In this document: positions 1 through 6,902 of the stretch, in pieces | Position numbering within the stretch: the stretch's first letter is position 1 | Layout: each line of letters opens with the position of its first letter | IMG/VR virus record: IMGVR_UViG_2711768074_000020 | Coordinates: 1 to 6,902 of that record | DNA: 6,902 nt | Source of the DNA: a virus | Taxonomy: Duplodnaviria; Heunggongvirae; Uroviricota; Caudoviricetes | Reading direction: 5' to 3' (one strand) | The notes under the pieces: generated by a model | Database searches by the model: none | What the model was told of the DNA's origin: nothing | The model's input: the letters and a program-made list of their open reading frames with translations, nothing else | Program-made: the position numbers and the translations under genes

Positions 1-60
1 GAAAAAGTTCAAAAAATCGCTGCCGGGGAGGAAGGAAACTACCGGATGGAAAGAGTCCCC

Positions 61-555
61 CTAAAGCAGACTGACAGACATCACAAATCCCCGGGTGGGG
101 ATTTGTGTATAAGAGACAGCCTGCAACAGGGTGAGAATGGTTTTTAATTGCTCCGGTGAGAGCTGATTCAGCGGCGTCTGACCAAAGTTATGACGGATAT
201 AATCCGTGACCGCCTGACGATTATTCCCCAGACGTAAATACTCCCCTAATTGCGCTAAAAGCTGGCGGGCAGAATGGCTTTTTTGCGCGGCCAGCAGACG
301 TTGCGCCAGATTATGCTCAGCGGCAGGGAAGTGACGCGAAAGCAGCGGTGAATCTCCCGACAGACCAATATCGTGCCTGATACCCGCCCACAGTTCTGCT
401 CTTTGTTGTTGCGTCAGTGAGGTCACTTTCGTCATTAAGCTTTCCAGCGAAGTACGTTGCTGACTGGATAAAGGCTGATTGCCCGCGCCAGACGGCAGGT
501 TATCTCCCTGACCTGGTGGTTGCCCAGGAGGAGGGCCGGAAATAGGTTGTATCAT
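61..555 (-). CDS. Hypothetical protein with Pro/Gln/Gly-rich N-terminus; 3' end reads into an IS50/Tn5-like terminal repeat, so the C-terminus may be truncated or replaced
   Basis: 164-codon ORF in the supplied track; ATG at 555..553 preceded by AAGGA about 6 nt upstream (minus strand); N-terminal low-complexity PPPGQPPGQG segment followed by helical-looking sequence; the last ~19 codons overlap the IS-end-like 19-mer at 101..119. Family not recognised. Confidence 0.45.
   Translation of the reverse strand: MIQPISGPPPGQPPGQGDNLPSGAGNQPLSSQQRTSLESLMTKVTSLTQQQRAELWAGIRHDIGLSGDSPLLSRHFPAAEHNLAQRLLAAQKSHSARQLLAQLGEYLRLGNNRQAVTDYIRHNFGQTPLNQLSPEQLKTILTLLQAVSYTQIPTRGFVMSVSLL
101..119 (-). mobile_element. 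IS50/Tn5-like 19-bp terminal inverted repeat (terminus at 119; element body would extend left, off the window)
   Basis: Plus strand 101..119 ATTTGTGTATAAGAGACAG matches the Tn5 mosaic end AGATGTGTATAAGAGACAG at 17/19 positions and the IS50 outside end at 17/19 (reverse complement CTGTCTCTTATACACAAAT). It overlaps an 11-bp inverted repeat (82..92 / 97..107). Only one end is visible and no transposase is in the window. Confidence 0.35.
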
Positions 556-751
556 TACGTATCCTTATACCTGAAATCTTCGCAAGTATGCCTGGCCGCG
601 AGATTATGGCACACTTGTCCGGTTAACTCTCGTCTCATACAGGTAACACAAACGTGAAAATCCTTGTTGATGAAAAAAATGATGATTTAATTTATTGATA
701 TAAAAGGATTTATATCAGCACGTGTCCACGTAGTGACCACATTTTCGAGTT

Positions 752-795
752 ACAGATAACACAAAGCCCGTTTTCACGGGCTTTGTGTTATCTGT
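752..795. repeat. Perfect 20-bp inverted repeat with 4-nt loop (ACAGATAACACAAAGCCCGT-TTTC-ACGGGCTTTGTGTTATCTGT)
   Basis: Arms 752..771 and 776..795 are exact reverse complements; it lies 27 nt past the stop of the 823..1716 gene; there is no adjacent U-tract on either strand, so it is not a canonical intrinsic terminator. Confidence 0.6.
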
Positions 796-822
796 GATTG
801 TGGCTAAGCCACATGATTTATG

Positions 823-1716
823 CTATTTCCAGTTACAAGCAGCTTGAAGTGGTTTTAGCGCGTTTGACAGGCCGTTTAAATTGAAAGTTGCACTTACAGG
901 GCTCTCATTATAAGGAGTTATTTTTGTATACATTTTGTTTGAGTTGGCTAGTTTTCGGATGAAATCAATGTCATTACCTTTATAAAAAACAGCCTTTGTA
1001 TCTGTAGATACTAGCCAGTTTCGCTCAACTGCTTTCTGTTTATCAAGACGATAAAGCATGCTGGTTTGTTCAAGGCCTAAATATACATCCCAACTAAGAA
1101 ATACTTCGGTTTTCTTTTCTCGGCAAGCTATAAACAGAGTAGGAGTAACCGCTTCTCCAAATGGAGTTCTGATATAATCATCACTTTCTAACGATAAAAT
1201 TACATTTTTCGAATCATCAATTGGCGATGTAGTAATGGATGTGTGCCATTTTCCTACATCTGTGGCTTTCTCTAATTTTGATTCAGCTTGAACAGCTTTA
1301 TCCTGTGGGAATAGTTTATCGTAGCAGTTTAGTCTGGCTTCTTTATCATTTTCTGCTCGGCATTTAGATATCTCAGAAAGATTTGGTTGCTGAGCCTCTG
1401 TTGTTACTGGCTTTTCCGTTTTAGATTTTGAGTTTACAGATGGAGTAAATGTTGGAGAAAAAAAACGATCATAACAAGATAAACGTCTGTCATCATCTTT
1501 CTCATCAGGGCATTGATCTCTGCTTTCGAATTTTTCAGCAACTTTCGTTCGAGTCGGTTGTATTGACTTATCGTAACAAGAAAGTCTGTCTTTATTATTT
1601 TCTATTGCTCGGCACTGGAGTACTGCATTGAAGTTATTATGTTCAGTTGCTGCGTGAACAGGCAGTACACTAATTGATATAAATGATGCACCTATAGAAA
1701 AAATTATATTTTTCAT
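823..1716 (-). CDS. Secreted protein of unknown function with Sec signal peptide and three tandem C-x11-C-Y-D repeats plus a C-terminal ~150-aa domain
   Basis: 297-codon ORF; N-terminal MKN + hydrophobic core + VHA|A signal-peptidase I site, no lipobox Cys; repeats at residues 35-49, 69-83 and 119-133 (QCRAIENNKDRLSCYDK / QCPDEKDDDRRLSCYDR / KCRAENDKEARLNCYDK); AAGGA RBS 8 nt upstream, overlapping the end of the upstream gene (4-nt intergenic gap); AT-rich. Confidence 0.65.
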   Translation of the reverse strand: MKNIIFSIGASFISISVLPVHAATEHNNFNAVLQCRAIENNKDRLSCYDKSIQPTRTKVAEKFESRDQCPDEKDDDRRLSCYDRFFSPTFTPSVNSKSKTEKPVTTEAQQPNLSEISKCRAENDKEARLNCYDKLFPQDKAVQAESKLEKATDVGKWHTSITTSPIDDSKNVILSLESDDYIRTPFGEAVTPTLFIACREKKTEVFLSWDVYLGLEQTSMLYRLDKQKAVERNWLVSTDTKAVFYKGNDIDFIRKLANSNKMYTKITPYNESPVSATFNLNGLSNALKPLQAACNWK

Positions 1717-1720
1717 TTTG

Positions 1721-2053
1721 TTATCCTTTTGGTTTAGTAAGAAACACTAAAATTCCGATAATGATATCGCCAATAACCCATAAACTTCCAATGGTAATTA
1801 AACCTAAGCCTGTACCAATAACTGCACCGGCTTTTTCGGCATCGGATGTAGCATTATTTATTATTTCACTAGTGCCTCCCAGTCCAACTAAAAGCGTATA
1901 TATCATAAAAATATTAAATAATATAAAAATCCACTTAATGAGCTTTCCAAAAAATGAACGCTTAAGTTTTTTTATTTGTTTACCGCAAGCAGGGCAATAC
2001 AATGCTGAATCGCTCACCTCTTTCTGGCATTCAGGACATTTGATTAATGCCAT
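1721..2053 (-). CDS. Small zinc-ribbon membrane protein (N-terminal CPEC...CPAC ribbon, two predicted TM helices, glycine-zipper-like second helix)
   Basis: 110-codon ORF; ATG at 2053..2051 with AAGGAGG 7 nt upstream; CxxC-x10-CxxC at residues 6-23; hydrophobic stretches about 38-58 and 76-105 with G-x3-G spacing; AT-rich; first gene of an apparent two-gene operon. Confidence 0.65.
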   Translation of the reverse strand: MALIKCPECQKEVSDSALYCPACGKQIKKLKRSFFGKLIKWIFILFNIFMIYTLLVGLGGTSEIINNATSDAEKAGAVIGTGLGLITIGSLWVIGDIIIGILVFLTKPKG

Positions 2054-2107
2054 GTAATCCGCCTCCTTTGGATCAATACGAGTTGATATTTGTTACAAAA
2101 CATTTTG

Positions 2108-2135
2108 ATTTTATCAGATTTTTTTTTATTGATAA
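2108..2135 (-). promoter_or_regulatory. Putative sigma70-type promoter for the zinc-ribbon/secreted-protein operon
   Basis: On the minus strand, TTATCA (2135..2130), 16-nt spacer, TAAAAT (2113..2108), about 55 nt upstream of the ATG; A/T tract upstream. Hexamer matching by eye only. Confidence 0.2.
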
Positions 2136-2197
2136 GTGTCAATTGATTAGCTGGTATAGAGTGAGACATAAAGAAGGTCAGATCTGTATCAGTAGTG

Positions 2198-2233
2198 ATG
2201 CAAAAATCCCACAGTTTCATGGAATTTTTGCAT
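2198..2233 (-). terminator. Imperfect inverted repeat (ATGCAAAAATCC ... GGAATTTTTGCAT), candidate 3'-end structure of the Hok-like transcript or an operator
   Basis: 12/13-bp arms separated by 10-11 nt; lies about 80-120 nt past the Hok-like stop on the minus strand; no clean U-tract. Confidence 0.25.
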
Positions 2234-2283
2234 TTAGAGCCGTGAGATAGGGTGCCTTATCGACCTTACCCTGGCAACCGATT

Positions 2284-2305
2284 GACGGGGGATTACTCCC
2301 CCGTC
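2284..2305 (-). other. Stable hairpin (9-bp stem GACGGGGGA/TCCCCCGTC, 4-nt loop) immediately 3' of the Hok-like ORF
   Basis: Perfect 9-bp GC-rich stem 10 nt past the stop at 2317..2315; hok-family mRNAs are known to carry structured 3' ends. Confidence 0.35.
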
Positions 2306-2314
2306 GCGGTTTCC

Positions 2315-2455
2315 TTACTGCTTACACTGTAAGAACGCCGCAAACTCCGCTCCCCAGAAACTCATCCGTATTTCGCACAGCGAACCGTGCAACATCCAGA
2401 TGATGAGGATTACCGTCACGCAGAACGTGATGGCTGTAAGCGATTTTTGCGACAT
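2315..2455 (-). CDS. Hok/Gef (HokA/PndA-like) type I toxin family small membrane protein, 46 aa
   Basis: Translated by hand from the minus strand: MSQKSLTAITFCVTVILIIWMLHGSLCEIRMSFWGAEFAAFLQCKQ. N-terminal TM segment then W-M-x3-SLCE(I/L)-x8-E-x-AAFL-x-CK, in register with recalled HokA/PndA sequences (two conserved Cys). AAGGAG RBS 8 nt upstream. Absent from the ORF track, which appears to list only ORFs of 60 aa or more. Confidence 0.6.
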   Translation of the reverse strand: MSQKSLTAITFCVTVILIIWMLHGSLCEIRMSFWGAEFAAFLQCKQ

Positions 2456-2645
2456 AGCACTTGCTCCTTTTCCGGAGAGGCGCTAACCTTTCACTTGCTT
2501 AGGGTAGACGGTTAGGGCCTCGGTTAAACAAAAGTGTTTTCCGGGGCCTTTCCACATCTGGCCTTCGGGTATTCCCTCCGACCATCAGCCGAAAGGCACC
2601 CGCGCGTAATCTATCGCTTTTTTGTTACTCCGGCAATTCTGCTTG

Positions 2646-2906
2646 TTAATTCTGAGGTAAAGGCAAACTCATCTGATTGTTTCCCCTGTGTGAAGCTGGT
2701 AGCTCATGCCACGGGATACCTTCTGAAGAGTGAACGCCGGAGGCGTGTTTCGATGTGAATTTATGGAAAGCTTCCAGTGTTGAGAAGCATACGCCGCATT
2801 CCAGATTGTTACACTGGTAATACTTTTGCCGCACGGTGTTTGAATCATTTTCCGGACGACTTGTGCGGATACGGGCAGATGCGCCACAAAGCGGACAACG
2901 GAACAT
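2646..2906 (-). CDS. ogr: Ogr/Delta-family zinc-finger late-gene transcriptional activator (P2 Ogr-like)
   Basis: 86-codon ORF starting MFRCPLCGASARIRTSR...YYQCNNLEC: C-x2-C-x24-C-x4-C zinc-finger spacing and N-terminal MF-x-CPLC signature of Ogr; GGGAGG RBS 5 nt upstream; about 14 aa longer at the C-terminus than the ~72-aa P2 Ogr as recalled. Confidence 0.8.
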   Translation of the reverse strand: MFRCPLCGASARIRTSRPENDSNTVRQKYYQCNNLECGVCFSTLEAFHKFTSKHASGVHSSEGIPWHELPASHRGNNQMSLPLPQN

Positions 2907-3014
2907 AGCGACCTCCCTTAACGTGGTGTTGCCGCTATTCTAGATTGTACGATCCCTAATTCCAACTAACAGCTCGCTCTGTGCGAAGAGTGAAAATTGA
3001 ACTTTCAATAGTTG

Positions 3015-3043
3015 TTGAACTTCCATACATCCAATGTGAAAAT
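3015..3043 (+). promoter_or_regulatory. Putative sigma70-type promoter of the cargo gene
   Basis: TTGAAC (3015..3020), 17-nt spacer, GAAAAT (3038..3043) in a very AT-rich region about 55 nt upstream of the ATG at 3098; alternative -10 CATAAT at 3053..3058. Hexamer matching by eye only. Confidence 0.2.
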
Positions 3044-3097
3044 TCATACGTTCATAATAGTTAAAATTTAAAATATTGTATATCAGGTGAATAAAGC

Positions 3098-4120
3098 ATG
3101 GGAAGAGATATAACGCTGTACCCTAAAAAAGCAACTAGAAACGAACTTAAAAATTACCTTGAAAATTTAGGTTTTAAAAGGTGTAAACATTTGTGGGAAT
3201 GGCCCCAAGGAACGTTGAATTACTCTTGGTTTGATGATACGGACTTCAAATCTACAGATGGAGTTTCGGCTGATATATATCCTGTTTCAAATGACGAACT
3301 ACACATATCTGGTAATAAATGGGCATTGCATGTGCGTAATTTATATAGCGCTAGTTGGCATGATGTAAAAATGCTTAATGATGTTCTAAAAGGCGCACGG
3401 AGTCTTTTTGGTGGAACACTTATAGGTGATTATGGGAAAAATAGGTACGCTCCTCTATGGAAGGATTCTAGTAGTCCGATCAGTCGTGGCATTTCTTCAA
3501 TATTTAATCATGTCCATCATGAGATTTCCGCTGTTAAACATGCCTTACCTGAACCTTCTATTAAATTAAACCTACCGGAAGATGGCGGCTTATCCGAATA
3601 CTTTGATTACATGCAATGTATGGATCCCAGTAGAGTTATATATAATGGATTAGTACCTTTTGCGGTTGCTATGTTTGAATATTTTTTCTCTAGAGCTTTT
3701 CAAATACTTATAAAGTACGATCCTTTCGCAATAGCAAAAAGAACATCGTATAAGCAAAAAGTTGATTTTGATATTCTGCTTGAGATAGAGAAAGGAAATA
3801 TTTCAATAGAAAGTGTTATTGCAAGAAATTACACTTTTCAAAACTTAACCCACCTAAACAAAGCATATAAAGAGTGGCTGGATATAGATGTGAGAGCGAT
3901 TCTTTATAAGAAAAAAAGAATTGGAAAATCAGTTGATTTTCTTGAGAATCGAATTTCTGAAATCATACAATATAGACATGGGATAGTTCATCACTTTGAG
4001 TTGGATAGGACCTTAAATCGGGATGGATATATTCATATATTAGATGCGATAGAAAAAAGCATAATTGAATTTATCCATTACATAGAAGGCAAATACAAAT
4101 TTAAATTAAATGCGTATTAA
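3098..4120 (+). CDS. Hypothetical 340-aa protein, AT-rich moron between D and ogr; helical C-terminal region with an R-x4-H (HEPN-like) motif; candidate abortive-infection/defence protein
   Basis: 340-codon ORF on the strand opposite both flanking phage genes; AGGTG RBS about 8 nt upstream; sampled GC roughly one-third versus over one-half in D and FI (counted by eye); motif YRHGIVHHF at residues 292-300; no recognisable Walker or other catalytic motif in the N-terminal half. Confidence 0.75.
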   Translation: MGRDITLYPKKATRNELKNYLENLGFKRCKHLWEWPQGTLNYSWFDDTDFKSTDGVSADIYPVSNDELHISGNKWALHVRNLYSASWHDVKMLNDVLKGARSLFGGTLIGDYGKNRYAPLWKDSSSPISRGISSIFNHVHHEISAVKHALPEPSIKLNLPEDGGLSEYFDYMQCMDPSRVIYNGLVPFAVAMFEYFFSRAFQILIKYDPFAIAKRTSYKQKVDFDILLEIEKGNISIESVIARNYTFQNLTHLNKAYKEWLDIDVRAILYKKKRIGKSVDFLENRISEIIQYRHGIVHHFELDRTLNRDGYIHILDAIEKSIIEFIHYIEGKYKFKLNAY

Positions 4121-4148
4121 GCAATCAACCTTACATAGGGATGACAAA

Positions 4149-4172
4149 GTCCGCTTCTGACACGGAGCGGAC
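4149..4172. terminator. Putative bidirectional terminator hairpin between the convergent cargo gene and D
   Basis: 9-bp stem (one G·U pair) with 6-nt loop, GTCCGCTTC-TGACAC-GGAGCGGAC; T-rich sequence follows on the plus strand and TTTGTCAT on the minus strand; lies between the stops at 4120 (+) and 4241 (-). Confidence 0.4.
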
Positions 4173-4240
4173 CGTCGTTTATGTTTAATTCTATACTGTA
4201 AACTTGCCAGTTTAAGTCTGAGCTAATATGTCTAAGTTGC

Positions 4241-5350
4241 TCACTCTGTTTCTGCTATCCATTCCGGGATTTTTGCCTCAAGCTCAAGCTGTGTGGTAAA
4301 GCCGCTGTTATCAATGGTGTGCTCGGCTTTTGCAATAATCCAGTCCTGATTATCAATCTCGCTTTTAAAGCCTGTTACCGTGCCATGCATTTCGGGGTAG
4401 AGTTCTGCGCGTCCGCGTGCCAGCATGATGGAGAATGATGCGGCTCCGCGTTGTAGCTGCTGCCACTTTGCCGCCGCTGCGCGTCTTGCTGCCTGCTCGT
4501 TCTGATAAGTCTTGCGTAACACAAACACATTGCCTTCCGCGCCTTCCATATAATCACCTTCACGGCTGCTGCTTTTCTCCTTTTTGGGTTTTGGCGGTTT
4601 GCGGCGTTTCACGCTGACTTTTTTCTTTTTCCCGTAATTAAGATCAAGCCAGTAGGCGCGTACACCCGTATACGCCTCGCGGTCAGCAATGCGGAACTGA
4701 TGGCGATCGCCGCTGCTGCGTGTGATGGCAAACGATGGCAACGGCTGGCCCTGCGCGTTCACGCCACCTCCGGGCATGATGAATAACAGATTACCGCTTT
4801 TTACCGTGGTGATTGCGCCCAGCATTTCCGCCATGCGCGTAAGGAAGGACATGTCGCTTTCTTCGGTCTGGTCGGCGTGGTCGATTTCGATATCCATCAG
4901 CATTTCGCTGATTTGCGGTTTCAGACCATACCGATGAGCGATGGCGGATACCACACGCTCAACGGTCACATCATGCCAGGACACCTCACGTTTAACGTTA
5001 AATTCATCCCGAAAATCTGCGCTTCTGGCTGAAACAGTCAGCCTGTCCGGCGGTCCTTCGTGAGCGATTTCATCAACAATGTAAGTGCCTTTTTCTGTCA
5101 GCGGTTCCCCTTTCCAGCCAATGAGAACCGTCAGACGCGCGCCCCGTGGCGGTAGCTGCAACTGGCCATCGGCATCATCCAGCGTGATGGTGAGCTGGTC
5201 CGCCTCAAATCCCCGGTTGTCGGTCAGTGACAGGTTCATCAGGCGTTCTGCCACGCCGGACAGCGTTTTACCCTCGGCGAGAATATCAAAATCCGGCATT
5301 TTCACGGGGTCTGTGCCCTGACTGAGCAATTGCATGGTGGTGTCGGTCAT
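4241..5350 (-). CDS. D: P2 gpD-like tail protein (late control gene D / gp27-VgrG-like baseplate hub family)
   Basis: ORF track gives 4241..5482, but the ATG at 5350 has a strong GGAGGGAG Shine-Dalgarno 3 nt upstream, whereas the 44-codon upstream extension is Ser/Thr/Arg-rich with no RBS. The 369-aa product is close to P2 gpD in size; motifs such as ESDMSFLTRMAEMLG resemble the gp27/VgrG N-terminal hub fold; same strand as and adjacent to ogr. Confidence 0.7.
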   Translation of the reverse strand: MTDTTMQLLSQGTDPVKMPDFDILAEGKTLSGVAERLMNLSLTDNRGFEADQLTITLDDADGQLQLPPRGARLTVLIGWKGEPLTEKGTYIVDEIAHEGPPDRLTVSARSADFRDEFNVKREVSWHDVTVERVVSAIAHRYGLKPQISEMLMDIEIDHADQTEESDMSFLTRMAEMLGAITTVKSGNLLFIMPGGGVNAQGQPLPSFAITRSSGDRHQFRIADREAYTGVRAYWLDLNYGKKKKVSVKRRKPPKPKKEKSSSREGDYMEGAEGNVFVLRKTYQNEQAARRAAAAKWQQLQRGAASFSIMLARGRAELYPEMHGTVTGFKSEIDNQDWIIAKAEHTIDNSGFTTQLELEAKIPEWIAETE

Positions 5351-5507
5351 CTGCTCCCTCCCTGTGTGGCATGGTCGCATGTGCGTGCGGAGGGGGTTAC
5401 TGCTTTTTGTTGTCGCCGTGGCGGGAGAACGGCGCAGGGGTGAGATTACGCGCGTGGTGGGTGATGATTGTTGCCGAATCATTTAACGGATACAAGGGGC
5501 TGAAGCT
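5351..5507. promoter_or_regulatory. Divergent intergenic region between D (-) and FI (+), presumably carrying late promoter(s)
   Basis: 157-bp GC-rich spacer between two divergent start codons, each with its own RBS (AGGGG 8 nt upstream of the FI ATG). No clear TGT-N12-ACA Ogr-type dyad was seen by eye. Confidence 0.3.
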
Positions 5508-6692
5508 ATGAGTGAAACTCGTTTTCATGGTGCCCGTGTTACGGAAAATACCGACCTGGTAACAGCGATTAACGATGTTGATTCCAGCGTTATCGGTATC
5601 GTGGTAACGGCGGATGATGCGGACGCGAAGCTGTTCCCGCTGAACAAGCCCACACTGCTGACCCGCGTCAATGACGTGCTGGGAAAATGCGGAACAACGG
5701 GGACGCTTTATCGTGCGCTTAAGGCCATCGCAGACCAGGTGAGCACAAAGGTGATCGTCGTTCGCGTGGCTGAACACAAAGAAGAAGACGAAAAGACGCA
5801 GGATCAACTGGTTATCGGTGGTTCTGAGGATGACGGCAGCTATACGGGGATGTATGCGCTGCTTGTTGCAGAGCAGGATGAAAGCATCGGATACCGTCCG
5901 CGTATTCTGGCCGCGCCGGAGCTGGACACGGAGGCGGTGACAAAATCCCTGTGCGTGATTGCGGGTAAACTGCGCGCATTTGTGTATGCCTCATGTCACG
6001 GCTGTAACACGATGGCTGAAGCGATTACCTACCGCCAGAAATTCAACGAACGTGAAGTGATGCTCTTATGGCCGGACTTCATCGCCTACAACCCGAAAAG
6101 TGGCGAAAACGAAACGTTCCCCGCGCCTGCTTATGCGTGCGGCCTTCGTGCGTACATTGACCATGAGCAGGGCTGGCACAAATCGCTGTCCAACGTTCCG
6201 GTTAAAAATGTGCTGGGGATGTCGAGGCATGTGTTCTGGTCGTTGCAGGCCGAAGACAGCGATGCCAACAGCCTCAACAACAAAGAAATCACGACCATTA
6301 TTCGTCGCAACGGGTTCCGCTTCTGGGGCAACCGCACACCGGAAACGAACGCCTACATTTTTGAGGTGTATACCCGAACCGCACAGGTGCTGGCTGATTC
6401 AATTGCGGAAGCGCAGTTTGAAACCATCGACAGTCCACTGACGCCTGCGAACGTGAAGGATGTTATCAGTGCCATCAGGGCAAAACTGGATTCACTGGTT
6501 ACTGCCGGGAAACTGATTGGCGCAGAGTGCTGGTATGACGTGGTGGATAACAGCACCACGGATTTACGTCAGGGGCGTGTGCGTATTCGCTACAAATATA
6601 CGCCCGTTCCGCCACTGGAAGACATGGAGCTTTACCAGACGTTTACTGATGAATACTTTGAACCCGCATTTGCGGTGCTGGGAGGTGCCTGA
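5508..6692 (+). CDS. FI: P2 FI-like contractile tail sheath protein
   Basis: 394-codon ORF; motifs FPLNKP, GFRFWGNRT, YTRTAQV, HEQGWHKSLSNV and YKYTPVPPLED match the recalled P2-family tail sheath; the stop overlaps the next start (TGATG). Confidence 0.85.
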   Translation: MSETRFHGARVTENTDLVTAINDVDSSVIGIVVTADDADAKLFPLNKPTLLTRVNDVLGKCGTTGTLYRALKAIADQVSTKVIVVRVAEHKEEDEKTQDQLVIGGSEDDGSYTGMYALLVAEQDESIGYRPRILAAPELDTEAVTKSLCVIAGKLRAFVYASCHGCNTMAEAITYRQKFNEREVMLLWPDFIAYNPKSGENETFPAPAYACGLRAYIDHEQGWHKSLSNVPVKNVLGMSRHVFWSLQAEDSDANSLNNKEITTIIRRNGFRFWGNRTPETNAYIFEVYTRTAQVLADSIAEAQFETIDSPLTPANVKDVISAIRAKLDSLVTAGKLIGAECWYDVVDNSTTDLRQGRVRIRYKYTPVPPLEDMELYQTFTDEYFEPAFAVLGGA

Positions 6693-6902
6693 TGGCTGTG
6701 CCAAAACATCTTCGCTTTTTTACGCTGTTTGTGGATGGTGAAAACGAAGTGGGTAAGGTGACGTCCGTCACTCTGCCCAAACTGACGCGCAAAACCGACA
6801 GCTACCGGGGGGGCGGCATGATGGGTGCGGTAAGTATTGATCTCGGTCTGGACGACTCCGCGCTTGATGCGAGCTTTGTCATGGGGGGCGCAGTTCGTGA
6901 GC
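6692..6902 (+). CDS. FII: P2 FII-like tail tube protein (5' portion; runs off the window end)
   Basis: Translated by hand: MAVPKHLRFFTLFVDGENEVGKVTSVTLPKLTRKTDSYRGGGMMGAVSIDLGLDDSALDASFVMGGAVRE, matching the recalled P2 FII N-terminus (VTLPKLTRK, YRG-G-M, DLGLDD); GGAGGT RBS 5 nt upstream; no stop before position 6902. Confidence 0.8.
   Translation, partial: MAVPKHLRFFTLFVDGENEVGKVTSVTLPKLTRKTDSYRGGGMMGAVSIDLGLDDSALDASFVMGGAVRE

Follow-up and report, generated by a model that had tools for sequence, protein, structure and literature searches.

Structure of the flk locus

The window, which is the whole stretch of DNA analysed here (6902 bp), is the entire draft contig CYGG01000122.1 of GCA_001284325.1 and is on record in two samples. 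Its left end carries the terminal part of an insertion sequence (IS), ISEc13, directly joined to the 5' part of flk, which encodes the flagella biosynthesis regulator Flk (Table 1). When window 1-700 was compared by megablast with 5426 complete E. coli genomes, all of them matched, only from base 120 on, and the feature found there was flk. Several E. coli strains have a flk that is 100% identical in DNA sequence over window 120-700. The similarity to flk begins exactly at base 120, directly after the terminal CAG of the IS (CAG/C), and an alignment of the window with the ISEc13 end and the intact flk locus of strain PEC240 assigns the bases through 119 to the IS and those from 120 on to flk. 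Strain PEC240 has an intact flk at the same place and is otherwise 100% identical to window 556-6902; its uninterrupted site reads cttccctt/CCTGCAACAgggtgag or, with the arm of the presumed target marked, cttccctt/CCTGCAACA/gggtgag.

Table 1. Features at the left end of the window (ME, Tn5 mosaic end; OE, IS50 outside end)
Position	Strand	Feature	Basis
1..119	- (transposase sense)	Terminal 119 nt of ISEc13, transposase-proximal (OE-like) end; cut off at base 1 by the contig end	0 mismatches to ten copies
61..555	-	Chimeric ORF, 164 aa: Flk residues 1-145 and 19 IS-encoded residues AVSYTQIPTRGFVMSVSLL; stop inside the IS	Protein comparison
82..107	-	Subterminal hairpin, arms 82-92 and 97-107 (CACAAATCCCC / GGGGATTTGTG), 4-nt loop; overlaps the inner 7 nt of the terminal repeat	Perfect 11-bp inverted repeat (seen in L001, window +3000)
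101..119	-	Terminal inverted repeat CTGTCTCTTATACACAAAT, 19 bp; presumed transposase binding and cleavage site	ME/OE matches and IS50-subgroup consensus
120..128	.	Predicted right-hand copy of the target-site duplication, CCTGCAAC(A), first flk bases beside the IS; 8 or 9 bp	flk starts at 120; 8-11 bp repeats in other copies
120..555	-	5' part of flk, comprising codons 1-145 and first base of codon 146	100% DNA identity
129..135	.	G-rich arm GGGTGAG of the preferred ISEc13 target; pairs with TTCCCTT across the insertion point in intact flk	GGG frequency and fold

The open reading frame that spans the junction had been described in the initial annotation as a truncated or fused gene running from host DNA into a mobile element, and this is what was found, the host gene being flk and the element ISEc13. 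In comparison with the intact 331-aa Flk, 145/145 residues of the product are identical, and the identity ends at residue 145 instead of continuing to the C-terminus. Of the 339 positions of the NCBIfam Flk model, the product covers only 1-149, and its score of 226.8 bits is below the cut-off of 353. The C-terminus of intact Flk is a hydrophobic anchor (PALWILLVAIILMLVWLVR), which is absent from the chimeric product. A full-length Flk is recognised by an equivalog match above the cut-off together with this C-terminal anchor; here both are lacking, and the gene is a truncated flk, not an intact one.

The visible 119 nt show no difference from annotated ISEc13, and only the site in flk is absent from the 5426 complete E. 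coli genomes, none of which contains the flk/ISEc13 junction (the best coverage, 83%, corresponds to window 120-700 only). The exact 41-mer spanning the junction was not found in species-representative genomes either.

Terminal inverted repeat

The sequence at the end of the IS part is ATTTGTGTATAAGAGACAG on the given strand, with the reverse complement CTGTCTCTTATACACAAAT. The latter matches the Tn5 mosaic end (CTGTCTCTTATACACATCT) at 17/19 positions, with mismatches at positions 17 and 18, and the IS50 outside end (CTGACTCTTATACACAAGT) also at 17/19, with mismatches at positions 4 and 18; both reference sequences were verified against the oligonucleotide table of PMC3347997. When up to three mismatches were allowed, this was the sole match to either end in the window, while 0/200 shuffles matched ME and 1/200 matched OE. 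The inside end (IE) of IS50 had no match at the same threshold anywhere in the window. The repeat also fits the end consensus of the IS50 subgroup, CW------Y---CA-A--W (PMC2266710). Its outermost CAG lies at 117-119, which places the terminus of the element at 119 and its body to the left.

The initial annotation had interpreted this 19-mer as an IS50/Tn5-like terminal repeat that resembles both ends beyond chance, terminates an element extending leftwards and is flanked by DNA unlike the IS50 interior. All of this was borne out: the scans and the shuffles agree on the resemblance, the position of the CAG agrees with the orientation, and the adjoining interior is that of ISEc13, whose transposase is a homologue of the Tn5 transposase over its full length. 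IS50 proper, or Tn5, was considered as the source and ruled out, as OE is matched at only 17/19 positions and window 1-100 matches ISEc13 and not IS50.

Identity and distribution of ISEc13

Window 1-119 is identical (119/119) to the last 119 nt of ISEc13 in 10/10 E. coli genome copies compared base by base. In E. coli E2348/69, as in many other strains, NCBI PGAP gives the name ISEc13 to the neighbouring transposase, and in every copy inspected the adjoining CDS was annotated as 'IS4-like element ISEc13 family transposase'. The element is widespread: a query with window 1-125 found matches in 1376 of the 5426 complete E. coli genomes, in up to 31 places per genome, as well as in 336 plasmid records of Escherichia, Shigella, Salmonella and Klebsiella. 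Judged by this sequence identity, the 19-mer is the genuine outer end of ISEc13, a catalogued IS50 relative of the IS4 family. Since the element is catalogued, the finding counts as already known; the ISEc13 membership itself is not new, and the insertion in flk is an ordinary event. In the literature searched, ISEc13 was named only in passing.

Full copies of ISEc13 comprise 1550 bp, and eight of the ten genome copies inspected have this full length, the two others being 1500 bp long with a frameshifted transposase. Full copies are bounded by CTGTCTCTTGATCAGATCT at the distal end and by CTGTCTCTTATACACAAAT at the transposase-proximal end. The distal end is identical at 19/19 positions, both GATC (Dam) sites included, to the inside end of IS50 described in the Tn5 literature. 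This IE sequence serves as a Tn5-end primer (PMC3944678).

As in IS50/Tn5, there is a single transposase ORF (457 aa), which starts near the OE-like end, 165 nt inside it, and stops inside IE. The encoded protein could be aligned with the Tn5 transposase over residues 6-453 (E 5.5e-84), and the DDE and YREK positions are kept in this alignment (EDTT, CDREADI, YxxRWxIEExHKAWK). It also passes the NCBIfam model NF033590 'IS4 family transposase' with 514 bits (cut-off 160). Full ISEc13 copies from genomes therefore carry the single-ORF DDE transposase with the Y-(2)-R-(3)-E-(6)-K signature by which the IS4 family and its IS50 subgroup are recognised. The size of 1350-1550 bp, the 5'-CT ends and the end consensus that define the subgroup (PMC2266710) are likewise found in ISEc13, in the last two cases at both ends. 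Size, ends and transposase being as in the IS50 subgroup, ISEc13 is a natural relative of IS50, and its terminus is neither that of IS50 nor a synthetic end.

The resemblance to Tn5 has its limits. The OE-like end of ISEc13 has T at position 4, like the engineered mosaic end, whereas no similarity to IS50/Tn5 was seen in the interior DNA, for which BLAST reported ISEc13 only. In the alignment with the Tn5 transposase, no Met of the ISEc13 protein is aligned with the start of the Tn5 inhibitor protein. Further differences concern the insertion itself: ISEc13 strongly prefers inverted repeats made of a C-run and a G-run, and its target duplications vary in length from 8 to 11 bp, in contrast to the fixed 9 bp of IS50/Tn5. 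A promoter scan of one full ISEc13 copy detected no sigma-70-like site.

Several other features of ISEc13 copies were observed. At the distal end (L001 1570-1602), a perfect 13-bp inverted repeat (GTCTCTTGATCAG / CTGATCAAGAGAC) is formed with the adjoining interior, and the stop codon of the transposase lies within it. On plasmid pMAR2 of E2348/69 (L012), ISEc13 occupies positions 370-1919 and lacks a flanking direct repeat, an indication that this copy was rearranged or recombined with another one after it had inserted. In 11 metagenome loci (L121 and ten others), about 50 nt of the ISEc13 end are followed by sequence beginning TTGAACCGCCCCGTGTTTCCTGGAGA. The latter resembles an IS3-family terminus, and in these interrupted copies another IS probably landed inside ISEc13.

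Target choice and duplication length

Direct repeats located directly beside complete ISEc13 copies measure 8, 8, 8, 9, 9, 10, 10 and 11 bp, a range that overlaps the value of 8-9 bp given for the IS50 subgroup and goes beyond it. The duplication of 9 bp expected in the initial annotation is thus one of the lengths that occur in other copies, although it is not a rule. Empty sites were rebuilt for the 11-bp case (in dgcJ) and for one of the 8-bp cases (in the ygdR-ygdQ spacer), and both were 100% identical to other genomes along exactly 300 nt, which shows that the variable duplication lengths are real.

In E. coli genomes (L001 1560-1569 and 3120-3129; L002, L005-L011), the duplications are bracketed in the form CCCY/duplication/RGGG. 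The left C-rich arm is complementary to the right arm, as in tccccc/GCTTCACGC/ggggga. Of 26 unique right flanks of ISEc13, collected from genomes and from metagenome contigs, 88% carry GGG at a distance of 8-15 nt from the end, compared with 5% of random positions. At 16 rebuilt sites of ISEc13 and its relatives, on average 4.6 of the six positions beside the duplication are complementary (1.5 in controls), and the mean folding energy is -14.9 kcal/mol, as against -6.3 +/- 3.6 kcal/mol in controls. The rebuilt flk site, which has CCC on one side and GGG on the other, folds at -11.4 to -11.7 kcal/mol relative to the same control mean; it fits the pattern, less perfectly than the best sites.

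A marked specificity for symmetric or palindromic targets is shared with two other IS4-family elements, IS231A and ISRm22, which differ from ISEc13 in belonging to other subgroups (IS231 and IS4Sa) and in having other end sequences. Hallet et al. reportedly found in 1994 that IS231A prefers GGG(N)5CCC. All nine copies of ISRm22 are located in REP palindromes (PMC1525189). In the review of the IS4 family, nothing is said of terminators or hairpins as targets of the IS50 subgroup. No description of the targeting rule, the variable duplication or the built-in terminator considered below was found in the literature searched, ISfinder lying outside this search.

Marine relatives and the subterminal hairpin

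The exact 23-mer GGGGATTTGTGTATAAGAGACAG of the ISEc13 end occurs in 108 stretches of species-representative genomes (L013-L120), mostly of marine Gammaproteobacteria (Neiella, Vibrio, Shewanella, Alishewanella, Aliagarivorans, Pseudoalteromonas, Photobacterium and Aeromonas). The transposases of these relatives are about 50% identical to that of ISEc13, and the other end of the elements is CTGTCTCTTGATCACAAGT. Complete copies lie in the apex of GC-rich hairpins and are flanked by duplications of 8-12 bp, for example caaacccc/GGTAAACC/ggggtttg. A run of at least four T at 11-28 nt from the end was present in 71% of 102 unique right flanks of the relatives, compared with 8% of controls. GC-rich hairpins are the targets of the group, and in the marine relatives they look like intrinsic terminators. 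An orientation bias of the insertions relative to such terminators was considered and dropped: about half of the few left flanks available carry A-runs, and hence no bias is claimed and the targets may simply be symmetric.

Another hairpin lies within the element, close to its transposase-proximal terminus. Folded as RNA, the 125-nt end (minus strand of window 1-125, which is the read-in strand) has a minimum free energy of -43.9 kcal/mol (z -3.9) and includes the subterminal hairpin listed in Table 1. In 22/22 aligned sequences (21 relatives and ISEc13), a hairpin is found at nt 19-42 from the terminus on the transposase-sense strand. Five of its pairs are nearly invariant and four covary, each of these showing 10-13 double (compensatory) changes. 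A run of 6-8 T directly follows the hairpin in the 21 relatives (nt 19-50 from the terminus as a whole), whereas ISEc13 has no adjoining T-run, about 67 extra nt being located between the hairpin and the T-run. Hairpin and T-run of the relatives together have the form of a putative intrinsic terminator facing into the element, which would block host read-through into the transposase gene. As flk and the transposase gene have the same orientation, flk transcripts would read into the ISEc13 end.

Taken together, ISEc13 and the relatives sharing the 23-mer may form a distinct Tn5-like clade that is characterised by arm- or structure-directed targeting and by an inward terminator; that this proposal should be both right and new is possible rather than probable, and it is put forward tentatively. 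In such a clade, the points of strand transfer may track the arms, with duplications of 8 to 12 bp as a result in place of the fixed 9 bp of Tn5. If true, this would be a natural relative of the Tn5 transposase that chooses hairpin- or terminator-like targets and tolerates variable strand-transfer spacing, and it would offer a useful comparison for understanding or re-engineering the target choice of the tagmentation enzyme.

Probable origin of the flk junction

Very probably, an ISEc13 copy transposed into the flk coding region of this E. coli isolate, which would explain the observations at the locus. If it acts like its homologue in Tn5/IS50, the DDE transposase would bind both 19-bp ends, excise the element in a cut-and-paste manner and join its 3' ends to staggered positions of the target, leaving a short duplication such as the 8-11 bp repeats seen at other ISEc13 copies. 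The insertion would split flk after codon 145, and the remaining ORF would run 19 codons into the IS. The IS being multicopy, the short-read assembler presumably could not cross it and stopped, so that the contig ends 119 nt inside the element. Because the contig ends there, the transposase, the second repeat and the duplication are absent from the window. Similarly, in draft genomes of many other bacteria contigs end 70-250 nt inside elements with the same terminus. The insertion in flk rests on this one assembled contig, with the second junction and the full element lying outside it. Other contigs of the assembly are expected to carry the transposase gene as well as the opposite end of the element and the second duplication copy, and the far junction is predicted to read ...GGAATAACCATCTTCCCTT followed by CCTGCAAC(A) and CTGTCTCTTGATCAGATCT or, in other words, the inside end CTGTCTCTTGATCAGATCT would abut ...AACCATCTTCCCTT and then CCTGCAAC(A).

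The contig displays just 119 nt of the element, and it is conceivable that flk holds only a truncated or rearranged remnant of ISEc13, for instance a solo end or a copy that another element has interrupted. Defective copies do exist, as exemplified by the 1500-bp frameshifted variants and by the 11 metagenome loci that break at about 50 nt. However, the 119 nt match intact 1550-bp copies without any difference and extend well beyond the ~50-nt breakpoint, most of the inspected genome copies (8/10) are full length, and a multicopy full-length repeat breaks a contig at just such a position. A remnant is therefore considered improbable.

Still less probable is an assembly chimera, in which an ISEc13 end from elsewhere was misjoined to flk and no insertion took place. 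The ends of insertion sequences are classic places of misjoining in short-read assemblies, and the junction is found in none of the complete E. coli genomes; nevertheless, the two sequences meet precisely where the terminal repeat has its last base and not in a shared k-mer, and the flk site carries the sequence features that ISEc13 prefers. The switch at the last base of the element and the likeness of the site to preferred ISEc13 targets make a misjoin unlikely, and the same contig has been recorded twice, in separate samples. A laboratory origin, as a remnant of a Nextera/mosaic-end adapter or as an engineered mini-Tn5/EZ-Tn5 insertion, might be suggested by the 17/19 match to ME near a contig end, but it has practically no probability left, as a synthetic ME or OE would give 19/19 and not two mismatches to each, and as the 19-mer is located 100 nt inside the contig and not at its tip, those 100 nt being natural ISEc13 and not adapter or IS50. 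The alternative of adapter-derived or chimeric sequence, which the initial annotation had kept beside the insertion, can accordingly be abandoned.

An insertion of ISEc13 in flk explains the position of the contig end and rules out contamination with adapters. The 164-aa 'gene' is a disrupted flk, and its annotation should be that of a pseudogene together with a partial mobile element. With the C-terminal membrane anchor lost, Flk is most likely inactivated, and the isolate is probably without functional Flk. Flk is described as having a C-terminal membrane anchor, and Salmonella strains deleted for flk alone swim nearly as the wild type (PMC13344023). The loss of Flk in Salmonella only subtly affects the timing of flagellar secretion. 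Given this near-normal swimming of flk deletions, the expected phenotype would be mild. The gene yfcJ, which lies beyond the 3' end of flk, is convergent to it, and no polar effect is therefore expected.

Neighbouring genes

Beside flk there is an island (window 823-6902; L003 3268-12347), which encodes a TagO/VasI-like protein, a zinc-ribbon membrane protein and a P2-like tail module. It was present at a coverage of at least 80% in only 60 of the 5426 complete E. coli genomes. The order in P2 is colinear, whereas in the module of the island ogr and gpD are located on the strand opposite to the genes of the sheath, the tube, gpE and the tape measure.

Window 2315-2455 (minus strand) contains an ORF for a 46-aa toxin of the Hok/Gef family; the corresponding, identical region of PEC240 carries the same annotation, and the ORF matches Pfam HOK_GEF weakly. 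An Rfam scan of the window returned no family, and no Sok-type RNA, at gathering score. Between the ogr-like and gpD-like genes, a hypothetical protein of 340 aa is encoded (window 3098-4120, plus strand). It has a sub-threshold match to RiboL-PSP HEPN (E 1.2e-4; 22.5 bits, cut-off 28.4) and no NCBIfam match, and PADLOC gave no match for this protein or for the TagO-like, zinc-ribbon and Hok proteins. The 340-aa protein may represent a prophage-borne accessory or defence gene. Finally, a perfect 19-bp inverted repeat (ACAGATAACACAAAGCCCG / CGGGCTTTGTGTTATCTGT, with a 6-nt loop) is located in the spacer between flk and the TagO-like gene (window 752-795), just downstream of the stop codon of the latter.

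Follow-up and report, generated by a model that had tools for sequence, protein, structure and literature searches.

What kind of unit is the AT-rich gene pair that lies at one end of an Escherichia coli prophage, and what might its two products do? A sequence-only reading had described the pair, here called genes A and B, as a two-gene operon of foreign composition next to prophage cargo. It could assign neither protein to a known system, and offered a toxin/immunity, exclusion or envelope module as possible interpretations. We analyzed the whole stretch of DNA in which the pair lies, 6,902 nt of the IMG/VR record IMGVR_UViG_2711768074_000020, hereafter the window.

A cargo unit at the end of a P2-like prophage

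The window contains prophage genes and the host gene flk, and represents the end of an E. coli P2-like (Peduoviridae) prophage adjoining flk, which confirms the prophage-cargo setting. The genes ogr, gpD, sheath and hok are found near the pair, and the hok/mok killer gene adjoins gene A. Both open reading frames called in the sequence-only reading were recovered at exactly its coordinates on the minus strand (Table 1). The junction between them, AAA CCA AAA GGA TAA caaa ATG, agrees with an operon in which a gap of 4 nt (1717–1720) separates the genes and the ribosome-binding site of B falls within the 3′ end of A. The composition is foreign as proposed, with a GC content of 0.342 in A and 0.362 in B (34–36%) against 0.53 in flk and 0.54–0.55 in the tail genes (53–55%). 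The unit opens with a hairpin and a conserved sigma-70-type promoter ahead of gene A; gene B follows after the 4-nt gap, and a long hairpin then leads to host flk. We regard this anatomy and location as highly secure.

Table 1. Coordinates of the genes, predicted signals and protein regions of the A–B unit within the window
Feature	Position	Strand	Description
Gene A	1721..2053	-	110 aa; stop TAA at 1721–1723; zinc ribbon and two-helix membrane hairpin
Gene B	823..1716	-	297 aa; stop TAG at 823–825; exported, VasI/TagO family, IalB fold (predicted)
G+C-rich hairpin	2283..2306		between hok and the cassette promoter; terminator-like; upstream bound of the unit
Sigma-70-type promoter (predicted)	2108..2135	-	-35 TTATCA, 16-nt spacer, extended -10 TGaTAAAAT
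Shine-Dalgarno AGGAGG of gene A	2062..2067	-	8 nt before the ATG; read from the sequence
C4 zinc ribbon of A	1976..2044	-	residues 4–26; C6, C9, C20, C23; PF13240; predicted cytoplasmic
DrpB-like two-helix membrane domain of A	1727..1972	-	residues 28–109; zipper and invariant T106-x-P108
Shine-Dalgarno AAGGA of gene B	1724..1728	-	within the last codons of A
Signal peptide of B	1651..1716	-	residues 1–22; cleavage after VHA inferred from the sequence; no lipobox
Cys repeat 1 of B	1570..1614	-	C35-x11-C47, RLSCYD; helical hairpin in the model, pLDDT about 77–79
Cys repeat 2 of B	1468..1512	-	C69-x11-C81, RLSCYD
T8 homopolymer	1458..1465	-	A8 on the plus strand; linker after repeat 2; T7 alleles frameshifted
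Cys repeat 3 of B	1318..1362	-	C119-x11-C131, RLNCYD; copy present in all family members
IalB/VasI beta-sandwich of B	826..1263	-	residues 152–297; conserved pair C198/C294
Inverted repeat	752..795		19-bp perfect, 6-nt loop; acagataacacaaagcccg ttttca cgggctttgtgttatctgt; 28 nt downstream of the B stop

The cassette promoter matches the consensus at 9 of 12 positions and has the TG element, as a consensus match of a kind whose frequency in this region is not above that in shuffled sequences. In loci of several genera, the arrangement TTGTCA-16/17-GATAAAAT, followed by caaaatgttttgtaacaaat, is kept upstream of A, and relatives carry a GCCCCGC...GCGGGGC hairpin at the equivalent place, directly upstream of the promoter. 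The perfect inverted repeat downstream of B is, by its form, probably a terminator at the prophage/host boundary. An Rfam search of the window gave no match.

In the P2-like prophage, ogr/hok and the attachment site enclose a variable slot, which holds the pair and in free phage genomes lies between hok/ogr and int. In phage Chuche the slot holds other cargo (com and a DNA methyltransferase), and in P88_4B11 it holds extra genes. Prophage morons are independent promoter–gene–terminator cargo units (reviewed in PMC3594210). Like them, A–B has its own predicted promoter and terminator within flanking hairpins, a deviant composition, and a variable position beside the attachment site that is dispensable in related phages. 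The pair is thus a self-contained cargo unit, or moron, of a P2-like E. coli prophage, a class defined by anatomy and not by function.

A service to the lytic cycle, such as holin/antiholin-like timing, lysis or an assembly aid, is very unlikely for this unit. Small two-helix glycine-zipper membrane proteins do resemble holins, and the pair adjoins the late activator gene ogr, but the Ogr-type late-promoter motif TGT-N12-ACA was not found anywhere in the window, where a sigma-70-type promoter is present instead. Moreover, the slot is variable, viable relatives such as Chuche hold other cargo in it, and B also occurs in repressor–int operons and integron cassettes.

The A–B region was present in 237–240 of 5426 complete E. 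coli genomes (about 4%), where it is annotated as two CDS, and dozens of full-length homologues were found for each protein. These observations indicate that A and B are real genes rather than chance open reading frames. Carriers include the ExPEC strain IHE3034, APEC, ETEC and EPEC-type strains, as well as the functional Citrobacter rodentium phage PhiSM. Both protein families are already catalogued, with phage-family matches to phrog_6586 for A (E 7e-43) and to phrog_1848 for B, and neither belongs to a housekeeping family. The pair as a unit has not been described before. RefSeq protein accessions and locus tags of the pair were not found in the literature, A and B are absent from the supplementary tables of a P2/P4 hotspot study, and VasI, TagO, IalB and zinc ribbons go unmentioned in the texts and supplements of two P2/P4 hotspot papers. 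PADLOC-DB v2 models likewise gave no match for A, B or a neighbouring HEPN-like open reading frame at E values up to 0.1.

Protein A and its similarity to DrpB

Structure modelling and residue composition together show A as a predicted inner-membrane protein whose two ends are cytoplasmic and which exposes a loop of ~17 residues to the periplasm. Its N-terminal CPEC...CPAC motif matches Pfam Zn_Ribbon_1 (PF13240) over residues 5–26 (E 1.8e-7; 31.2 bits against a cut-off of 25 bits). In homologues of A, C6, C20 and C23 are invariant and C9 is nearly so. The AlphaFold2 model (mean pLDDT 76) places beta strands in this region, forming a small beta ribbon that is followed by helices at residues 34–66 and 71–105. 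The protein has two hydrophobic segments, and an N-in/C-in topology agrees with its basic flanks (KKLKRSFFGK and TKPKG) and acidic loop. It carries the glycine zipper G76xxxG80xxxG84, and A75, G76, A77 and G80 are nearly invariant among 29 homologues. The earlier description of A as a cytoplasmic zinc ribbon joined to two transmembrane helices with a glycine zipper was therefore borne out, and RefSeq names the protein "zinc ribbon domain-containing protein".

The membrane domain of A also occurs in many proteins of 85–100 aa that have no zinc ribbon (E 1e-17 to 1e-22). The family comprised 337 clusters at E < 1e-10, many of them containing relatives without the ribbon. A periplasmic loop motif, S/T-D-A-E-x-A-G, is conserved also in family members without B.

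Within E. coli, the protein that this hairpin recalls is DrpB (YedR), a septal-ring protein whose overproduction activates the envelope-stress responses Rcs and Psp. Its septal localization, multicopy suppression of an ftsEX deletion and Rcs/Psp activation were established by experiment, and multicopy DrpB is tolerated and even beneficial. Residues 28–110 of A fit the DrpB architecture, defined as about 85–103 aa with two membrane helices, cytoplasmic termini and a periplasmic loop of about 20 aa, and the two proteins are collinear over 77–80 aligned residues. Both have RSxxGK..W.F before helix 1, GxxxGxxxG in helix 2 and T-[RK]-P-[KR] after helix 2. The reported topology of DrpB agrees with that of A, and both proteins are most strongly conserved where helix 2 ends (PMC7648144). 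T89 of DrpB is required for Rcs activation (PMC11709261); this residue aligns with the invariant T106 of A. Unlike the chromosomally encoded DrpB, A carries an N-terminal zinc ribbon and is prophage cargo.

The similarity recurred across searches and fell below threshold in every curated library scored. The DrpB equivalog model NF038392 gave A 22.1 bits against a cut-off of 50 (E 1.4e-4; model positions 2–84 of 86), the Pfam DrpB family PF28000 had only precomputed matches labelled "weak", on homologues of A, and hhalign of A against DrpB returned E 0.002 with a probability of 14%. In the opposite direction, a profile of 172 A-type domains scored DrpB at 23.7 bits, compared with -1.7 for reversed DrpB and a mean of 0.6 (SD 2.8, maximum 18.4 bits) for 2000 segment-wise shuffles of DrpB. 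On this evidence, DrpB appears to be a divergent member of the large family of small membrane proteins to which the hairpin of A belongs, although two membrane hairpins of this size could also resemble each other by chance.

Protein B and the VasI/TagO family

Protein B is predicted to be exported, as had been proposed. Its only hydrophobic segment is N-terminal, ends in VHA|A and is conserved in homologues, and is read as a Sec-type signal peptide. The structural model shows the remainder of the protein as three Cx11C helical hairpins on flexible linkers, followed by an IalB/VasI-type beta-sandwich. The third hairpin coincides with the start of the Pfam VasI model, and its C119, R128, L129, C131 and D133 are invariant among 65 sequences. 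Repeat 2 is missing in one-repeat homologues, and two-repeat homologues lack a middle repeat. Together with the conserved C198 and C294, B has eight conserved cysteines, which suggest four disulfides and fit a periplasmic protein.

The claim that neither protein could be assigned did not stand, since B scored well above the threshold for Pfam VasI (PF11319; E 2.6e-25; 89.6 bits against a cut-off of 26.5), is named "T6SS-associated protein TagO" in RefSeq (PGAP), and has a PhiSM copy that was already described as cargo under the name "T6SS VasI family protein" (PMC6456863), while the membrane domain of A is weakly but repeatedly DrpB-like. Residues 118–296 of B cover positions 1–184 of the 184 in the VasI model. 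Like VasI/TagO proteins such as Vibrio cholerae VCA0118 and ECs_0222, the VasI of the E. coli Sakai T6SS cluster, B has in its last 180 residues one Cx11C "RLxCYD" hairpin and a beta-sandwich with two conserved cysteines, and a signal peptide in front. In contrast to the VasI/TagO proteins of T6SS, B carries two extra N-terminal Cys hairpins and is encoded on mobile elements with gene A upstream, whereas the Sakai T6SS cluster has no gene A.

These similarities raise the possibility that B is a TagO/VasI accessory working in trans with a host T6SS, with A unrelated or a helper membrane protein. The match over the whole Pfam model, the 26% identity to ECs_0222 over 195 aa with conserved cysteine positions, the PGAP name and the listing of B as T6SS-related cargo by the PhiSM authors would all be compatible with such a role. 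On the T6SS VasI equivalog TIGR03360, however, B scored 75.9 bits, below the cut-off of 124.2, and other mobile-element members of its branch scored 31–62 bits, compared with 257.4 for ECs_0222. We took a position between tssH/vasH and tssA/tssM as the canonical T6SS placement of VasI/TagO, which ECs_0222 occupies. No T6SS neighbours were seen in 78 viral loci or in 7 genomic look-ups, and none of about 85 distinct loci of the B branch lay in a T6SS cluster; they were prophage ends, repressor–integrase operons, an island and integron cassettes. For the role of TagO/VasI in T6SS itself, a 2026 review gives "Unknown" (PMC13584744). Action in trans with a host T6SS is thus distinctly improbable. 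Scores and gene neighbourhoods instead place B in a branch of the VasI/TagO family that is carried by mobile elements, and not among the orthologues of the T6SS-cluster protein. That "TagO"-labelled proteins of this branch are prophage and integron cargo rather than T6SS parts appears to be new, as does the DrpB-like protein usually encoded upstream of them, and corrects a misleading annotation.

The predicted fold of B is also that of IalB (PDB 3DTD), to which B is 19% identical and which has no Cys-hairpin repeats; the match to Pfam IalB (PF06776) reached 20.6 bits, below the gathering score of 22.1 (E 5e-4). Searching the PDB by the sequence of B produced nothing beyond a tubby-like match at chance level (E 0.02). 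IalB is tied to Bartonella invasion, and the unit might by analogy be a host-interaction or virulence factor, with B promoting adhesion or invasion or otherwise acting on an animal host. We consider this a poor prospect, less probable still than the T6SS accessory. Carriage by ExPEC IHE3034, APEC, ETEC and EPEC-type strains and the classification of the PhiSM copy as virulence-associated cargo speak for it, but B has a Sec signal peptide only, with no recognisable route past the periplasm, IalB has been reported as an inner-membrane protein, and the same branch occurs in marine and environmental Vibrio, Marinomonas, Photobacterium and Thiohalophilus.

Linkage of A and B and a possible role in the envelope

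The co-occurrence of the pair in other genomes was confirmed by gene-neighbourhood analysis: of 129 A loci, 99 had B downstream, and A lay upstream in 63 of 78 viral B loci. The two genes stay adjacent even where A has diverged to about 65% identity and B to about 40%, and such divergent pairs were seen in Escherichia, Klebsiella, Raoultella, Citrobacter and viral contigs. The linkage is not strict: in about 30 of the 129 loci A stands alone or has a different partner, and B occurs without A in 15 of the 78 viral loci, two of them at contig ends, and also as a single-gene integron cassette. Where other genes were tightly coupled downstream of A, their product had a signal peptide in about 10 of 11 loci. 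Exported products are thus nearly universal for genes in this coupled position, and point to a functional theme. Upstream zinc-ribbon membrane proteins beside distant A homologues (L009, L012 and L014) had no VasI-like domain.

Because A and B are each found alone, a joint mechanism is not required, and the same finding argues against a toxin/immunity pair. Such a pair, or an addiction module, would cast A as a membrane-perturbing glycine-zipper toxin and B as the antidote, or assign these roles the other way round, and the small size of A, its zipper, its place beside hok/mok and its tight coupling to B are features that would suit it. Solitary occurrence of A in about 30 loci, and of B in prophages and an integron cassette, is not what obligate partners would show, and the domain family of A includes many solitary small proteins and probably also the chromosomal DrpB, which is tolerated in multicopy. 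In addition, B is exported, yet the non-membrane part of A is mostly cytoplasmic. We regard the toxin/immunity interpretation as highly improbable.

The same solitary loci, together with the conservation of the A loop motif in relatives without B, are consistent with A and B being independent neighbouring cargo genes, A acting on division or envelope-stress signalling and B doing something unrelated in the periplasm. This alternative is rather unlikely given that the genes share one promoter and a 4-nt gap with the ribosome-binding site of B inside A, that their adjacency outlasts their divergence, and that an exported product is the rule for genes coupled downstream of A.

A fusion protein, P0121, combines the zinc ribbon of A with the signal peptide and VasI domain of B, and could be taken as evidence that the two work jointly; it was given no weight, as only one contig carries it and it has the look of an in-frame deletion. 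Elsewhere among P2-like prophages, a one-repeat B lies between a repressor-type HTH gene and int and shares their strand. We rejected the reading of these HTH–B–integrase loci as P4-like satellites, since their genes match phage repressor-type regulators and integrases and their divergent early genes resemble a P2-type immunity region.

Overall, the sequence-only reading held for the operon, its composition and setting, the anatomy of both proteins and their co-occurrence, and was not borne out on unassignability and on toxin/immunity. Among its suggestions, an exclusion or envelope module is the most plausible. It is reasonably probable that the unit is an envelope module expressed in the lysogen, neither a T6SS part nor a toxin/immunity pair. 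The unit would be transcribed in the lysogen from its own predicted promoter, and the repressor–B–int arrangement of other P2-like prophages would support lysogenic expression. Both products would act in the cell envelope to the benefit of the lysogen, B in the periplasm and A at the inner membrane, where it might influence the divisome or Rcs/Psp signalling in the manner of DrpB, and the two would be separable modules rather than obligate partners. In Sinorhizobium meliloti, RgsG, a periplasmic protein with an IalB domain, is found at the growth and division zones (PMC7327166). Taken as a whole, our best explanation is a lysogen-expressed envelope cargo unit that is perhaps protective, which we hold tentatively.

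As to what such protection might be, our best guess is that the envelope of the lysogen would be guarded against incoming contractile injection devices, by superinfection exclusion of phages or by tolerance of tailocins or T6SS attack. Imm and Sp of phage T4 are superinfection-exclusion proteins of a virulent phage and do not form an operon. They offer an analogy, in likeness of mechanism only, of a small membrane protein and a periplasm-facing phage protein guarding the cell envelope from further injection. A specific protective or exclusion role of A–B is doubtful, although unknown-function genes in P4-satellite defence loci were antiviral in 6 of 8 cases tested, and machine-learning scores flagged 15–32% of P2 unknown proteins as possible defence genes (PMC13586616).

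A further-reaching version, in which a mobile VasI/IalB-fold branch and a DrpB-like zinc-ribbon protein constitute a new kind of envelope-level immunity, is improbable. In such a system B would be a periplasmic shield and A an inner-membrane sensor or actuator, directed against contractile injection machines (phage tails, tailocins and T6SS). If true, it would explain the VasI paralogue within T6SS clusters, as self-protection or passage through the envelope, and would give DrpB-type proteins a physiological role. Independently of this version, three families without a known mechanism, VasI/TagO, IalB and DrpB, the last a membrane protein of cell division that activates Rcs and whose loss gives no phenotype, meet here in one small, easily manipulated cassette.

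The T8 tract in the linker after repeat 2 varies among E. coli genomes. T7 alleles of B occur in two sequence backgrounds and give rise to a split annotation, "TagO | hypothetical protein". These frameshifted alleles persist in a whole E. coli sub-lineage, which indicates that selection on B is not strong everywhere.

Anatomy and prophage setting of the A–B cassette

A sequence-only reading had proposed a two-gene operon of foreign composition here, and both ORFs were recovered exactly where it had placed them. Gene A, encoding a 110-aa zinc-ribbon membrane protein, and gene B, encoding a 297-aa exported protein of the VasI/TagO family, are separated by 4 nt (...AAA CCA AAA GGA TAA caaa ATG...), and by sequence reading the AAGGA ribosome-binding site of B sits within the last codons of A. 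A strong AGGAGG lies 8 nt 5′ of the A start codon. The GC contents of A (0.34) and B (0.36), against 0.53 for flk and 0.54–0.55 for the tail genes, agreed with the proposed foreign composition.

Features of the A–B cassette, its neighbours and related loci (positions are in the window unless preceded by an L-number, which denotes an inspected homologue locus)
Feature	Position	Strand	Details
Insertion-sequence end	1-119 (junction 119/120)		multicopy, up to 31 copies per E. coli genome
Perfect 19-bp inverted repeat	752-795		3′ of B; sequence reading
Gene B	1716..823	minus	297-aa ORF
T8 run in gene B (A8 on + strand)	1458-1465	minus	linker after Cys repeat 2
Gene A	2053..1721	minus	110-aa ORF
hok/gef-family killer gene	2315-2455	minus	PF01848, E 3.7e-7; annotated MokW-like; between ogr and cassette
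HEPN-like ORF	3098-4120	+	340 aa, GC 0.34; between ogr and tail gene D
Tail gene D and ogr opposite sheath/tube operon	4241-6692		
One-repeat B, HTH–int position	L231:5509-7563; L236; L238; L240; L250:7584-9626		other P2-like prophages
Unrelated small signal-peptide genes	L127:8330-8779; L119:3317-3625; L126:5527-5874; L121; L013; L101, L116		3′ of distant A homologues
B-branch gene, V. vulnificus	L251:7841-8740		
A–B fusion (P0121)	L246:7001-7732		

Many E. coli strains, IHE3034 among them, carry beside flk a P2-like (Peduoviridae) prophage to which the region is 99–100% identical; the deposited phage 500465-2 also matches the region. At least 80% of it was found in 237 of 5,426 complete E. 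coli genomes, and the B gene in 240 genomes of this set; nine of the 241 B-matching places in E. coli were on plasmid-labelled records (e.g., NZ_CP023347.1, a 142-kb plasmid record of ETEC-2265). Neighbours of the pair in the window are hok/mok, ogr, an AT-rich HEPN-like ORF, tail gene D and the sheath gene. The pair is also present in phages PhiR44_2, P88_4B11 and Citrobacter phage PhiSM, and in free phage genomes it lies between hok/ogr and int, thus adjoining attP. The slot contains com and a DNA methyltransferase in Chuche and extra small genes in P88_4B11. Since its contents differ among phages, we regard it as a variable cargo slot, consistent with the prophage-cargo setting initially suggested.

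The HEPN-like ORF, whose HEPN (RiboL-PSP) match is weak and sub-threshold (E 1.2e-4) and for which PADLOC, PHROG and NCBIfam gave no match, is missing from Chuche and P88_4B11, in both of which ogr and gene D are directly adjacent. We regard it as a probable second cargo gene and a defence-gene candidate. An Rfam scan of the whole window returned no family at gathering score, hence no antisense Sok-like RNA was detected. The flk gene is cut off after about 147 codons by an insertion sequence whose terminal sequence (...GTGTATAAGAGACAG) resembles an IS50/Tn5-type end; at the corresponding place in IHE3034, flk is intact. Tail gene D and ogr lie on the strand opposite the sheath/tube operon, with D and the sheath gene diverging from a 25-nt spacer; this arrangement, which departs from the gene order of P2 itself, is also found in phages 500465-2, Chuche and P88_4B11.

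Upstream of A, we found a sigma-70-type promoter with an extended −10 element (TTATCA-16-TGaTAAAAT). Promoter-like matches are no commoner here than in shuffled sequence, and the case for this promoter is made by its conservation rather than by match frequency: TTGTCA-16/17-GATAAAAT and the next 20 nt are kept 5′ of A across loci from different genera. At the relatives' loci, a GC-rich terminator hairpin of the preceding gene lies directly 5′ of the conserved promoter. A search throughout the window for TGT-N12-ACA, the type of site that Ogr uses at the late promoters of P2, found none. P2 lysogens transcribe C and int together. From the sigma-70-type promoter, the lack of the late-promoter motif and the location of B in repressor–int operons elsewhere, we infer that the cassette would be expressed in the lysogen. 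Its promoter, genes, terminator, deviant composition and dispensable position constitute the anatomy of a prophage 'moron'.

Relationship of protein B to VasI of the type VI secretion system

Neither protein had been assignable to a known system from the sequence alone, which no longer holds for B. The protein passes the Pfam VasI threshold (PF11319, E 2.6e-25) with the whole model covered and the extra repeats matching the model start; RefSeq names it 'type VI secretion system-associated protein TagO', and in a 2019 study of C. rodentium phage PhiSM the same gene is listed, by annotation only, as 'T6SS VasI family protein' cargo (PMC6456863). Its single N-terminal hydrophobic segment ending VHA|A supports the export originally predicted. 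It contains three Cx11C repeats, each ending RLxCYD, and two further conserved cysteines, and we infer that it is periplasmic and disulfide-bonded. The structural model (65 sequences) consists of three short helical hairpins with disordered linkers between them and a C-terminal beta-sandwich (residues about 152–297, pLDDT above 90). Homologues have one, two or three repeats, with the last repeat and the sandwich invariably present.

We compared B with ECs_0222, the VasI inside the E. coli Sakai T6SS cluster, located between clpV and tssA/tssM. The two share 26% identity over 195 residues and the same cysteine positions, but on TIGR03360, the T6SS VasI equivalog model (cut-off 124 bits), ECs_0222 scored 257 bits, whereas B scored 76 bits and three more members of its mobile-element-borne branch 31–62 bits. 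No T6SS cluster was found among the inspected loci of this branch. These loci include P2-like prophage ends, an island next to an integrase in Thiohalophilus, a stand-alone gene beside an LprI-family gene in Photobacterium, and arrays with toxin–antitoxin genes in Marinomonas and Vibrio. In V. vulnificus, 126-nt repeats (13 copies in 8.9 kb) flank the gene amid toxin–antitoxin genes, which identifies it as a chromosomal-integron cassette; the Marinomonas array (L248) resembles this one. Other P2-like prophages carry a one-repeat B without A, between a repressor-type HTH gene and int and on the same strand. Because B occupies either this or the ogr-side position, the family borders attP on either side in different phages. 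On these sequence comparisons, B is a VasI homologue but not a member of the T6SS orthologue group. The function of TagO/VasI itself is given as unknown in a 2026 review (PMC13584744).

Alleles of B with T7 in place of the T8 run are frameshifted into two ORFs, labelled 'TagO | hypothetical protein' in RefSeq. They occur in two sequence backgrounds, at 99.6% and about 93–94% identity, the latter a whole E. coli sub-lineage. Their persistence suggests that B is dispensable in those backgrounds or that the tract is a switch; the T7 alleles could reflect decay, a switch driven by slippage or, where only a single contig is concerned, an error of sequencing.

Protein A and its probable relationship to DrpB

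The zinc ribbon, two membrane helices and glycine zipper predicted for A were all confirmed: its CPEC...CPAC motif matched Pfam Zn_Ribbon_1 above threshold (E 1.8e-7), and two hydrophobic helices were found together with a G76xxxG80xxxG84 zipper. AlphaFold2 (29 homologues) gave a small beta ribbon and helices at 34–66 and 71–105. About 60 close full-length homologues were found in Enterobacterales and Pasteurellaceae (mean column identity 73%), and 337 clusters at E < 1e-10 emerged when 1.84 billion representative proteins were searched with a profile. Many A-family clusters comprise an 85–100-aa membrane domain alone, without the zinc ribbon (E 1e-17 to 1e-22), indicating that the two-helix hairpin is an independent domain and the zinc ribbon an add-on.

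Several lines of similarity, sub-threshold in every comparison, also connect A to a known protein, DrpB (YedR). The NCBIfam DrpB match of A spans the whole model below the cut-off (22 vs 50 bits, E 1.4e-4), A homologues have precomputed Pfam PF28000 (DrpB) matches graded 'weak', and the A–DrpB alignment is collinear (BLASTP/hhalign). A profile built from 172 A-type domains scored DrpB at 23.7 bits, against a maximum of 18.4 and a mean of 0.6 for 2,000 shuffles in which each topological segment was preserved. Both proteins have an RSxxGK..W.F juxtamembrane motif, GxxxGxxxG in helix 2 and a terminal T-[RK]-P-[KR]. The invariant T106 of A aligns with DrpB T89, which is required for activation of the Rcs phosphorelay upon overproduction (PMC11709261). 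DrpB is a protein of the septal ring and a multicopy suppressor of ftsEX deletion, has both termini in the cytoplasm and also induces Psp (PMC7648144, PMC11709261). E. coli DrpB is probably a divergent member of the A membrane-domain family. The positive-inside rule and the DrpB topology point to an N-in/C-in orientation of A, with a cytoplasmic zinc ribbon.

Linkage of A and B and proposed role

The pairing of the two genes proved recurrent but not constant. B lies directly 3′ of A in 99 of 129 loci with full-length A (a redundant set), A directly precedes B in 63 of 78 viral loci with B, and adjacency is kept down to about 65% identity for A and about 40% for B. Each gene also occurs alone: A in Pantoea, Psychrobacter, Haemophilus and a P2-like prophage at the same ogr-proximal slot (L113), and B at the HTH–int position, in an island, as a stand-alone gene and in integron cassettes. 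This separability argues against an obligate toxin/immunity pair, one of the roles first considered.

In about 10 of 11 loci where another gene is tightly coupled 3′ of A, the product of that gene carries a signal peptide; among these alternative exported partners are a secreted staphylococcal-type nuclease, small Cys-rich proteins and a lipoprotein. Next to distant A homologues, stop and start codons often overlap (at L101 and L116 the partner begins about 49 nt after A), and the Cys-rich partners are 75–115 aa long. At four distant loci (L009, L010, L012 and L014), a larger zinc-ribbon membrane protein, about 235–280 aa where measured, precedes A. Overall, A looks like a small, conserved membrane protein for which an exported partner, variable in identity, is frequent but not universal, and such linkage would fit a loose functional theme in the envelope.

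Because both genes are annotated in RefSeq, each belongs to a PHROG family of unknown function and B had been listed as PhiSM cargo, the feature itself is not new. What appears to be new is that the whole 'TagO' branch of B is mobile-element cargo and not a T6SS part, that the protein usually paired with it combines a zinc ribbon with a DrpB-like membrane domain, and that this partner recurs with other exported proteins.

Remote relatives of both halves are found at the envelope division/growth zone, namely DrpB for A and the IalB-domain protein RgsG for B, and in P4 satellite defence loci six of eight tested function-unknown genes proved antiviral. The proposed function draws on these relatives and this antiviral record. 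We favour, with some confidence, a lysogen-expressed envelope module that is neither a T6SS part nor a toxin/immunity pair. Our best guess at the specific role, of rather low probability, is that the pair would serve in lysogenic conversion by hardening or modifying the envelope against injection devices arriving from outside, possibly through DrpB-like signalling. Known defence models gave no match for A or B, and we consider a new envelope-level immunity mechanism unlikelier still.

One contig from a metagenomic P2-like prophage encodes an in-frame fusion (P0121) that joins the zinc ribbon of A to the signal peptide and VasI domain of B. The fusion occupies the same slot after ogr and is most simply explained as an internal deletion.

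Follow-up and report, generated by a model that had tools for sequence, protein, structure and literature searches.

A probable hok/sok-type toxin-antitoxin locus beside ogr in P88-like prophages of Escherichia coli, as read from homology and predicted RNA folds

Analysis of a 6,902-nucleotide stretch of prophage-bearing Escherichia coli DNA (IMG/VR record IMGVR_UViG_2711768074_000020, positions 1 to 6,902; hereafter "the window") led to the identification of a 46-codon open reading frame that is almost certainly a toxin gene of the Hok/Gef family. The locus around it is probably an intact hok/sok-type type I toxin-antitoxin locus, constituting a fixed module of P88-like prophages between the late-gene activator gene ogr and variable cargo by the attachment site (Table 1). 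The gene itself is already known, both RefSeq and phage databases carrying an annotation for it, and is in this respect an ordinary finding. Its weight as a discovery is small, the family being a textbook type I toxin-antitoxin family of which a toxic variant differing by one residue has already been published. The value of the present analysis is one of annotation, in that a full hok/sok module, comprising a predicted promoter, the mRNA elements and a predicted Sok gene, is placed at base resolution within the P88-like phage backbone. Specialists may also find some interest in the absence of a conserved mok frame and in the hypervariability of the patch through which Sok would recognize its target.

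Table 1. Coordinates of the observed and predicted features of the hok locus and its surroundings in the window.
Feature	Position	Strand	Details and basis
hok CDS	2315..2455	minus	46-aa Hok/Gef-family toxin; profile matches, alignment, RefSeq identity
Predicted hok promoter	2608..2636	minus	-35 TTGCCG 2636-2631, 17-nt spacer, -10 TAGATT 2613-2608
Predicted full-length hok mRNA	2246..2601	minus	~356 nt; homology limits and fold
tac-like 5' end, GGGUGCCUUUCGGCU	2587..2601	minus	Pairs with 2250-2264 in the full-length MFE fold
ucb-like alternative partner of the 5' end, GGAAAGGCCCC	2543..2555	minus	Predicted
Hairpin around the hok translation-initiation region	2456..2485	minus	MFE and consensus folds
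GC-rich hairpin of the hok 3' UTR	2283..2306	minus	9-10 bp stem; three compensatory pairs
fbi-like 3' element, GGUCGAUAAGGCACCC	2250..2264	minus	Would pair with the 5' end; conservation of the locus stops after this block
Predicted sok promoter	2461..2489	plus	-35 TTGCTC 2461-2466, 17-nt spacer, -10 TAACCT 2484-2489
Predicted Sok-like RNA	2497..2552	plus	Free 5' tail of ~17 nt (2497-2513), hairpin 2515-2549, then UUUCC
Hypervariable patch (Sok 5' tail and target; equivalent to the R1 mok start)	2495..2513		Variant comparison
ogr/Delta-like late-gene activator	2646..2906	minus	Pfam Ogr_Delta, 52.4 bits against a cut-off of 26.3
Prophage end, att core AAAATCCTTGTTGATGAAAA	657..676		Within the first codons of pdxB

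The ORF beside ogr belongs to the Hok/Gef family

The first-pass annotation had given the limits of the ORF exactly, leaving its strand unstated. On the minus strand, translation is expected to begin at an ATG (2455-2453) and to end, after 46 codons, at a TAA (2317-2315), yielding the protein MSQKSLTAITFCVTVILIIWMLHGSLCEIRMSFWGAEFAAFLQCKQ. The good ribosome-binding site pointed out at that stage was recovered as the Shine-Dalgarno (SD) sequence AAGGAG (2469-2464), located 8 nt before the ATG, and both this sequence and its 8-nt spacing are kept in the relatives.

A search with the Hok/Gef profile, suggested in the first-pass annotation, supported the assignment. The Pfam profile HOK_GEF (PF01848) matched residues 7-44 of the 46 with 30.1 bits (E = 3.7e-7), against a gathering score of 22, while PHROG 251, "MokW-like host killing", gave a full-length match with 82.8 bits (E = 2.5e-23). 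The protein was then aligned with 13 characterized or tested Hok proteins from a published table, including R1 Hok, HokB, HokC, HokE, PndA, SrnB and the Sp5 HokW type. In this alignment, C12, T14, L26, C27, E28, E37 and C44 were found in register with Hok, PndA, HokA-E and SrnB, in agreement with the conserved Hok/PndA core noted in the first-pass annotation. The family logo established in a 2026 survey of Hok proteins shows M1, C16, T18, L30, C31, E32 and E41 as conserved positions in proteins of about 50 aa (Escalera-Maurer et al., bioRxiv 10.1101/2025.08.07.668861). M1, C12, T14, L26, C27, E28 and E37 of the 46-aa window protein align with these columns, and the N-terminal hydrophobic helix is present as well.

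The best match in NCBIfam was the HokA equivalog NF007290 (E = 6.1e-9), with 35.8 bits against an equivalog cut-off of 89, and an identity with HokA was rejected on this score despite the "HokA" name carried by some database entries. Based on these sequence comparisons, the protein belongs to the Hok/Gef family and to cluster 72 of the survey, and is neither HokA nor the HokW that has been studied experimentally. A PADLOC search gave no match for hok or for three neighboring cargo proteins.

RefSeq lists the identical protein, found for example in strain IHE3034, as WP_000078920.1, "Hok/Gef family protein", and at least 1000 public contigs encode it, under this name or, loosely, as "protein HokA". 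Hence, the description of the gene as unannotated was right for the ORF track, but not for the public databases. A 601-nt query around the ORF found matches in 1592 of 5426 complete E. coli genomes, the best of them annotated as "Hok/Gef family protein", and a search based on a three-sequence protein alignment retrieved 254 related loci in IMG/VR. An enrichment of hok genes in prophages had been reported previously.

The coding sequence appears strongly constrained. Among 24 closely related variants of the hok ORF, 14 variant codons were synonymous and 2 non-synonymous, where random change would be expected to give 21% synonymous codons. The frame was intact in all 69 distinct variants examined, and neither an IS element nor a rearrangement was found inside the locus. 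Judging from these variants, the hok ORF is under purifying selection. With only 46 codons, it falls under the usual thresholds for ORF calling and might have been taken for a small ORF arisen by chance in intergenic DNA; this explanation is refuted by the profile matches in Pfam, PHROG, NCBIfam and Rfam, to which the purifying selection and the presence of the locus in the IMG/VR records and E. coli genomes counted above must be added, and its probability is negligible.

Toxicity has been addressed for close relatives of the protein. In the 2026 survey, 42 of 45 homologues were toxic upon arabinose induction, the only exceptions being 19_179, 60_1482 and 69_1540, and the tested set included the cluster-72 representatives 72_1621 and 72_1589 (bioRxiv 10.1101/2025.08.07.668861). 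V15A is the sole difference between the window protein and 72_1621, whereas 72_1589 shares 76% identity with it. According to the text of the survey, this one-residue variant, 72_1621, is toxic, and by analogy the V15 protein itself would be expected to be toxic too.

The hok locus is a fixed accessory of the P88-like backbone

The window is E. coli DNA, and its homology to K-12 extends from 120 to 676, covering flk, the flk-pdxB spacer and the first 23 nt of pdxB. A second copy of the 20-mer AAAATCCTTGTTGATGAAAA stands in strain IHE3034 near the integrase, some 37 kb off, at the opposite end of a prophage organized as pdxB / int-C-cox ... capsid, tail ... D-ogr-hok-(Zn-ribbon)-(TagO-like) / flk. 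The position beside ogr noted in the first-pass annotation agrees with the Ogr_Delta match of the adjacent ORF (Table 1). Of 90 related loci, 83 carry an ogr homologue whose end precedes the hok ATG by 192-194 nt. It had been proposed that hok could be prophage cargo or could mark the prophage boundary. The conservation of the arrangement in these loci and its occurrence in phages P88 and Chuche bear out the first proposal; the second does not hold, since the att end lies about 1.6 kb further on, past two other cargo genes.

Phage P88 matches the window at 2244-2942 and 4227-6902 only, and lacks both the gene at 3098-4120 and the region 677-2243. In phage Chuche, the latter region is replaced by com and a methyltransferase gene. 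The hok locus is present in the phage records P88, Chuche, P884B11, PhiR44_2 and Shae_phiSM, and in 62 loci the DNA beyond it could be sorted into at least 12 groups unrelated to one another. From this distribution of homologous sequences, hok is a fixed backbone accessory of P88-like phages (P2 family, Peduoviridae), flanked by variable cargo. In the literature searched, no description of the association of hok with ogr in P2-like phages was found. The interval between ogr and D is itself the site of an insertion, consisting of a HEPN-like gene.

The hok mRNA has a conserved predicted fold

Transcription of hok is predicted to start at G2601, downstream of the candidate promoter given in Table 1. 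In the divergent relatives L006, L010 and L013 the upstream DNA is unrelated, yet a TTGxxx-17/18-TAxAxT arrangement stands at the same distance from GGGTGCC. In a simple promoter and terminator scan with a threshold of 9 of 12 matches, neither the hok nor the sok promoter was reported, the former being missed because of this threshold. Homology between P88-like, Stx-phage, E. albertii, Salmonella and Citrobacter loci runs from GGGTGCC (2601) to GGCACCC (2250), which sets the limits of the predicted transcript.

The 356-nt RNA has a predicted minimum free energy (MFE) of -156 to -160 kcal/mol, with z = -6.3 relative to shuffled sequences. A consensus fold obtained with RNAalifold on 31 distinct variants contains 111 pairs; 98.8% of the alignment cells are paired, versus about 43% with slid partners. 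Compensatory changes were found at 10 pairs, versus 2.1 expected from column shuffles, and 0 of 500 shuffles reached 10. Comparison of the variants shows in this way that the fold of the hok mRNA region is conserved and in part covarying, as far as folding can be predicted.

The fold-back elements of hok mRNA, which the first-pass annotation had suggested searching for, were found in silico as a tac/fbi-like closure between the two ends of the transcript. This predicted helix comprises 14-15 bp, and all 31 variants keep its core, GGGUGCC:GGCACCC, unchanged. The closing helix is therefore conserved, but its invariance leaves it unconfirmed by covariation. When the fbi-like element was removed in silico, the 5' end switched to its ucb-like partner and the sense-strand hairpin that hides the Sok target opened. 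The alternative pairing of the 5' end is compatible with every variant (99.4% of the cells) and its columns hardly vary; as the helices of the truncated mRNA are almost invariant, the covariation test is uninformative for them and the pairing is a prediction only.

The region of translation initiation is also predicted to be buried. In this hairpin, UAGCGC would pair with GUGCUA and CUCC (2477-2474) with GGAG (2467-2464) of the SD sequence, the A of the AUG being covered as well. Helices 8 and 9, which correspond to it, show pairing in 97.6-99.5% of the cells, and only one-sided changes. The GC-rich 3' hairpin announced in the first-pass annotation was confirmed as a conserved predicted element (helix 19), for which compensation consists of a GC to AU change in 7 sequences, an AU to GC or CG change in 4, and one further pair. 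The simple scan reported this hairpin solely as a terminator-like site of the plus strand. It reported no terminator-like site in the interval between ogr and hok.

A Sok-like antisense RNA is predicted on the plus strand

The predicted sok promoter (Table 1) is in register with a TTGCGC-17-TATCCT stretch on the antisense strand of R100/R1, which we take to be the R1 sok promoter known from the work of the Gerdes laboratory. This block is nearly invariant in the relatives; however, it overlaps the SD sequence of hok, so that its conservation is confounded. The hairpin of the predicted Sok RNA is trailed by just three U. It is predicted to be more stable on the plus strand than its complement in 10 of 10 distinct variants, with a mean gap of 8 kcal/mol, because G.U pairs form on the plus strand only. 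Moreover, the stem is kept through compensatory changes, and two very different versions of it are both perfect. Resting on computed folding energies, this thermodynamic asymmetry is the strongest evidence for a plus-strand Sok. The Rfam sok family RF01794 matches 2442-2601 (E = 1.2e-9; 51.9 bits, under the gathering score of 59). This match lies on the sense strand of hok and consequently identifies the conserved leader without indicating how Sok is oriented.

Probable control of hok without a conserved mok frame

In plasmid R1, Sok acts through the overlapping frame mok, whose translation is required for that of hok (PMC4147584). A search for a mok-like frame had been suggested in the first-pass annotation, and no conserved one came to light in the window and its 69 relatives. 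For this purpose, the three frames of the leader were scanned for ATG, GTG and TTG starts in the window together with 69 distinct relatives, with R100/R1 as a positive control, in which mok was recovered (ATG at -58, 70 codons). In the window, no ORF with an upstream start enters hok, except a 14-codon GTG frame at -5. At the position equivalent to the R1 mok start, the window reads CGU CUA CCC UAA. A UAA (2501-2499) interrupts the frame overlapping hok, which is open only from 2498 and has no ATG, GTG or TTG before the hok ATG. In the leader of the window locus, two ATGs (2585 and 2557) start ORFs of 28 and 24 codons, respectively; the end-points of the equivalent ORFs in the 69 related sequences vary, occasionally falling inside hok, because single-base indels are common. 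A canonical mok was rejected, since only sporadic, non-conserved frames occur in the window and the 69 relatives while the same scan recovers the mok of R100.

As R1 needs mok and no conserved mok is found here, either control differs in this locus or hok is poorly translated. Taken to its end, the latter would mean a translationally silent or decaying locus in which, without mok to open the initiation region, Hok is never made and the RNA elements merely persist. Most chromosomal hok loci of K-12 are inactive, which counts for such a reading together with the dependence of hok on mok in R1. However, a frame that is intact in every one of the 69 variants and whose changes are mostly synonymous is unexpected of an ORF that is never translated. 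The conserved SD sequence with its 8-nt spacing and the absence of IS elements and rearrangements also speak against silence, which we hold to be improbable. Because the hok frame is intact and strongly constrained, Hok is probably translated, under control by another route than mok.

Control of translation is probably not exerted through an overlapping mok frame here, unlike in R1. In the predicted folds, a helix between GAGGC/CUAACC (2521-2510) and GGUUAG/GCCUC (2488-2477) competes with the pairing that sequesters the SD sequence. Binding of Sok would abolish this helix, which may provide a means of control that dispenses with mok.

A hypervariable patch covers the predicted Sok target

The 5' tail of the predicted Sok RNA and its target lie in a hypervariable patch. 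Among 27 P88-like variants, the mean pairwise difference reaches 0.243 in this patch, versus 0.023 in the hok ORF and at most 0.08 elsewhere, and 11 distinct versions of the patch occur in these 27 variants. The Sok variants include AACCGTCTACCCTAAGCA and AACATATCTACCTTAAGCA. This variability could reflect either a relaxed constraint at the position of the R1 mok start or a diversifying specificity of the antisense RNA.

A more elaborate model would combine a mok-free Sok control, in the form of a leader switch between an SD-open and an SD-closed state, with a diversifying patch conferring on each lineage a private antitoxin specificity. We regard this combination as speculative and rather unlikely. 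If it were true, private specificities would stop co-resident or competing prophages from neutralizing one another's toxin.

Proposed mechanism and role of the locus

We consider it likely that the locus operates through the following RNA mechanism. A weak constitutive promoter would drive synthesis, on the minus strand, of a stable mRNA extending over about 356 nt (2601 to ~2246), which would be locked by the pairing of its 5' and 3' ends, with the SD sequence of hok buried in a hairpin. Slow trimming of the 3' end would unlock this mRNA, whose 5' end would then pair with 2543-2555 and expose the leader. An unstable antisense RNA of about 55 nt, transcribed from the plus strand (2497-2552), would pair with the exposed leader and leave the mRNA untranslated or cleaved. 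Once the synthesis of Sok stops, whether through loss of the prophage, shut-off of host transcription or phage development, Hok would be translated and inserted in the inner membrane, and the cell would be killed. We infer the transcripts, their processing, the action of Sok and the killing from the R1 paradigm, the predicted folding and the toxic one-residue variant.

The least certain step is the benefit to the phage. Our tentative preference goes to prophage stabilization, i.e., post-segregational killing of cells that have lost the prophage. Against this role stands the only prophage hok/sok system that has been studied, hokW-sokW of prophage Sp5, which instead brought lysis forward and aided phage release (PMC8621323). 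In that system, Sok is lost after mitomycin C treatment, HokW appears before the endolysin, and the deletion mutant releases half as many phages (Takada et al., 2021; PMC8621323). The locus of the window could similarly help lysis and release, Sok vanishing during prophage development and Hok damaging the inner membrane ahead of holin and endolysin. Besides its agreement with the Sp5 result (PMC8621323), this role would fit the lack of a terminator-like site between ogr and hok, as read-through from ogr might give 5'-extended hok transcripts that cannot be locked. However, the HokW of Sp5 is HokD-like and not an orthologue of the window protein, its effect is just twofold, and the copy in Stx phages that is related to the window locus adjoins lom. 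We regard a lysis helper as unlikely.

Defense against superinfection by abortive infection appears still a little less likely. In this scenario an invading phage would halt host transcription, Sok would decay and Hok would kill the cell first. The study of Sp5 cites a 42% reduction of T4 plating by R1 hok/sok carried on a high-copy plasmid (PMC8621323), and a defensive role would suit the variable cargo that adjoins hok, with its at least 12 unrelated downstream groups, and the HEPN-like gene between ogr and D. On the other side, the R1 effect is weak, PADLOC gave no match, and the title of a section of the 2026 survey states that hok is not enriched near defense systems (bioRxiv 10.1101/2025.08.07.668861). 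Besides, hok is fixed in the phage lineage, unlike the variable cargo next to it. Prophage stabilization is retained, with the same reserve, as the preferred role.

Comparison with known systems

HokA, encoded on the K-12 chromosome, shares 43% identity with the window protein over 47 aligned positions, including the WM..SLCE and AAFL.CK motifs common to both, but it sits at a different genomic site. The hokW-sokW system of the Stx2 prophage Sp5 is prophage-borne like the present locus. [quoted passage not shown] In phage databases, the window gene carries the label "MokW-like host killing" (PHROG 251). The HokW studied is a 51-aa HokD-like protein with 30% identity to the window protein. The "MokW-like" locus of Stx phages was considered as the hokW of that study and rejected, since the primers of Takada et al. 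encode MKQQKAM...DYESEK, which is HokD-like. This Stx-phage locus is the one truly related to the window locus, with 82% identity at the DNA level and 76% at the protein level, and it adjoins lom.

The closest tested proteins are those of cluster 72 (72_1621 and 72_1589), which share with the window protein the length of 46 aa, the MSQKSL N-terminus and the WGAEFAAFLQCKQ C-terminus. This cluster is labeled as highly abundant in the survey, where the tested list holds 72_1621, with A15, and not the exact V15 protein. The survey covers the proteins and deliberately leaves mok, Sok and mRNA structure aside.

With hok/sok of R1/R100, the differences concern location, as these are plasmid systems and the window locus lies in a prophage, and mok, which R100 possesses (ATG at -58, 70 codons) and the window locus lacks. 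R1 Hok is 39% identical to the window protein over 31 residues (BLASTP), the N-terminus of the latter being six residues shorter. The likeness otherwise extends over the whole locus, as read and predicted here. Both share the Cys, Thr and Leu-Cys-Glu positions of the toxin, and the predicted long structured leader, closure between the 5' and 3' ends of the mRNA, buried SD sequence and hairpin after the stop codon of the window locus have their counterparts in R1. The candidate antisense promoter over the SD region of hok and the candidate antisense hairpin lie at places equivalent to those of R1/R100.

Cargo genes and attachment site

The region between the hok toxin gene and the prophage end (677-2243) is a cargo hotspot adjoining attP. 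Of its two AT-rich genes, one has a TagO/VasI-like product, scoring 89.6 bits against Pfam VasI, and the second encodes a zinc-ribbon protein whose C-terminal half is hydrophobic. The equivalent position in other phages of the group is occupied by unrelated DNA falling into at least 12 sequence groups; the related phage Chuche, for instance, carries com and a methyltransferase there. The two long hairpins of this region look like transcription terminators, though they lack a clear U-tract, and the one downstream of the TagO-like gene yields spurious Rfam matches to a microRNA and to rimP-leader.

Features of the prophage end, with window coordinates
Feature	Position	Strand	Remarks
att core AAAATCCTTGTTGATGAAAA	657-676		inside first codons of pdxB
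Long hairpin, perfect or near-perfect	748-799		directly downstream of TagO-like gene
Two AT-rich cargo genes	823-1716, 1721-2053	-	between hok and prophage end
Long hairpin, perfect or near-perfect, AUGCAAAAAUUCC...GGGAUUUUUGCAU	2199-2236		directly past hok 3' end, in variable DNA
340-aa ORF	3098-4120	+	flanked by ogr and tail gene D, both on the opposite strand
Tail gene D	4241-5482	-	ogr and hok lie behind D
Tail sheath gene	5508-6692	+	divergent from D

The 340-aa ORF appears to be an uncharacterised piece of cargo, possibly of the defence type, that occupies an insertion hotspot of the P2 family. It is missing from both P88 and Chuche, in which ogr directly adjoins D. The sole match of its product was a weak one to RiboL-PSP-HEPN (22.5 bits against a cut-off of 28.4), and searches of PADLOC, PHROG and NCBIfam returned no match.

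On the host side, phage integration provides pdxB with a new, phage-supplied 5' end. The annotated length of pdxB is 1158 nt in E. coli IHE3034, a genome with the same prophage layout, versus 1137 nt in K-12. At the outer edge of the window, positions 1-119 match the end of the IS4-like element ISEc13 instead of flk, the junction falling at 119/120; hence, flk is interrupted in the source genome, and its reading frame stops at position 61. Copies of the ISEc13 element reach up to 32 per genome and occur on many plasmids too. The ISEc13-flk junction itself was found in no complete E. coli genome of the collection.

Variability of the hok leader

Among loci that are otherwise 92-99% identical, the segment 2495-2513, corresponding to the predicted tail of the antisense RNA Sok and its target, varied about 10 times as much as the hok ORF, with frequent single-base indels. 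Such variability may mean either that constraint is relaxed here or that antisense specificity is under diversifying selection. As regards the Rfam family named "sok" (RF01794), its alignment runs along the hok sense strand (2442-2601, minus strand) and ends just past the hok start codon, the last positions spanning the first hok codons. As used here, RF01794 detects the hok leader and not the antisense RNA's own strand.

Comparison with related phages and other hok loci

D probably starts at MTDTTMQLL..., about 45 codons into the long ORF call for this gene, and the IHE3034 annotation gives a shorter D. In P2, the order FI-FII-E-T-U-D is co-linear, whereas D and the tail sheath gene are divergent in the window, an arrangement shared with P88 and Chuche.

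Toxins 74-100% identical to the window Hok are also encoded in assemblies of unrelated bacteria (loci L007, L008 and L011, on contigs labelled Planococcaceae MAG, Vagococcus and Xanthomonas pisi). Contamination by enterobacterial DNA, rather than transfer, is the most likely explanation; L007 and L011 lie on short contigs. Stx-converting phages, for their part, carry a second hok locus adjoining lom, as in Shigella phage 75/02 Stx (L006, 2566-2706) and about 190 Stx-phage records. This lom-adjacent hok, so far unstudied, encodes a 46-aa toxin and shares 82% DNA identity with the window hok locus. Despite its database label "MokW-like", it is distinct from hokW, the HokD-like toxin gene studied experimentally in the Stx2 prophage Sp5.

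Follow-up and report, generated by a model that had tools for sequence, protein, structure and literature searches.

A predicted solo HEPN nuclease gene is variable cargo between ogr and D of P88-like Escherichia coli prophages and has relatives across phyla in integron cassettes

The window analyzed here (the whole 6,902-nucleotide stretch of DNA) corresponds to the right-hand end of a P88-like prophage (Peduoviridae, Xuanwuvirus/Gemsvirus) inserted beside flk in E. coli. Its genes and main features are as follows.

1-119: end of an insertion sequence, inserted in flk
to 555, minus strand: flk
823-1716, minus strand: TagO/VasI-like gene
1721-2053, minus strand: Zn-ribbon membrane gene
about 2250-2622: hok/sok
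2646-2906, minus strand: ogr, late transcription activator and left conserved flank of the slot (Pfam Ogr_Delta, E=5e-14; RefSeq annotation)
2943-4230: inserted cargo, missing from the ogr-D junction of P88 and P88_4B11 (blastn breakpoints 2942 and 4231; GC 0.342)
3098-4120, plus strand: 340-aa ORF, RefSeq WP_000532200.1, "hypothetical protein"
4241-5350, minus strand: gpD, tail/baseplate hub and right conserved flank of the slot (Pfam Phage_GPD, PHROG 52; RefSeq CDS of 1,110 nt)
5508-6692, plus strand: tail sheath, divergent from D

The hok/sok module lies 300 bp away at the same prophage end, and an Rfam scan of the whole window placed sok at 2442-2601 on the minus strand and otherwise returned noise. 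For gpD, an ATG at 5482 is probably too far upstream to serve as the start.

The original prediction singled out a 340-aa ORF at 3098-4120 on the plus strand, between ogr and gpD on the minus strand, and its coordinates, strand, and length were confirmed. That the ORF is real follows from 295 homologs of about 340 aa in a 90%-clustered database and 284 clusters at 50% identity. It had been described as far more AT-rich than its neighbors, which GC content bears out: 0.337 for the ORF and 0.342 for the 2943-4230 cargo, versus 0.511 in the left flank and 0.542 in the right. The P2 setting assumed for the locus held in part. D and ogr are indeed adjacent in P2, 81 bp apart (the gap is 42 bp in P88_4B11), but the host phage is P88-like (Xuanwuvirus/Gemsvirus) rather than P2 proper, and its D and tail-sheath genes are divergent. 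A D gene pointing away from the sheath operon is the usual P88-type arrangement, unlike that of P2.

In blastn comparisons, P88 and P88_4B11 align with the window up to 2942 and resume at 4231, which makes 2943-4230 a clean 1,288-bp insertion. Whether the D-ogr junction is a variable cargo slot had been proposed as a check by alignment of related prophages, and the alignment answers in favor of it: P88 and P88_4B11 have nothing at the junction, and other genomes have different single genes there. A survey of 5,426 complete E. coli genomes, with both flanks joined as the query, found the two flanks in about 1,054 of them, or roughly 1 in 5. In an evenly spaced sample of this ranking, about two thirds of the slots were empty, with a span of about 3,365 bp; an occupied junction is thus not universal. 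The other sampled slots held the gene studied here, a 356-aa PIN_12 protein, a 500-aa PIN_4 protein, a 379-aa SEC-C-motif protein, unknown proteins of 221, 384, and 487 aa, or IS481, with cargo genes on either strand. PADLOC matched none of the seven alternative cargos, and none is a recognized defense gene. Occupied slots share an extra 30 to 48 nt on the left and 11 to 87 nt on the right that are missing from empty slots, a pattern suggestive of recombination between occupied variants as the way in which cargo is exchanged. The studied cargo occurs in 65 of the 5,426 genomes, among them strains IHE3034 and O55:H7 DEC5A, always as a single, chromosomal, full-length copy with at least 98% identity, and in about 6% of the P88-like prophages with conserved flanks. 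A search of 50,697 phage records retrieved it in the 500465-2 prophage record alone, which is present there in two copies. The deviant GC content, the presence or absence of the gene between conserved flanks, and the alternative genes sustain the original view of a horizontally acquired single-gene moron.

Signals and borders of the cargo unit were placed as follows.

2980-4172, plus strand: unit common to the non-prophage Hafnia and Mixta loci, 82-84% nucleotide identity (blastn)
3015-3043, plus strand: candidate sigma-70 promoter, with a putative -35 box TTGAAC at 3015-3020, a 17-nt spacer, and an extended -10 box TGTGAAAAT at 3035-3043
[quoted passage not shown]
4149-4172, plus strand: G+C-rich terminator-like hairpin between the convergent cargo gene and gpD

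The shared unit comprises the gene, 118 nt upstream of it, and the downstream hairpin. Neither the Hafnia nor the Mixta locus has homologs of D or ogr, and both copies sit in unrelated islands that are not P2-like. The gene has its own ribosome binding site, as anticipated, with the Shine-Dalgarno sequence AGGTG at 3085-3089 (plus strand), 8 nt ahead of the ATG; this site and the upstream region are conserved in the E. coli/Hafnia/Mixta alignment. The predicted promoter-like and terminator-like signals found weak support. A consensus scan of the upstream region on the plus strand gave no site scoring at least 9/12, but the weaker candidate at 3015-3043, below that threshold, is conserved in the three-genus alignment. 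A hairpin with a 9-bp stem does occur at 4149-4172 on the plus strand, but it has a poor T tail, and the number of hairpins in the scan is not above chance (3 found versus 1.7 ± 1.5 expected). Its stem is kept at the locus of the Mixta homolog, and the hairpin is common to locus L013, which has a different plus-strand cargo. A reading of this hairpin as an attC site was discarded, as the arms beside the putative cores cannot pair. The GTTAAAA at 3060-3066, which corresponds in position to a GTTAGAT in the Hafnia copy, may be a relic of a cassette boundary.

The protein is divided into two domains, the second of which carries the predicted active site.

3098-3472, plus strand: N-terminal alpha/beta domain, aa 1-125, with near-invariant S52, G55, S86, D89, N94, F104-G105-G106, and G113
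3593-4096, plus strand: C-terminal HEPN domain of the RiboL-PSP-HEPN type, aa 166-333
3974-3991, plus strand: catalytic motif R293-H-G-I-V-H298 (Rx4H)

The sole Pfam match of the query is HEPN_RiboL-PSP (PF18735), at residues 181-329 with E=1.2e-4 and a score of 22.5 bits against a gathering threshold of 28.4. The same family is matched by 44 of 60 diverse relatives at E≤0.01 (best, 4e-10), and many homologs carry a precomputed PF18735 match. Across these 60 sequences, which reach down to about 20% identity, the catalytic R293 and H298 are invariant, as are G55, D89, E194, and F247; S86, N94, F104, G105, G106, G113, N183, Q248, and H294 are near-invariant. Both the Rx4-6H motif and the all-alpha helical-bundle fold of the HEPN superfamily are present in the C-terminal domain. 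The AlphaFold2 model of the whole protein (pLDDT 94.1, pTM 0.87) lays out an alpha/beta domain from residue 1 to about 125, a long helix at 127-149, a less confident linker, and a helical domain at 166-333, with a basic beta-hairpin ahead of the catalytic helix. On these grounds, the C-terminal half is a predicted HEPN nuclease domain with intact catalytic residues. The listed full-length relatives, of about 320 to 370 aa, have the same two-domain layout, and shorter ones resemble fragments. Further searches with the protein gave no PADLOC-DB v2.0.0 family at E≤0.1, no NCBIfam or PHROGs match, no PDB relative by sequence or family-profile search, and no significant match among the BFVD viral structures.

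The N-terminal half had been reported to belong to no recognizable family, and this stands: Pfam matched it neither in the query nor in any of the 60 relatives. Modeled alone, the domain reaches a pLDDT of 95.8, and the structural check on an AlphaFold model, which had been called for, returned no close structural relative in the fold comparison. A profile search with the domain retrieved only fragments of its own family, and so there is no sign that it has been shuffled onto other effectors. Its identity as an L-PSP/RidA domain was ruled out by the lack of a Pfam match.

Strong purifying selection acts on the protein over its full length. The window copy compared with those of Hafnia and Mixta gives a dN/dS of about 0.10; in comparisons with more distant copies, dN is still only 0.2 to 0.28 at saturated synonymous sites. 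Saturation combined with low dN means that the 60 to 73% identity seen across phyla reflects constraint on both domains, and recent transfer as its cause was ruled out. The N-terminal domain is at least as conserved as the HEPN domain in pairwise identity, at 78% versus 72% in a close set and 31% versus 29% in a diverse set, and its pN is lower in six of seven comparisons. This is the main oddity of the protein: the putative sensor is as conserved as the nuclease or more so, which is usually not the case for sensors of fast-evolving phage proteins. Such conservation favors a conserved ligand or partner over a variable phage protein as the cue.

The gene is not phage-specific and occurs across phyla, largely as an integron cassette. 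Relatives were found in Gammaproteobacteria, Desulfobacterota, Bacteroidota, Spirochaetia, Gemmatimonadota, Acidobacteriota, Cyanobacteria, Verrucomicrobia, and candidate phyla, and in all 31 loci compared the GC content of the gene is below that of its surroundings. Neighbor clustering over these 31 loci revealed no recurring partner gene. A scan for defense neighbors took in two genes on each side (110 proteins, PADLOC and Pfam). Homologs are often next to known defense genes: strong PADLOC matches include HamB (Hachiman), a DrmD-like SNF2 helicase, type I restriction-modification (RM) methylase and specificity subunits, a CBASS cyclase, ThsB (Thoeris), PDC-M43A/B, and PDC-S08. Pfam neighbors also include insertion sequence and transposase genes, and many of the loci have no known defense gene within two genes on each side. 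One Pseudomonas copy lies inside an integrase/AlpA/DUF927-primase island.

Cassette borders were recognized in Shewanella, Aeromonas, Halomonas, Endozoicomonas, Desulfuromusa, Moraxellaceae, Marinobacter, Natronospirillum, Alloalcanivorax, and others. On the 5' side, divergence between these loci sets in precisely at GTTATATG, roughly 38 nt upstream of the ATG. On the 3' side, ATATAAC directly after the stop codon is followed by an imperfect palindrome of 50 to 90 nt and then by GTTAT(A/G). These arrangements are attC sites with complementary R'' and R' cores; despite their differing internal sequences, the bottom strands are predicted to fold to the expected bulged hairpin. The attC scanner was crude, with background counts alike on both strands, and for this reason only sites abutting the gene were trusted. 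Sites resembling attC border the cassette on both sides in L019 and L036, and one lies directly 3' of the gene in L025, in L027, and in L034, the last with two more upstream on the same strand. In these five loci the sites were identified by scan and folding, and in L004, L005, L018, and L020-L024 by inspection. By their attC borders, many of the non-enterobacterial copies appear to be integron cassettes. The scan found no intact attC at the window copy. Integron cassettes are a reservoir of compact single-gene defenses, HEPN-only ones included (10.1101/2024.07.02.601686; 10.64898/2026.03.17.712381).

Comparison with known systems sets this protein apart from each of them. The RiboL-PSP-HEPN family was catalogued in 2013 as predicted to be active and defense related and as distantly related to AbiD/AbiF (PMC3710099). 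The C-terminal domain of the query matches its profile (PF18735) below the gathering threshold and keeps the Rx4H of catalytically active HEPN domains, but in the founding members this domain is joined to an L-PSP endoribonuclease or the gene shares an operon with ParB, whereas the query has an uncatalogued N-terminal domain and no partner gene. The L-PSP Pfam family was absent from all 60 family members scanned, as was a conserved neighbor from the 31 loci. The closest working analog is HepS, a single-HEPN abortive-infection protein of the Gifsy-1 prophage, which is triggered by the siphovirus tail-tip protein J and targets tRNA (PMC13043305). HepS, at about 218 aa, is without the additional alpha/beta domain at the N terminus, and no sequence similarity was detected between it and the query. 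The RnlA/LsoA (RNase LS) toxins are among the closest architectural analogs. HEC-07 (10.1101/2024.01.29.577857) is possibly another, by the fold of its N-terminal domain, but its effector is RelE-like rather than HEPN and it has an extra thioredoxin-like domain. Unlike AbiD/AbiF (Abi_2), neither the query nor its 60 relatives match the Abi_2 Pfam family, and Rfam found no abiF motif in the window. HEPN-MNT (HepT/MntA) and RnlAB have an adjacent cognate antitoxin gene, whereas the query has no recurrent neighbor in the 31 loci.

Esos and Taranis from the Vibrio cholerae chromosomal integron and the AbiU2-HEPN cassette of V. mimicus are compact, single-gene, HEPN-type, and attC-bounded, like the relatives of the query, the likeness of Esos being drawn from its description. 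AbiU2 belongs to a HEPN family different from that of the query, and the window copy differs from these integron defense cassettes in having no intact attC and an upstream region of its own. P2-type prophages have described hotspots for old/tin between A and Q, for Z/fun in the tail region, and a third between a tail protein and CI (PMC9122126, PMC9519451, PMC13586616, 10.1101/2024.10.15.618418). The slot described here resembles them in its conserved flanks and swappable, mostly single-gene, AT-rich cargo, but it lies between ogr and D of P88-like phages and its cargos have no PADLOC match.

The reading that we favor, with moderate confidence, is that a P88-like prophage carries the gene as lysogenic-conversion cargo and that the product is a self-contained HEPN RNase, most likely a one-protein abortive-infection defense, in line with the defense or exclusion function first suggested for it. 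The variable slot, the HEPN fold with its invariant residues, the solo gene, the purifying selection, and the defense-island and cassette contexts all point this way. HepS is a precedent for a prophage-encoded single HEPN protein that detects infection and cuts tRNA (PMC13043305). In the mechanism that we envisage, the gene would be transcribed in the lysogen from its own promoter, divergently from ogr, and the protein would be kept inactive. A cue associated with infection would lift the inhibition, probably by way of the conserved N-terminal domain together with altered oligomerization, whereupon the Rx4H site (R293/H298) may cut cellular RNA, whether tRNA anticodon loops or mRNA. Translation would then halt, and with it the replication of the superinfecting phage. 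Against this reading, a solo toxin with no visible inhibitor needs autoinhibition, the alternatives in the slot include no recognized defense gene, PADLOC v2, NCBIfam, and PHROGs lack a model for the protein, many of the scanned loci have no known defense neighbor, the N-terminal domain is unusually conserved for a sensor, and the promoter evidence is weak.

The same nuclease might instead serve addiction, as a post-segregational killer that stabilizes the prophage, integron arrays, or islands rather than opposing phages, with a hidden antitoxin in the form of a small RNA, a tiny ORF, or a host factor; we hold this reading, antitoxin included, to be rather improbable. Sedentary integron arrays do carry stabilizing toxin-antitoxin cassettes, and the hok/sok module 300 bp off at the same prophage end would fit such a role, as would the precedent of the related AbiF, which is neutralized by RNA (PMC12373285). 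The loci themselves argue otherwise. No neighboring ORF is conserved in the 31 of them, no MNT gene is nearby, and a partner would not fit into the cassette versions, in which the gene has about 38 nt upstream and its stop codon abuts attC. With neither a partner gene nor an abiF-type RNA, and with nothing meaningful (no repeat array included) in a search for repeats around the gene, a classical toxin-antitoxin system is not what the locus resembles.

Its place among late genes, adjoining the late activator ogr, would also suit an RNase that serves the phage in lytic growth or induction, by host RNA shut-off, late-transcript processing, or counter-defense, and some phages do use RNases. This is very unlikely given that most slots are empty and only the above 6% or so of flanked P88-like prophages have the gene, that its orientation is opposite to that of the late operons, that most homologs are outside phages (in integron cassettes, RM operons, and defense islands), and that the phage records and BFVD structures yielded nothing beyond the two copies of the 500465-2 record. 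Hardly any credence can be given to a neutral hitchhiker or a remnant in decay that has no present role in E. coli, to which a sporadic distribution and the lack of a known phenotype might speak, when dN/dS is about 0.10, the catalytic residues do not vary from phylum to phylum, every one of the 65 E. coli copies is intact with an identity of at least 98%, and the ribosome binding site and upstream region are conserved.

A literature search did not find WP_000532200, retrieved the term "RiboL-PSP" only in unrelated work, and turned up no description of the protein architecture, of the N-terminal domain, of the P88-like ogr-D slot with its cargo set, or of a dual life in integrons and prophages. 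If confirmed, abortive infection by this protein would add a tractable single-gene HEPN defense of 1 kb that is native to E. coli. The unusually conserved N-terminal domain raises the question of what a solo HEPN nuclease with no partner gene senses. A bolder combination, speculative and on the whole unlikely, would make the family a cross-phylum, integron-borne, one-protein immune RNase whose N-terminal domain, with its invariant Ser/Asp/Asn/Gly-Gly cluster, is a new class of sensor for a conserved signal (host RNA, a nucleotide or metabolite, or the state of the translation apparatus) rather than a variable phage protein, and would also make the ogr-D junction an unmined defense hotspot whose PIN, SEC-C-motif, and unknown cargos are new defenses as well. 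The presence of one gene family in both pools ties prophage hotspots to integron cassettes, and the ogr-D junction of a very common type of E. coli prophage looks like an unmined cargo slot, with at least six other uncharacterized cargo genes.

In other E. coli strains, the ogr-D slot holds alternative cargos (L009-L014) of one gene each, which encode the following products:

a PIN_12 protein of 356 aa;
a PIN_4 protein of 500 aa;
a SEC-C-motif "YecA family" protein of 379 aa;
unknown proteins of 221, 384 and 487 aa.

PADLOC returned no match among these alternative cargos, and we regard every one of them as a candidate defence gene. A 62-nt attC downstream of homologues of the 340-aa ORF is 96-100% identical among loci from Halomonas, Endozoicomonas, Desulfuromusa and a Proteiniphilum MAG (L018-L021), despite the divergence of the coding sequences that precede it. 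The near-identical attC sites point to a common cassette lineage or a common integrase preference. The 4.2-kb contig DEQA01000038.1 (L015), assigned to the MAG "Planococcaceae bacterium UBA3378", is 99.9% identical to window positions 2801-4400, a stretch that takes in the cargo and reaches into the beginning of gpD, and its TagO gene is identical to that of the window. It is almost certainly an E. coli contig mis-binned into a Firmicutes MAG.

Cargo exchange might also reach the neighbouring regulatory gene. A promoter-like site on the minus strand (2937-2965) spans the left insertion junction, with its -10 hexamer (TAGAAT) within the conserved flank and its -35 hexamer (TTGGAA) within the cargo. 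Thus, the cargo may provide part of the ogr promoter, and ogr expression could change with different cargos in the slot. On the other side of the insertion, the longest gpD ORF (minus strand, 4241-5482) specifies 413 aa from a start at 5482. PHROG and RefSeq back a start near 5350 (369 aa), and the 44 codons upstream of it are probably untranslated.

Further accessory genes lie between the prophage end and ogr:

823-2053, a second AT-rich cargo pair at the prophage end (GC 0.356);
2250-2622, a type I toxin-antitoxin module of the hok/sok type, flanked by the prophage-end morons on one side and ogr on the other.

The pair consists of a TagO/VasI-like protein (297 aa), in which Cys-containing motifs recur, and a 110-aa zinc-ribbon membrane protein, and is also present in both P88_4B11, a relative with an empty slot, and 500465-2, a phage record that carries the 340-aa ORF. 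Within the toxin-antitoxin module, the Rfam sok match (2442-2601, minus strand) reaches 51.9 bits and so falls short of the gathering score of 59; relatives have an annotated Hok/Gef CDS.

The first 119 nt of the window are foreign to the flk locus, as every E. coli match begins at position 120. They belong to a multi-copy sequence found at up to 32 places per genome and on 336 plasmids, and end in TGTGTATAAGAGACAG, which we take to resemble an IS4/IS50-type terminal repeat. This stretch is likely an IS inserted in flk, truncating Flk after approximately residue 147. Downstream of the window in the same prophage (L048, 20867-22921), a serine recombinase adjoins tail-fibre and assembly genes that face in opposite directions, the invertible host-range segment usual for P2/P88-like phages.

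Follow-up and report, generated by a model that had tools for sequence, protein, structure and literature searches.

The window analyzed here, a stretch of 6,902 nucleotides, carries between the ogr and D genes of a P2-like prophage a single open reading frame that most likely (with a probability of about 0.65) encodes a stand-alone two-domain protein of the toxin type with a C-terminal HEPN RNase, acquired horizontally as a single-gene cassette and serving an abortive-infection-type defense of the lysogen. The protein is annotated in RefSeq as 'hypothetical protein' and consists of an N-terminal alpha+beta domain and a C-terminal HEPN domain (Table 1). Its reading frame lies on the strand opposite to both ogr and D and is convergent with gene D; its start, MGRD..., is kept in the homologues. 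A scan for sigma-70 promoters upstream of the frame gave no convincing candidate, the matches being no commoner than in shuffled sequence, and a terminator-like hairpin is located between the two convergent genes. The cassette would in that case bring its own ribosome-binding site and terminator, and be read antisense to the late operon at the ogr/D junction.

Table 1. Position of the cargo gene, its parts and its neighbors in the window.
Feature	Position	Strand	Basis
Ogr/Delta-like zinc-finger late activator of the P2-like prophage	2646-2906	-	annotation
Inserted cargo cassette, about 1.28 kb	2943-4226		blastn against the empty site, GC content
Shine-Dalgarno-like AGGTG, 8 nt upstream of the ATG	3085-3089	+	read from sequence
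Cargo reading frame, 340 aa (WP_000532200.1 in E. coli PEC240), stop codon included	3098-4120	+	ORF list
N-terminal alpha+beta domain, about residues 1-125	3098-3472	+	
Long connecting helix between the domains, residues 127-149	3476-3544	+	AF2 model
C-terminal helical HEPN domain, about residues 166-333 (Pfam match 181-329)	3593-4096	+	
E194, invariant acidic residue of the second HEPN motif E-x3-[K/R]	3677-3679	+	
F247-Q248-N249, family-specific conserved motif in an insert between HEPN core helices	3836-3844	+	
R293-H294-G-I-V-H298, HEPN R-x4-H motif (putatively catalytic)	3974-3991	+	sequence, conservation, alignment to DS-33A
Intrinsic-terminator-like hairpin, 9-bp stem with 6 GC pairs, then a T-rich tail	4149-4172	+	
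P2 late-control/tail protein D (VgrG/Pvc8-like); longest ORF reaches 5482	4241-5350	-	annotation, ORF list
Tail sheath FI	from 5508	+	

The GC content of the cargo reading frame, 33.7% versus 54.6% for gene D and about 54% for the flanks, marks the gene as foreign. In a P2-like prophage that is otherwise 97% identical, the ogr-D junction is empty and the cassette is absent (blastn). Compared with this site, the cassette constitutes a clean insert in place of the 42-bp spacer between ogr and D. A TCTA(G/A) microhomology with respect to the empty site (GCTATTCTAAGTTGCTCA) is found at both edges of the insert (2939-2943 and 4223-4229), which suggests that short-homology or illegitimate recombination, and not a site-specific element, brought the gene there. 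Among 5426 E. coli genomes, 65 carry the cargo gene. The D/ogr pair occurs in about 1457 complete E. coli genomes, the cargo gene in 65 and always as a single chromosomal copy, and most of these junctions have no insert and retain the 42-bp spacer. Other cargo found at the junction, on either strand, comprises genes for a 356-aa PIN-domain protein, a 389-aa DUF3800 protein and a YecA-family protein, next to other hypothetical genes. Since different genes, or none, are present there across genomes, the ogr/D junction (window 2907-4240) is a variable cargo site. It was not found among the P2 hotspots described in the hotspot literature that was examined.

A comparison with more distant hosts revealed a similar mobility. 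Homologues with 64-82% identity are encoded in Pantoea, Proteus, Shewanella, Aeromonas, Pseudomonas, Halochromatium and Methylococcaceae, and their surroundings differ: they lie in a lambdoid prophage close to SIR2_2, in an island with integrase, AlpA and DUF927 genes next to a UvrD-type helicase, in an island at smpB that also holds AbiTii and a type I restriction-modification system, and alongside a DUF4160/DUF2442 pair. Several homologues are singletons among housekeeping genes, with no recognizable defense neighbors. In nine contexts (the locus in the window and eight others) no neighboring gene recurred. The varied mobile contexts and the lack of a recurring neighbor indicate an accessory gene that is self-sufficient and spreads horizontally, and this behavior fits with a role in defense or as a toxin. 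An abortive-infection role is plausible in view of the context, i.e. prophage cargo at a variable junction here, and SIR2_2, AbiTii with a type I restriction-modification system, and a UvrD-type helicase as neighbors elsewhere.

The HEPN RNase might also be the toxin of an addiction or toxin-antitoxin-like module that stabilizes the prophage or island. The neutralizer would then be the protein's own N-terminal domain, acting as a fused cis-antitoxin as in the fused MNT-HEPN proteins, or an unrecognized small RNA or peptide. We consider such a module rather unlikely.

The position of the gene between the late activator ogr and the tail gene D, convergent with the latter, raises another option, namely that the RNase modulates prophage or host transcripts, for instance the late-operon or ogr mRNA, for the own benefit of the P2-like phage and not for immunity against other phages. 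RNA-processing proteins with a HEPN domain do exist, as exemplified by Las1, the KEN domain of Ire1/RNase L, and Swt1 (PMC3710099). Nevertheless, the fact that the gene accompanies the D/ogr pair in only 65 of about 1457 genomes, most of which have no insert, implies that the P2-like phage does not need it. Moreover, homologues with 65-82% identity reside in unrelated hosts and on elements other than P2-like phages, and the low GC content is that of foreign cargo. A role in the life cycle of the phage or in the processing of its RNA is accordingly quite improbable.

The window as such corresponds to the left end of a prophage of the P2-like type that adjoins the host gene flk in E. coli, and it is matched at 99-100% identity by E. 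coli IHE3034, PEC240 and others. Several features of this locus are worth recording in their own right. Gene D (-) and the tail sheath gene FI (+) are divergent here (window 4241-6692). The block FI-FII-E-E'-T-U runs opposite in direction to D/ogr and to the block V-W-J-I-H-G, in contrast to P2 itself, in which the order of these genes is collinear. A DNA invertase gene is found at the far end of the FI-FII-E-E'-T-U block, and the divergent D/FI arrangement is common to many E. coli genomes. Just outside ogr, at the prophage end, lies a gene for a killer peptide of the Hok/Gef family (46 aa, window 2315-2455, - strand). A scan of the window with Rfam at the gathering threshold returned no RNA family, and hence no RNA of the hok/sok type. 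Between the host gene flk and the prophage there are two further genes, one for a 297-aa protein in which the motif 'RLSCYD' recurs and which is annotated as 'type VI secretion system-associated protein TagO' (823-1716, - strand) and one for a 110-aa zinc-ribbon membrane protein (1721-2053, - strand). No integrase was seen on the flk side. The cargo gene is also carried by record NC_049343.1, 'Escherichia phage 500465-2', classed among the Peduoviridae (Gemsvirus). This record includes the host genes flk, fabB and mnmC, an MFS transporter and IS621, and the presence of these host genes identifies it as a predicted prophage region, not as an isolated virus or packaged genome.

The assignment of the C-terminal half of the cargo protein to the HEPN superfamily started from an R-x4-H motif, pointed out in a sequence-only reading of the window. 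The motif is indeed there: positions 3974-3991 read AGA CAT GGG ATA GTT CAT, or R-H-G-I-V-H, at residues 293-298 of the reading frame, followed by H299-F300 inside the segment ...ISEIIQYRHGIVHHFELDRTL.... It had been added that so short a motif is only suggestive, and rightly so. At least one R-x4-H was obtained in 52% of 20,000 shuffles of the protein, and an R-x4-6-H in 89%. The bare pattern is at chance level in the cargo protein. In fact, a second R-x4-H (RDGYIH, residues 308-313, window 4019-4036) starts 15 residues after the first. It is variable in the family, with K/R/D/P at position 308 and K/R/S/N at position 313, and as it is not conserved it should be considered a chance occurrence. 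The first motif behaves differently. When 76 full-length members of the family, with 19-62% identity to the query, were aligned, E194, R293 and H298 (each 76/76) emerged as the sole invariant columns, and it is this invariance of R293 and H298 that raises the motif above chance. At position 294, 73 of the sequences have H and the other 3 have N, and F247 and Q248 are found in 75/76 and 74/76, respectively. Four residues after the glutamate, position 198 is K or R in 54/76, the cargo protein itself having S198 followed by R199. The trailing H-F, which had been noted together with the aromatic residue that often follows the motif in HEPN domains, is not conserved in this alignment: the positions after the motif vary, with R/E/H at 299 and A/F/G at 300.

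The catalytic signatures of HEPN domains have been defined as R-x4-6-H, a polar residue (N, D or H) directly after the arginine, and, further upstream, an acidic residue that as a rule belongs to E-x3-[K/R] (Anantharaman et al. 2013, PMC3710099). All three are present in the cargo family. The profile search gave the same picture. The only Pfam family matched was HEPN_RiboL-PSP (PF18735), with residues 181-329 aligned to positions 29-189 of the 191 of the profile. The scores of the cargo protein itself, 22.5 bits (E 1.2e-4) for the full length and 24.1 bits (E 3.8e-5) for the C-terminal domain alone, are below the gathering score of 28.4 bits. The profile is matched at E<=0.01 by all 42 of the close homologues (best 1.5e-8) and by 47 of the 76 distant ones (best 5.1e-9). 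Furthermore, most family clusters bear a precomputed PF18735 assignment, and the UniRef name for the exact cargo sequence is "RiboL-PSP-HEPN domain-containing". The family, which has a fixed architecture of about 340 aa, comprises 295 clusters at 90% identity in one database; a second database has 340 representatives of it at 50% identity, of which 210 match at E<=1e-10. Two alternative architectures encountered in the representative search (P0123 and P0194) were rejected as frameshift or assembly artefacts with low-complexity tails.

Structure prediction agreed with this assignment and corrected one detail of the initial observation. The full-length AF2 model (pLDDT 83.8) shows an N-terminal alpha+beta domain, a connecting helix and a helical C-terminal domain, with the motif in a hairpin of low confidence (pLDDT about 60) and not in a helix. 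A model of the C-terminal domain only, built from a more diverse alignment, reached a pLDDT of 88.8. In this model R293-H298 occupies the C-terminal end of helix 282-299 and continues into the loop that precedes the last helix (308-333). The motif is thus situated not at the start of a helix, as had been supposed, but at the end of the penultimate one, and the domain has the organization of a HEPN fold, i.e. a helical bundle in which helix 3 ends with the motif, ahead of the loop to helix 4. Other searches were less informative. A sequence search of the PDB with the family profiles returned no HEPN or other significant chain. Foldseek against the viral structures of BFVD gave nothing at E<=0.001, the best match being an 'RNaseLS-like protein' (E 0.02, probability 0.25). 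With the cargo protein, NCBIfam gave no match and PHROGs only noise (E 0.09). The Pfam match, the conserved signatures and the model of the C-terminal domain all favor the HEPN reading of the motif region, and on every criterion that could be tested the cargo protein is a member of the HEPN superfamily. It is best placed in or beside the RiboL-PSP-HEPN clade, with its own score below the Pfam threshold.

A counterpart of R293 can be found in a validated defense protein. The 'GNAT' system DS-33 of E. coli was validated within the DefensePredictor study (PMC13092281). Its HEPN component DS-33A (WP_014639476.1, 320 aa) is remotely homologous to PD-T4-2_B (Vassallo et al. 2022), a RiboL-PSP-HEPN protein. 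According to the same study, wild-type DS-33 gives 3.3-5 log protection against T7, T3, Bas67 and Bas26, and this defense is abolished by deletion of the HEPN gene. Deletion of the GNAT partner leaves protection intact, slightly higher even on T7 and T5 (Table S7 of that study). The RiboL-PSP-type HEPN protein thus works alone in DS-33, since loss of the partner does not lower protection. The R258A variant of DS-33A retained 0.78 log on T7 (3.78 for the wild type) and 0.37 log on T5, and on these T7 and T5 data it loses most of the protection (PMC13092281). In an hhalign comparison of the cargo family with DS-33A the C-terminal halves only were aligned, over about 175 columns, with a score of 25.3, to be compared with 13.3 +/- 2.0 (maximum 19.3) for 60 shuffles. 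The register places E194 on E159 and R293-H298 on R258-H263. R293 is thereby the homologue of a residue that, on the reported data, is needed for full phage defense in a related protein.

A HEPN fold need not be a nuclease. The C-terminal domains of kanamycin nucleotidyltransferases, sacsin and part of MtlR have ligand- or protein-binding roles, and R293 and H298 might likewise have been retained for binding. Such domains typically lose the R-x4-6-H motif (PMC3710099), whereas in the cargo family the R, the H and the acidic residue are the sole invariant positions, and the equivalent arginine is required for full defense in DS-33A, on the T7 and T5 data of PMC13092281. A non-catalytic function is therefore very improbable. 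That an unrelated helical protein acquired the motif by chance, as its frequency in shuffled sequences and the non-conserved copy at 308-313 could suggest, is effectively refuted by the conservation and the fold.

The N-terminal domain sets the family apart. It has the topology beta-alpha-beta-beta-beta-alpha-beta, is matched by no Pfam family and shows conservation no weaker than that of the HEPN half. The M1-G2-R3-D4 start is invariant among close homologues. A cluster of polar and glycine residues is conserved (G55, R80, S86, D89, N94, G105, G106, D111, G113, N115 and R116), with D89 in 75/76 and N94 in 72/76 of the sequences, and G105-G106 and the G113-x-N-R-Y loop are kept family-wide. 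This strong conservation suggests a specific binding or catalytic pocket. The domain had been viewed as a sensor; it could equally be RNA-binding or regulatory.

Taking the defense-toxin reading as a basis, the following course of events can be proposed. R293 and H298, together with H294 and E194, would form a metal-independent RNase site. By analogy with RnlA, HepT, Csm6, Cas13 and HepS, two protomers would pair their R-x4-H motifs at the dimer interface to create a composite active site, and cleavage of RNA would be expected to leave 2',3'-cyclic phosphate ends. A free, constitutively expressed HEPN RNase without an antitoxin needs autoinhibition, and this we assume here. In the resting lysogen, either the site would be covered or the dimer wrongly assembled. 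A probable contributor to this is the N-terminal domain, which most likely holds the nuclease off until infection or else may aid in the binding of trigger or substrate. Infection by another phage would then release the nuclease, and the cleavage of mRNA or tRNA would stop translation and abort the infection. Counted against this reading were S198 in the cargo protein, the sub-threshold Pfam score, the low confidence of the motif in the full-length model, the homologues that occur as singletons and the zero matches in PADLOC.

A more far-reaching interpretation, tentative and on balance doubtful, is that the family, with about 340 clusters at 50% identity, represents an undescribed single-protein immune sensor-effector. 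The near-invariant set R80, S86, D89, N94, D111, N115 and R116, together with the FGG...GKNRY loop, would in that case make the N-terminal domain a new sensor, or even a second enzymatic domain, that recognizes a phage protein or small molecule and gates the HEPN RNase. The ogr/D junction, with its PIN-domain, DUF3800 and YecA-family cargo, would at the same time be a previously undescribed defense hotspot of P2-like phages.

Should the cargo gene be a working defense gene, it would add one more solo HEPN Abi protein to HepS, Tha, DS-11 and DS-33A, with a new N-terminal domain whose trigger escape mutants could help to map. In P2-like prophages, the ogr/D junction is a further cargo site worth mining. 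As the domain is already recognized by Pfam and UniRef, and a prophage-borne HEPN RNase toxin is a well established principle, the gain is an incremental one.

No study of the cargo protein was found in the literature searched, and it is absent from the sequences examined in the DefensePredictor supplement (PMC13092281). With the RiboL-PSP-HEPN proteins (PF18735; PMC3710099) the cargo protein shares nearly the whole profile as well as the conserved R-x4-H, the polar residue after the arginine and the upstream glutamate. The clade as first described is fused to an endoRNase L-PSP domain or encoded in an operon with ParB, whereas the cargo protein has neither: L-PSP (PF01042) gave no match in the protein, and no ParB neighbor was seen in the nine genomic contexts. 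The cargo family instead has its own N-terminal alpha+beta domain without a Pfam model.

DS-33A and PD-T4-2_B, both E. coli defense proteins, have a C-terminal HEPN of the RiboL-PSP type in common with the cargo protein. The similarity to DS-33A is remote (15% identity), only the HEPN halves align and the N-terminal halves are unrelated, that of DS-33A weakly matching HEPN/RES-NTD1 (PF18870), whereas that of the cargo protein does not. Moreover, a GNAT-type gene is adjacent in DS-33, whereas the cargo gene has no GNAT or other partner. A search with PADLOC-DB v2, the PD-T4-2 models included, returned zero matches at E<=10, and the cargo gene is solitary. Membership of the RnlA/LsoA (RNase LS) group was rejected, with an hhalign E-value of 0.6 against RnlA of E. 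coli K-12 and no antitoxin gene of the RnlB/Dmd type present; given this E-value, the resemblance to RnlA is at most structural. Likewise, no MNT nucleotidyltransferase antitoxin is adjacent or fused, and the protein was not assigned to the HepT/MntA type VII toxin-antitoxin systems. The lactococcal AbiD/AbiF (Abi_2) proteins are single-gene Abi proteins with a HEPN domain too, and the RiboL-PSP-HEPN clade is distantly related to them (PMC3710099), but the cargo protein matches neither Abi_2 in Pfam nor AbiD/AbiF in PADLOC and its N-terminal region is different.

HepS, a solo HEPN anticodon nuclease of the lambdoid prophage Gifsy-1, is a single domain of 218 residues that is triggered by the tail-tip protein J and targets tRNA-Thr, -Ile and -Ser (PMC13043305). 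It has no detectable sequence similarity to the cargo protein, and its prophage is lambdoid, whereas that of the cargo gene is P2-like. The cargo protein is not a member of PD-T4-2, DS-33, RnlA/LsoA, HepT/MntA, AbiD/F or HepS. Nevertheless, HepS and Tha provide precedents for solo Abi proteins with a HEPN domain in prophages, and by analogy the cargo protein would work like those systems, but with an N-terminal domain of its own and no partner.

Follow-up and report, generated by a model that had tools for sequence, protein, structure and literature searches.

In P2 sensu stricto, the tail genes FI-FII-E-T-U-D and the activator gene ogr form a single operon. The window analyzed here, which is the whole of a 6,902-nt stretch (positions 1 to 6,902 of IMG/VR record IMGVR_UViG_2711768074_000020), departs from this order, as FI and FII lie on the opposite strand to D and ogr. 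The locus thus raises the question of whether the arrangement marks a rearranged or composite prophage or is normal for the phages that carry it. A first-pass annotation made from the sequence alone treated the order as an anomaly and proposed three possible origins, namely an inversion, a junction between two prophages or remnants, or an unusual lineage-specific architecture. It also raised the suspicion of a misassembly.

The window matches the chromosome of Escherichia coli strain PEC240 at 99.9% identity, and its gene content was consistent between six-frame ORFs, Pfam and the PEC240 annotation in RefSeq (Table 1). D on the minus strand and FI on the plus strand were confirmed to have neighbouring, diverging starts separated by a 157-bp spacer. 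The longest frame for D (4241-5482) was rejected as a spurious 5' extension over this spacer, because RefSeq begins the gene at 5350, a start that is also kept in relatives. The first-pass annotation was right that ogr shares the strand of D; however, the interval that it gave, 4241-6692, does not include ogr, which lies at 2646-2906, with a 1288-bp insertion between the two genes. The encoded protein has cysteines at residues 4, 7, 32 and 37 (C-X2-C-X24-C-X4-C), compared with C-X2-C-X22-C-X4-C in the zinc finger of P2 Ogr (PMC3931495). A late activator of this Ogr/Delta zinc-finger type, encoded near the att end of the prophage, is a trait of the Peduoviridae.

Table 1. Genes and sequence elements of the window; promoter elements are predictions.
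Feature	Position	Strand	Support or remark
flk, 5' part	left end of window	minus	
VasI/TagO-like gene	823-1716	minus	
Zinc-ribbon membrane protein	1721-2053	minus	
hok-family toxin	2315-2455	minus	
ogr, Ogr/Delta zinc-finger late activator	2646-2906	minus	Pfam PF04606 Ogr_Delta, E 5e-14; RefSeq-annotated
AT-rich insertion, 1288 bp	2943-4230	plus	missing from P88 (blastn)
340-aa AT-rich ORF, RiboL-PSP-HEPN family	3098-4120	plus	
D, tail/baseplate hub protein, 369 aa	4241-5350	minus	Pfam PF05954 Phage_GPD, E 3.9e-17; RefSeq start
D/FI intergenic spacer, 157 bp	5351-5507		
Predicted extended -10 of D promoter, TG-C-GACCAT in D direction	5371-5379	minus	predicted start ~5364
Ogr-box-like dyad TGT-N12-AGA within TTTTGTTGT-N12-AGAAC	5411-5428, centre 5419.5		one mismatch to TGT-N12-ACA
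Predicted -10 of FI promoter (pF), GATGAT	5463-5468	plus	predicted start ~5475
FI, tail sheath, 394 aa	5508-6692	plus	three sheath domains, Pfam PF04984, PF22671, PF17482
FII, tail tube, cut by window end	6692-6902	plus	Pfam PF04985 Phage_tube, E 1.6e-17

The insertion that separates ogr from D, and that carries the 340-aa ORF, has a GC content of 31-39% in 400-bp intervals (starts 3001-3801) versus approximately 52-57% in D, FI and FII. It is cargo and lies outside the tail module. Homologs of the ORF product mostly contain PF18735, for which the window copy scored 22.5 bits, under the Pfam threshold; scans against PADLOC and PHROG gave no match for this ORF. The RiboL-PSP-HEPN family to which the protein belongs is strongly conserved. 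In the clade described below, the site between ogr and D contains different cargo in other prophages.

A complete 35.8-kb prophage of the P2 family occupies the site between flk and pdxB in E. coli, and the window covers its attR-proximal end. From the left, the PEC240 locus reads flk, the VasI-like gene, the zinc-ribbon gene, hok, ogr, the 340-aa ORF and D, with all but the ORF on the minus strand. FII is succeeded by E, E', T and U, also on the plus strand, in agreement with the prediction that E, T and U would be found to the right. Beyond U lie a serine DNA invertase gene (minus strand), an invertible tail-fibre segment, H I J W V S R, the lysis genes and X L M N O (H to O all on the minus strand), then P and Q (plus strand). 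The rightmost part of the prophage comprises the replication genes, cox, C and int, adjoining pdxB. The set of late genes characteristic of P2 (Q P, O N M L X, the lysis genes, R S V W J I H G, and FI FII E E' T U D) was present according to the RefSeq annotation of the 99.9% identical locus, Pfam matches for D, FI and FII, and tblastn searches with FI, FII, T, U, I and J. In orientation, the FI-FII-E-E'-T-U block alone is inverted relative to P2, and D and ogr are oriented with the head and baseplate genes (O..H). A hairpin with a 12-bp stem and A and T runs lies between the convergent U and invertase genes and is plausibly a bidirectional terminator.

A junction of two prophages, or the edge of a prophage remnant, at the D/FI boundary is very improbable. 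Apart from the departure from P2 order itself, nothing pointed to such a junction. A single alignment to Escherichia phage P88 instead continued across the boundary at 96% identity, from D through the spacer and FI..U into the invertase gene, and one insertion between flk and pdxB contains the entire prophage, from int to ogr.

We then surveyed the spread of the divergent layout. Diverse D proteins, including that of P2, were aligned, 80 loci were fetched (one genome per species), and the positions of FI, FII, T, U, ogr, I and J in these loci were determined by tblastn. Every one of the 60 loci with a D at least 60% identical to the window D had the divergent order, with FI-U on the opposite strand and FI starting approximately 150-250 bp upstream of D. 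These loci came from approximately 27 enterobacterial genera, including Salmonella, Klebsiella, Xenorhabdus, Photorhabdus, Providencia and Yersinia. A P2-type D, with 49-54% identity to the window D, was encoded at the other 20 loci, and all of these were colinear. The ogr gene was downstream of D and on its strand in all 80. Orientation thus tracks D sequence similarity perfectly, as expected of a single old event, and we interpret the divergent D/FI order as an old inversion of FI-U that became fixed across a large P2-like clade and is borne by viable phages.

The same layout was frequent in finished genomes. A 1-kb probe across the D/FI junction matched without a break in 1356 of 5426 complete E. 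coli genomes, and 41 phage records had D-FI-FII contiguous in the same arrangement. The suspicion that the junction is an assembly artefact is difficult to reconcile with these counts, or with its contiguity in isolated phage genomes and in 60 independent species assemblies, and we consider the chance of an artefact negligible.

The order that had been flagged as anomalous is therefore the natural order of a well-sampled P2-like lineage, and the colinear FI-to-ogr order is a property of P2's own clade and no requirement for the family. Among the origins first proposed, a lineage-specific architecture held, though it is not an unusual one; a two-prophage junction did not, and an inversion did not if a recent one is meant. 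Burkholderia phage KS5 has U next to D with both on one strand, which corresponds to the colinear order (PMC3091744). This adjacency in one Burkholderia phage is a weak hint that the colinear order could be ancestral. The literature that we searched contained no paper explicitly describing the inverted order. The layout is nevertheless already known in the sense that it is visible in deposited, classified genomes of at least four Peduoviridae genera, represented by phages P88, 3LV2017, phiT5282H and ST16-OXA48phi5.4.

Because a serine invertase gene sits immediately beside U, a recent flip of FI-U in this strain or prophage, either by this Hin/Cin-type enzyme or through short inverted repeats, has to be weighed. 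Invertases in the Z/fun hotspot of P2 are accompanied by inversion of adjacent genes (preprint 10.1101/2024.10.15.618418), which also speaks for such an event. However, the crossover site occurs only twice, at 31652-31670 and 33570-33588 of the PEC240 locus, and both copies flank the 1.9-kb tail-fibre segment. Inverted repeats at the ends of the FI-U block, which had been suggested as a possible trace of a breakpoint, were sought, and no pair joined the D/FI spacer to the U end. An invertase gene was beside U in 7 of the 60 divergent loci and beside FI in 2 of the 20 colinear ones, and 3LV2017 has the identical order without an annotated invertase. A single orientation was found across the 1356 E. 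coli genomes and the 60 species loci. From the position of the crossover sites, the lack of inverted repeats and the distribution of invertases, we conclude that the block is not switchable, and we consider a recent flip to be highly improbable. A Hin/Gin/Cin-type invertible segment was likewise rejected as a description of FI-U, since its ends lack crossover sites and its orientation shows no relation to whether an invertase is present.

With FI-U inverted, D and FI have only the 157-bp spacer between their starts. The consensus for P2 late promoters is TGT-N12-ACA (cited in PMC3931495), and the spacer contains one such dyad. The extended form of this motif, TTTTGTTGT-N12-AGAAC, recurs in the prophage's own O/P spacer. 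The predicted transcription start for D is 14 nt upstream of the D ATG, just ahead of a GGGAGGGAG ribosome-binding site. A generic sigma-70 promoter scan of the spacer returned no match; this is uninformative, as it is the result expected for activator-dependent promoters without a -35 hexamer.

For comparison, 60 distinct D/FI spacers were lined up with the box as the fixed point and no gaps allowed. The box read TGT-N12-ACA in 35 spacers, with AGA as the right half in 20 and AGG in 3, and TCT..AGA in the remaining 2. On the FI side, a hexamer at +43.5 to +48.5 from the box centre was conserved at A2, A5 and T6 (59/60 each). At the mirrored distance of 43.5-48.5 nt on the D side, a second hexamer was conserved at A2 (57/60) and T6 (55/60) and was preceded by TGn (G in 54/60); in the window, this hexamer is a weak one, GACCAT. 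The box and both -10-like hexamers kept invariant mirrored distances, with no indels, in all 60 spacers; these spacers are related and inheritance could explain part of the conservation, yet the remaining columns were mostly near random. A conserved GC-rich CACGCGCGCG block abuts the D-side element. A 3-nt shift of the D-side element in one subclade, seen in a MAFFT alignment of the spacers, was discarded as an alignment artefact on the basis of the ungapped box anchoring. As a control, we examined 14 pF regions from the colinear clade. The FI-side hexamer was kept in these (A2 13/14, A5 14/14, T6 13/14), and the mirrored D-side position showed no conservation.

This geometry has a mapped counterpart in P2. 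The P2 record lists one activator binding site for the divergent promoters pP and pO, whose mapped starts at 3016 and 3127 are 111 bp apart. Placing starts 55.5 nt to either side of the box centre gives these two positions exactly, and for P2 pF the same rule gives 17625, compared with the annotated 17626-8. As in the window, pP/pO have one TGT-N12-ACA-type dyad between divergent late genes, with -10s located 43.5-48.5 nt on either side of the dyad centre, implying starts 111 bp apart. They differ from the window pair in that the latter consists of pF and a D promoter, both with predicted starts, and has an extended -10 (TGn) on the D side.

From the conserved geometry of the box and hexamers, the match to pP/pO and the absence of the D-side element in the colinear clade, we infer a bidirectional, Ogr-dependent late promoter in the spacer, composed of pF and a promoter that we call pD. 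The single box at 5411-5428, approximately 55 bp upstream of both predicted starts, would serve both directions in an arrangement of the pP/pO type, with pF reading rightward from ~5475 and pD leftward from ~5364. D-ogr would then be transcribed divergently from FI, and the tail genes would form two convergent units, V..H-G(-invertase) and FI..U, meeting at the putative bidirectional terminator.

It is also conceivable that the layout is the norm of the clade but that D is expressed without the shared Ogr box, from an independent promoter such as an activator-independent extended -10 or by some other route. The conserved D-side block would then have another role. The conserved TGn of the D-side element is compatible with this, as is the CACGCGCGCG block beside it. 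In sigma-70 promoters, an extended -10 can function without a -35 hexamer or an activator. Against an Ogr-independent D stand the exact mirrored hexamer-to-box distance, free of indels in 60 spacers, and the identity of this geometry to that of the mapped pP/pO pair. D is moreover a late structural gene, and in P2 its expression depends on Ogr through the F operon (PMC3931495). We regard expression of D independently of the Ogr box as unlikely, although it retains some plausibility.

We favor, with moderate confidence, the interpretation that the inversion created a fifth late promoter, pD, on the sole Ogr box of pF, such that the sheath operon and D-ogr would be fired in opposite directions. 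Because ogr is directly downstream of D in most members of the clade, pD would, if this is true, set up a late positive-feedback loop for Ogr that is free of read-through of the 6-kb F operon, unlike in P2. The spacer would also illustrate how, after a rearrangement, an activator site with dyad symmetry can come to serve two directions. No description of a pF/pD promoter pair was found in the literature that we searched. The pair sharing one Ogr box, a variant of the pP/pO design, may be the only element of this locus that is previously undescribed.

For the locus as a whole, it is very likely that the window comes from a P88-like prophage in which an inverted FI-U block is the norm of the clade and the D/FI spacer would act as a shared Ogr-dependent late promoter. 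The textbook P2 order is not universal in its family, and our result is mainly a correction in this respect. About one in four complete E. coli genomes contains a member of the clade with the inverted sheath-to-U block, and the clade extends across the Enterobacterales. Since the layout is the norm of this clade, annotators and prophage callers should not report it as a breakpoint, chimera or remnant.

The closest known system is Escherichia phage P88 (Xuanwuvirus, NC_026014), and the whole-prophage comparison proposed in the first-pass annotation found the two colinear; against P2 it showed the FI-U block inverted. Gene order in P88 is identical throughout to that of the window's prophage, and the late region, including D, the spacer and FI-U, is 96-97% identical, with agreement on both sides of the junction. 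The segment 4231-6902, which contains D, has 97.8% DNA identity to P88 (blastn), and the D proteins are 96% identical in amino acid sequence (tblastn). Over the genome, 74.6% of P88 was aligned at a mean identity of 95.7%, or approximately 71% when scaled to the full length. This value is right on the ICTV borderline for a genus, which is a nucleotide similarity to the type phage of about 70% or more along the genome. P88 differs in lacking the 1288-bp insertion between ogr and D, in its tail-fibre segment, and in some early genes and the cargo beyond hok. P88 is inducible and plaque-forming and has a contractile tail (PMC5285337), and the related phage PhiSM of Citrobacter rodentium is active (PMC6456863).

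More distant relatives retain the layout. Klebsiella phage 3LV2017 (Reginaelenavirus), Enterobacter phage phiT5282H (Novemvirus) and Klebsiella phage ST16-OXA48phi5.4 (Reipivirus) share the divergence of D from FI-FII-E-T-U, have ogr after D where it is annotated, and are approximately 69-72% identical in DNA sequence over D-FI. They differ in the region past U. In 3LV2017, no invertase is annotated, and phiT5282H has a tail-fibre assembly gene immediately past U; the available stretch of ST16-OXA48phi5.4 ends ~560 bp past U and says nothing on an invertase.

P2 itself (Peduovirus, NC_001895) shares these genes and has D, ogr and O..H in the same relative orientation, and the window D is approximately 51% identical to its P2 counterpart. 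In P2, the F operon runs FI-FII-E-E'-T-U-D and is followed by ogr, whereas in the window's prophage FI-U is inverted, and D is no longer the last gene of that operon and has an upstream region of its own. On the FI side, the box-to-(-10) geometry of the window matches that of P2 pF.

The gap between D and ogr is usually short (~40-70 bp) in the clade of P2-like phages with divergent D and FI, and several of its prophages carry unrelated ORFs on the opposite strand within it (see table). The D-ogr gap of this clade looks like a hotspot for cargo. One of the occupied gaps, that of L006, lies on a contig labelled Vagococcus sp., a Firmicute; the prophage on this contig shares 95-98% identity with that of E. 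coli, and the contig probably comes from a contaminated or mislabelled assembly.

Coordinates of the prophage cargo and of occupied D-ogr gaps
Feature	Locus	Coordinates	Strand	Remarks
Zinc-ribbon membrane protein and VasI/TagO-like protein	window	823-2053	-	between hok and flk
D-ogr gap, AT-rich insertion	window	2943-4230		1288 bp; not in phage P88; contains the 340-aa ORF
ORF for 340-aa protein	window	3098-4120	+	inside the 1288-bp insertion
D-ogr gap	L006	11229-12389		opposite-strand ORF, 386 aa
D-ogr gap	L049	11031-12335		opposite-strand ORF, 434-aa membrane protein

Members of the 340-aa protein's family from Pantoea, Proteus, Shewanella, Aeromonas, Pseudomonas and Methylococcaceae share 64-87% identity. 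Most members of its family contain the RiboL-PSP-HEPN domain (Pfam PF18735), and the protein itself has an R-x4-H motif at residue 293; scans with PADLOC and PHROG returned no match. We regard the ORF as a candidate for a single-gene HEPN defence gene.

The RefSeq name of the VasI/TagO-like protein suggested that it and the neighboring zinc-ribbon protein belong to a type VI secretion locus. We rejected this assignment because each of the two proteins matches a PHROG family and a Salmonella prophage (L047) has a homologous pair at 11458-12455, next after its ogr gene. The pair is therefore prophage cargo.

The longest reading frame for D (window 4241-5482, minus strand, 413 aa) spans the entire putative promoter spacer between D and FI, and the record of phage P88 has a small "hypothetical protein" annotated around the same area; both are likely annotation artefacts. 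Among the divergent loci, only L040 (Klebsiella sp. WOUb02) has a long D-to-FI distance (~850 bp). The D match at this locus also starts late; the locus could carry an insertion, or the 5' end of its D could be damaged.

Outside the window, on the nearly identical E. coli chromosome L001, a perfect hairpin with a 12-bp stem (AAAACCGCTAAT-ggtcag-ATTAGCGGTTTT, 30972-31001) sits between the convergent genes U and invertase, and is likely a bidirectional terminator that would close both tail operons.

Within the D/FI spacer, a conserved GC-rich block (window 5378-5389, consensus CACGCGCGCG) adjoins the predicted D-side -10, and the O/P spacer of the same prophage has a similar block, CGCGCGCGGG, ahead of its P-side -10 (L001, ~42854-42863). 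In the Providencia loci L041 and L049, the activator box of the D/FI spacer is the palindrome GGTTCTC...GAGAACC (TCT-N12-AGA) rather than TGT-N12-ACA, and may reflect an altered specificity of Ogr.
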